Source: an uncultured Ruminococcus sp.
Lineage (GTDB): Bacteria; Bacillota; Clostridia; Oscillospirales; CAG-272
Length of the DNA: 45,923 bases
Direction of reading: 5' to 3'
NCBI GenBank assembly: GCA_902778205.1
Contig: CACYWX010000001.1
Span: 1-45,923, forward strand
The translations under genes and the position numbers were made by a program. The notes under the pieces were generated by a model that was not told the DNA's origin, ran no database searches, and saw nothing but the letters and a program-made list of their open reading frames with translations. Every line of letters starts with the position of its first letter. The first letter of the stretch is position 1. Below are positions 1-45,923 of this stretch, in pieces.

Positions 1-25
1 CGGAATCTGATTCGGTATGACCCGA

Positions 26-1627
26 TCAGACGTCTTCCTTGCCCATTCTCTTCTTGGTGACGAGCACAACGCCCGCGCCCACCGCCAGCAGGCCGCCGAC
101 GATGTAGAAGATCGTGGTACCGATACCACCGGTGGAGGGAAGGACGGTACCGGACTTGTTAATAACGACTTCCTGATGGAGTTCTTCAGATGTGATAGAA
201 GTGTCGGTTTCAGTATACTCTTCGTTCCAGCCTGTGATGTTGCCATCTTCGTCAGTAATGGGAGTAAACGTGTATTCACCGATCTGAGTAAGATCATTAC
301 CGGGAACGGTAATATCTTCAGCCTTGTTGTAACCGTCAGGAACCGTGATTTCTTTAAGAGTATATTCCCAACTCTGATCAAGACCAAGGACAGAGATCGT
401 GGTATTGGTCGTCATGTCGAGGGTTGTGACAGTTCCATCAGGAGAGTAAGTATAAGTACCGTCACCGTTATCGATGAAGGTAAGAGCAGCTCCGTTAGCC
501 CACAGTTCGAACTGAGCGCCCGGGAGGGGTTCTTCATTTTCATCAGTCTTCACGATCTGGAAACCGTAAGTATAGATGACAACCGGCGGGGGCGGGTTAG
601 GACCGGGGATTTCGTTCTTCGCAGGGGCAGTGGCAGCAGCCGCGAGGATAGTCGCATCGTACGTAACAACGATCGGAATCAGACCGTCCTCGGGAGCATC
701 ATAGATACTGTTGCCATTTTCATCAACCATGGGGATGGTGAGAGTAAAACCGCCATTACCGTCGCCGGCAGCCGTGAAATTCGTAATCTCCGTGCCATTC
801 ACCGTAACAACAATGGTCTCCGGGTCGACAAACATGCCGGTCGCGGTATCGGTGAATGTCCATTCCGTTGTAATTTCTGTGTCGGTGACTGTCTCGATAG
901 AACCTTCGGTTTCCTTTTCACCGGTCCAGTTCACAGCGTTAGCGGTAACTTCAAAAGTAACTACGCTTCCGACGTGCGCGTTGGCTTCAGTAACTTTATC
1001 CTGCTCTTCACCGTCGACTGCGATGATCTTCTTCTCGGGACCAGTGGGTTCTACGAAGTTCTTGTCATAGACTTCCGCAGAAGGAGCAACCGTAGTGATC
1101 GTGACTGCAGAACCAAGACTGGAGGTAATGTAGTAGTATCCGAAGTCAAGATTGTCGAAGGTCACAGTGCTGTTAGTCTCATCGAATTCGCCTTCAATGG
1201 GAGTTCCGCCGAATGCTGCGTAATTAGCCTTCATCCAGTCGATGATAGCACTTTCGTCAGCGTCTTCCAGAGCCCATACGCTTATGTTGCCATTGGCATC
1301 GGGTGCGCTCCATCCGAAGAGAGAAGAATCAAGAAGGTCTTCATTTTCAGCGGGAGTGGTGTAACTAACAGCGTCGCCGCTGTAGGTAGCATCGAAAATC
1401 TTGTAGGCCGTATAGGTGTGGCCCTTGGTAGCGTTCTGAATGACAATGGTGCCAGTAGTAGCGGCTTCTCCGCCATCACCTTCGCCTTCACCCTCAGTGG
1501 GTTCATTAACGACGGGCTCATTGGTTTCGTCGTCAATGCCATCACCATCAGCATCGACTGCCCACGCAGTCAGCCCGAGCCCGACGATCATCGTCAGCGC
1601 GAGCAGAATTGCAAGAATTTTTTTCAT
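26..1627 (-). CDS. LPXTG-anchored pilin/adhesin subunit (SpaA/CnaB-type isopeptide-domain fimbrial protein)
   Basis: ATG at 1627 starts a signal peptide (MKKILAILLALTMIVGLGLTAWA), so I prefer it to the upstream ATG at 1657. An acidic linker follows. SpaA/CnaB-like blocks are TYTAYKIFDA and YGFQIVKTDENEEPLPGAQFEL. There is a pilin-motif-like VYDKN (Lys codon 1061-1063) and an E-box-like YTLKEITVPDGY. The C-terminus has LPSTG (128-142), a hydrophobic stretch and a KKRMGK tail. GC is visibly lower than in the rest of the window. Confidence 0.85.
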   Translation of the reverse strand: MKKILAILLALTMIVGLGLTAWAVDADGDGIDDETNEPVVNEPTEGEGEGDGGEAATTGTIVIQNATKGHTYTAYKIFDATYSGDAVSYTTPAENEDLLDSSLFGWSAPDANGNISVWALEDADESAIIDWMKANYAAFGGTPIEGEFDETNSTVTFDNLDFGYYYITSSLGSAVTITTVAPSAEVYDKNFVEPTGPEKKIIAVDGEEQDKVTEANAHVGSVVTFEVTANAVNWTGEKETEGSIETVTDTEITTEWTFTDTATGMFVDPETIVVTVNGTEITNFTAAGDGNGGFTLTIPMVDENGNSIYDAPEDGLIPIVVTYDATILAAAATAPAKNEIPGPNPPPPVVIYTYGFQIVKTDENEEPLPGAQFELWANGAALTFIDNGDGTYTYSPDGTVTTLDMTTNTTISVLGLDQSWEYTLKEITVPDGYNKAEDITVPGNDLTQIGEYTFTPITDEDGNITGWNEEYTETDTSITSEELHQEVVINKSGTVLPSTGGIGTTIFYIVGGLLAVGAGVVLVTKKRMGKEDV

Positions 1628-1702
1628 TTCTGTTGTCCTTTCAAAGAAGTTTGACATTTGTCTTCATTCCCCGGCCGTTTACGCCGGAGAAATGACTGTA
1701 CC

Positions 1703-3292
1703 TCAGTTCAGGCCGGTCAGGACCTTCACGCGGCCGTGCTGTGTTTCGTCAGCCTCCGCTTCCAGTCTTTCCGCCGTGCCTTCCCGGCCCATCCGGTATA
1801 CCCAGATGGAACCGCTCTCGTCCAGGCCTTCCACCGTGATCTCCACGGGTCCTGCAGGAGTGATTTTCACGAGCTGCTTTTCCGCCGCTTCCGCGGGGAT
1901 CGGATCCTCAGGGACCGTCTCCTCATGCCAGACCGAAATATCCAGCCAGCGTACGCCGAGAGGCTTCGCGCCTTCGCTTTCCGCCGCGCCGGTCACATCC
2001 GCCTGACCCGCGTACTCGTCGGCATCGCGGATCATGAGCGTCAGCTCCTCGGCAGGATAGGGGAACGCGCCGGCAACACCGTTCAGCGTCGCTTTCACGC
2101 CGTCCTCCGTCTCCGCGTACAGTGTCACGGTGGCGTTGGGATCGGCAAGCGGCACCGGAGCCTCGGGGATCGTTTCCTCAGCCGGATTGGCTGAAGTCTG
2201 GGCTTCCAGCGTCACGTAGTCGGGATTCTGAGGCAGGACCAGGTACCCGGTCAGCTTATCGCTGTCGAAGAGAACCGTCTCCTCCTCAACCGGTTTCCCG
2301 GTTCCGCCGGAGATCATGTCGAAGCCGTCTTCCCGGATCTCGGTCACGATCGCAACCCGATCCGCGAGGCCGTCCGCGTTGTCGTCGAAGAACGCAAGGT
2401 CGCCGCGTGCGGGAAGTCCGTCCTTCTCCATCCAGAATCCCTGCGTTTTTGCGGAGTTCATCCAGTTCGACGGGACAGGATCCGTCGGGACGTTCCAGAC
2501 GCCTGCGTAGTGCAGACAGAACATGACATACAGTCCGTTCCAGCCGGAATAGCGGGTGCCGTTCCAGTCGCCGTAGCGGGTGTATCCGTGGCGCACGTTG
2601 TATTCGTCCGTCACAAAGTTCCGCTCACTCTCCGCATAGCCGATCTGACTCCGGGCTATGGCCACAAGGTCATCCGCCCAGACCCCGGTCAGCTCTACGT
2701 TGCAGAAGGTGGATTCCCAGTCAAGGTCGATTTCGACGTCCGCGTGGGGATCGCCCGTCAGCTTCGGGAAGCATTCGTCCGTATGCACATGGGCGGTCAG
2801 GCCGCACGTGTAAACGGTTTCTTCCATGGTGCAAAACTCGTTGTGAACGTGTCCGGCACCTTCCTCCGGCTGACAGACGAACACAGGCGTTTTCACGTAG
2901 CATTCGTCCGTGTGAACGTGCTCCGGATCGTCCTCAAGGCCGCAGACGCAGGTCTCTTCCCACGCTATGCAGTCCTCGGTGTGCTCGTGAACCGTCCCTT
3001 CCGGGATCGTACAGACGAGAACGGGCTGAACCGCATAGCAGGCTTCGCCGTGGACATGGCCTTCGCACTCCTCCAGAGGACAGATCGTCTTCTGTACGAC
3101 TTCGATACACGCCTCTGAATGCTCATGCTCCTCCAACCCGCACACAGGCTCGTATTCCTGTGTGGTCGCCGGGTTGATCAGCATGATCACGGTAAGGAAC
3201 GCCACGGTGAGGGAGAGAAAAGCGATGATTCCCTTACGGGGGTTTCCCCGCTCACGGGCCAGGACAACGTCCGGACTTATTCTGATATCCAA
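1703..3292 (-). CDS. Membrane-anchored protein: N-terminal TM helix, six Cys/His repeats, degenerate CHAP (NlpC/P60-like) domain, C-terminal Ig-like region
   Basis: TTG start at 3292 lies 10 nt after a strong AAAGGAGG. A TM segment (GIIAFLSLTVAFLTVIMLI) is followed by the repeats listed separately. The CHAP-like block is IARSQIGYAE...YTRYGDWNG...WNGLYVMFCLHYAG...GDLAFFD...DRVAIVTEI. The stop is TGA. Confidence 0.7.
   Translation of the reverse strand: MDIRISPDVVLARERGNPRKGIIAFLSLTVAFLTVIMLINPATTQEYEPVCGLEEHEHSEACIEVVQKTICPLEECEGHVHGEACYAVQPVLVCTIPEGTVHEHTEDCIAWEETCVCGLEDDPEHVHTDECYVKTPVFVCQPEEGAGHVHNEFCTMEETVYTCGLTAHVHTDECFPKLTGDPHADVEIDLDWESTFCNVELTGVWADDLVAIARSQIGYAESERNFVTDEYNVRHGYTRYGDWNGTRYSGWNGLYVMFCLHYAGVWNVPTDPVPSNWMNSAKTQGFWMEKDGLPARGDLAFFDDNADGLADRVAIVTEIREDGFDMISGGTGKPVEEETVLFDSDKLTGYLVLPQNPDYVTLEAQTSANPAEETIPEAPVPLADPNATVTLYAETEDGVKATLNGVAGAFPYPAEELTLMIRDADEYAGQADVTGAAESEGAKPLGVRWLDISVWHEETVPEDPIPAEAAEKQLVKITPAGPVEITVEGLDESGSIWVYRMGREGTAERLEAEADETQHGRVKVLTGLN
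2768..3142 (-). repeat. Six tandem ~23-aa coding repeats of pattern C-x(3-8)-H-x-H-x(2,3)-C-(Y/I/F/T)
   Basis: Residues 51-175 read CGLEEHEHSEAC / CPLEECEGHVHGEAC / CTIPEGTVHEHTEDC / CGLEDDPEHVHTDEC / CQPEEGAGHVHNEFC / CGLTAHVHTDEC. Confidence 0.85.
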
Positions 3293-3319
3293 ATCGGAGT
3301 TTCCTCCTTTCTTCCAGAA

Positions 3320-4195
3320 TTATATACCAACGGCAGCAGGTTCCCCTGCGCCGACGGTTTCAGGTTGACGCTCCGTCCTCTGTTCCTCATAGTACTGCCG
3401 GAGGAAGTCGATGTGCATCTCTTCCCCGCGCTGTCTTGCCTTGACGGCGTCCAGCTTGTTGGCATAGCTTCCGAGGTAGAAGTACTGCCCCTTGAAACGG
3501 ATCTCCGCGACCCATTTGCCGCGCCTCTGGTTGAAGTAGACGCCGGTGCAGCCGCTGGTGTTGTTCGCGTTGATCCGGTTCAGATTCGATTCCAGTCTTG
3601 TGACGGATGTTCCCTCCACAAGCTTCAGCGTTTCAAGGATCGCGGCGGTCTGGAGGCATCCGCAGCTTCTGGTTCTTCCCTCGAGGAGACGGGTCTGTCC
3701 GACGACGGTTTCCTTGCCGCAGTCGCAGACGCACCGCCACTGATGCATTCCTTCCTGCTTCCCCGCGTATTCCGTCACCGTCAGATTACCGAACCGCTTT
3801 CCGATCCAGTCCTTGAGCGGAGGCCGGGATTTGCACCCGCAGCTCACGCGGTATCCGGCGGTCAGCTGATGCAGGGGAGCATCCACTTCTCCGCCGCAGT
3901 CGCAACGGCAATGCCAGATCACGGATTCCATCTTTTTGTCCACGCCGACAGGCCGAAGCGCCGTCAGCAGTCCGAACCGCATCCCGGTGACGTCTTTCTG
4001 TCTGGGAGAGACCCGGCTTTGGCATCCGCAGTCCTTCACTGTTTCGCGCTGAAGGCAGCGGGTGTCCAGCAGCTTTTCACCGCCGCAGTCGCAGCGGCAT
4101 CTCCAGACGGTATAACCGCCCTTCCGCTCAGCCGTCGCTTCCGCCACGGTCAGCATCCCGACGCGGGTCCCGATTCCGATCTTGTTCACTGCCAT
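3320..4195 (-). CDS. AP2/ERF-like DNA-binding protein with three N-terminal Cys-rich (zinc-ribbon-like) modules
   Basis: I prefer the ATG at 4195 (GGTGGA upstream); the track's longer ORF starts at a TTG (4225). There are three ~55-aa repeats, each G-x-L-T-V...W-x-C-x-C-D-C-G...(S/D)-C-G-C (about 3656-4174). The AP2-like block is GVYFNQRRGKWVAEIRFKGQYFYLGSYANKLDAVKARQ (about 3413-3556). Confidence 0.75.
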   Translation of the reverse strand: MAVNKIGIGTRVGMLTVAEATAERKGGYTVWRCRCDCGGEKLLDTRCLQRETVKDCGCQSRVSPRQKDVTGMRFGLLTALRPVGVDKKMESVIWHCRCDCGGEVDAPLHQLTAGYRVSCGCKSRPPLKDWIGKRFGNLTVTEYAGKQEGMHQWRCVCDCGKETVVGQTRLLEGRTRSCGCLQTAAILETLKLVEGTSVTRLESNLNRINANNTSGCTGVYFNQRRGKWVAEIRFKGQYFYLGSYANKLDAVKARQRGEEMHIDFLRQYYEEQRTERQPETVGAGEPAAVGI

Positions 4196-4223
4196 TGTTC
4201 CACCGTCTTTCCCATATCCAGGC

Positions 4224-4242
4224 AAATCCCTTGAAATCCCTT
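4224..4242. repeat. Tandem 9-mer AAATCCCTT-g-AAATCCCTT (AAGGGATTT x2 on the minus strand) in the AP2 gene leader
   Basis: Exact 9-nt copies at 4224-4232 and 4234-4242, which is 29-47 nt upstream of the ATG at 4195. Confidence 0.7.
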
Positions 4243-4290
4243 TGTTTCAGGCACTTCCGGGACATTTCCCGCTGCCCGGGGAACGAGAAA

Positions 4291-4313
4291 AAGCATCACT
4301 TAAGCACACCTTA
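4291..4313. repeat. Copy 1 of a 23-nt direct repeat (aagcatcacttaagcacacctta)
   Basis: Matches 4441-4463 at 18/23 positions, and all 5 differences are transitions. The spacing is exactly 150 nt. Both copies lie upstream of the AP2 gene. Confidence 0.6.
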
Positions 4314-4440
4314 ATCCGAACCGCTGTCATCGTCTTTGCGCACGAACATTTCGGGACTCTTTATACGGGTATCATTTTATCACAAACCCGTCACCTTGTC
4401 AAGGGTGAACTGAAAATTTATTCCAATGTATTCCAGCTAC

Positions 4441-4463
4441 AAGCGTTACTTAAGTGTACCTTA
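4441..4463. repeat. Copy 2 of the 23-nt direct repeat (aagcgttacttaagtgtacctta)
   Basis: See copy 1. This copy contains the 8-nt palindrome ACTTAAGT. Confidence 0.6.
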
Positions 4464-4655
4464 GTTTACAGCTTCTTCCCCCGTTTTTCAAGCCCGGAAG
4501 CATGAAGTGCAAATTTTCCGCACGAACAGCCTCTCCCCGGTTATCCGCGCTCACGGATCAGAACCGGTGTTTTCCTCCCTTCTGCCCCGAATACAACTCA
4601 GGCTTTCGGAATGTTGCAGCGTTCCGGGATTTTTTATTTTTCCGGAAATCGATCC

Positions 4656-5206
<551 letters not shown>

Positions 5207-5466
5207 CTATATTTTCAACCATGCCCGCCGGTGATGTTGAAATTATACGCTTGTCCCGCAATAAGCACAGCATAAGCGATGAATTTATTTCAAATCATTG
5301 AGCAATTCGGCGCCATAGCACATCATAGCTTTTACCAGTATTTATATAAGCTTTTTTAAAACAACTTCAATACTAATCGTTTTTTGCGTTTTTCTTTATT
5401 GCGGGCAATCCTGTTTAGCACACGTTCGGGCGATTCGCCAGGGCACGGCATTTTCACCATCTTCAA

Positions 5467-5495
5467 TTATATCACATAGTGTTTGGTATTTCAAT
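5467..5495 (-). promoter_or_regulatory. Sigma-A-type promoter TTGAAA-N17-TATAAT inside the AT-rich scrap
   Basis: The -35 is at 5490-5495 and the -10 at 5467-5472 (minus strand), with an exact 17-nt spacer. It points toward the recombinase remnant, and an ATG follows only 5 nt after the -10. Confidence 0.45.
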
Positions 5496-5963
5496 ACCGG
5501 TAAGAACTATGTTGGGGGAGTGCTAAAAAACGATTCTTTTCGATAAGCTGCCCAAGAAGAACAATGTCCATGTCCGACATTGCGTACGGACAGCACGCAG
5601 AGCCCGCGCGGCTGACCGGGAATTCCGTGCAGGTGCTGCTGACTCCGCAAGGGCAGACGGAGCGTCTTCGGGGATGCCGCAGAAGGAGAATGGGGCTATC
5701 GCATAAACTTCAGAAATGGAGAAATGCGACAGCCCCATCCGTCAGGCATATACAGGTTCGGTCGGGACGACTTCCCCGGCTCTGTCGTAAACAGAGCTGC
5801 GCCGTCTGACCCGTTCCATCCGATCGGAGGCATTGAGCGCTTCGGTCACGCCCTCATTCCTCATTACGGCGTCCTCGACGGTTTCCGGACATTCTCCGCA
5901 GGAACGGTCGATCCCGGAAACAGGCCGATCAAAACCTTGCATGAGTTTAAAGTGAGGTACGCC

Positions 5964-7568
5964 TCACTGCTTCTCGAGAACGCTTCTGTCGAGGACGCCG
6001 GACCGGTCCGCCTCCAGCACCAGCTCCATCTGAAGCATCGCCTGGTTGAGGGGCGCGGTGACGAAGCCGAAGAGGATGTCCACCGCCATGGCTGTGGTGA
6101 GCGCGTCCTCCGGGATCCCCAATTGGGCGAAAATCACGGCGTAGGACAGAAGGCCGATCCCCGTCACCGGCGGGCTGGCCGCCTGAAGCGTCACGGTCAG
6201 AAGCACCGCCATGACGAGCCAGAAGGGCGACACCTCCGCGCCGGACGCCGCCGCCTCATAGAGGATCACGATCATGGACGCCACGGTCCCGGCGGGCATG
6301 TAAATCAAGAGTCCCAGCGGGAGCCCGGCCTTCGTCAGCGTCCGTCCGATCCCCAGCCGCCGCTCGCAGCAGAGCTGGTTGGCGCCGTAGGCGGAATTAA
6401 CCGAGCCCGTCCGGAGCGCCGTCAGAAACGACTCCCGCATCTTCCCCACCAGAACCGCCGGGGAGATTTTTTCCTTTCCGGACACCAGCAGCAGCTGGAG
6501 GAGAAAGAGCGCGCCGCAGAGGACAAAGAACAAGAGGACCGGCTTCCACAGCGAAAGCAGAGGGGACAGGGACTCGGACCAGATCCCGAAGATCAGAAGC
6601 AGTGACACGAAGAACGGCGTCACCCTGCCCACCCAGTCCGCCACCAGAAGGCCCGTCGTGCTGAGCTGATCCACCAGGGCCACCAGACCGCCGGACTGCT
6701 GCCCCGCCGTCAGAAAGGCGTGTCCCAGCACCAGCGCGATCAGGATCAGCTGGGGCGAGTCGCCGGAGATCATGGGGGATAGAATGTCCGTGGGAATGAT
6801 GCGGATGAGGAAGTCGAGCAGCCCCTGGATCCCTCCTCCCGCGGCGGCTCCCGACACCGGACGGAACAGCCGGTACGACACCGCTGCCGTCACAAGGGTC
6901 ATAAGGGAGATGCTCAGCAGAAAGCGCAGGATCAGCCTCCTCCCCTCCCTGCTCATGGCCGCCGCGTTCCCGACCCCGCAGACCGCCGCCAGGACGGAGA
7001 AAAACACGATGGGTCCGCCGGCGGTGTTCAGAATCCGCAGAAAGGCGTTCCGGACCGGCTGGAAAACCGCGGTCAGCACCGTGTCCTGAGCGGCCTCCGG
7101 AAGCAGAAGATCCCCGAGAAGCCCCGCCAGGAGCCCGATCCCTACGGCGATGCCCAGCGTGACGGCGGGATGGAGCTGTCTCCGCTTCAGCCGCAGCTGG
7201 ACGGTGTTGGTGTTGTGCCGATAGGTGTAGACCGGATTCAGGCCGATCCCGTTCAGAAGGTTGTCCGCCCACGCGCCGAGATCGTTTTCCGCGCTGGTCA
7301 GGGGATCGTAGTTGTCCCCCGTCAGCTCCATGGTGACCGTGGGTCTGCCGAGCCGCTCCCCGGCGCTGATCCGGACCCGCTCCTCCTCGCCGAAGTGATC
7401 CCGCCAGCGCAGAAGGGCCTCCTCCAGCGACAGCCGGATCCGGAGAAGCTCGGTGCGCTCCGTCCGGAGTCCCCGGAGATAGTCCCCGATGCGGGCGGAG
7501 ATCTCCTCGATGGCCTCCGCGCTCAGAGGGTACTCGCCCCGCCATGCGCTCCTGTCCTGCTTGTCCAT
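5964..7568 (-). CDS. Divergent DAACS (GltP/SLC1)-fold membrane protein with a ~130-aa cytosolic N-terminal domain
   Basis: I chose the ATG at 7568 (MDKQDRS) because the upstream gene stops at 7597. The first ~130 aa have no TM segment. The rest is a multi-pass region with DAACS-like blocks: LTALRTGSVNSAYGANQ, GLPLGLLIYMPAGTVASM, LQAASPPVTGIGLL and AVDILFGFVTAPLNQ. Confidence 0.7.
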   Translation of the reverse strand: MDKQDRSAWRGEYPLSAEAIEEISARIGDYLRGLRTERTELLRIRLSLEEALLRWRDHFGEEERVRISAGERLGRPTVTMELTGDNYDPLTSAENDLGAWADNLLNGIGLNPVYTYRHNTNTVQLRLKRRQLHPAVTLGIAVGIGLLAGLLGDLLLPEAAQDTVLTAVFQPVRNAFLRILNTAGGPIVFFSVLAAVCGVGNAAAMSREGRRLILRFLLSISLMTLVTAAVSYRLFRPVSGAAAGGGIQGLLDFLIRIIPTDILSPMISGDSPQLILIALVLGHAFLTAGQQSGGLVALVDQLSTTGLLVADWVGRVTPFFVSLLLIFGIWSESLSPLLSLWKPVLLFFVLCGALFLLQLLLVSGKEKISPAVLVGKMRESFLTALRTGSVNSAYGANQLCCERRLGIGRTLTKAGLPLGLLIYMPAGTVASMIVILYEAAASGAEVSPFWLVMAVLLTVTLQAASPPVTGIGLLSYAVIFAQLGIPEDALTTAMAVDILFGFVTAPLNQAMLQMELVLEADRSGVLDRSVLEKQ

Positions 7569-7596
7569 GTACTTCTTCTCCCCGTTGAATCGCCCC

Positions 7597-8388
7597 TCAG
7601 GACCGGCCGTCGTCCTCCATCGGCAGATACCGCTCGTACAGCAGCTTCGCGAATTCACAGCTGGTGTAGGCAGCGAACTTCTGGTACTGGTCCGATTTCT
7701 CGCTGTTGGCGTAGTCGCAGACGCTCTTCACGATCAGCGGCACCGGACGGGGATCCCGGCTGTGAAGGGCCGCGTAGACCACCGCGTAGGACTCCATGTC
7801 CAGTCCCATGGTGTCCTTGAACTGGGAGTGCACCTGCTTTTCCAGCACCTGCCGGTTCGCCACTACCGTACTGCCGCAGGCCATGGGTCCGATCTGGACG
7901 TGGCACTGGTTCTCCGCCGATTCCGCCGCCGCCCGCACGTATTCCAGCACATGCTCCGGCACGGCGACCTTCGTGGACCGGGGCAGAAAGCCCACGTCGC
8001 CGTAGGTGATGTACGCGGCGTCCGGACTCACGAATTTCCCCACGGCGTAATTCCAGACCACGTCCGGCACGATCACGTCCCCGTAAATCTGCTCCGCCAC
8101 GTCGGACAGGGCCACGCCCGCCGCGATCCCCACCATGATGATGTACCGCGGGCAGAAGTTGTAAATGACCTTCATGGAGCAGGAGGCCGCCGCCGTCATC
8201 CCCATCTCCCCGATCCTCGCGTGAACGATGGTGTACTCCTTCCCGTCCCGCCGGAACGACGCTCTTTCGTAGGGCTGATCGTCCCCGGGTATGCGGAAGG
8301 GCTCCCAGTCGCAGAAATGCAGGACCGCCCGGTATTCCGTATCGGTCACGGACAAAAGAACCACGTCGCATCGATTTGTACTGTCCAT
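7597..8388 (-). CDS. PNP_UDP_1-family nucleosidase/phosphorylase-like protein (MTA/SAH-nucleosidase fold, NLR/STAND-effector-like subtype)
   Basis: Motifs are VVLLSVTDTEY, IIMVGIAAGV, GLDMESYAV and SVCDYANSEKSDQYQKFAAYTSCEFAKLL. A GGAGAGG RBS precedes the ATG at 8388. Confidence 0.75.
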   Translation of the reverse strand: MDSTNRCDVVLLSVTDTEYRAVLHFCDWEPFRIPGDDQPYERASFRRDGKEYTIVHARIGEMGMTAAASCSMKVIYNFCPRYIIMVGIAAGVALSDVAEQIYGDVIVPDVVWNYAVGKFVSPDAAYITYGDVGFLPRSTKVAVPEHVLEYVRAAAESAENQCHVQIGPMACGSTVVANRQVLEKQVHSQFKDTMGLDMESYAVVYAALHSRDPRPVPLIVKSVCDYANSEKSDQYQKFAAYTSCEFAKLLYERYLPMEDDGRS

Positions 8389-8426
8389 AAAGCCTCTCCA
8401 GCCTGCCTGTCGGGATATGATACCTC

Positions 8427-8455
8427 ATTATACATCGCTTCGTCCTTTTTTTCAA
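8427..8455 (-). promoter_or_regulatory. Sigma-A promoter TTGAAA-N17-TATAAT for the nucleosidase/membrane-protein pair
   Basis: The -35 is at 8450-8455 and the -10 at 8427-8432 (minus strand), with a 17-nt spacer. It lies about 40 nt upstream of the ATG at 8388. Confidence 0.65.
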
Positions 8456-8626
8456 TAAGAATCCCGCACGGAGCGCCGCCGTTTCCGCCGTTTTTTCGGG
8501 ATCCGGGACCGCGGAGGAGGAGAACCCGATTTTTTCTGATTTTTCTGCCCAAACCCACACCATTTTCAAGCGTTTTGCGCTATAATCAGAGTACCGGACG
8601 GGAGCCCGAACAAATGAGGTAAGATC

Positions 8627-9517
8627 TCACCGGGGGATCAGGCCGATGGTCCCGTCCTCGTTGTAGGAGAACTCCTTCACGCACACGGAGCGGTGGAACA
8701 GACTGCCTCCCGGGAGCTCGTCCGTGTGGTAGAACAGCCAGGACCTGCCCCGGAAGTCACAGATCCCGGGATGGTTCGTGAAGCACCGGCCCTCCTCCAT
8801 CAGCACGCCCCGGTATACCCACGGCCCGGTGGGAGACTGAGACGTGGCGTAGGCAAAGTGCTCGTTGTGCCCCTTCCCCTCAGCGAAGGCGGCGTAGATC
8901 ATGTAATAGAGCCCGTTCCGCTTGTAAAACCACGGTCCTTCCCCGTAGGAGGTCCCGGTCATGTGGCCGCCCTTTCCGAAGGCCTCCGCAGTCATGGGGA
9001 TCCTCACCACACCCGTCCCCTCGTCGATGGAGACCATGTCCTCGTTCAGAAGGACGTACCTCAGCTCCGGATTGCCGAAGTACAGGTAGGCCTGCCCGTC
9101 GTCGTCGATGAACACCGTGGGATCGATGTCGTTCCAGTCGCCCTCGTCCACCAGCGGATGCCCGATGTCCCGGAACGGGCCCGCCGGGGAGTCCGAAACG
9201 CCCACCGCGATGGCCATTCCGCCTCCGGTTTTGTGGACCGGGCAGTAGAGCTAGAACTTCCCGTTCCGCGCGGCGCACTGGGGTGCCCAGGCCCTGTCGT
9301 CCGCCCAGGCGATGTCGTCCAGGGAGAAGACCTTCCCGTGGTCGATCCAGTGCTCCATGTCCGTAGTGGAGAAGCACCGCCAGTCGAACATGGTGTAGAA
9401 ATCGTTGACCAGCTCGTCCTCGTCGTGGGTGGTGTAGAGATACAGGGTGTCCCCGTACACCATGGGCGCGGGATCGGCGGTGTAGAGGGAGGGAAAGAGC
9501 GGCTTGCCTTCCGTCAT
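8627..9517 (-). pseudogene. GH43-family glycoside hydrolase interrupted by one in-frame TAG
   Basis: ORFs 9251..9727 and 8627..9217 are in the same frame. Read-through gives ...APQCAARNGKF*LYCPVHKTGGGMAIAVGVSDSPAGPF..., with the TAG at 9251-9253 where GH43 proteins normally have Tyr. The likely start is the ATG at 9517 (MTEGKPLFPSLYTADPAP). Confidence 0.75.
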
Positions 9518-9553
9518 GGGAAATACCTCGTTTCTTCCGTTTTGATCGATCCC

Positions 9554-9582
9554 ATTATACCATACCGCCGCGCGCTTTGCCA
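9554..9582 (-). promoter_or_regulatory. Promoter TGGCAA-N17-(TGg)TATAAT upstream of the interrupted GH43
   Basis: The -10 is at 9554-9559 with an extended TGn. The -35-like hexamer is at 9577-9582. Confidence 0.5.
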
Positions 9583-9643
9583 GTGTCAGGCCGGGATTTC
9601 CTTCGGCGGGAGCGGAAAAATCGGGCGGATTCTCACTTTTCCC

Positions 9644-9672
9644 TTGACGAATCCGGCGCGGACTGATAAAAT
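9644..9672 (+). promoter_or_regulatory. Promoter TTGACG-N17-TAAAAT for SBP-1
   Basis: The -35 is at 9644-9649 and the -10 at 9667-9672, with an exact 17-nt spacer. Confidence 0.6.
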
Positions 9673-9753
9673 AAGCACAAAGACGAATCTCTGCACTGCC
9701 CGGACATCCCGGGACCATGCCCGCCATAACGGGTTGGGGAAAGGACTACTGCC

Positions 9754-11286
9754 ATGAAAAGAAAATCGGCCGTTTCGCTCCTTCTGGCGTTTCTGATGCT
9801 GACGGGAGCGGCATCCTGCTCGAGCGGCGGCACCAACGAGGAAAAGGGGACCGCTCCGGAGACGACTGCCGGGGCATCGGAGGTCACGCCCGCCGCCGCG
9901 GAGGAGGAACCGGAGGAGCCCGAGGGAAACGGACGCTCGAACGTGAAGGACTCCCTGCCGGATGATCTGGACTTCGGAGGCGCGGTGCTCCACTTCTACA
10001 CCCGCGGCGGCGACCGGGACACCCTGATGGAGTTCCAGGCCGAGGAGCTGAACGGTGAGGTGGTGAACGACGCCGTCTACTCCCGCAATCTGGCGGCGCA
10101 GGAGAGGCTCAACATCGACATGGACCTGATCCTGGCTCCTGTGAACATCCACGGCGGCACCAACGACCAGATCCGCAAGTCCGTCTCCTCCGGCTCGGAC
10201 GACTACGATCTGCTGGGCAACGGCATGTATTCCATGATGTCCCTGACCATGGAGAACATCCTTCTGCCCATGAACGAGCTGCCCTATCTGGATTTCTCGG
10301 CTCCCTGGTACAATCAGGCGTTCCTGGAGGACACCAACCTCAATGGCCACAACTACACCGTCATGGGCGAGGTGGGCCAGACCATGATCTCCGGCGCCTT
10401 CGTCATGTTCTTCAACCGGACCATGTTCGACACCTTCTACAACGGGGACGTGAACCTCTATCAGGTGGTCAACGAGGGCGAATGGACCATCGATAAGATG
10501 ATCTCCCTCTGCGAGCCGGTCTATCAGGATGCCAACGGCGACGGCGAGGCCAACGAGGGGGACATCTTCGGCCACTACTTCACCAACACCGACACCCTGG
10601 GCGCGGACGCCTTCTACGGTGCCGCCCGGATCGACTACCTGAAGAAGGGCGACGACGGAGTCTGGTTCTTCAACGCCACCTGCGACCGGATGTTCACCTT
10701 CACGGAGAAGATGCACAAGCTGCTCTTCGAGGGGACCAACACCCTCCGTCTGCCCTACAACAACGACGACATCATGAACACCATGAAGGCGGACCAGACG
10801 ATCTTCGTCACCTGGATGCTCTCGGGCATCGACCTCTTGCGGGACATGGAATCCGACTTCGGAATCCTGCCCATGCCGAAGCTGGACACGGCACAGGAGC
10901 AGTACGCCGAGTACGTCCACGATGCCTCCTCCTCTTTCTCGATCCCCGTGACGGAGGACGATCCGGCCATGTCGGCGGCGTTCCTCGAGGCCATGAGCGC
11001 GGAGTCCTTCCGGACCGTGACGCCGGCCTACTTTGAGACCGCCCTGAAATCCAAGTACTCCCGGGACTCCGAGACCTCCCAGATGCTGGACATCATCGTG
11101 GACGGGATCTATCTGGACATCGGATACATCTTCGGCGGCAGCGTCAACAGCCCCATCGGCAAGATCCGCAGCGTGCTGGCCTCCGCCACGTCCTGTGAGA
11201 ACGCCGCCTCCAGCCTGGCCAAGCAGGAAAAGGCCACCATGAAGGCCCTGGAGAAACTGCTCCAGAAATACGAGGACATCCGGTAA
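9754..11286 (+). CDS. Extracellular solute-binding lipoprotein (ABC-type sugar SBP, large ~500-aa family), SBP-1
   Basis: Lipoprotein signal MKRKSAVSLLLAFLMLTGAASC. The family block SDFGILPMPKLDTAQEQY is shared with the other three SBPs. Confidence 0.85.
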   Translation: MKRKSAVSLLLAFLMLTGAASCSSGGTNEEKGTAPETTAGASEVTPAAAEEEPEEPEGNGRSNVKDSLPDDLDFGGAVLHFYTRGGDRDTLMEFQAEELNGEVVNDAVYSRNLAAQERLNIDMDLILAPVNIHGGTNDQIRKSVSSGSDDYDLLGNGMYSMMSLTMENILLPMNELPYLDFSAPWYNQAFLEDTNLNGHNYTVMGEVGQTMISGAFVMFFNRTMFDTFYNGDVNLYQVVNEGEWTIDKMISLCEPVYQDANGDGEANEGDIFGHYFTNTDTLGADAFYGAARIDYLKKGDDGVWFFNATCDRMFTFTEKMHKLLFEGTNTLRLPYNNDDIMNTMKADQTIFVTWMLSGIDLLRDMESDFGILPMPKLDTAQEQYAEYVHDASSSFSIPVTEDDPAMSAAFLEAMSAESFRTVTPAYFETALKSKYSRDSETSQMLDIIVDGIYLDIGYIFGGSVNSPIGKIRSVLASATSCENAASSLAKQEKATMKALEKLLQKYEDIR

Positions 11287-11317
11287 AAGGCCGGAGCCGA
11301 CAATCAAACCGCAAAAG

Positions 11318-11357
11318 CATCCGGGCTGAGCTCTTCTGAAAGGGTTCAGCCCGGATG
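11318..11357 (+). terminator. Hairpin terminator after SBP-1
   Basis: A 12-bp perfect stem (catccgggctga / tcagcccggatg) with a 16-nt loop. The T tract is weak. Confidence 0.55.
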
Positions 11358-11364
11358 GTGTTAT

Positions 11365-11580
11365 AAAGGGATAGTTAAGTCAGCAATATGTATATCCACC
11401 GATTTTGATTTTCATTTGATTTCAGCAGACTCTCCTTCCACCGCGAGCGGTCCCCCTCCCTCTGAGAGGGAGGCAGGAGAGCGGCCATCCCTTATGGCTC
11501 CCTCCCAGAGGGAGCTGTCAGCTATGCTGACTGAAGGAGAGTCTGACATACACAGGAGCCGCTGACTTAAAGTATCCCTT
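11365..11580. repeat. 215-nt nested-palindrome element (MITE-like, or a structured RNA/compound terminator)
   Basis: The outer inverted repeat is aagggatagttaagtcagc (11366-11384) against gctgacttaaagtatccctt (11561-11580). The inner perfect 13-bp inverted repeat is 11426-11438 / 11533-11545. Three internal hairpins are at 11455-11473, 11484-11498 and 11497-11515. The element starts 4 nt after the stop of the 11584 gene. Confidence 0.6.
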
Positions 11581-11583
11581 ACC

Positions 11584-12564
11584 TCACTCCCGCCACGGCG
11601 TGATGTCCACGAACTCATGCCTGACCTCGGCGACGCCGCGGGATGTGACCCGGAGGACCGTGCCGCCGTTGATGCCCTCCTCCCAGTAGCTGCCCGTGCC
11701 GGTCTTCAGGCCGTAGCAGAGCCATATGCCGCGGTAGGGGATGGCGAAGGTGTTGACGTGGTCGTGGCCGGCGATCACGTGACGGGTGGTGCCGCCCTCC
11801 AGAAGCGTGTCGAAGGCCCCCTCGTCCACCGGCGGCGAGCAGATTCCCTCCCGCCACAGGCCGAAGGACGCCTCGTATCCCGGATTCCAGACGCCGGTCC
11901 CGTCCGCCTCCTCCTTGGTCACCGCGCGTCCGTCGATCCCCGCCCGGAGCGCGGCTTCGGCGGCGGACCGGTAGGCGTAGATGGGCATGTGCAGGATCAG
12001 GGTCGTGTCTGTGCATCCGGCGGCGGACAGGGCGCGGACCTGCTCCTTCATCCAGTCCAGCTGCGCGGGAAGGAGCCGGGCGTAATCCACATAGGGCTTT
12101 CCGTCCGCGCCTGTGAAGGTCTCCCGGTCGTGGCTGTCCATCATGAGCAGACCCTCCGCCGGGCGTCCCTCCTCCTCCACGGCGATGACGTAGTTGCCGT
12201 TTCCGAGCTCCGCCGGGCCGCGTTCATAGAGGCAGAGGGGATGCTTCAGATACCCCCGGACCACCCGCTCAACCGCCTCCGGTCCTTCCTCGTCGTCGTG
12301 ATTGCCCCAGACCGGAGCCCACGGGACCCCGAAGGAATCGAGAAAATCCGCCAGCATTTCGTAGGCCCGCGCGTTCCCGATGTAGGACAGGTCGCCGCTT
12401 ACGGTGACGAGATCGGGGCGCACCCGCTCCATGAGGGTCCGGATCGTTCCCTCGAGGATGCGCCGCTTTTCGCATCCCGGAGCCCATTCGGCGTCCGCCA
12501 GATGCGTGTCCGTCAGGTTGAGGATCAGAAAATCCCGGCCTTTTTCTTTTTGTACCGTCAGCAT
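11584..12564 (-). CDS. Calcineurin-like metallophosphoesterase
   Basis: Only the last 326 codons of the 787-aa track ORF are credible. The start is MLTVQKEKG with an AGGAGG RBS. Motifs are LTDTHL, VSGDLS, WGNHDD and AGHDH. It overlaps the upstream stop by 7 nt (ATGCTGA). Confidence 0.8.
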   Translation of the reverse strand: MLTVQKEKGRDFLILNLTDTHLADAEWAPGCEKRRILEGTIRTLMERVRPDLVTVSGDLSYIGNARAYEMLADFLDSFGVPWAPVWGNHDDEEGPEAVERVVRGYLKHPLCLYERGPAELGNGNYVIAVEEEGRPAEGLLMMDSHDRETFTGADGKPYVDYARLLPAQLDWMKEQVRALSAAGCTDTTLILHMPIYAYRSAAEAALRAGIDGRAVTKEEADGTGVWNPGYEASFGLWREGICSPPVDEGAFDTLLEGGTTRHVIAGHDHVNTFAIPYRGIWLCYGLKTGTGSYWEEGINGGTVLRVTSRGVAEVRHEFVDITPWRE

Positions 12565-14585
12565 GAAGCTCCTCCTGCGGTTGTCCCGCCCGTGCAGTCC
12601 GTCTCCTCTTCCTCCCCGTCCGGGAGCGCCGTTTCCGCGCCGGGAAGGACCCCGAGCCATCCTCCGGCTCTCCGGCGGATCTCTCTCCGCAGGGCGCGGT
12701 ATCCCTCGGGCGGGCTGTCCGGCGCGATGACGTTCTCCCGCCAGACGTTGTCGCCGAGGGTGTCGTCCCAGACGTCGAGATCCGTTCTCGCACCGTCCCC
12801 GCGTCCTCCCCGGGTGCCGTTCGTCCGGCTGTTGTCCGTGGCGCCGCTGGCGTGAAAGAGGTTCTCCGAGATGGTGTTGAAGCCATCCCAGTCGTCGATG
12901 TGGATGGCCCGGACGCCCCAGTCGTCGGTGAACGCCCGGTATCCGCAGTTGTGTTGCCAGACCTTGTCCCGTCCGGAGCACCAGGCGTAGAGCGCGCCGC
13001 CGTCCCTCAGCACCTGCATGTAGTTGTCGCAGATGTTGTACCGGATCACGTTCCCGCCGGAATGCTGGCAGGGGAGCGCCCTCAGATAATCCGTCACCGA
13101 GGCCCGGTCGATCTCCGCCCACCGGGGATTGTACATGGTCTGCTTCTCCCCGAAGGTGTTCTGGGTGTCGATGGCCTCCGGACCGCCCCGCATTTGGGTC
13201 CAGATCATGCCGATGACCGACACGGCGGCGTAGGGCAGGTCGTGGAAATGGTTGTACTCCACGGTGTTGTCCCCGGAGCCGAAGAGCTGGACGGCGCAGG
13301 AGTGCATGTAGTCCGCCCCGACGTGGTGGATGTGGTTCCGGGCGATGAGGTGGCGGCGGTTCACGTCCACGGCCCCCGGTCCGTAGCCCGTGATGCAGAC
13401 GCCGCCGGAGGAGGTGTGGGCGATCTCGCAGCCCGTGACGGAGCAGTTCTTCGCGTAGTGGTCCAGCACGATGCCCTGGGAGCCTGAGTACCCGATCACG
13501 CAGTCCTCCACCGCGCAGGAGTCCGCCCCCTGCAGGTAGATCATGCCGTCCGGGTTCTCGCCGTTCCGCGTCAGCCAGGCCGGATCCAGCTCGTCCTCGG
13601 GCACCCGGTCGGAATAGAGGAAGCGGAGGTTCTTCAGCGTCACGTGCCGCACCTGCTTTTTCCAGCCGTCTCCTTCCTCGTCCCCCTGGAACCGCCAGAG
13701 CTCCCTCAGCCTCGGCGCGAAGAGCTCCGATTCGTTGGGATCCCCGCCGTCTTCGGGCCAGAAGTACACCCTGCCGCGTACGGAATCCACGCACCACTCG
13801 CCCCGGGTCAGATATTTCGGCGTGTTCAGGAGGTTGTATTCCCTGCCCTGCTCCATCGCGCCCGGATAGAACACCGTCAGCCCGGAGCGGATGAGAGCGG
13901 CGTTCCTTTGGGAGTCGATAGCGGAGAGCACCGCGTTGACGTTCCACCAGACGGCGGTGAGCATCCGGATCTCCCCGTCCGCCCAGCCGTCCAGCCCGTC
14001 GAGCACACCCGGATCGAAGGTACCCCGCAGGCCCTCCGGTCCGAAGTCAGCCGGCGTCGCCCTGACCTTGGCCCAGTCGTTCTGCCAGTCGTCGGATTCT
14101 GTCATGCGGGAGACCGGAAGCCGCGTGTCCTCCCGGTACAGATCGTGGAACCGCCACCCGACGGGGATCTCCGCCGTCCAGACATTCTCCCTCGCCTCGG
14201 CAGACATGCCGAACAGGGGCCCCGCCTTCTCCTCCTCCGTCAGCCGTCTCCAGCCTGTGACCGGCGCCTTCGACACGATGCGGACCTCCTCGCCGGGATA
14301 CGCCGCCCATACGACGGGTCTGTCCGCCTCGCCCGAATCCTCCGGCGTCAGGGTGAAGGTCTCCCGGAGATTGTATTCACCCGCCCGAAAATAAACGGTC
14401 ACGCCGCCCTCGGGCAGCTTCTTCATGGCGCGGAGTATGTCCCGGGCCCTCTCCGGCGTCCGGAAGGGTCTCTCCTCCGATCCGTCGCCTCTCTCGTCGC
14501 ATCCGTCCGGGGCAATATACAACACTCCCCCCGATCCGTTTCCGTGTTCTTCCGTCATGTCCGTCTCCTTGTCCGATTCTCCCAT
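12558..14585 (-). CDS. Right-handed parallel beta-helix protein (pectate-lyase-fold glycan-active enzyme, family unassigned)
   Basis: The N-terminus is typical: LYIAPDGCDERGDGSEERPFRTPERA. Beta-helix repeat blocks include NHIHHVGADYMHSCAVQLFGSGDNTVEYNHFHDLPYAAVSV. An alternative start is the ATG at 14558, which has a better GGAG RBS. Confidence 0.6.
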   Translation of the reverse strand: MGESDKETDMTEEHGNGSGGVLYIAPDGCDERGDGSEERPFRTPERARDILRAMKKLPEGGVTVYFRAGEYNLRETFTLTPEDSGEADRPVVWAAYPGEEVRIVSKAPVTGWRRLTEEEKAGPLFGMSAEARENVWTAEIPVGWRFHDLYREDTRLPVSRMTESDDWQNDWAKVRATPADFGPEGLRGTFDPGVLDGLDGWADGEIRMLTAVWWNVNAVLSAIDSQRNAALIRSGLTVFYPGAMEQGREYNLLNTPKYLTRGEWCVDSVRGRVYFWPEDGGDPNESELFAPRLRELWRFQGDEEGDGWKKQVRHVTLKNLRFLYSDRVPEDELDPAWLTRNGENPDGMIYLQGADSCAVEDCVIGYSGSQGIVLDHYAKNCSVTGCEIAHTSSGGVCITGYGPGAVDVNRRHLIARNHIHHVGADYMHSCAVQLFGSGDNTVEYNHFHDLPYAAVSVIGMIWTQMRGGPEAIDTQNTFGEKQTMYNPRWAEIDRASVTDYLRALPCQHSGGNVIRYNICDNYMQVLRDGGALYAWCSGRDKVWQHNCGYRAFTDDWGVRAIHIDDWDGFNTISENLFHASGATDNSRTNGTRGGRGDGARTDLDVWDDTLGDNVWRENVIAPDSPPEGYRALRREIRRRAGGWLGVLPGAETALPDGEEEETDCTGGTTAGGASC

Positions 14586-14589
14586 GCCG

Positions 14590-16869
14590 TCAGTTCTTCC
14601 CGCGGTTCCCGCCGATGATCCGCACGGTCACATCATGCTTCCAGTCGGGCCTGCCGCTCACGGTCTCCTCCAGCGTCCCGTCCGCGTCCCGGTACCGGTA
14701 GGTCACGGCGGTGCAGTCTCCCTTTTCGTAGAAGTAATCCAGCCCGCCGTCGTCGTAGAGAGTGAACTGTCCGTCTGCGCCCGCGTAGATGCGGAGCTCA
14801 TAGGACTTTCCGTCAAGCTCCGCGGTGGACTGTACGGGAGGCGCCACGGGAAGAATGGACCCGGCTTTCACGAACAGCGGAATTTTGTCGATGGTCACGG
14901 GGATCCTCACGTACCGCCCGCCCTTGAAGAATTCCTCCGTCTCGTAGTCGTACCAGCCGCCCTCGGGCAGGTAGACCGTGACAGCCTCCGCCCCCGGATC
15001 GGTGACCGGGCAGACCAGAAGCTCTTTGCCGAAGAGGTATTCCCCGGACGCCTTCGCCGCTTCCCTGTCCTTCGGATACGCCAGGGCGGGAGGCGTCACG
15101 GGCATGATCCCCTCGAAGGTCACGGCGGCGCAGGCCGAATAGAGATACGGCAGGAGCGCGTACCGGAGCCGGATGGCCTTTTCGATGGCGTCCCGATAAG
15201 CCGTTCCCCGCTCCCCAAACCGCCAGACCTCCCGGGGCGTGTTGGTGCCGTGGGAGCGCATCATGGGGGTGAAGGCCGCGAACTGGAGCCAGCGGGTGTA
15301 GAGCTCCCGGTAGCCGGGGTCCTCGCATCCGTCGGGATAATCCCCGTCCCGGAACCATTCGTACCCGCCGGAGGCGAAGAAGGAGCCGATGTCAGAGTTC
15401 CAGTAGGCCTCCCCCGTTGCAATGTAGTTCTGCAGGATCCGCACCTGCTTCCGGAGAGTCTCCCAGTTGGCGGAGCAGTCCCCGGACCACACGACGGTGC
15501 CGTACCGGTGCTGTCCCGCGTATCCGGACCGGGTCAGGTTCACCACTCTCTTGTCCGAGCAGGCTCTCTGGTTCTCGTACATGCCCATGGAGTGATGGAG
15601 GGAGTAGACGTTCAGGACGGAATCGTCCAGGTACTTTTTGAATTCGCCCACGGACTTGGCCATCCGCTCCGGCAGGGGGCCGCGCTCTCTGCCTCCCCAG
15701 ACGGCGTCGAAGGGCTCGGAGGAGTCGCACCACCAGCCGTCGATGCCGTACCGGAACAGCCCCTCATAGGCCTGCTTCCAGTACATGGCCCGGGCGGCTG
15801 CGTCGTAGGCGTTCACCATGGAGCCGTCGCCCAGCAGGTGTCCCGCCTCCCTCAGCTCCACCCGGTCCTCGCTCTCCCCGGACAGGTTCGGCCAGATGGA
15901 CACCATCAGCCGTAAGTCCATGGCGTGAAGCGCGTCGGTCAGGGCTTCGGGATCGGGATAGCGCTCCCGGTTGAAGTGCTTGTTCCCCCACATGCCGTCG
16001 TCCCAGTACAGCCAGTCCTGCACGATGACGTCGATGGGGATCCCGGCCTCCCGGTAGGCCCGGCCGATGGACAGAAGCTCCTCCTGAGAGGCGTACCGCT
16101 CCTTGGACTGGACGTAGCCGAGGGCCCATTTCGGCAGCATGGGCGTCGTACCGGTGAGCCTCTTCAGCTCCCGGCACACCCCGTCGAAGTCCCCGCCGTA
16201 CACGATCCACACGTCCACCGCGTCCACGGAGTCGAGGAAGAGCTTCCCGCGCCGGTGGTCCGTGGCGTCGAAGGTCATAACGGACGCGCAGTCGATGAGG
16301 ACGCCGTACCCCTTCGTGGACACGAACACCGGCACCGCGATCCGCATGTTCTCCTGATACAGCGGCACGAACTGACCCCGGAGGTTCGGATAGCCCTCCT
16401 CGTGGCTGCCCAGTCCGAAGAGGGTCTCCTCCTCCGTGAAGTCAAAGGTCACGGCTCCGTGGTGGGATTTGCGCAGAAACACCTGCTCCCCGTCCTTCAC
16501 CGTGGCCCGGACGCCGTCCACCGTCTGCCGGAGCTCCGTGCTTCCCCCGACGGTGCGGACCATGTCGTATTCCGTCAGCCCGAAGCGGGACACGCGGGAT
16601 AGGAGCGCCCCGTCCCCGGTTCCGATCCGGACCGAGGGGGTCTTCCTGTCCGTTTCGACGGTCAGCTCTCCCGCGCGGACGGTCACCTTGTCCTCCCCCT
16701 CCTCTGCCCGGGCGGTCACGGGAGGAAAGTCCTCCGCTTTGGCGGTCACGATGAACGATTCCGCCAGCTCATCCGGGTTCTTCCCCCAGGTCAGACGCAC
16801 CGTGCGCGGGCCGTATGCCGTCACGTACAGGGTCCCTTCGCCGTATTCGATCGCAAATCTGTTCTGCAT
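14590..16869 (-). CDS. GH31 alpha-glucosidase/alpha-xylosidase family enzyme
   Basis: Motifs are VIVQDWLYWDD, GIDGWWCDSSEPF and LTRSGYAGQHRYGTVVWSGD. I prefer the start MQNRFAIEYG (ATG 16869). Confidence 0.85.
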   Translation of the reverse strand: MQNRFAIEYGEGTLYVTAYGPRTVRLTWGKNPDELAESFIVTAKAEDFPPVTARAEEGEDKVTVRAGELTVETDRKTPSVRIGTGDGALLSRVSRFGLTEYDMVRTVGGSTELRQTVDGVRATVKDGEQVFLRKSHHGAVTFDFTEEETLFGLGSHEEGYPNLRGQFVPLYQENMRIAVPVFVSTKGYGVLIDCASVMTFDATDHRRGKLFLDSVDAVDVWIVYGGDFDGVCRELKRLTGTTPMLPKWALGYVQSKERYASQEELLSIGRAYREAGIPIDVIVQDWLYWDDGMWGNKHFNRERYPDPEALTDALHAMDLRLMVSIWPNLSGESEDRVELREAGHLLGDGSMVNAYDAAARAMYWKQAYEGLFRYGIDGWWCDSSEPFDAVWGGRERGPLPERMAKSVGEFKKYLDDSVLNVYSLHHSMGMYENQRACSDKRVVNLTRSGYAGQHRYGTVVWSGDCSANWETLRKQVRILQNYIATGEAYWNSDIGSFFASGGYEWFRDGDYPDGCEDPGYRELYTRWLQFAAFTPMMRSHGTNTPREVWRFGERGTAYRDAIEKAIRLRYALLPYLYSACAAVTFEGIMPVTPPALAYPKDREAAKASGEYLFGKELLVCPVTDPGAEAVTVYLPEGGWYDYETEEFFKGGRYVRIPVTIDKIPLFVKAGSILPVAPPVQSTAELDGKSYELRIYAGADGQFTLYDDGGLDYFYEKGDCTAVTYRYRDADGTLEETVSGRPDWKHDVTVRIIGGNRGKN

Positions 16870-16933
16870 CCTCTGTTCCTTTCCGCTTGCGCAGTCCATA
16901 CCAAATGATCCCCGAAGGAGCCTGAGGGGAGCG

Positions 16934-17923
16934 TCATTCTCTCGCCGCCTCGATGAGGGCGCACAGGTTCTCGTAGGGCACGTCCGCCTGGATCTCCTGG
17001 GACGGCGCGAGAATATACCCCCCGTCCCGGCCCATGTATCCGGCGATGTCCAGCGCTTCCCGCCTTACCTCCTTCGGGGTCCCGTAGGGGAGGGTGCGCT
17101 GGGTGCTGATGCCGCCCCAGAAGGTGATCCGGTCCCCGTACCGGTCCTTCAGCTCGTGAATGTCCATGCACTCCGGCTGGACGGGGTTGAGGGCGTCGAT
17201 GCCCATTTCGTACAGGTCCGGCATGATCTTCCGGATGTCGCCGCAGGAGTGGATCCACACGTCCAGCCCCGCGTCCCGGATGATTTTATACTCCTTCTCC
17301 TCCCCGGGCCGGATCATTCCGCGCCAGGTTGCCGGCGACATGAGCAGATCCCGCTGGGAGCCCCAGTCGCTGCCCAGAAGGATCCCGTCGATGCCCGGGA
17401 TGTTGACGATGTTCTCCAGCATCACCAGGTTCTTGTGGATGATGAAATCCAGAAGCTCCTGCGCGTACTCCGGCTCACCGGCCAGATCCGCCAGGAAGTT
17501 CTCGATGCCCCGGGCGAAGTTGGCCTTCTCGAAGTGACTGCCCCAGATGGTCACCAGCACGTAGGCGTCGGTATGCTCCTTCAGGTTCCTCACCTCTTCG
17601 GCGAAGCGGTCGTAGCTTCCGTAGCCCACGGTCTTCGGCAGGAATCCGGGTGCCTCCTCGCAGCCGTATTCCGGCGGCAGATCCTTCCATCCCCACCAGG
17701 GACAGCCCACCGGAAGCACGTGGTTCCCCATGCCGTAGTAAATGGCGTTGGAATAGGAGATCAGCCCGGCCCTCTGCTTGTCCCTCAGGTCTCCCGTCAC
17801 GTACCGCTCGTACAGCCGCTCGAAATACGCCTGCTGACCGTCCCCCGCCAGATGGATGCAGGAGGGCGTCCGGTCCGGCGTTTTGTGCGCCATGGCGGTC
17901 TTGACCCGTTCGTATCTTGTCAT
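16934..17923 (-). CDS. Uroporphyrinogen-decarboxylase (URO-D)-fold family protein, copy 1
   Basis: 329 aa. URO-D/MtaA-like C-terminal half: WIHSCGDIRKIMPDLYEMGIDALNPVQPECMD...ITFWGGISTQ. Confidence 0.7.
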   Translation of the reverse strand: MTRYERVKTAMAHKTPDRTPSCIHLAGDGQQAYFERLYERYVTGDLRDKQRAGLISYSNAIYYGMGNHVLPVGCPWWGWKDLPPEYGCEEAPGFLPKTVGYGSYDRFAEEVRNLKEHTDAYVLVTIWGSHFEKANFARGIENFLADLAGEPEYAQELLDFIIHKNLVMLENIVNIPGIDGILLGSDWGSQRDLLMSPATWRGMIRPGEEKEYKIIRDAGLDVWIHSCGDIRKIMPDLYEMGIDALNPVQPECMDIHELKDRYGDRITFWGGISTQRTLPYGTPKEVRREALDIAGYMGRDGGYILAPSQEIQADVPYENLCALIEAARE

Positions 17924-17947
17924 TTCAGTCTTCCCCGTGTTTATCCG

Positions 17948-18994
17948 TCATGAAAAATCCGTGGCCAGCGCGATGTACCGCCTTGGGTTCTCCCCGGACG
18001 TGCAGGCGCAGTAAAAGTGGTATACGTGCCCCTCCCAGGTGACGATCCAGGGCTTGTGGGCGTAGAGGTTCTCGTCCGGATCGTTCTTTGCCGGAGCAAC
18101 GGTGGGCTCTCCCATCCATTCCGTCCAGTGGATCAGATCCCAGGAGCAGGCGAAGGTGTCGAAGGCCGAGCGGGAGTGCGTGCACTTCATGAAGTTCATG
18201 ATCCAGAGCCCGTCCCGCTCCCGCATCAGCATGGGATCGGCGGTGATCAGGCAGTCGGGATCCCCCGTGGCGTCGTCGAGCACCGGGCGGTCCCCGTAGC
18301 GGATCCAGCGCTCCAATTCCGGATCGTCGGTCACGGCGGCGTAGATGCGCTCCCGGCCGTCATACCCCTTGGCGTTGTAGAACATCACGAAGGGATACCC
18401 CGTGAGCCGCTCCTCGTCCCGGACCACGGCGCTCTTGTAGAGGGTTCTCGTCTCAAAGAACCGGGCGTCCGTATCGCCCGGCGTGAGGATCGGCCGCGCG
18501 CACCGGGTATAGGAGGCGGGATCGGCGGGGTCTTCTGCCGAGGCCACGCCCATCAGCAGGGGATCGGGCTCGTATCCGTCGCTGAACCCGGCCAGATAGG
18601 TCATCCGGTACCGGCCGTTCTCCGGGGTGAGCCTGCATCCCTCCCCGGGCGCGGTGTCGTACAGGGCCGCGTAGCCCGCGATCTGCTTCGAGTCCCACTC
18701 CCGGGTCTCGTCCCGCGTCAGAAGGGGACCGCGGTAGTGCCAGGAGAGGAGGTCCTCCGATTCGGCATAGTGCGTCTCGTAGCCGGAGACCGAGGTGTCC
18801 TTTGAGATGGCGATGAAGGTCATGATCCACCGCTCCCCGTACCGGAACACCGAGGGACAGTCGGTATAGAGGTCCGGGAACTCCATCACGGCCCCCCGCT
18901 TCACCGGCGTGTCCAGCATGGCCCTCGTCTGACGCATCCGCTCCGGGGTCACCATCCTGCCGGAATATGGATTGCCGTAGTTGAAACCGATCAT
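17948..18994 (-). CDS. Beta-propeller glycoside-hydrolase-like protein (GH43/GH32/GH130-type fold, family unassigned)
   Basis: The start is the ATG at 18994 (MIGFNYG) with a GGAGG RBS, because the upstream gene stops at 19047. The sequence shows a repeated W/Y-rich blade-like pattern. I could not assign a confident family motif. Confidence 0.5.
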   Translation of the reverse strand: MIGFNYGNPYSGRMVTPERMRQTRAMLDTPVKRGAVMEFPDLYTDCPSVFRYGERWIMTFIAISKDTSVSGYETHYAESEDLLSWHYRGPLLTRDETREWDSKQIAGYAALYDTAPGEGCRLTPENGRYRMTYLAGFSDGYEPDPLLMGVASAEDPADPASYTRCARPILTPGDTDARFFETRTLYKSAVVRDEERLTGYPFVMFYNAKGYDGRERIYAAVTDDPELERWIRYGDRPVLDDATGDPDCLITADPMLMRERDGLWIMNFMKCTHSRSAFDTFACSWDLIHWTEWMGEPTVAPAKNDPDENLYAHKPWIVTWEGHVYHFYCACTSGENPRRYIALATDFS

Positions 18995-19046
18995 GGTTCT
19001 GTCCTCCGAATTCTGAAAATGAAGGAATCGGACCGGACGAGAGCCG

Positions 19047-20702
19047 TCAGATCCGCTGGACCTCTGTTCCCCGGGTGACTCCCCCGGCGTTGTAGGCGTC
19101 CACGGAGATGAAATACCGGACACCCCGGGTCAGGCACCGGATCACGGCCCCGCAGTCCCCGATCACCTGCCAGTGGGTGTTCCGCTCCTCCCGGCTGACG
19201 CCCCAGCGGATGATATAGCCCTCCGCGCCGTCCACCGGAGACCAGCAGACCTTCATGTCCCGCTCGTCCGCACAGCGCTCCGCCCTGAAGGAGGGAGCCT
19301 TCTCCGGAGCGGGCATATCGCAGAGCCCGAACACCCGGAACCCGCTGACGGCGAATTTTCCTCCCGCCGGGGCCGCTCCGTGGTTTGTCAGCCGGAAATA
19401 CCGGAGCTGCTTCGGCTCTTCGAGTTCAAAGTATTCGTGGGGCCTGTCGTCACAGCTGTCCCGCCGGTCCGCGAGGACGAACCAACTCTCGCCGTCCTCC
19501 GAGGCCTCGGCGGTATAGCGGTAGGAGAATTCGTTGTGCCGCCCGGTGACGCGCTCCGTGTCCTGATCGGCGAAATTCACGTGGACCGCGCGGACCTCGG
19601 CATTCCGTCCCAGATCGAAGGCGATCCATTCCCCGGGATCGCCGGTTGCCGCGCTCCACCAGGTCTTCATATTCTCGTCCGAAGCCTTCTCCGGACCGTG
19701 ATCCCCGTCCAGCACGGAGGAAGCGCCGCACGCCGATCCCAGGGACAGGAGATGCCAGCCCGCGTCCAGCTCGTCGAAGGGCTCCTGCACGTCATGGGGC
19801 ATCTTCATGGGGTAGTCGCCCCGGACGGTGTTGGTGTAAAGCTCCCCGTCCGCACCGATCTTCGACGGGAACAGGCAGAGGCGCCGCTCGAACAGGTGGT
19901 TCACGCTGATGGAGACGGTGTCCATCTTCCAGAGCTTTCCGTTTTTGTCGGCGAACAGGCATCCGTGGCCCGCTCCCCGCATGAAGCCCGTGGCCTTGTA
20001 GACGGAGGGCGAGCTCTCCGAGAACCGGTACGGCCCCATGGGGCTGTCCGCCACGGCGCATCCGTCGCAGTAGGAGGAGAATTCGGTCCCCGGCACGGCG
20101 TAGGTCAGGTAGTACTTCCCGCCGGCCTTGAACATCCACGGCCCCTCGAGGGAGGGATTGCGGCCGTTGATCTCGTTGAAGTCCCCCAGCCGCTCAAAGC
20201 CCCGCCGGTCGTTGTCGGACTGGAAGATGTCCACGGGTCCCTCAAGCAGCGCCATATCGTGGTCCGGATCCAGTCTTGCCGCCCTGAGGGGAGTCACGTT
20301 GCTGAGCCCGTCGAACATGTAGACCTTTCCGTCGTCGTCCAGAAAGAGGGCGGGATCGTTCCAGACGTAGGGATGGCCCAGGTTCACCCAGGAATCGGGA
20401 TCCCGGGGATTCTCGGAGTACATCATGTCCCCGCCCTCGGAGTGCGCCAGGTACAGCCGGTCCCCGAGGACCATGGTGGCCGGGGCGAACAGGCGGAACT
20501 GGGGCTGCTTTTCCAGGTCCACCTCGATGAACTCCCAGTTCACAAGATCCTCCGAGACCCAGTACCCGCTCCCGTGGGACGCGAAGAGAAAGTATTCGCC
20601 CTTATAGAGGACCACTGCCGGATCCGCGGATTCCCTCCCGTTGAAATAGTGCTGATACTGATAGTTGATGTTGACCGGGTTGCAGAAGGTGCGTCCGTTC
20701 AT
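19047..20702 (-). CDS. GH43-family hydrolase fused to F5/8-type-C (CBM32-like) and FN3-like domains; no signal peptide
   Basis: The GH43 N-terminus reads ADPAVVLYKGEYFLFASHGSGYWVSEDLVNWEF. The discoidin-like block is ENMKTWWSAATGDPGEWIAFDLGRNAEVRAVHVNF. The FN3-like tail is VCWSPVDGAEGYIIRW...YFISVDAYNAGG. Confidence 0.8.
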   Translation of the reverse strand: MNGRTFCNPVNINYQYQHYFNGRESADPAVVLYKGEYFLFASHGSGYWVSEDLVNWEFIEVDLEKQPQFRLFAPATMVLGDRLYLAHSEGGDMMYSENPRDPDSWVNLGHPYVWNDPALFLDDDGKVYMFDGLSNVTPLRAARLDPDHDMALLEGPVDIFQSDNDRRGFERLGDFNEINGRNPSLEGPWMFKAGGKYYLTYAVPGTEFSSYCDGCAVADSPMGPYRFSESSPSVYKATGFMRGAGHGCLFADKNGKLWKMDTVSISVNHLFERRLCLFPSKIGADGELYTNTVRGDYPMKMPHDVQEPFDELDAGWHLLSLGSACGASSVLDGDHGPEKASDENMKTWWSAATGDPGEWIAFDLGRNAEVRAVHVNFADQDTERVTGRHNEFSYRYTAEASEDGESWFVLADRRDSCDDRPHEYFELEEPKQLRYFRLTNHGAAPAGGKFAVSGFRVFGLCDMPAPEKAPSFRAERCADERDMKVCWSPVDGAEGYIIRWGVSREERNTHWQVIGDCGAVIRCLTRGVRYFISVDAYNAGGVTRGTEVQRI

Positions 20703-20786
20703 GTTCCCGCCGTCTCCTTTCCGTGATTTGTCCGGCCGCCGCGTCTCCGATCCGGGTCCGCCGCCGGGCTGCTCCTGTACTCCTTC

Positions 20787-20815
20787 ATCATAGCAAAAAC
20801 CAGACCGCCTGTCAA
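20787..20815 (-). promoter_or_regulatory. Promoter TTGACA-N17-TATGAT for the GH43-CBM32 operon
   Basis: The -35 is at 20810-20815 and the -10 at 20787-20792 (minus strand), with a 17-nt spacer. Confidence 0.6.
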
Positions 20816-20850
20816 GAAGAAGTCCGGAAAGAATCGCCCGCCCCGCTCAC

Positions 20851-20879
20851 TTGACGGAGCCGACGACTCGTGGTATAAT
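20851..20879 (+). promoter_or_regulatory. Promoter TTGACG-N17-TATAAT for SBP-2
   Basis: The -35 is at 20851-20856 and the -10 at 20874-20879, with a 17-nt spacer. It is divergent from the previous promoter. Confidence 0.65.
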
Positions 20880-20922
20880 AGGAAAGAGAGTTCAAGAATC
20901 CAATCCAAAGGAGTCCGCACCG

Positions 20923-22431
20923 ATGAAATCCAGGCCGAACGCCGCCCTTTCCCTTCTGCTGGCCGCCCTGCTGACCGCCTTCTCCTCCTGCGCCCAGTCC
21001 GCCGGAAACGCCGACGAGCCCGCCGGAGCCTCCCAGACCGCCGGAGCCGGGGACACCGCCGACACCCCCGTCCCCGAAACCGCTCCCGAGGAGGACGCGG
21101 ACGATTTCTCCGGGTACATGCCGACCGGAGACTTTGACGGCTACGAATTCTGCATCCTGAAATCCCCCGACATCTCCTGGTGCCTGGACGAGGTCTGGGC
21201 GGAGGGCATCACCGGGGAGGCCTACACCGACGCCATCTACAACCGCAACGCCCGGATCGGCGACAATCTCAACATCGTCATCACCCAGTACGACGGAGGC
21301 GTGGACGCGGCCATCAAATCCTCCGTCGCGGCCGGGGATGATGCCTACGCCATCGCCTATCCCTCCCTGTCCTCCGCCGCCGCCCTGGGCAGTCAGGACC
21401 TGTTGGTGGATCTTCTGAAGCGGGAGGAATTCCATCTGGATATGCCCTGGTGGGACTCCGCCGCCACCGACTACCTGACCGTCGCCGGACGCCTGTTCTT
21501 CGCCGAGAACGAGATCAACATCCAGTACGACGAGGCCACCTGGGTACTGTACTTCAACAAGGATCTGGTGACCCGCTACACCCTGGACAATCCCTACGAG
21601 CTGGTCCGCGAGAACGAATGGACCATGGACAGGATGCACGACATGATGTCCGCGGTGGCCCATGACGAAAACGGCAACGGCGAAATGGACGCTCCGGAGG
21701 ACTACTTCGGTTTCTCCACCCATTCCGGCTCCTACGTGGGCATGCTGTCCGGCGCGGGCGAATCCCTGGTGCTCCCGGACGGCGAGGGCGCGTACGTGTC
21801 CAACCTGGCCTCCGAGCGGATGCTGCTTGTGGCGGAGAAGATCGGCTCCATCCTGAACGACAACGTTGCCACGGTGCTTCCCGACCGGTTCAAGGGCGCC
21901 GCCACCTCCAACAACCAGTGGGCCATCAACACCTTCTACAACGGCCACAGCCTCTTCTACGGCGAGGTCATCGGAAAGTTCGCCGACCTGCGGGAGATGG
22001 AGAACGACTTCGGCCTGATCCCGTTCCCGAAGTACGAGAACGCCCAGGAATTCTACACCTGCGAGGTGCTGAACTCCGCCCTCGGCTATGTGATGCCCCG
22101 CTCCGTGGCGGACAAGAACCGGGCGGCCGTCATCACCGAGGCCCTGGCCATCGACAGCCACGGCGACTTCATGAACGCCTATCTGGACACCACCATCACG
22201 GGCAAGTCCATCCGGGATGAGGACAGCCGCGAGATGCTTCAGATCATCTTCGAGTACCGGGTCTACGACCTGGGCGACATCTTCGGATGGGGCGGGATCT
22301 CCGGAGCCTACGCCGGCGCCGTCAACGCGGGCAGCGAGAACTTCGCCTCCTCCGCCAAGAAGATCGAGAAGGTCTTCACCAAGTCCATGGAGAAGTCCCT
22401 CAAGGCCTACGCCGAGGCGGACGGGACCTGA
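20923..22431 (+). CDS. Extracellular solute-binding lipoprotein, SBP-2
   Basis: ATG at 20923 follows AAGGAG. The signal is MKSRPNAALSLLLAALLTAFSSC and the family block is NDFGLIPFPKYENAQEFY. Confidence 0.85.
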   Translation: MKSRPNAALSLLLAALLTAFSSCAQSAGNADEPAGASQTAGAGDTADTPVPETAPEEDADDFSGYMPTGDFDGYEFCILKSPDISWCLDEVWAEGITGEAYTDAIYNRNARIGDNLNIVITQYDGGVDAAIKSSVAAGDDAYAIAYPSLSSAAALGSQDLLVDLLKREEFHLDMPWWDSAATDYLTVAGRLFFAENEINIQYDEATWVLYFNKDLVTRYTLDNPYELVRENEWTMDRMHDMMSAVAHDENGNGEMDAPEDYFGFSTHSGSYVGMLSGAGESLVLPDGEGAYVSNLASERMLLVAEKIGSILNDNVATVLPDRFKGAATSNNQWAINTFYNGHSLFYGEVIGKFADLREMENDFGLIPFPKYENAQEFYTCEVLNSALGYVMPRSVADKNRAAVITEALAIDSHGDFMNAYLDTTITGKSIRDEDSREMLQIIFEYRVYDLGDIFGWGGISGAYAGAVNAGSENFASSAKKIEKVFTKSMEKSLKAYAEADGT

Positions 22432-22473
22432 CAAACCCGGAAGGTCCCCCGGACTCCGTCCCCAAAATAAATG

Positions 22474-22511
22474 CTCCCCCGATGCGGATGAACCCCGCCG
22501 GGGGAGTTTTT
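22474..22511 (+). terminator. Rho-independent terminator, probably bidirectional, between convergent SBP-2 and GH20
   Basis: The stem is ctcccccg / cgggggag followed by TTTTT. The reverse strand is also followed by a T-rich run. Confidence 0.7.
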
Positions 22512-22559
22512 GAATGGCTGTCGATCGCTGTATTTCGCCTCAAAGAAGCATTCGTTCCC

Positions 22560-23996
22560 TCACTGCAGGACCTCGTTCAGGTTCCAGCCGGAGCGGGCGT
22601 AGTCTCCCTCCGCGTCGTACAGGGTCCGGAGCAGATACGCGCTCTCCGTGACGGGATGGGGCGGATTCTCCTCCCCCTCTCCCCAGACGCACCCGGCGGC
22701 AAAGGAGGCGTCCCGGAGCCAGTTCGGCAGATGGTCCCAGGTGGTCAGCAGGATACCGTACGCGCCGAGCTTCTTCGCGTCGGCCGCCAGGGAGCGGATG
22801 TTCTCGTGTCCGTCCCAGGGGCAGACCAGGGTGTCGAAGCCCCGGTCCATGAAGTATTTCGTGGTGGGATTGAACCCGTTTCCGTAGGAGTACTGCCAGT
22901 CCGCCAGAATGATCCGCCGGTCCAGCAGGTCCAGGGCGGCGGCGGTGTTCTTGTTGTCCCCCGTGGTGACGATGGGACCGTCGCCGAAATCGCCGCGTCT
23001 GAGGAACTGGTCGTGCCAGACGATGGGGCGGCGTCCGGTTTGGCAAACATCCTCCGCCAGCCGGTTCAGGTATTCCGCCAGAAGCTCGTGGGGGACCCTC
23101 GTCCGGCACCGGTCGCAGGTGGCGAAGGACCGCGCCTCATCAAATCCCAGGTGGAAGTACTTCCCCTCCCCGCAGAACTCCGCCAGCTCAGCCCGGATCT
23201 CCGAGAGCAGCCGCCATGTGTCCGGATTGGAGAGGCACCAGGTCCAGCCGTCCGGCTCGAACAGGCGGGCCAGGCGGGGACTGCGGTTCAGGACCACGTG
23301 GCGTCCGAAGCACTCCCGGGACTGGGTGGCGTGCCCCAGCTGATTCGACATGGGGATGACCTCCATGCCGTAGCTCCGGGCCAGCTCCACCAGCCCCTTC
23401 AGCTCGGACCTGGAGAAGGCCTTCCCGCTCCACGCCAGCTCCGGCAGGCATTCGTAGGGGAAGGTACCCCAGAATTCGAGGATCACGTGTGTCATCTTGA
23501 GAAAGCCCGCCAGATGGACCGCCTTCTCGAGATTGTACAGCTTCGAGTCCGGAAACACGCAGAAGTGCACCGCCCGGAAGGAGATGGTCGGGGAATCGTG
23601 AACCTCGGCGGCGGTGATGTACAGGGATTCCCTCCCCTCCTCCAGCACGTCGGGGCAGATCAGCTGGACCAGGGTCTTGATCCCATCCGTCAGCCCCGCC
23701 TCATCCGCGCCTGCCACGGTGACGCCGGACGGAGTGACCTTCAGCGCGTACCGGTCCCCTTCTCCGGGAACGCAGTCCGCGCCCTCCCCGATGTCCAGCC
23801 GGAAGCCCTCCCCGCCGGGGACGATCTCCAGACGGGACGCCGTGCAGGAGAAGCGGTTCCAGAGGATCCCCGCCCGCTCCGCCTTTTCCTTCGTCAGACC
23901 GGACGCGCGGGCCGTCACCCGGGATCCGAAGACAAACCGCCCGTCCCCATATTCCTCAAACCGCTTCGGTGCGGGGTAGAGATGACTCAGATACAT
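22560..23996 (-). CDS. GH20-like beta-N-acetylhexosaminidase family protein
   Basis: The GH20b-like block is VHDSPTISFRAVHFCVF. A TIM-barrel block contains HLGFDEA, matching the Asp-Glu pair of the HxGGDE motif. Confidence 0.65.
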   Translation of the reverse strand: MYLSHLYPAPKRFEEYGDGRFVFGSRVTARASGLTKEKAERAGILWNRFSCTASRLEIVPGGEGFRLDIGEGADCVPGEGDRYALKVTPSGVTVAGADEAGLTDGIKTLVQLICPDVLEEGRESLYITAAEVHDSPTISFRAVHFCVFPDSKLYNLEKAVHLAGFLKMTHVILEFWGTFPYECLPELAWSGKAFSRSELKGLVELARSYGMEVIPMSNQLGHATQSRECFGRHVVLNRSPRLARLFEPDGWTWCLSNPDTWRLLSEIRAELAEFCGEGKYFHLGFDEARSFATCDRCRTRVPHELLAEYLNRLAEDVCQTGRRPIVWHDQFLRRGDFGDGPIVTTGDNKNTAAALDLLDRRIILADWQYSYGNGFNPTTKYFMDRGFDTLVCPWDGHENIRSLAADAKKLGAYGILLTTWDHLPNWLRDASFAAGCVWGEGEENPPHPVTESAYLLRTLYDAEGDYARSGWNLNEVLQ

Positions 23997-24025
23997 GATA
24001 AACCTCCTGTCTTACGGGGGATCCC

Positions 24026-25018
24026 TTATCTCAGAAACGTGGCTGCCCGGTCGCATCCCGCCCCGAACCGGGTGATGACCATCAGATCGTCCTTGACGGA
24101 GAACACGTCGAAGGCGGTCTCCGTGACGGTGCCGTGCTCCCGCTTCGGACAGCTGGGCGCCCACTCCTGCGGGAAGGAGCACAGGGACGATACGATCACC
24201 ATCCGGTCCCGGTACAGCAGATTGTCGTAGTGGACGTGCCCGCAGATCTGCGCCCGGACGTTGGGGCACTCCTTCAGGGCGGTGTAGACCCGGGAGGAAT
24301 TGAGCGTGTCGTCGTGGCTCCGGACATAGCCGCCTCCCTTGCCGATGGAGCCGAAAATGCCCACGTTGCTGACCGGTGCGTGACTGAACACCAGAATCTT
24401 CCTCTCCGTGCGAAGGGCCTCCCGCTCCAGCCATTCCGCCTGGGCGTTGGAGATCTCAAGAGGGTAGTCCTGGATGAACCGGCCGTTGTCCCCGATGCGG
24501 TAGGGCCGGTCGCAGCTGTTGAGAAAGACGAAGCGATAGTCCGAGGACGGCAGATCGGCATAATAGTAGTTCTCCGGCGTGGGATTGTACTTCATGCAAA
24601 TCTCGTGCATCTCGTCCGGCAGGATGGCGATGGCGTTGTTCTTCTCCTGCTCCGCCATGGCCGTGGCGTCGTCGTGGTTGCCGATGACGCAGTGGACCGG
24701 CACGGTGAGGGCGTACAGGGCGTCCATGGTCTCGCGGTACGTGGACCGGATCCCCTCCGCGTCGGGCAAGTAGTCGTTGCCGATGTCTCCGCCGTTCACC
24801 ACGCAGGAGATGCCGGGGCACCGGTCCAGGATGTACTGAATCGACTGAATGTGATCGACGGCCAGGCCGTACTCCCGATCCCCGTGCCCCGGGAGCTTCT
24901 TCCTTCCGAGGCCGTTGTGCTCGTCGGTGATGAAGACGAAGTTCAGCGGCGCCTCCAGCCGGTTGATGGCCTCGATCTTTTCGTCGTAGCAGTCGGTCAG
25001 ATAGCGGATGTCGTTCAT
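24026..25018 (-). CDS. Calcineurin-like metallophosphoesterase (second, different subfamily)
   Basis: Motifs are FVFITDEHNG, NGGDIGND, VIGNHDD and CGHVH. Confidence 0.8.
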   Translation of the reverse strand: MNDIRYLTDCYDEKIEAINRLEAPLNFVFITDEHNGLGRKKLPGHGDREYGLAVDHIQSIQYILDRCPGISCVVNGGDIGNDYLPDAEGIRSTYRETMDALYALTVPVHCVIGNHDDATAMAEQEKNNAIAILPDEMHEICMKYNPTPENYYYADLPSSDYRFVFLNSCDRPYRIGDNGRFIQDYPLEISNAQAEWLEREALRTERKILVFSHAPVSNVGIFGSIGKGGGYVRSHDDTLNSSRVYTALKECPNVRAQICGHVHYDNLLYRDRMVIVSSLCSFPQEWAPSCPKREHGTVTETAFDVFSVKDDLMVITRFGAGCDRAATFLR

Positions 25019-25060
25019 AGGTTCATTCCTTTCTCAGGCCGGTCTGTGCCGGAGCGTTCG

Positions 25061-26566
25061 TCACGGGGCGAAGTTCTTTTCGTAGGCGGCGATGACCTTT
25101 TCCAGAGACTTTTTCGACACCTTTTCCTTTTTCGCCACGGCGGAGGCGTAGTCGGTGTTGTTGTCGGCCACCATGCCGCGCATGATCTGGCCCGTGCCGC
25201 TCAGGGGATTGGAATAGGCATAGATGAAGTTGGTGGTGGTGGAGTCGTGGATCAGGTCGATGATCTGCGCGGCCACGTTGTCCCGGGAGTACTTGATCTT
25301 CAATGAGGTCTCGTACCACGCGGGCATGACCGTGCGCCAGGTCTCCGAGGACAGGACCTCCAGCACCGCGCCGATCTTGTCGAGGTTCTGGGACGCGGAG
25401 GGGACGGACCCGATCAGGGCGTTGTCCGCCACCAGGGAGTGATAGGCTCGCTGTGTCTCGTCCAGCTTCGGATAGGGTAGGAAGCCGTAGTCGTCCTCCA
25501 TGTCCCGGTACCACTTGGCAGTCCCCAGGGACTGCAGGCCCAGAAACAGCGAGCGCCCCTCCCGGAACACCTTGCCGGACACGTTTTCACTCATCTGGAA
25601 CACGCTGCCCGGCTGATGGAAGAAGGACACCACCTTTTCTCCCAGCGTCACCGCCTGATCGCTCATGAGGTTCAAAACGATGTATCCGTCGTCGTCGTGG
25701 ACGGAATAGGGGACGTCGCCCAGATACGCGAAGGGATCCACGGAGGCGGCGGCCAGATAGGTGATATACCCCAGCCGGTCGTCGGGATCGGACACCCCGT
25801 TGTTGTTCAGATCCACATAGGCCGCCTCGCAGACCTGTGTCAGCCGGTCCATGGTCCAGGTGCCATCCAGCACCCAATCGTACATCTCGTCCTTGTTCCC
25901 GAAGGCGTCCTCGTAGAAGTTCTTGTTGAAGAAGAGCGTGTGGGCCATGCGGATGGTCTCGATGATGTAGTCCCCGGCGAGGAAGTACCGGGCGTCGTTG
26001 CCGATCATCATCTCGTCCATGTACCCGACGTTCCACCAGGGCTTGTCGAAATCGATGTACTCCAGGGTGTTGACGTTCTGCAGGCCGCCCACGGTGATCA
26101 GGTTCACGTGTCCGTATTCGTTCCCCAGATACATGTCGTAGGTGGTATCCCCCGCCATGACGAACCGGGTGAGGATCCCGCCGATGGTGTCCCACGCGCC
26201 GGTGGGCTCTCCCACGTACTCCAGATCGATGTCCAGCCGGTCCTCCGCCGTGGTGTTCCGCTGAATGACGGCGTCGTTCTCCACGTCCCCGGTCAGCTCT
26301 CCCTTCCCGGCGTACATCTCCTCGTTCTGCCCCGATCCGTTGGACACGAAGATCCGGATGGTGGCTCCGTCGTATTTCAGGCTGTCCGGCACGCCGTCCT
26401 TCAGCACGGTCTCCTCCGCTTCCGCCTCATCCCCGGCGGCCTGCGCTTCAGCGGCGTCTCCGCCGGACGGGGGATCCGTCTGCGCGGGTTCCTCTCCGCT
26501 CTGCGCGGCGCAGGACGAAAGAGCCAGCAGGAGTGCGAGGGTCAGCGCGGTGAGCTTCTGTTTCAT
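25061..26566 (-). CDS. Extracellular solute-binding lipoprotein, SBP-3
   Basis: The signal is MKQKLTALTLALLLALSSC and the family block is DDYGFLPYPKLDETQRAY. The gap to the upstream gene is only 33 nt. Confidence 0.85.
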   Translation of the reverse strand: MKQKLTALTLALLLALSSCAAQSGEEPAQTDPPSGGDAAEAQAAGDEAEAEETVLKDGVPDSLKYDGATIRIFVSNGSGQNEEMYAGKGELTGDVENDAVIQRNTTAEDRLDIDLEYVGEPTGAWDTIGGILTRFVMAGDTTYDMYLGNEYGHVNLITVGGLQNVNTLEYIDFDKPWWNVGYMDEMMIGNDARYFLAGDYIIETIRMAHTLFFNKNFYEDAFGNKDEMYDWVLDGTWTMDRLTQVCEAAYVDLNNNGVSDPDDRLGYITYLAAASVDPFAYLGDVPYSVHDDDGYIVLNLMSDQAVTLGEKVVSFFHQPGSVFQMSENVSGKVFREGRSLFLGLQSLGTAKWYRDMEDDYGFLPYPKLDETQRAYHSLVADNALIGSVPSASQNLDKIGAVLEVLSSETWRTVMPAWYETSLKIKYSRDNVAAQIIDLIHDSTTTNFIYAYSNPLSGTGQIMRGMVADNNTDYASAVAKKEKVSKKSLEKVIAAYEKNFAP

Positions 26567-26599
26567 ATTGCAGTCCTCCCTGTATATTCCGTTATTCCG

Positions 26600-27790
26600 T
26601 CAGGATCCCAGCTTCGCCGTGAAACCCCGGTCGAACTGCTCCCGGCGGTACCAGGTGGCGGTGAGGTTCGTCTGATCATACAGCACGCTCCATTCGGTCC
26701 CCTCCGACGGATCGGGATCGAAGGCCGATTCCCGGGCGGTCACGAGGGCGTCCCGCACGTCGACGATATCGGCCTTCTCATGGGCCGACATGAAGGCCTC
26801 GAGGGCCTCGTAGCGTCTGTGGGATTCCTCCGAGCCGACGCCCTGCTTCTCGCCCTCGGCCAGATAAAAGTTCGTCAAAATCGGCGTCTCCACCACGATC
26901 ATCTCGCCCCCGACGTACTCCACGTCCACCGCCCGGCCGGTGACGTCGGACACGGCGAAGTGGATCATCATGTCGTAGGAGCCGTGGAGGTCGTAGCTTC
27001 CCAGCAGGTCCAGCGCCTCCTCCACCGTGGCGGCCCGGTCCAGCATGAGGCGCAGAGCCGTGGTGGTGGTCAGGTCGGGCTTGTCCGTGCTCTGGCTGAT
27101 CCGCGCGGAGTCGCTGATCATATTCACCGACACGGCCAGTCCCTTTTCGTTCATCCCGTCCAGAGGCGCGTAGCAGGCCGCCGTGGGAAGGACCTCCTTC
27201 GGAAGGTTCGCGCTCTCCCGGAGAAAATCCAGGTTCACCGTGGAGAAGGAGGCGTAGCCGTCCGCGGGATGGGTCTCCAGCAGCAGGACCTCGGAACAGC
27301 TCCAGTCGAAGTTGCGCCCGAAGACGTGACCGCCGTCCGCGCTCTCCGCCGCCACGGTGCTGCAGGCCGCGTCAGGCGTGAGGAAGGTCAGACCGGGAGC
27401 CTTCAGCAGGGACGTGAGGAACGCCGCCACCTCCGCATCCGAGGACGCGCCGCCCCCCGCCAGAAACGCGGAAAAGCCGCAGTCGCCCACCTTCGCCAGA
27501 TACAGCCCCCTGTCCAGCTCGGACATCTCCCCCTCGGGCGCGGATACCCGCTCGTCGTGAAGGCTCTCGTCCCTCTGCGCCGCCGGTTCCGCTTCGGGTT
27601 CGTTTTCCCCGGCGTCCGGGATCTCGTCCGGGATCTCCTGAGCCTGCACATCCGCAGCCTCCGTCACGGGCGGATTCTGCCCCTCTCCGGCTGAGGGATC
27701 CTGCTCCGACTTGCCGCCCGAACAGGACGCGAACGCCCCGGACAGCAGGATCATGGCCAGCAGAACGCCGACAGAACGTTTCAGATTCAT
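26600..27790 (-). CDS. Lipoprotein Ntn-hydrolase (choloylglycine-hydrolase C59 / C45 acyltransferase-like clan)
   Basis: ATG at 27790 follows AAGGAG. The lipobox is LSGAFASC (Cys23), followed by an acidic linker. An internal candidate nucleophile sits in AACSTVAAESADGGHVFGRNFDW (Cys143). Confidence 0.65.
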   Translation of the reverse strand: MNLKRSVGVLLAMILLSGAFASCSGGKSEQDPSAGEGQNPPVTEAADVQAQEIPDEIPDAGENEPEAEPAAQRDESLHDERVSAPEGEMSELDRGLYLAKVGDCGFSAFLAGGGASSDAEVAAFLTSLLKAPGLTFLTPDAACSTVAAESADGGHVFGRNFDWSCSEVLLLETHPADGYASFSTVNLDFLRESANLPKEVLPTAACYAPLDGMNEKGLAVSVNMISDSARISQSTDKPDLTTTTALRLMLDRAATVEEALDLLGSYDLHGSYDMMIHFAVSDVTGRAVDVEYVGGEMIVVETPILTNFYLAEGEKQGVGSEESHRRYEALEAFMSAHEKADIVDVRDALVTARESAFDPDPSEGTEWSVLYDQTNLTATWYRREQFDRGFTAKLGS

Positions 27791-27852
27791 AATTGCGCTC
27801 CTTTTTAGCATATAGATCGATCCGCGATAACCCCGCGGCTCTCCGTCTGATT

Positions 27853-30780
27853 TCATCCGATCCGGAAGGTCCACGCGAAGGATCCCATGGGCAGCTCGTA
27901 TTCCGCCTCGGGCTGGGGCCCGCAGGAATTGGAGCCCAACCCCCGGTGCCGGTGATCGATGTAGAGGAACCGCTCCCGGCTCTTCTCCAGCTCATCGCGG
28001 TGGCGGGCCTCCGTCAGGCTTTTCAGGGTGAAGTCGTGGAAGGAGAAGGAGAAGCTACCCGTCACCGTCAGCGCACGATCGTCCCCGGACACCGTCACCC
28101 GGCGGCAGTCCTCGTGGTTTCCCGTCTCCTGGGGCACGTCGTAGAGGAAGTTCATCCGCTCCACATCGTCCTCCCAGAGACCCACCGGGGCGTCGGCCTT
28201 CCGGTCGGGATAGCTGTCCCCCGGGCCGCGTCCCAGCCATCTGCACCGTCCGTAATCCTCAGGCAGGGTGAAGACCATTCCCACCCGGGGCAGGACCTCT
28301 GGACCTCCCTCACCATAGGGCGTGAGCTTCACGGACACCTCCGCGTCTCCGTGGGCGAGGATCCGGTAGGTCATCCGGGCGTCGAAACCCCAGTCGTGGC
28401 AGTAGGGCAGGAATTTTCCCTCCGCCGTCACCGTGACCGCGTCCTCCCCGTCCTCCGCCGTCACATCATAACAGCCGAAGACCATGGTGTCGACCAGCTT
28501 GTCCTTCCATTCTCCCGCCAGCCGCGGCGCGAAACCGACGATGCCGTCGTTGTCCGTGGGAGCGCGCCAGCAGTTGAGCCGCAGAGGCTTGTCGAAGAGG
28601 ATCCGTCCGTTCTTCTCCAGCCGGGTCAGAAGTCCCTCACGGATCAGCACGTCGAAGTCCTCCCCCTTCACCTCCGCGCCGCAGTCCCAGGTCTCAACCG
28701 TATGGGCAAACGGGACCGGCTCCGGCACATGCGCGGGATTGTCGCAGAGGATCCTCTGCTTATAGGCAATCTTTTTGCCGTCCTTCCGGAATTCGCAGTC
28801 GGCGGTAACGAGACCCGTCAGACCCTCCAGATCCGCGGTCGACACCGGCAGGACGAAGGATCTCCATTCCCGGGGACCGATGCCGTCCAGGGCGTATTCG
28901 CCGCTCTTCACCGTCACCCCGTCCGCCCGGATCGCCCAGCGGAGGACGAAGCCGTCCAGGGAGGTGAAATCGTATGTGTTCTTTACGTCCGCGCCTCTTT
29001 CCGTACAGCGCACGTAAACCGGAGCGGACACCTCACGAAGCTCGTCCCATGTCGGCTTCGGCGTTCCGTCGCTGGTGTGGTAGCCGTCCAGGGAAAAGTT
29101 GGACCAGTGGTAGACGTCCGGGAAGTCGCCGCCGTAGAGATAACGGGGCCGCCCGTCCTTCCCCTCCGTATAGAACCCGTGGCTCTTGAATTCCCACACA
29201 TAGCCGCCGCAGCACTGCTCGTTCTCGTACACCCAGCTCCAGATGTCCTCCAGCCCGCCGGGGGAGTTGCCCATGGCGTGGCCGTATTCCACCATCAAAA
29301 GGGGATGGGCGGCATCCGGGGGATAGCTCCTCAGGGTGCTCATGGGCATGTAGCCCGTGTAGGAGAAGACCTCCTTCGATCCCTCCGGCATGGGGGAGGC
29401 GGTGTTGACGGGCTTCGCAATGTCCTGCTTCATGAGCCATTCCACGCATTTCGTGTGGTTCGTTCCTCCGCCGCATTCGTTGCCCGTGGACCAGATGTTG
29501 ACGCAGGTCTCGTTTTTGTCCAGCGCCGTCATCCGGGAGAAGCGGTCGAAGAAGGCGTCGAACCACTCCGGATCCTTGTTCAGCGCGCCCTGATCCCCGG
29601 TGGTCTCGGCTCCGTGGGTTTCGGCGTCCGCCTCGTCCATGACGTAAATGCCCAGCTCCGACGCCAGCTCGTAAAAGACGGGCTGGTTGGTGTAGTGAGA
29701 GCAGCGGATGGCGTTGAGCCCGCAGGCCTTGATGTCGCAAAGCTCCCGCTCGATCTGCTCCGCGGTAATGGCCCGGCCCTCCCTCGCGTTGTTCTCGTGG
29801 CGGTTCACGCCCTTGAGGGTAATGGGAGTGCCGTTCATCATGAGAAAGTGGCCCCGGATCTCCGACTTCGCGATCCCGGCCCGCTTGGTGTGGACCTCGG
29901 TCACGGCTCCGTTCTCCGCGATCTCCATGGTGACGGTGTAGAGATACGGCCGCTCCGCGTTCCAGGTCACGGCGTTTTCCAACGGCAGAAAGACCTCGCC
30001 GGACGCGGTCAGGGGGACCTCCTCCCGGGAGACCTCCGCGCCGTCCATGCCGGTCAGCGTGAACCGCAGGGATGCCTGTCCTCCCTCCGCCGCGCATTCA
30101 TACCGGATCCGGAACCCGTCCGTATCGGCGAGGATCGTGTAGTCCCAGAGGGAATTCTTCCCGGTCCGGATCAGCATGACGTCCCGGAAGATCCCGCTGG
30201 CCATGAGCATGTCCTGGTTCTCCAGATACGAGGCGTCGCTGTAGGTGTAAACCTTCACCGCCAAAAGGTTCTCCCCGTCCCGGAGCTTGTCCGTCACGTC
30301 GAATTCCGCGGCGATGCGGCTCCCCTTGGAGAAGCCGACGTACGCCCCGTTGAGCCAGACGAAATACGCATTGTCCACGCCGCCGAAGCGCAGGATGGCC
30401 CGCCCCTCCGGCCTCTCCGTCCGGAAGGTCCGGCGGTAGAGCCCCACGGGGTTCGGGCACCGGATGTACGGCGGATCGTAGGGGAAGCAGTAGCGTACGT
30501 TGGGATAAAAGCAGGTGCCGTATCCGTGGAACTGCCACATGGAGGGCACGGGCAGCTCATCCCAGGAGGCGTCGTCGCAATCGGGCCGGTAAAACGCCTC
30601 GTCCGTGTCCTCCTCCCGATAGGAGAATTTCCAGGTCCCGTTCAGGAGCAGGATCCGGTCGGACTCGGTAAAATTCTTATGGGTGACGCCCGGCTTCCCG
30701 GCGGGAATCAGCAGGGAGCGTGCGGGCAGGCGGTTCTCCCCGGTCCTGTGGGGGTTGGCGATATAAGCGCGGTTCAGCAT
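27853..30780 (-). CDS. GH2 beta-galactosidase (LacZ-like)
   Basis: The start MLNRAYIANPHRTGENRLPARS has a GGAGG RBS. Motifs are NAIRCSHYTNQPVFYELASELGIYVMDEA and IWSTGNECGGG. A LacZ-type C-terminal small-chain domain is present. Confidence 0.9.
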   Translation of the reverse strand: MLNRAYIANPHRTGENRLPARSLLIPAGKPGVTHKNFTESDRILLLNGTWKFSYREEDTDEAFYRPDCDDASWDELPVPSMWQFHGYGTCFYPNVRYCFPYDPPYIRCPNPVGLYRRTFRTERPEGRAILRFGGVDNAYFVWLNGAYVGFSKGSRIAAEFDVTDKLRDGENLLAVKVYTYSDASYLENQDMLMASGIFRDVMLIRTGKNSLWDYTILADTDGFRIRYECAAEGGQASLRFTLTGMDGAEVSREEVPLTASGEVFLPLENAVTWNAERPYLYTVTMEIAENGAVTEVHTKRAGIAKSEIRGHFLMMNGTPITLKGVNRHENNAREGRAITAEQIERELCDIKACGLNAIRCSHYTNQPVFYELASELGIYVMDEADAETHGAETTGDQGALNKDPEWFDAFFDRFSRMTALDKNETCVNIWSTGNECGGGTNHTKCVEWLMKQDIAKPVNTASPMPEGSKEVFSYTGYMPMSTLRSYPPDAAHPLLMVEYGHAMGNSPGGLEDIWSWVYENEQCCGGYVWEFKSHGFYTEGKDGRPRYLYGGDFPDVYHWSNFSLDGYHTSDGTPKPTWDELREVSAPVYVRCTERGADVKNTYDFTSLDGFVLRWAIRADGVTVKSGEYALDGIGPREWRSFVLPVSTADLEGLTGLVTADCEFRKDGKKIAYKQRILCDNPAHVPEPVPFAHTVETWDCGAEVKGEDFDVLIREGLLTRLEKNGRILFDKPLRLNCWRAPTDNDGIVGFAPRLAGEWKDKLVDTMVFGCYDVTAEDGEDAVTVTAEGKFLPYCHDWGFDARMTYRILAHGDAEVSVKLTPYGEGGPEVLPRVGMVFTLPEDYGRCRWLGRGPGDSYPDRKADAPVGLWEDDVERMNFLYDVPQETGNHEDCRRVTVSGDDRALTVTGSFSFSFHDFTLKSLTEARHRDELEKSRERFLYIDHRHRGLGSNSCGPQPEAEYELPMGSFAWTFRIG

Positions 30781-30824
30781 GGAGATTCCTCCGGGCTTGT
30801 CAGATTTCACGATTCTTACGGACT

Positions 30825-30853
30825 ATTATAGCAAATCTCTGGCAAAAAAGCAA
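30825..30853 (-). promoter_or_regulatory. Promoter TTGCTT-N17-TATAAT for the GH2 operon
   Basis: The -10 is at 30825-30830 and the -35 at 30848-30853 (minus strand). Confidence 0.55.
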
Positions 30854-30990
30854 TAAGAACTCGCCGCGTGGAGACGCTCCCGCCGCCGGCCGGCAAAAAC
30901 GGGACGGAAAAAGTCCAAAAGCGAATGGATCCGTTTTGAACGCGCGGCACGGACCCGGGGTTCTCCGCTTCTCTCCGAGGAAAGACAGCT

Positions 30991-31029
30991 CAGCCGTCCG
31001 GAGATCGCCGCGATCTTCCCGGACGGCTG
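30991..31029 (-). terminator. Hairpin terminator after GH51
   Basis: An 11-bp stem (cagccgtccgg / ccggacggctg) begins 9 nt after the GH51 stop. Confidence 0.6.
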
Positions 31030-31037
31030 ATTTCGAT

Positions 31038-32891
31038 TTACCGGCTCAGGGTGACCGTGATCCTTGCCGCGCTGTGGGGAGGCAGAAGGACGGAGGCTCC
31101 CCTGTTTTCCTCCTTCACGGCGAGGGGACGCCGGGTGAAATACGAATAAGGTGTGACCTCCTCCGACTCGTACAGCTCGCCCGCGGGATCGGTCCCCGGG
31201 AGGTTGAAGCGGAATTCCCGGTCCTCGTCATGGCGGTCATTGATAAGGGTCAGGGTCAGGACCCCGTCCTTCACCGTGGCCAGCGCCGCGTCCTCCTCGG
31301 CTCCGGTCAGCCCGCAGAGCTCCCCGCCGCAGTGAGCCCGCATCATGGCGAACATCTGCCCGTTGGCCGTCAGCCGCGCGCCGTCCTCGTCGATGAGCAC
31401 CGCGCCCTCTCCCACGGGCTGGAAGTAGCAGCAGGTCGGCATGTCCAGCTCCGGGGACAGCCGCATGAGCATGTGGAGCATCTTCGCCGTGAAAATGCCC
31501 TCTCCCACACAGGACGGACGGTACCAGGCGTACCAGAAGTTCCATTCGTCGAAGGAAATGTGCAGATCCTCCCCGGTCTCGCAGAGGGACGCCCGCATTT
31601 TCCTCGCCAGCCGTTCGGCTCCTGCCGTTTCGGACACGATGCTGCGGTAGGTTTTCGCGACGGCGTCCGGGGTGGTGTAGTCCATGGCCGCTCCGGCGTA
31701 ATGATGCAGGGAGACATGCTTCACCTCCCCTGCCATCCGCGCAGCCGACAGCCGGGCCCAGTCGTCGTTGGGATAGGGACCGGAGGAGAAGAGCTCGATG
31801 TCCGGATCCGCCGCCCGCATGGCCGCGATGTGCTTTTCCGCCAGCTCCGCGTAGCCCTCGGGTCCGGCGGGTCCCTCCATATGGCCGTAGCCCATCTCGT
31901 TGCCCAGGGACCAGAACCGGACATGATAGGGTTCGGGATGTCCGTTCTCCGCGCGCCTGCGCCCGTATTCCGTGTCGGCGGAACAGTTGCAGTATTCCAC
32001 CCATTCCGCACTCTCCTCCGGGGTGTTCCACGTCAAATTGATGGTCAGAAACGGCTCCGCTCCCACCTCCCGGCACAGGGCGACGAAATCGTCGGTGGAG
32101 ATCTCGTGATAGTCGTAGCCGTTCGAATGGGGCTGGGTCTCGATCTCCGTGGCAGCCTGGAGAGGACCGCGCATGTCGGAGGGAAGCAGACCGTCCTTCC
32201 AGCGGTATTCCCCGGCGAAATTGCCCCCCGGCCAGCGCAGAATCGTCGGACCGATCTCGGAAAGACACCGCACCGCGTCCGCCCTCATGCCGTGAAAATG
32301 CCCCTCGGCCATCATGGAGACCGCCCCGAAGATCACCTCGGCCCGCTCCGTAAAGACAAAGCGCAGAGCGGCTTCCCCGTCGTCCGTGTCCGGCGTGAGA
32401 ACGGCCTCATGGGTCTGCCAGTCCCCGGGAACAAGGGAGAACTCCGCTCTCGCGTAAATCCTCTCTCCCCGCCGGTCCGTCAGCTCCGCCGCCAGAAGGA
32501 CGGGGACCGAGCACTGGACGACGGCCCGCACCTCGTATCCGACGCCCGCCCGGACGCTCAGCCCGTCCTGCCGGATGCCGCAGAAGCCGCCGCGGACGTT
32601 CTGGACGCTCTGGGACTGGAGCTCATTCCCTCTCCACATCCGCTCGCACCCAACGTGGCGGGTATAGCAGGCCCGTCCTCCGTTCTGGAAGAAGGCCCGG
32701 TCGCCGATTCCCTTCCATTCCATGGCAACGCCGCTGTTTTTGCCCGGCTTCCCGGCGAATTTCCGGTTGCGGAGCATCTGCGCGGACAGGCCGCCGGCTC
32801 CTCCCACCGCGGACCGGGTGTGCTCCAGATTGTGCCCGAATACATAGGGAGAGAGACGGACCGTTCTCTCCGTGTCGATCACAAGATTCAT
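31038..32891 (-). CDS. GH51-like alpha-L-arabinofuranosidase
   Basis: Motifs are LRWPGGNFAGEYRWKDG and RFWSLGNEMGYGHMEGP. A GGAGG RBS is present. Confidence 0.75.
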   Translation of the reverse strand: MNLVIDTERTVRLSPYVFGHNLEHTRSAVGGAGGLSAQMLRNRKFAGKPGKNSGVAMEWKGIGDRAFFQNGGRACYTRHVGCERMWRGNELQSQSVQNVRGGFCGIRQDGLSVRAGVGYEVRAVVQCSVPVLLAAELTDRRGERIYARAEFSLVPGDWQTHEAVLTPDTDDGEAALRFVFTERAEVIFGAVSMMAEGHFHGMRADAVRCLSEIGPTILRWPGGNFAGEYRWKDGLLPSDMRGPLQAATEIETQPHSNGYDYHEISTDDFVALCREVGAEPFLTINLTWNTPEESAEWVEYCNCSADTEYGRRRAENGHPEPYHVRFWSLGNEMGYGHMEGPAGPEGYAELAEKHIAAMRAADPDIELFSSGPYPNDDWARLSAARMAGEVKHVSLHHYAGAAMDYTTPDAVAKTYRSIVSETAGAERLARKMRASLCETGEDLHISFDEWNFWYAWYRPSCVGEGIFTAKMLHMLMRLSPELDMPTCCYFQPVGEGAVLIDEDGARLTANGQMFAMMRAHCGGELCGLTGAEEDAALATVKDGVLTLTLINDRHDEDREFRFNLPGTDPAGELYESEEVTPYSYFTRRPLAVKEENRGASVLLPPHSAARITVTLSR

Positions 32892-32918
32892 GGCTGTGCC
32901 TCCGTTCTGTTTCTTCCT

Positions 32919-35378
32919 TTATCTTTCCCATCCGTCGAAGAGCCACACCTCGTTCTCCGGCACGTCGCTCCGCGCGGTGGTGTGGATCCCCAGGTCTGCC
33001 AGGGCGAACATCAGGCTGGCCGCGTCGTTCGGGCGCTTCTCCCGCAGGATGTCGTGGATCCGCTCGTAGGTCTCCCGCCGCAGAAGGACCGCGTTGCCGT
33101 TGATCCGTCCGGGATCTCCGGGCAGTCCCAGGGCACGGAGAATGTCCGGCACCGAATCCGCTTCTCCCATGGCGTCAAGGTCCGCGGTCCGGATCTCCCG
33201 AGGCTCCCCGTCCATGTCTCCGCGCTCCTCCGGCTTCAGTCCGAAGGGCTTTCCCTCGGGCACCGGCACCGGATCCACGGGACCCTCGTCCGCGGCGTAG
33301 CCCACGTAATAGGTGTAGCTCATGGGCGGCAGGGACACCGTCAGGATCAGGTTCCCGTTGTCGTCGATGACGGCCTCCGTGCGGTTCTCGGGCAAATCGT
33401 GCTCGTACAGCGCCATGCGGACTCCGCTGTCCCCGGCCGCCTCCGCATCCTCCAGCAGGTTCTCCCTGTTCTTCGGATAGACCGGAGGCCAGGAGCCGAA
33501 GGACGGGATCTCCACCTCGTCGAAGCTCCCGGACCGCGGCGCGGTATGGGGACGGTCCAGCTTCGTCAGGCCGGTATAGAAGGCGGGGAGCAGGAAGGTC
33601 TTCGTCCGCGCCTCCTTCGTCTGGTTTGAGACCATGAGGAAGAGCCGGTCCGGCGTGTCGTGGTTCTCCTGCAGGATCACGTCCATGTCCGCGGCGACGG
33701 AGAGATCGTCCGTTGCCTTCGGGGGATAGGCGTGGACCGTGTCGGAGTTGAGGAGCTTCTTGTGCTTTTTGATCACCGCCGTCCAGTATTTCACCACGGC
33801 GCGGCACGCCTCCGAATCGTACAGCCGTTTCCCGCGCACGCAGGGCCAGACGCCCGAAGCCGCCGCCTCCGCCAGAGCCCAGTCGTAGTCGCAGAGATTC
33901 TCCGTCAGGGGCTCGAACTTGGCCGCGCTTCCCCCGCCGTGGTATTCCTCCACCGGCAGAAAGCCCCAGCCCATGGAGGGGATCTTGTGGTAGGTCCCCA
34001 TGTAGTTGTAGATCCGGTTCAACAGGAGCTGGGTCCGGCGGGGCTGGCTGAACCCGATCTCCTCATAGCCCGCGGCGCATTTGTTGGTGCCGGAGAGGTA
34101 GAACCAGTCGGGGGTGTTGATGTAGATCCCCAGCTCTCTCAGGCGGATGTAGATCTCCACCGTGGATTTCAGCCACTGCTGATACCGGCTGTCGGAGAGG
34201 CCCTTGTGCAGGTGCTCGGTCTGGCCGGGCCGGTTCCCGGTGCAGGTGTAGAAGTGGTACGGGCCGTCGATCTCGATGAAATCCGATCCCGTCTTTTCCA
34301 GGAAGGAGCAGACCCGGTCCCAGTATCCCGCGGACCATTTGGTGCAGAGGCACCGGGAGATCTGGCTGTGGTCTCCGTTGGTGGCGCAGTCGTGGTTCAT
34401 GGGCCGGTAGTCCCGGATGATGGCCAGGGTGTATCCGCCGATGGCAATCCCGCGGCTGTGGACGTAGTCGTAGTCGCTCCTCACCCGTTCGATGTACGCG
34501 GGATCCTCACTCTCCAGATTCACCCCGGAGCCGAAGGACTGCACGATCATGTCGAACCCGATGTCGGCGAGCATATCCGCGCTGTCCCGCAGGATCTTCG
34601 AGTCGTCGGAGATCAGATGCAGGAACAACGGAGCCTCGCAGACCCACGGCGCGACCCGGCGGTACATGTTCTGCACCTCGTTCATCCGGTGGTCGAAGCA
34701 GACGCTCTGGCAGAACAGCTCGTATACCTGCATGCCCCGGAAGGTCTTCCCCGGCTTCACGTCCGCGTCCGGACCCATGTCGAAGTGCGCCGACACCGCG
34801 TCCCCATCCCGGAAGAGGGAGGTCTCGTTTGCAAAGCCCGTGCCGTTGCTGCCGGTGTAGTCCGATTCCAGATAGAAGCGCAGACGCCCGTCCCCGTTCA
34901 GCCGCAGAAACTCGGTCTCCGCCCTGTCCACGGTGAAGGTCCGCTCCCCGGCGTTCTTCACGTACAGGGACTTGCGCATGGCGGGCATGCCGTCGAAGAT
35001 CTCGTACACCACCCGGATCTGTGCATCTCCCCGGGTCCAGACCAGCTCGGCCGACGCGCCGGGAGCGGGATAGGGATACGGATGCGTGTTATACGGCCTG
35101 GGCTCGTAGCCGAACTTTTTCTCCGTACCGTGTCCGGGCAGGATCCGGATCCGGCAGGGACCCTCCAGGGGATACTCCTCCCCGTCCACCGTGACCGATC
35201 CCTCCCGGACCGGTCCGACGAGAGCCTCCGCGCCGTCCCCGTCGGTCAGGGAGACGGTCACGCCGGTCCGGGTATCGATCACCCGGCGGATATAGCGGTT
35301 TTCCAGGATCAGGCGGTCGTCCTCAAGGGTCGCGGACGACGGCGCGGGATCCTTCTCCAGCGTCCAGAATGAAGTCAT
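32919..35378 (-). CDS. Large putative glycoside hydrolase, family unassigned (TIM-barrel-like core)
   Basis: A clean 819-aa ORF with a GGAAAGGA RBS, embedded in the GH operon. I recognise no diagnostic family motif with confidence. Confidence 0.4.
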   Translation of the reverse strand: MTSFWTLEKDPAPSSATLEDDRLILENRYIRRVIDTRTGVTVSLTDGDGAEALVGPVREGSVTVDGEEYPLEGPCRIRILPGHGTEKKFGYEPRPYNTHPYPYPAPGASAELVWTRGDAQIRVVYEIFDGMPAMRKSLYVKNAGERTFTVDRAETEFLRLNGDGRLRFYLESDYTGSNGTGFANETSLFRDGDAVSAHFDMGPDADVKPGKTFRGMQVYELFCQSVCFDHRMNEVQNMYRRVAPWVCEAPLFLHLISDDSKILRDSADMLADIGFDMIVQSFGSGVNLESEDPAYIERVRSDYDYVHSRGIAIGGYTLAIIRDYRPMNHDCATNGDHSQISRCLCTKWSAGYWDRVCSFLEKTGSDFIEIDGPYHFYTCTGNRPGQTEHLHKGLSDSRYQQWLKSTVEIYIRLRELGIYINTPDWFYLSGTNKCAAGYEEIGFSQPRRTQLLLNRIYNYMGTYHKIPSMGWGFLPVEEYHGGGSAAKFEPLTENLCDYDWALAEAAASGVWPCVRGKRLYDSEACRAVVKYWTAVIKKHKKLLNSDTVHAYPPKATDDLSVAADMDVILQENHDTPDRLFLMVSNQTKEARTKTFLLPAFYTGLTKLDRPHTAPRSGSFDEVEIPSFGSWPPVYPKNRENLLEDAEAAGDSGVRMALYEHDLPENRTEAVIDDNGNLILTVSLPPMSYTYYVGYAADEGPVDPVPVPEGKPFGLKPEERGDMDGEPREIRTADLDAMGEADSVPDILRALGLPGDPGRINGNAVLLRRETYERIHDILREKRPNDAASLMFALADLGIHTTARSDVPENEVWLFDGWER

Positions 35379-35438
35379 GGGAGCAGTCCTTTCCTGTAAA
35401 TCTTCGCGCGGCGGTGACGGAATCGGATCCGATCATCC

Positions 35439-36404
35439 TCAGCCCTTGTAATGGCGGTATTTCTCCACGGCGTCCAGCACCGCGGCCATGTTTTCAAGCG
35501 GAATCTCGTAGTTCAGCTCCACGTTCAGGCCCAGTCCGCCCTCGGGGAGGTACAGTCCCTCCACGGCGGCCCCGATGTGGTCGAAGATCTGGCTTCTCGT
35601 GGCCACGGGGAACAGCTGGCGGTCCAGATCCAGGTTGATGGGGATAAGATGCTCCTTCCGGCAGACCCGGATCAGGTTGTCCAGCCCGTTGGCCCGGAAC
35701 TGGGGATTGATGATGTCCACGCCGCACTCCTGCAGGTCCGGCATGATCTCCCAGATGCACCCGTCCGTGTGCATGTAGATGAGCTGGGAGGGCTTGTAGG
35801 CCTTGATCATGCCGTAGAGCTTCCGGAAGCAGGGCTTCATGTACGTTCTCCAGCGGTCCGCGCCGATGGCCAGTCCCTTCTGCATGCCCAGGTCGTCGCC
35901 GAAATAGACGATGTCCCCCATCCGGGGCAGAATCGCCGCCACCTGATAGATGTTGTATTCCAGCACCTTGTCGATGAGGGTGCGGATGGTGTCTCCCTCC
36001 TCGGCGAACCAGACCATGACGTTCTCGAAGCCGCACAGGTCCAGAAGGCGCAGGTACATGAAGCCGTGGGGGAGGCGTCCGTCCCGGCAGTCCGGGATCT
36101 TCAGAGCGTACACGTCCTCCTCGTCCTTCACCGGATGGCCCTTGACGATGGCCTCGTTCCCGGCGTGCTCGTTGTGCCATTCGCATCCCCATTCGTCGAT
36201 ATACAGGCCCTTGCGGTAGCTGGGAGGCAGATTGTCCTCCAACCGGTCCAGATCCACCTGACGCCCGCCGAAGAACTGGGGGTACTGGTCCGTGAGCCGC
36301 TGGAGCTCCTTTCCGTACCGGATCCAGGCGGCGGGCAGGATGCCGATGGATGTGGGGATCGTATCGGGAGACTGCATGCGGATGGCTTCGATCAGATCGG
36401 ACAT
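35439..36404 (-). CDS. URO-D-fold family protein, copy 2 (distant paralogue of 16934..17923)
   Basis: I prefer the ATG at 36404 (MSDLIEAIRMQSPD) because it aligns with the copy-1 N-terminus. The core block is YMHTDGCIWEIMPDLQECGVDIINPQFRANG. Confidence 0.7.
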   Translation of the reverse strand: MSDLIEAIRMQSPDTIPTSIGILPAAWIRYGKELQRLTDQYPQFFGGRQVDLDRLEDNLPPSYRKGLYIDEWGCEWHNEHAGNEAIVKGHPVKDEEDVYALKIPDCRDGRLPHGFMYLRLLDLCGFENVMVWFAEEGDTIRTLIDKVLEYNIYQVAAILPRMGDIVYFGDDLGMQKGLAIGADRWRTYMKPCFRKLYGMIKAYKPSQLIYMHTDGCIWEIMPDLQECGVDIINPQFRANGLDNLIRVCRKEHLIPINLDLDRQLFPVATRSQIFDHIGAAVEGLYLPEGGLGLNVELNYEIPLENMAAVLDAVEKYRHYKG

Positions 36405-37179
36405 AATATCACCGTGCCGCGCGGCTTCGGCAGAAATCATCGGACGCGGACGCCGCGGAATTATCCGGTCCAGATATGGAAGCAATGGCTCCGCCTTTGC
36501 AGATTTTATGCCCCTGCGCAGGGCGGGCGGTGGGAGGGACCCAGCTCAAGCCGCAGGGTTTGCTTGCAAACCCACCCCTCCCACGGGTCCCTTGGCTATA
36601 TAGTATCTCAAACAGCCTGCCTCTGAATCCAACCTTGAACGCACATCCCACGCTTCGCGGCGAAACATGAAGCCATCGATGGCGCGGGCCCGATTTTGAA
36701 GCTGAATGATTTCGACATCAAAACGCGCGTCCATTTACACGGCCGCGATGTGGAGAAGATGAAACAGGGGGCCTCAGCCTCGCGGGTTTATGTCTGTCCT
36801 TGAACAGAACAGCGAAACGTAAAATCCGCCCCCTGTCCAATGCGCGTTTCGATCGCTGTTTTCGAGGCTCCAGCGCGACTGCGTCGGCGCAGGAAACCGT
36901 GGAACTTGTTCCACGCATGTTTCAGCTGACTCCACCAGTCCGCGCGGGGACACGGGTTGCACAATCAGTCTTGTATACAGGTGTGAGCGGTCAGGATTAT
37001 GCTCCCCGGCCAAGGTGGACCCGCACGAGGGACACCACTTTCACTTCGTGAAAGTAGTCGGCCATGAGCTGGTGTCCACGATCGAAGATCGTAGCTCGTG
37101 CCGCCTGGCCTGCGCAAGGCCATTTAATTGGAAACGCGCAGCGTTTTCTTCCTCAAATAAGTGCGGGTTTAAGGGATAC
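36405..37179. other. 775-nt ORF-free, lower-GC, stem-rich spacer between two co-directional genes
   Basis: No credible ORF in any frame. Many stems are present, for example 36530-36538/36576-36584, 36553-36570, 36764-36772/36828-36836 (9 bp perfect), 36893-36923, and 37030-37036/37071-37077 enclosing 37037-37055. Confidence 0.6.
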
Positions 37180-37196
37180 TCACTTAAGTATCCTTT
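37171..37196 (-). terminator. Hairpin overlapping the stop codon of the 37180 gene; it shares sequence with the termini of the 11365-11580 element
   Basis: The stem is aagggatac / gtatcc(t)tt with an 8-nt loop, and the TGA stop (37180-37182) sits in the loop. The T tract is weak. Confidence 0.4.
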
Positions 37197-39264
37197 CCAT
37201 CTCCACAACAACCGCGTCCCGCGGGGGAACGGTCAGCTCCTCTCCGGAGGCCGTGGACACGGGGGCGGGCTCGTCGGTGTGGTTGACGTAGAGGACGATC
37301 CTTTTGCCGTCCGCTTCCCAGGCGGATCCGAACACCGCCGGGAATTCCTCGGGAACGCCGTTCACCGGGAAGGTCACGGTCCCGCAGGAGAAGGCCGGGC
37401 ACTTGATCATCCGGCCCCGGTGGAGGAACGGCTTCGCTTTCTCATAGGTCCGGCGCATGTTGGCGGCAAAATCCATGGTTTTATCGAAATCGGGGATATG
37501 GGTGAAGTCGTGGCGGCCCCAGTTGGCCATGAGCTTTCCCTCCGGCGTCAGCACCAGGGTCATGCTGTCCCCCGCCGCGAAGGAATACGCCATCCGCATC
37601 CGCAGGGTGTCCACGGTGTTCCCCTCCCCGTCCTCCGCGTCCAGGGGGCAGGACACCTGATTGCCCATGAAGTTCCGCAGATACTCGTGGTAGAGATAGG
37701 AGAACAGGGGGACCGGCCTGCCGATGTGCCAGTTCAGCTCGAAGCGGTTGTCGCTGAACTGCAGATTGCCGATATAGGGCTCCGCCGACGCCGATTCGCA
37801 TCCGAACAGCATCCCGGGCGCCTCCCGGTTCCAGGAGTCCAGCAGGTCCCGCATGGTCTCCGTGGCCCAGGGACCGGGCGTGAAGGGGTGTCCGTGCTTC
37901 CGGCTGTAGCAGAAATACTGGCTCCCGCCGTGGTTCTGATCCAGGATCTGGGCGTAGTCGGCCCCGGAGCGGAACAGGGGACCGTAGGCCTCCGCGAGAA
38001 TCTCCCGCCCCTTCTCCGACTTCACGCAGAGGTCGTACCCGCTCCGCTGTCCGGTGCAGATCCTGCTGTGGAGCACCTCCCCGTCCGGACCGGCGCAAAA
38101 GGCCTCCTTGTATCCGCGCTCCGCGATCAGCGCCTCGTTGTTGTACTCTTCGATCAGATTGCTCTGCTCCGTGAAGCCGAAGCCCGAGCAGTAAACGCCC
38201 AGAAGATCCCCCCGACGGTGCAGCGCGTCCCGGAATTCCCGGAAGCACTCCTCCCCACCGTAGGGCGGCCACACATACGGCGGAGCCCACGGCGCGGTCC
38301 CCTCCCAGTGCATCAGCGCCGCCAGGATCCGCCAGCCCGTGCGGGAGGCGATCTCGTCGATCATGGGCAGGGCGTTGACGTAGGGGAACAGGGCGTTGGG
38401 CTTCATCTCGTCCATGTCGTGGATGCCCCGGACGGGATAGGTGACCACCAGGGGGGAGTCGGCGTACCATTCGGGCAGGGCGGGATTCTCCGCGGTCTTT
38501 TTCACGTTGTCCGGCAGATGGGTCTCGAACCACCGCCGGTAGATCTCCGCGCCATCCTCCCAGCCTCCCCGGAACAGACGCCACACCACCGGGTAGTCCG
38601 GCGCGAAGTCCTCCCCGGGATCCGTTCCCGCATAGAGGCGGATCACCGCGGCCGGGCCTCCGTTCTCACGCCGCACGTCGAACATCTTCGGTCCCCGGCT
38701 CTCGTCGTGAGCACCCATGTAGAGCCCGCCCTCCCCTGTCAGATAGCAGAGGAACTGGGAGGAGAGCATGTGGGGGAACATGGCGTAGGCGCCGAGGGAG
38801 GGATATTCCGGATCCCGGAAGGGGAACCAGGACCGCTCCCTCCGGTCCAGATCGTCGATCAGCGCGCCCTCGTTCCAGGAGGTCAGGATCTCCCCGTCCC
38901 CGCCGTTTTTCCGGAGCGGCTTCAGGCAGACTATGGGGAAATCGATCCATTCCACCGCCATGGTCCCGCCGTTCTCGATCCGGACGGTCCAGAAGAGGGC
39001 ATCGTCCTCCGCGCGCACTCCCACATGGACGCGGACGCCGCCGGGTAAGCCCTCCCAGATGAGCCGGCCCTCCCCCTCCTCCCGGGCGGACACAGCGTCG
39101 GCGGCAGAGAAGCGGAGGATCGATCCGTCCTCTCCCCGGAGCTGAACGGAAAACAGGGGGCAGGGGCGTTCGACAAGCTCGGCTCCGTCCAGCAGAACGG
39201 AGGAAACGGAGAAGGTCCCGGGCTCGAAGGTCACGGAACCCCGGGAAAAGGCAAAGCTCGGCAT
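37180..39264 (-). CDS. Conserved hypothetical, glycoside-hydrolase-like protein (resembles proteins I recall annotated as DUF6259)
   Basis: ATG at 39264 (MPSFAFSRGS) follows AAGGAG. It is 694 aa with no signal peptide. Blocks include LDQNHGG and FSDNRFELNWH. The family call is from memory only. Confidence 0.4.
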   Translation of the reverse strand: MPSFAFSRGSVTFEPGTFSVSSVLLDGAELVERPCPLFSVQLRGEDGSILRFSAADAVSAREEGEGRLIWEGLPGGVRVHVGVRAEDDALFWTVRIENGGTMAVEWIDFPIVCLKPLRKNGGDGEILTSWNEGALIDDLDRRERSWFPFRDPEYPSLGAYAMFPHMLSSQFLCYLTGEGGLYMGAHDESRGPKMFDVRRENGGPAAVIRLYAGTDPGEDFAPDYPVVWRLFRGGWEDGAEIYRRWFETHLPDNVKKTAENPALPEWYADSPLVVTYPVRGIHDMDEMKPNALFPYVNALPMIDEIASRTGWRILAALMHWEGTAPWAPPYVWPPYGGEECFREFRDALHRRGDLLGVYCSGFGFTEQSNLIEEYNNEALIAERGYKEAFCAGPDGEVLHSRICTGQRSGYDLCVKSEKGREILAEAYGPLFRSGADYAQILDQNHGGSQYFCYSRKHGHPFTPGPWATETMRDLLDSWNREAPGMLFGCESASAEPYIGNLQFSDNRFELNWHIGRPVPLFSYLYHEYLRNFMGNQVSCPLDAEDGEGNTVDTLRMRMAYSFAAGDSMTLVLTPEGKLMANWGRHDFTHIPDFDKTMDFAANMRRTYEKAKPFLHRGRMIKCPAFSCGTVTFPVNGVPEEFPAVFGSAWEADGKRIVLYVNHTDEPAPVSTASGEELTVPPRDAVVVEMERILK

Positions 39265-39331
39265 GGAAAAACTCCTTTTCGGGATGGTCGACGGTCCGAT
39301 CCGCCGACACATGCGCGTCTGTTTTGTGTCT

Positions 39332-39360
39332 ATTATACACCCTCCGCGCCGTTCCTGTAA
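39332..39360 (-). promoter_or_regulatory. Promoter TTACAG-N17-TATAAT for the 39264 gene
   Basis: The -10 is at 39332-39337 and the -35 at 39355-39360 (minus strand). Confidence 0.55.
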
Positions 39361-39383
39361 AGGGAAAATCCGGGAGAAGGCGC

Positions 39384-39401
39384 AAAAAACCCCGGCCGGG
39401 G
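39384..39401 (-). terminator. Short GC hairpin plus T6 after SBP-4
   Basis: The minus strand reads CCCCGGCCGGGG followed by TTTTTT. The stem is short. Confidence 0.5.
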
Positions 39402-39437
39402 CGTTCTGCCTGACCGGGGAGGGATTCCTTGGGGAGC

Positions 39438-40979
39438 TCAGCCCCCGTTGTCCGCGATGAGCTTTTCCACCATCTTGGTGATGGTCTTGTTGACGACCTT
39501 CGCCTGCTTCTGAATGTCGGAGGCGATGTCGGTGGTGTTGTTGCCGCCGTAGCTCTGGAACCGGTCGCCGTAGCCGCCGAAGTTGTAGATGGTCATGGGG
39601 TCGAAGATCCGGTTGTTGATGATGATGTCCAGCATCTCGCCGGATTCCTGGTCCCGGGCGTGCTTCGTCTTCAGGGAAGACTCGATGTACTCGGGGATCA
39701 GCGTGTAGTGGGATTCCGCCGCCAGAGCCTCCAGCACCATGCCCAGCTCATCCAGGGCGTCGCCCGCGATGGTGATCGGGATGGACATGAGGCCGGTGGT
39801 GTGCTGGGACACAAAGCTGTAGTACTTGTCCTGGCTCTCCTCGTATTTGGGCGTGGGCAGGATGCCGAAGTCCGTGTCGCCGTTTCTCATGTTGGTGACC
39901 TCGTCCAGGCGCATCCAGAAGAACATGCCGTGGCCGGTCTCGAAGAGCTGGGTGTAATAGGCGTCGTCGGTGTTGGAGATCATGTGGTGGTTCATGAACC
40001 AGGGCTGCTGCATGAGGTTCACCACCTTCAGGGCCACGTCGATGTCGCGCTCGGTGCCGAAGGTGAAGGAGAACGCGCCGGTGTCGTCCTTGGAGCAGAG
40101 CAGACCGCCGCCGCCGTGCCAGAAGGCCGTCATGACGTCGTGGCCGCCGAGGAGCCCGTAAAAGTCGTCCACGGTGATCTGGCCGTCGCCGTTTTCATCC
40201 CGGTAGACCGCCTCGGAGATGGCGGAGATCTTGTCGAGGGTCCAGGAGCCCTCCCGGACCGCGGCGTACAGATCCTCCACGCCGTTGTTCTCCGCCTCCT
40301 GCTTGCTGAAGGCCACCGCCACCGTCGCGTCCTTGTCGTTCACGTTGATGGAGGTCGCCGCCGCCAGAAGGATCCCGGCGCAGGACAGGGAGTCCGCGCA
40401 GTTGGAGTCCCACCAGGGCTTGTCAAAGTCGATGTGGGGCACCTTCAGGAGGTTCTGGAAGTAGTTCTTCTGATACATGGCGGCCGCCTCGTACAGACGG
40501 GGATACACCACGTCGTAGGTGGCGTCGCCCGCGGACACGGCCTTGGACATGGCTCCGTCGATGGCGCCGATCTGCATCCGCTCCTGGGTGATCTTCACGT
40601 TGTAATTGCCCTCGATCAGCGCGTTCCGGTTGTAGACCGCGTCGTTGATGGCCTCGCCCGTGATGCCCTCGGCGTAGATGTCCCGGAACTGGCGCACGGT
40701 GTCGGCCCAGCTGTCCAGCTCCCATACCACGAAGTAGATCTCGTCCCCGCCGAAGTCCGCGGTCTCGGGGATGTCGGGCCTGATCCGCTCCTCTTCCGCG
40801 TCGGCCTCGGCGTCCGCTTCGGGATCGGCGGCACCGGCGGCGTCGTTCTGACCGGCGGTCTGGCCCCCGGCGGCGTCCGTGTCCCCGGCGGCGTTCTCCG
40901 TGCCGGAGGAGCAGGAGGCCAGGGGGATCATGCCGAGCGCCAGCAGCAGGGCCAGCACTTTCGCAAGCGTCTTTTTCAT
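39438..40979 (-). CDS. Extracellular solute-binding lipoprotein, SBP-4
   Basis: ATG at 40979. The signal is MKKTLAKVLALLLALGMIPLASC and the family block is TDFGILPTPKYEESQDKY. Confidence 0.85.
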   Translation of the reverse strand: MKKTLAKVLALLLALGMIPLASCSSGTENAAGDTDAAGGQTAGQNDAAGAADPEADAEADAEEERIRPDIPETADFGGDEIYFVVWELDSWADTVRQFRDIYAEGITGEAINDAVYNRNALIEGNYNVKITQERMQIGAIDGAMSKAVSAGDATYDVVYPRLYEAAAMYQKNYFQNLLKVPHIDFDKPWWDSNCADSLSCAGILLAAATSINVNDKDATVAVAFSKQEAENNGVEDLYAAVREGSWTLDKISAISEAVYRDENGDGQITVDDFYGLLGGHDVMTAFWHGGGGLLCSKDDTGAFSFTFGTERDIDVALKVVNLMQQPWFMNHHMISNTDDAYYTQLFETGHGMFFWMRLDEVTNMRNGDTDFGILPTPKYEESQDKYYSFVSQHTTGLMSIPITIAGDALDELGMVLEALAAESHYTLIPEYIESSLKTKHARDQESGEMLDIIINNRIFDPMTIYNFGGYGDRFQSYGGNNTTDIASDIQKQAKVVNKTITKMVEKLIADNGG

Positions 40980-41016
40980 GGAATTATCCTTCTTTCGGCT
41001 GAATTGAATTGGTAAC

Positions 41017-41045
41017 AGTATAGCACCGGCCGGGGCGTTTGTCAA
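41017..41045 (-). promoter_or_regulatory. Promoter TTGACA-N17-TATACT for SBP-4
   Basis: The -35 is at 41040-41045 and the -10 at 41017-41022 (minus strand), with a 17-nt spacer. Confidence 0.6.
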
Positions 41046-41066
41046 GCGTCCCGCACGATCCGTCCG

Positions 41067-41849
41067 TCAGCGGGTCTCCCGATCCATGATGAAGCCGATC
41101 ATGGCGGCGATGTCCGGGAACACGCCCTCCGCGGCGGCCTTCAGCTCCGGCACGGCGTTCTCCACCGCCAGTCCGTGGAACCGGGCGATCATGGCGTAGT
41201 CGTTCATGTTGTCCCCGGCGCAGTACACGTTGTCGTAAGGCACGCCCACGGAATCCGCGTACCGCGCGACGCCCTCCCCCTTGTCGATGCCGGCCGGGGG
41301 AATGTCGATGCAGACGCCGTTCTGCAGGGCGTTGACCGTGTCTTCCCACCGGGCGTTGATCTCCTCCACGCACCGGCGGGCGTCGTCCTCCGTACCGCAC
41401 CGGGTGTTCATCTGGGAGAAGGCGGCGATCCCGTCGGGGGAATCCGCGTCGGCCCGGGCCATGGGGGCGAACCTCTCGTTTCCGTCCGGCACGTCCGCGC
41501 AAAAGGTGACCCGGTCCCGGACCAGCACGGTGTCCACGCTCTGGCCGTAGTGCTTCCAGAGATGCTCCGCGATCCAGCGCATGCAGCCGTTGTTGACCTG
41601 CCGCTCCACCCGCAGGATCTCCCCGGCCCGTTCTCCGTCCGTGGCGATGAGCATGGCGCCGTTCATGGCCAGGATGAAGTCGATGGGCAGGCCCTCCCGG
41701 GCGACGGTTTCATACATCCAGTAGTCCCGGCCGGTGACGATGCCGAAGAGATTTCCCGCGGCGCGGAACCGGGCGACGGCTTCCCGGACGGGTGCGGAAA
41801 TCCCCCCGCGGTTGAGGGTGCCGTCATAATCTGAGGCGAGAATATACAT
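41067..41849 (-). CDS. HAD-superfamily hydrolase, Cof-type (HAD-IIB) sugar phosphatase-like
   Basis: The N-terminus is MYILASDYDGTL (DxD motif). The C-terminal block is YCAGDNMNDYAM. Confidence 0.8.
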   Translation of the reverse strand: MYILASDYDGTLNRGGISAPVREAVARFRAAGNLFGIVTGRDYWMYETVAREGLPIDFILAMNGAMLIATDGERAGEILRVERQVNNGCMRWIAEHLWKHYGQSVDTVLVRDRVTFCADVPDGNERFAPMARADADSPDGIAAFSQMNTRCGTEDDARRCVEEINARWEDTVNALQNGVCIDIPPAGIDKGEGVARYADSVGVPYDNVYCAGDNMNDYAMIARFHGLAVENAVPELKAAAEGVFPDIAAMIGFIMDRETR

Positions 41850-41895
41850 AAAAATCTGTTCCTTGAATCATCAGTTTCCCTCGATCCGGACGCCC

Positions 41896-42894
41896 TTACC
41901 GGATCATCCGGACCGTGCCGTCGGAGGAGGCCAGGCGGCTGACCTCATCCTCCGCGGCCACAAGGAAGTCCCCGTGGACGGAGTGCTTCAGAGCGTTGGC
42001 GGCGGAGGCGAATTCCAGGGTCCGGGCGGAGTCCCAGCCGCGGAGGGTGCCGTGGATCAGTCCGGCGGAGAAGGCATCCCCGCCGCCGACCCGGTCCACG
42101 ATGGGCACCCGGTAGTCCCGCGAGCGGAGCATCCTCTCCCCATCCCAGAGGACCCCGGACACCGTGTTGATCTCGGAGGATTCCGACAGTCTCAGGGTCA
42201 GCGCGACTCTCCGGACGCCGTATTCCTCCGCCAGCCGCCGGGCAGCCGATTCCAGTCTTGCCTCCTGATCCCCGCCCTCGCCGGTCACGCCGAACAGCAG
42301 GGCCGCGTGCTCCTCGTTGACGATCAGGGTGTCAATACCCCGCGCCAGGGAGCGCATGACCTCCCCCGCCCGCTCAGTGGACCAGAGGGTGGGACGGTAG
42401 TTCACGTCGCAGAACACCGGGATTCCCCGGCTCCGGCAGACCGCCAGCGCGTCCCCCACGATCCCGGGCAGGGCGTCGGACAGAGCGGGGGTGATGCCGG
42501 TGAAGAAGAAGGCGTCCGCGCCCCGGAGAATCGATTCCCAGTCGTACATGCCGGGCTCCGAGCGGGCAAACGCGGAGTCCCGCCGGTCGTAGATCACCTT
42601 CGACGGACGGAGGGACGCGCCCTTTTCGAGGAAATAGATCCCCATCCGCCCGTCCCCCGTGAGGATCCGGGAGGTGTCCGCTCCCCACCGTCTCACGGCA
42701 CCGAGGCAGGCGCGCCCGATCTCGTTGTCCGGCAGGCGGGTCACGACGGAGGCCGGATCGCCGAAGCCGCAGAGGGCCAGGGCGGCGTTGGTCTCCGCTC
42801 CTCCGTACACCGCCTCGAAGGAGTCCGCCTGCAGGATCCGGTACGAGCCCGGAGGGGACAGGCGGAGCAGGATTTCACCGAAGCATACAGTCAT
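41896..42894 (-). CDS. kdgK: PfkB-family sugar kinase, 2-dehydro-3-deoxygluconokinase-like
   Basis: The N-terminus is FGEILLRLSPPGSYRILQADSFEAVYGGAETNAA. The C-terminal block is VDRVGGGDAFSAGLIHG. Confidence 0.7.
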   Translation of the reverse strand: MTVCFGEILLRLSPPGSYRILQADSFEAVYGGAETNAALALCGFGDPASVVTRLPDNEIGRACLGAVRRWGADTSRILTGDGRMGIYFLEKGASLRPSKVIYDRRDSAFARSEPGMYDWESILRGADAFFFTGITPALSDALPGIVGDALAVCRSRGIPVFCDVNYRPTLWSTERAGEVMRSLARGIDTLIVNEEHAALLFGVTGEGGDQEARLESAARRLAEEYGVRRVALTLRLSESSEINTVSGVLWDGERMLRSRDYRVPIVDRVGGGDAFSAGLIHGTLRGWDSARTLEFASAANALKHSVHGDFLVAAEDEVSRLASSDGTVRMIR

Positions 42895-42903
42895 GGCGGC
42901 TCC

Positions 42904-45834
42904 TTATTTCTTCAGTCCGAATTTCACGAAGGCGTAGCGCGGCACATAGCCCCTGCATTCCCGTCCGTTCCACTCCTTCTCGAAGGAGAAGGTGTTCGGT
43001 CCGACGCCGTAGGGCTCGGGATCGTGGCGGTGGTGGGGACCCATGGCGTTGCGCATGGAGTTGACGACGGTGACGCCGATCTCGTTCTTCCCTTCCGAGA
43101 GATATGGGGCAAGGTCCAGGGTCCGGCTGAAGAGCATGGTCCCGGCGGGCACTCCGTTGACGGTGATCTCCGCCGCAGCGAAGCGTCCGTCGCATTTCAG
43201 CACCGTGGGACGTCCTTCCTTCCAGTCATAGTCGAAGGCCGTGGACAGCCGTCCGCCGTAGAAGGGGAAGCCGCCCCGGACCACATCCCGCGCGGGAACC
43301 ACGGAGGGCTGGGCCACCAGGGTGAAGCCGCCGTCATAAATTGTAGAATTGCGCTCCCCGTCGGCGAAGATCCCATTGGTGCGGAGGGCGAAATCGCCGG
43401 TCAGGTAGGCCGGCTCGATTTCCGTGTCGAACACCAGGCAGTTCCGAAGGGATTCGGACACGCCGGAATAGAGGACGTAGTACACGTAATCCCGCTGGAA
43501 GTAGTCCAGCTCCACCACAGCCTCGTTGATCCCTTCCTTCGTCAGAGGCGCAATCTCGGCGGAGGCGAAGGACCGGTCGAACCACCAGTCCGCCTTGTCC
43601 GGAACCACCTCGACGCCGTTCACCGTGACCCGGTCGTACATGGGCTCCAGCACCAGCTTCAGGGAGGCGGGAACGGTGTCTGCCTCGAAGGTGAATTTCA
43701 GCCAGAGACGGCCCTTGTACTTCTCCCTCAGCAGGTTGTCCTTTACGCCGTAGACGGACAGGGGCTCGTCCCAGTGCACGCCGTCGTTCGAGCGGGATAC
43801 GGTGTCCAGAGTCAGCACGTTCTGCGGCTTCTTTGTCAGCCGGACCGTGTTCGGGATGGGGATGAACCGCTCGGGCATGGTCGGAGCGGGCGCGTCGGGC
43901 AGGTCAAGCTCGTCGGAGCAGACCAGCACGTGGGCCTCCGCGTCCTCGAATTTCAGAAGGGCACAGACGCCGTCCTCCGTGTTTTCACAGCACAAGGGCT
44001 TCAGCTCCAGCGTATTCACATCCAGCTCCGCCCATTTTCCGGCGGGCAGGCGCACCTTCACGGGGCAGAGGGCGTCCGTGCCGATGTTGCAGAGATACAC
44101 GATCCGCTCGCCGTTCTCGAGGATCCGGGTCATCTTCCGGATGGAGGGGGTGAGCTTCCCGCCGTCCACCACCGCGTCCCGGACCGCCATGCTGAGGTCG
44201 AACTTCGGCGCGTCCCGGAGGAAGTCCAGCCGTCCGTTCTCCGCCTCGCCGTCCACGCAGGCCGGAACGCCGTCGAAGAGGTACACCCGGCCGCCGTTCG
44301 CCTTAAACCGCTTCAGAAGCTCGACGGTGCCTGAGTCCAGAGAGTAGGTGAAGGGGACCAGCACCGCGTCGTAGGAGCAGTTTCCGATCCGGAGGGTCTT
44401 CCCCTCCACGGAGGCCAGCCGCTGCATCATCCACTCGTCGCCCCAGTGATAGGGCACCTGATTCCGGCCCAGCAGGCGGGACAGCTCGAAAAACTTCCCC
44501 TCGATCTCCCGGAGGGAGTCCGTGCCCTTCTTGTATTTCAGGTACGCACCGTGGATGGGATGGATCACCAGCAGGGGAGCGTATTCCGTGCCGCGGGAGA
44601 GGATGGCACCCAGATTGTTGAAATAGTTGTCGAATTCCTTCATGCGGGGCTGCCAGGGGTTGTGCTCGGAGTAGTGGAGGGGATAGTCGCGCTTCCGCTG
44701 GCCCCGTTCGCTGTAGGGATAGAGATGCTGGCACATGAGATTGACGCCGCCCGCGTACTGGACCTCCGCGATGCGCTTCAGCTCCGTGGGGGACACGTCC
44801 CAGCCGCAGCAGGCGAACATCTCGGAGAGGACTTTTTTCTTGCCCAGCTGCGCCGCTACGGAACCCAGCTGCTTGAAGGAGATGTCGTCCTGGATCCCGC
44901 GGCCCAAATAGTCCACGCCGGGGATGGTCTCGTACTCGTAGAAGGGCATGACGCCGCCGATGCACATCATCTGACCGCCGAGGGAGGTTTCCTCCACCGC
45001 GTGGCCCGTCAGGCAGGCGCCGTTCGCCTCGCACCAGTCGTAGATCTTCTTGATGAAGTTGGTGATGAACAGCTTGTGGATCAGGTAGTAGTAGTCGTAC
45101 CGGAACTTGTCCGCCCCGTCGAAATCGTAAAAGACCGCCGGGAGCTTATCGAAGATGGAGTATCCGTACGCCTTCTCAAACTCCCCGGGCAGGGTGTTCG
45201 ACCAGGGATTGCCCCAGCGGTAGTACTGCGGCTCGTCGGTGAAGAAGCCCGGCATGGCGTGACCCTTGCCCCACCGGCCGGCGGGGACGCGCTTCTTGTA
45301 CTCCTCGTGGGTCAGCTCGATGAACTTCTCCGTGATGGAGCCGTCCAGGGTGTCCACGTAGCTCTCGTCGTACCGCTTGTAGAGGATCAGGTACTCCTCC
45401 CTCCCGGTGTTCTCCGTCACATGGGTGAAGGTGCCGTCCGGATTCTTCTCGTAGACGGCGATGACGTCCTCCATGTCCTCCGGATACGGGCCGTCTTTAT
45501 GCTCGATGGCCAGGGCGAAGTTCTTTTTGTCGTGCAGGAGGGCTCCCCCGGCGAATCCCGAGGGCCAGCCGTTCTCGTCGTAGGACCAGGCCTCCATGCC
45601 CAGCTTTTCCGCTTCGTCCACACAGGCGTCCACGGCCTCGAACCACTCATCGGAGAGGTATTCGGTCTCGAGTCCTCCCCGGGCGTGCATGAAGAAGCCG
45701 GACATGCCGAGGTTCTTCATGACCCGGATCTGGCGGCGCAGCTCCTCCGGCTCCAGCTTGTCGTTCCAGGACCAGAAGGGAATGGACCCGTAGGAGGGCG
45801 CGGTCTCTTTGATTTCAGCGAGAAGTTTTTTCAT
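42904..45834 (-). CDS. Large glycoside hydrolase, GH106-like (alpha-L-rhamnosidase-type, jelly-roll C-terminus); tentative
   Basis: ATG at 45834 (MKKLLAEIKE). The N-terminal block is SIPFWSWNDKLEPEELRRQIRVMKNLGMSGFFMHARGGLETEYLSDEW. It is 976 aa with no signal peptide. The family assignment is from memory. Confidence 0.5.
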   Translation of the reverse strand: MKKLLAEIKETAPSYGSIPFWSWNDKLEPEELRRQIRVMKNLGMSGFFMHARGGLETEYLSDEWFEAVDACVDEAEKLGMEAWSYDENGWPSGFAGGALLHDKKNFALAIEHKDGPYPEDMEDVIAVYEKNPDGTFTHVTENTGREEYLILYKRYDESYVDTLDGSITEKFIELTHEEYKKRVPAGRWGKGHAMPGFFTDEPQYYRWGNPWSNTLPGEFEKAYGYSIFDKLPAVFYDFDGADKFRYDYYYLIHKLFITNFIKKIYDWCEANGACLTGHAVEETSLGGQMMCIGGVMPFYEYETIPGVDYLGRGIQDDISFKQLGSVAAQLGKKKVLSEMFACCGWDVSPTELKRIAEVQYAGGVNLMCQHLYPYSERGQRKRDYPLHYSEHNPWQPRMKEFDNYFNNLGAILSRGTEYAPLLVIHPIHGAYLKYKKGTDSLREIEGKFFELSRLLGRNQVPYHWGDEWMMQRLASVEGKTLRIGNCSYDAVLVPFTYSLDSGTVELLKRFKANGGRVYLFDGVPACVDGEAENGRLDFLRDAPKFDLSMAVRDAVVDGGKLTPSIRKMTRILENGERIVYLCNIGTDALCPVKVRLPAGKWAELDVNTLELKPLCCENTEDGVCALLKFEDAEAHVLVCSDELDLPDAPAPTMPERFIPIPNTVRLTKKPQNVLTLDTVSRSNDGVHWDEPLSVYGVKDNLLREKYKGRLWLKFTFEADTVPASLKLVLEPMYDRVTVNGVEVVPDKADWWFDRSFASAEIAPLTKEGINEAVVELDYFQRDYVYYVLYSGVSESLRNCLVFDTEIEPAYLTGDFALRTNGIFADGERNSTIYDGGFTLVAQPSVVPARDVVRGGFPFYGGRLSTAFDYDWKEGRPTVLKCDGRFAAAEITVNGVPAGTMLFSRTLDLAPYLSEGKNEIGVTVVNSMRNAMGPHHRHDPEPYGVGPNTFSFEKEWNGRECRGYVPRYAFVKFGLKK

Positions 45835-45923
45835 GATTATTTTCTGCCTTTCCGCGAAAGGCACCGACGGGGCATGAAACCGGCGGCCTTCCGCTGAGTA
45901 AAGTTTTGTGGTACAATAGGTTC

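Follow-up and report, generated by a model that had tools for sequence, protein, structure and literature searches.

An effector-type nucleosidase gene beside a transporter-fold gene with an anti-sigma-like domain: possible parts of a partner-switching signalling system in an uncultured Ruminococcus

Two adjacent genes of the window (the whole analysed stretch of 45,923 nucleotides) are read here, with slightly more confidence than doubt, as two components of an undescribed nucleotide-cleaving signalling system that is coupled to partner switching. The pair seems to represent one piece of a more extensive phospho-signalling gene set which recurs in gut and rumen Firmicutes and is apparently undescribed as well. 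The evidence is computational throughout. The following features were determined:

5940–5950, no strand: synteny break; the alignment to the same-species contig L009 stops at 5946 (blastn, window against L009)
5951–5968, minus strand: hairpin over the TGA of gene 2, with a 7-bp stem and a 4-nt loop followed by UUU only (RNA fold)
5964–7568, minus strand: gene 2 (named SDF-N), 534 aa, a predicted cytosolic anti-sigma-like pseudokinase domain and an SLC1/DAACS transporter fold
6045–7151, minus strand: SLC1/DAACS (SDF) domain of gene 2, complete fold with the Na+/substrate residues replaced
7164–7568, minus strand: N-domain of gene 2 (aa 1–135), SpoIIAB/RsbW/UsfX-type GHKL fold
7569–7596, minus strand: intergenic spacer of 28 nt between the gene 1 stop (7597–7599) and the gene 2 ATG (7566–7568), from the sequence
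7597–8388, minus strand: gene 1, 263 aa, stand-alone PNP_UDP_1 nucleosidase of the Cap17/DtcC-like (effector-type) clade
8393–8399, minus strand: ribosome-binding site GGAGAGG, with 4 nt between it and the gene 1 ATG, from the sequence
8427–8455, minus strand: sigma-70-type promoter with -35 TTGAAA (8455–8450), a 17-nt spacer and -10 TATAAT (8432–8427), 11/12 match (pattern scan)

The layout described in the sequence-only reading was confirmed: two co-directional genes 28 nt apart, the near-consensus promoter TTGAAA-N17-TATAAT and a short hairpin on the stop codon, though a weak one. Promoter-like sites numbered 3 per 4.5 kb, compared with 1.5 ± 1.2 in shuffled sequences (pattern scan). The pattern scan of the 28-nt spacer detected neither a promoter nor a terminator; therefore, co-transcription is likely and the two genes probably form one transcript. 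GGGGAG is located in the spacer at 7583–7578, 9 nt ahead of the gene 2 ATG, and this start agrees with those of the SDF-N homologues. The hairpin was not called by the terminator scan, and its local fold z-score was just -1.8; this is a genuine yet weak structure that could at most act as a weak terminator. Three assemblies carry both ORFs intact, and the dN/dS values of 0.38 (PNP) and 0.11–0.12 (SDF-N) are consistent with purifying selection and with genes that are functional here.

Gene 1 belongs to the PNP_UDP_1 superfamily (PF01048; residues 34–239, E-value 8.5e-14, 52 bits, cutoff 25.1). It was matched at residues 4–255 by PADLOC PDC-M60C, a model of receiver+PNP effectors, with an E-value of 7.6e-53 and 177.8 bits, and by the CBASS PN-superfamily effector model with an E-value of 3.3e-10. 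In contrast, the MtnN/Pfs equivalog cutoffs were not reached (46.7 vs 169 bits with NCBIfam NF004079, 28 vs 73.8 with TIGR01704), and the scores were far under every MtnN or futalosine-hydrolase cutoff. The catalytic blocks, previously proposed to be intact, are so: the motifs TDTEY, GLDMES and SVCDYANSEKSDQYQKFAAYTSCEFAKLL are present on invariant or nearly invariant columns of the effector-type PNP clade. In a 30-sequence alignment including receiver-PNP proteins, E18, M198, E199, K221, D225 and K231 of gene 1 were invariant, and all the clade-invariant residues are kept.

The phmmer search of gene 1 covered 1.84 billion representatives. The nearest matches outside the solo-PNP family, in which identities of 63–70% extend over many taxa, were proteins of ~400–415 aa with the PNP part at ~145–405, and the three of these that were tested resulted to be Response_reg+PNP. 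PNP-SpoIIE and PNP-SpoIIE-adenine-deaminase fusions were also found among the relatives. Together with the receiver-PNP proteins, PNP-PP2C proteins are the closest multi-domain relatives of gene 1; such PNP-PP2C fusions were rare, with just three clusters seen. In the neighbour-joining tree, the solo PNPs and PNP-PP2C fusions formed a clade that is sister to the receiver-PNP proteins. As judged from these sequence comparisons, gene 1 is in the branch of PNP_UDP_1 that contains the Cap17/DtcC "immune ATP nucleosidases". Membership in the housekeeping Pfs/DeoD group was rejected due to the effector-model scores and the tree placement, in agreement with the initial assignment to conflict-system PNPs. 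The accompanying label "NLR/STAND-type" was misleading, as there is no STAND NTPase domain; gene 1 consists of the PNP domain alone, and no receiver domain was detected by Pfam.

The membrane part of gene 2 is a member of the SDF family (PF00375; residues 140–508, E-value 5.6e-37, 128 bits vs a cutoff of 27.9), and 88 full-length SDF-N homologues were collected. The AF2 model had a pLDDT of 89.3, kept both re-entrant hairpins and matched GltPh/GltTk with TMt up to 0.82 (Foldseek). The hallmark motifs were found to be altered, as the sequence-only reading had noticed. In the phmmer alignment with the aspartate transporter 9bgz, NMDGT is changed to YMPAG and the HP1 SSA to SVN. The replacements are N310→Y423, D312→P425, D394→G501, R397→T504, T398→A505 and D405→L512, where the first residues follow the established GltPh numbering. 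Among the canonical sites (NMDGT, the HP1 Ser pair and D394/R397/T398/N401/D405 of TM8), just the equivalent of N401 (N508) and one HP1 Ser are retained, and the family alignment indicated that the changes hold family-wide. The scores with NCBIfam DctA and GltP, 49–51 bits, were below the cutoffs of 513–638.

The Pfam match of the N-domain to HATPase_c_2 (PF13581) was weak, with an E-value of 0.033 and 14.7 bits, and the best homologue, P0166, reached 1.8e-5 and 25.1 bits; both are under the threshold of 27.4. The suspected GHKL/anti-sigma likeness was borne out by structure and profile comparisons. With the AF2 model of the N-domain (pLDDT 85.6), the top 19 Foldseek matches were UsfX, SpoIIAB and RsbW with a probability of 1.0 and TM of 0.55–0.69, the TM to 8ih8, 1tid and 6m36 being 0.6–0.7; hhalign against the HATPase_c_2 kinases adjoining SDF-N relatives gave a probability of 86% and an E-value of 4.6e-6. 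The SiaB-SiaC complex was also among the fold matches. In these neighbouring kinases the N-box Asn, the G1 Asp and the GGLG are invariant; in the N-domain the Mg-binding N-box N47 is R54, the adenine-binding D79 of G1 is L82, and the G2 GGLG glycine lid is gone. Without these ATP-binding features, the N-domain is predicted to be a pseudokinase; it is homologous to the neighbouring HATPase_c_2 kinases.

The proposed role of partner switching was deduced from the neighbourhoods of the relatives, where domain presence was mostly determined by tblastn with a few query proteins on fragmentary MAG and metagenome contigs, and the domain calls were confirmed by Pfam. In gut and rumen Bacillota, both families recur in operons with a partner-switching module (STAS, STAS-APH and PP2C(SpoIIE)-HATPase_c_2) and with the alarmone enzymes HD_4 and sometimes RelA_SpoT. 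STAS, HATPase_c_2, APH or PP2C was located within 5 kb of SDF-N in 27/37 genome loci, almost without exception on the strand of SDF-N itself and in many cases as its immediate neighbour. Among the metagenome PNP loci with ≥8 kb of total flank, 17/39 had a partner-switching component. The nearest component started ≤170 nt from the PNP in 10 loci; it shares the PNP strand in 9 of these and lies opposite in L095. The component density per 10 kb was 1.0–1.2 at 0–6 kb from the PNP vs 0.25–0.5 at 6–10 kb. The single-domain STAS protein of the gene set has an SSAGL motif; judging from SpoIIAA, this motif would bear the phosphorylatable Ser. The L077 operon consists of PNP, SDF-N (10-nt gap), HD_4, STAS-APH, STAS and HATPase_c_2; further examples are L098, L084, L087 and L069. 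The neighbourhoods that were annotated showed no sigma-factor gene.

Direct PNP→SDF-N adjacency was detected in at least three divergent lineages. In such pairs elsewhere, SDF-N shares just 26–28% identity with that of the window, and the adjacency therefore arose independently. It is absent in the nearest sister clades, both for SDF-N at 72–79% identity (L015–L018) and for PNP at 78–82% identity (L006, L055–L057). Over half of the PNP loci hold the gene by itself, amid carbohydrate-utilisation or other ordinary genes. The functional link between the two genes stands insofar as both belong to one recurrent gene set. The missing adjacency in the nearest sister clades, the many solo PNP loci and the rarity of PNP-PP2C fusions count against the main reading.

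The cassette had been called "self-contained" and its surroundings "island context"; neither description was upheld. No STAS, HATPase_c_2, PP2C, APH or HD_4 gene was detectable across the whole 45.9-kb window, so that the usual STAS, STAS-APH, PP2C-HATPase_c_2 and HD_4 partners and the partner-switching trio (STAS, HATPase_c_2 kinase, PP2C phosphatase) do not accompany the pair. No His-kinase or receiver domain was found in the ten window neighbours scanned. The island character belongs to the inserted or rearranged DNA just past the hairpin: positions 1–5945 differ from L009 and contain the remains of a resolvase as well as genes for an AP2-like and an LPXTG protein (Pfam on neighbours), and L009 has the pair at the same place without the resolvase-region DNA (blastn). 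Two observations of the sequence-only reading proved correct here. The GH43 gene is interrupted by a single in-frame stop, at which the 97%-identical L009 has Tyr, and the region downstream of the pair is AT-rich (GC 0.41) with a frameshifted resolvase inside. No flanking repeats were found around the pair.

In the mechanism proposed as the most likely one, a STAS protein encoded elsewhere in the genome would move from one docking partner to another depending on whether it is phosphorylated. It would dock on the true kinase, on the SDF-N pseudokinase domain and, either directly or through an intermediate, on the nucleosidase. The transporter-like domain may read a membrane or metabolite signal and thereby gate the cleavage of adenine or related nucleotides. 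The scheme would be akin to SiaABCD, which gates an enzyme, and to Detocs, which gates the same kind of PNP by phosphotransfer. In this species just the PNP and SDF-N, the putative alternative docking partners or outputs, would have been brought side by side behind one strong promoter. A near-consensus promoter ahead of an enzyme whose relatives are toxic if unregulated counts against the partner-switching reading, and its explanation is conjectural.

A more specific form of the proposal is offered tentatively, and we would sooner expect it to fail than to hold. The gene set would be a new class of signal-gated nucleotide-depletion switch, where a STAS/Ser-phospho module controls the immune-clade nucleosidase and alarmone enzymes. 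An SLC1-derived "transceptor" with a dead anti-sigma domain would serve as the STAS dock, and the pair would represent alternative docking partners of one STAS protein. If true, such a switch could serve gut anaerobes either for abortive infection, encoded on the chromosome, or for programmed ATP depletion and dormancy, and the transceptor with its anti-sigma dock would mirror the SLC26-STAS arrangement.

The pair or the larger set could alternatively be an anti-phage abortive-infection system analogous to Detocs, with STAS/Ser-phospho switching instead of His-Asp phosphotransfer. Infection would free the nucleosidase, resulting in ATP/dATP depletion, and SDF-N would be a membrane sensor or pore. 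The matches of gene 1 to PDC-M60C and the CBASS effector model favour this, as do the receiver-PNP proteins as its closest multi-domain relatives. In addition, Rousset et al. (bioRxiv 10.1101/2023.01.24.525353) report a strong enrichment of this PNP clade beside defence systems, and that its domains, when isolated, act as toxic ATP nucleosidases. However, neither the sensor fusion or operon nor the defence-system enrichment expected of the effector clade was found for gene 1, whose examined neighbourhoods were metabolic or core as judged by inspection of the adjoining genes. The surroundings of the relatives belong to the core genome, with rpoB-rpoC, prkC-rsgA, fatty-acid synthesis, citrate synthase and glycoside hydrolases. 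No defence genes were detected among the window neighbours tested, and neither SDF-N nor any partner-switching protein matched a PADLOC model. The conservation of the solo PNPs was judged atypical of defence genes, and on viral contigs SDF-N was absent and PNP nearly absent. A defence role, as first suggested, is possible yet unsupported by these contexts, which are core-genomic and not islands, and we regard it as unlikely.

Equally improbable is the mundane alternative, nucleoside salvage plus uptake, which resulted to be poorly supported. Gene 1 would be a housekeeping nucleoside/nucleotide salvage enzyme, gene 2 a divergent amino-acid/dicarboxylate carrier and the adjacency a rearrangement accident at a mobile-element scar. 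Among close relatives the adjacency is indeed limited to one species-level lineage, the PNP homologues are often solo amid carbohydrate-utilisation genes, and the promoter, strong and constitutive in appearance, points to a product that is not toxic. The closest solved structures to gene 1 are MTA/SAH nucleosidases, with which its catalytic residues align. On the other hand, gene 1 remained under the MtnN and futalosine-hydrolase cutoffs and grouped with the effector-type PNPs, the six carrier residues of gene 2 are replaced family-wide, and an anti-sigma-like domain is present on it. Furthermore, each family is found repeatedly and independently in clusters with one and the same set of partner-switching genes, as well as with the other family. 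That the pair is decaying, non-functional cargo of a dead mobile element is hardly credible: the nonsense codon in the adjoining GH43 and the frameshifted resolvase in the AT-rich stretch just downstream are outweighed by the intact ORFs under purifying selection over three assemblies, the same location of the pair in L009 without the resolvase region, the missing repeats and the large, conserved gene families.

The partner-switching reading was compared with the known systems. Detocs DtcC (receiver+PNP, probably PADLOC PDC-M60C) and CBASS Cap17 share the PNP_UDP_1 branch with gene 1, and receiver-PNP proteins are 35–40% identical to it. The tail KS[VI]CD[FY]A[DN]..K.D.[YW]Q.[FY]AA is common to gene 1 and the receiver-PNP/DtcC-Cap17 branch. 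Going by position, one of the clade-invariant residues of gene 1, an Asp, would be the counterpart of the active-site Asp that was changed by mutation in DtcC (D353A) and Cap17 (D472A). The Detocs and Cap17 enzymes are gated by a phospho-signalling or ligand-sensing module, whereas gene 1, being the PNP domain alone, carries neither a receiver nor a SAVED-like sensor. Neither a histidine kinase of the DtcA type nor the receiver DtcB was found among the ten window neighbours scanned, and the pair does not qualify as Detocs. The signalling parts of its relatives are STAS, PP2C and HATPase_c_2, and their context is core, unlike defence islands. With MtnN (Pfs), gene 1 shares the fold and the catalytic Glu/Met-Glu/Asp positions but differs in the tail signature, the tree placement and the score, 46.7 bits vs the cutoff of 169.

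The fold of the gene 2 N-domain is that of SpoIIAB/RsbW/UsfX, of which UsfX is a non-kinase member of the anti-sigma factors, and the usual neighbours of SDF-N are SSAGL-bearing STAS proteins. Unlike this group, the N-domain lacks the ATP-binding residues and is fused to a membrane transporter fold. That fold is complete as in GltPh/GltTk/DctA/GltP, including both re-entrant hairpins, but other residues stand at NMDGT, at the second HP1 Ser and at the positions equivalent to D394/R397/T398/D405, and there is an extra N-terminal cytosolic domain. The proposed logic is that of the partner-switching system SiaABCD in Pseudomonas aeruginosa, where an enzyme is controlled by protein binding, and not via a sigma factor, with the help of a PP2C phosphatase, a kinase of the HATPase_c_2 type and a STAS-like protein. 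The output of SiaABCD is a diguanylate cyclase, whereas the candidate outputs here are the nucleosidase, alarmone enzymes and the transporter-like protein. Finally, SLC26/SulP proteins with a C-terminal STAS resemble gene 2 in having a membrane carrier fused to half of a STAS/anti-sigma pair. The transporter superfamilies are unrelated and the arrangement is mirrored, SulP bearing the STAS half and the SLC1-fold gene 2 the anti-sigma-like half.

The two genes lie co-directionally on the minus strand, and the stop codon of gene 1 is separated from the ATG of gene 2 by a 28-nt spacer with a GGGGAG ribosome-binding site inside it. This arrangement and the near-consensus promoter agreed with what had been read from the sequence alone.

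Features of the window at the gene pair and in its surroundings
8627-9517, minus strand, GH43 gene upstream of the pair, with one in-frame stop (…ARNGKF*)
8455-8427, minus strand, promoter TTGAAA-N17-TATAAT, 11 of 12 consensus positions in a pattern scan
7597-8388, minus strand, gene 1, the PNP nucleosidase, 263 aa
5964-7568, minus strand, gene 2, the SDF-N membrane protein, 534 aa, start consistent with homologues
5951-5968, minus strand, hairpin with a 7-bp stem and a 4-nt loop, overlapping the gene 2 stop codon
4656-5156 and 4958-5137, minus strand, frameshifted resolvase remnant
3320-4225, 301-aa protein with repeated CxCxCG motifs and a weak AP2 match, in the block 1-5945
1703-3292, 529-aa protein with Cys/His-rich repeats and no family assigned, in the block 1-5945
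26-1657, SpaA/LPXTG surface protein, in the block 1-5945

One promoter is common to both genes. Promoter-like sites occurred 3 times in the 4.5 kb scanned, compared with 1.5 ± 1.2 in shuffles. The hairpin noticed over the stop codon is present but weak as a terminator, because only UUU follows the stem, the terminator scan was not passed and the fold z-score was -1.8. The Rfam scan of 4000-10000 gave no match, and therefore no riboswitch or leader was recognised there. In the repeat search, no inverted or direct repeats bounding the pair were found, only short ones at chance level. Both genes are under purifying selection, with dN/dS values against the same-species contigs L009 and L054 of 0.38 for PNP and 0.11-0.12 for SDF-N.

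The nonsense-interrupted GH43 gene on one side and the AT-rich DNA with a dead recombinase on the other were both recovered. L009, which is 97% identical, has Tyr at the position of the GH43 stop; the stop may be a recent pseudogenisation event or else an error of sequencing or assembly. The alignment of L009 with the window ends at 5946, just beyond the hairpin. Since the pair occupies this position in L009 as well, where the resolvase region is lacking, the island signal belongs to the downstream DNA and not, as had been proposed, to the pair. The block 1-5945 is non-syntenic with L009, where radical-SAM and TatD genes are found instead, and towards its left end the GC content declines to ~0.50. 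TTGAAA-N17-TATAAT occurs a second time, with an upstream TG, at 5466-5494 (minus strand); this promoter-like site lies within the AT-rich DNA immediately upstream of the resolvase remnant.

The entire gene 1 protein is one PNP_UDP_1 domain (Pfam, 8.5e-14) with no NLR or STAND module, and the label "NLR/STAND-type" given to it by the sequence-only reading was dropped. Gene 1 fell short of every housekeeping equivalog, MtnN scoring 46.7 bits (cutoff 169) and futalosine hydrolase 24.7 (cutoff 124.7). The PADLOC profile PDC-M60C (407 positions) was matched at 7.6e-53 over 146-402, and the PN-superfamily model of CBASS effectors at 3.3e-10, in agreement with the earlier view that gene 1 is not a housekeeping Pfs/DeoD. 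DtcC, the effector of Detocs, has its PNP domain at residues 140-387; PNP domains of this type are reported to be ATP/dATP nucleosidases, toxic if expressed alone, and to form a clade enriched beside defence systems (Rousset et al., bioRxiv 10.1101/2023.01.24.525353). The 407-residue PDC-M60C profile, with its PNP part at 146-402, corresponds to the DtcC architecture.

Searched exhaustively with phmmer against 1.84 billion representatives, gene 1 had a few solo clusters of ~260 aa as its closest matches. Below these, at 35-40% identity, came relatives of ~400-415 aa with the PNP part at ~145-405, and the three of them tested were Response_reg+PNP proteins. Two further relatives were fusions, PNP-SpoIIE(PP2C) and PNP-SpoIIE-adenine deaminase; the latter joins the nucleosidase to an enzyme acting on the base it would release. 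The locus of the PNP-PP2C fusion P0222 turned out to be uninformative, as it is Bacteroidota-like, beside a MerR regulator and without STAS. An NJ tree built on the PNP domain united the solo proteins with the PNP-PP2C fusions in a clade sister to the receiver-PNP proteins. All the clade-invariant residues (E18, M198-E199, K221, D225, K231) are kept in gene 1, and so is the tail KS[VI]CD[FY]A[DN]..K.D.[YW]Q.[FY]AA, which had been recognised by eye. The closest solved structures were MTA/SAH nucleosidases; the PNP profile retrieved only these and futalosine nucleosidases from the PDB, and no solved effector-type PNP. Gene 1 is thus a stand-alone member of the effector-type PNP branch. A PF00144 (beta-lactamase/esterase family) gene was seen beside the solo PNP in two otherwise different neighbourhoods (L001/L002 8859-9998; L006 6496-7887; L008 1-933), which may be coincidence.

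Residues 140-508 of gene 2 matched Pfam SDF (5.6e-37). The suspected alteration of the DAACS hallmarks was confirmed by alignment to the aspartate transporter 9bgz, with the canonical Na+/substrate residues in GltPh numbering: NMDGT is replaced by YMPAG, the HP1 Ser pair by S-V, D394 by G501, R397 by T504, T398 by A505 and D405 by L512, and N401 is kept as N508. The replacements are common to 53 homologues, down to 34% identity, and the family has its own motifs (ASVDAAYG.N..CCER.LGI, LPLGLVIYMPA, ASPPV.G). The full-length AF2 model (m0095e5ecf10c, pLDDT 89.3) superposed on complete GltPh/GltTk structures, and best on the inward-facing states (TMt 0.78-0.82), which could reflect either the predictor's own preference or something characteristic of the family. 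The values with outward-facing GltPh states, 0.45-0.53, were far below these.

The first 135 residues of gene 2 form a separate domain. Its match to Pfam HATPase_c_2 was weak (E 0.033; 1.8e-5 for the homologue P0166) and its profile gave only chance-level matches to PDB sequences; the fold was found via AF2 and Foldseek instead, the top 19 matches of the model (pLDDT 85.6) being UsfX, SpoIIAB and RsbW (prob 1.0, TM 0.55-0.69). Profile-profile comparison with the HATPase_c_2 kinases encoded beside relatives gave 86% probability (E 4.6e-6, 111 columns), which substantiates the GHKL/anti-sigma resemblance noted before. In the kinase alignment, the N-box Glu is kept. The domain is a predicted pseudokinase, because the GGLG lid is lost, the Mg-binding Asn is replaced by a nearly invariant Arg (R54) and the G1 Asp by L82. 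SLC1 N-termini are cytoplasmic, therefore the N-domain would face the cytosol.

Co-occurrence of the pair in other genomes, proposed for examination by the sequence-only reading, was absent among close SDF-N relatives and present in distant lineages. At 67-81% identity, the PNP homologues stand alone amid glycoside hydrolases and similar genes; no PNP adjoins the SDF-N homologues that are 72-79% identical (L015-L018, L010), and among the nearest relatives the pair was repeated only in L009 and L054. The first working conclusion, that the genes are accidental neighbours without co-occurrence, was dropped after the PNP-side metagenome scan. In the loci L077 and L097, PNP is directly followed by an SDF-N with the N-domain kept; in L073, an SDF-N, also with the N-domain, lies 4.6 kb upstream of PNP on the opposite strand. 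The identity to the window protein was 26-28% over the full length for L077 and L073, and ~27% over the stretch on the contig for L097. As the adjacent SDF-Ns are only ~26-28% identical to that of the window, direct PNP-SDF-N adjacency has arisen in three or more divergent lineages, represented by the window species, the L077 group and L097. In three further loci (L032, L036, L102), PNP is found 6-7 kb upstream of a STAS/STAS-APH-HATPase_c_2/SDF-N block. Gene 1 and gene 2 are therefore members of one recurrent, loosely clustered gene set.

This set is recurrently linked with a complete partner-switching toolkit and alarmone enzymes, as determined from gene neighbourhoods in fragmentary MAG and metagenome contigs. 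Scanning one genome per GTDB species with the family N-domain motif resulted in 38 loci, all in MAGs of Bacillota from the rumen or gut that belong to several families. A STAS, HATPase_c_2, APH or PP2C gene was located within 5 kb of SDF-N in 27 of the 37 loci holding it, almost always on the same strand and frequently directly adjacent; no partner-switching genes were detected within 10 kb of the homologue P0207 and in the loci L027/L028. The Pfam-confirmed neighbours were single-domain STAS, STAS-APH, STAS-APH-HATPase_c_2, SpoIIE-HATPase_c_2 and HD_4. The STAS proteins carry an SSAGL motif which, by analogy with SpoIIAA, would hold the phosphorylatable Ser. The modules reside in core contexts (rpoB-rpoC, prkC-rsgA, fatty-acid synthesis genes).

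From the PNP side, a metagenome scan with the solo-PNP alignment gave 80 loci at 38-97% identity. Partner-switching parts and/or SDF-N were present in 21 of these, and in 17 of the 39 with a total flank of at least 8 kb. The nearest component started within 170 nt in 10 loci, on the same strand in 9 and on the opposite strand in L095. The component density was 1.0-1.2 per 10 kb within 6 kb of PNP, compared with 0.25-0.5 beyond.

Gene order in PNP loci
L077 (human gut): PNP, SDF-N (10-nt gap), HD_4, STAS-APH, STAS, HATPase_c_2
L098: HD_4, STAS-APH, STAS, X-PP2C-HATPase_c_2, BrkB, PNP
L084: PNP, 422-aa protein, 5TM_LYT-PP2C-HATPase_c_2, HD_4-STAS-APH fusion, cation-efflux protein, STAS
L087: RelA_SpoT, HD_4, STAS, PNP, X-PP2C-HATPase_c_2
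L062, L080: PNP then STAS
L069: PNP then PP2C

Fusions also tie the set together: HD_4-STAS-APH (L084 10055-11782), STAS-APH-HATPase_c_2 (L041 1294-2907), 5TM_LYT-PP2C-HATPase_c_2 (L084 7236-10058), PNP-PP2C (P0222) and PNP-PP2C-adenine deaminase (P0242). In the L087 operon of PNP, STAS and PP2C-HATPase_c_2, a RelA_SpoT small alarmone synthetase stands directly upstream of the HD_4 hydrolase (6232-7826), a hint that nucleotides of the (p)ppGpp or (p)ppApp type take part. Next to the PNP or HD_4 gene of the modules, DUF218 (SanA/YdcF-like) genes are repeatedly found (L032 210-4737; L036 1584-2864; L137 13974-15188); they may be a further member of the set. STAS, kinase and phosphatase genes were not detectable in the 45.9-kb window, therefore those of this genome must lie outside it; in the sister clade, partner-switching genes are 5-6.5 kb away. 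Contrary to what had been supposed, the pair is thus not self-contained, its recurrent partners being found in the operons of relatives.

In favour of a role of the gene set in defence by abortive infection is the PNP clade of gene 1, given its characterisation by Rousset et al. (bioRxiv 10.1101/2023.01.24.525353). However, the contexts of the relatives are core-genomic, the solo-PNP family is tightly conserved, and the companions are typical parts of stress and nutrient signalling (alarmone synthetase and hydrolase, LytS-type 5TM sensors, PP2C). No partner component matched a PADLOC model when the partner-switching proteins, SDF-N, BrkB and HD_4 were searched, the sole exception being PDC-S33 for a RelA_SpoT protein. 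Neither gene was notably present on viral contigs, where the scans gave 3 distant PNP matches and no SDF-N, and the genes are therefore not phage-borne. Defence is considered less likely, and a physiological switch acting on energy state or nucleotide pools more likely.

All of the evidence comes from sequence, predicted structures and gene neighbourhoods, in MAG and metagenome contigs that are fragmentary. Each of the three components, the partner-switching systems, the effector-type PNPs and the SLC1 carriers, is already known. In the literature searched, no paper linked partner switching with PNP, ATP nucleosidase or dicarboxylate symporter; in this literature and PADLOC v2, the combination of the three, an SLC1-anti-sigma fusion and a large solo-PNP branch tied to partner switching were not found. 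If the reading is true, gut and rumen Firmicutes have a stand-alone sub-branch of the "immune" ATP-nucleosidase branch of the PNP family that is large, tightly conserved and connected with partner switching and alarmone metabolism, not with CBASS, Detocs, Avs or pAgo. This would mean a new trigger for immunity by nucleotide depletion, or else that the same chemistry serves a physiological purpose, for example in energy-stress or dormancy control. By the searched literature, no fusion of an SLC1 fold with an anti-sigma-factor-like domain would be earlier than gene 2, which is a candidate for a sensor derived from a transporter and signalling into a partner-switching pathway. The set is open to direct test, as the proteins are small, soluble or expressible and the operons are compact, e.g. 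the six genes of L077.

In the mechanism inferred for the gene set, a STAS protein, phosphorylated by the HATPase_c_2 kinase and dephosphorylated by PP2C, would change its docking partners. The pseudokinase domain of SDF-N would be the obvious membrane docking site, because it is a paralogue of the STAS-binding kinase, and the input would come from the transporter-like domain. The nucleosidase, which has relatives that are toxic without regulation, would be an output, restrained or activated via STAS or the N-domain. The same logic is seen in SiaABCD, where partner switching gates an enzyme, and in Detocs, where phosphotransfer gates the same type of PNP.
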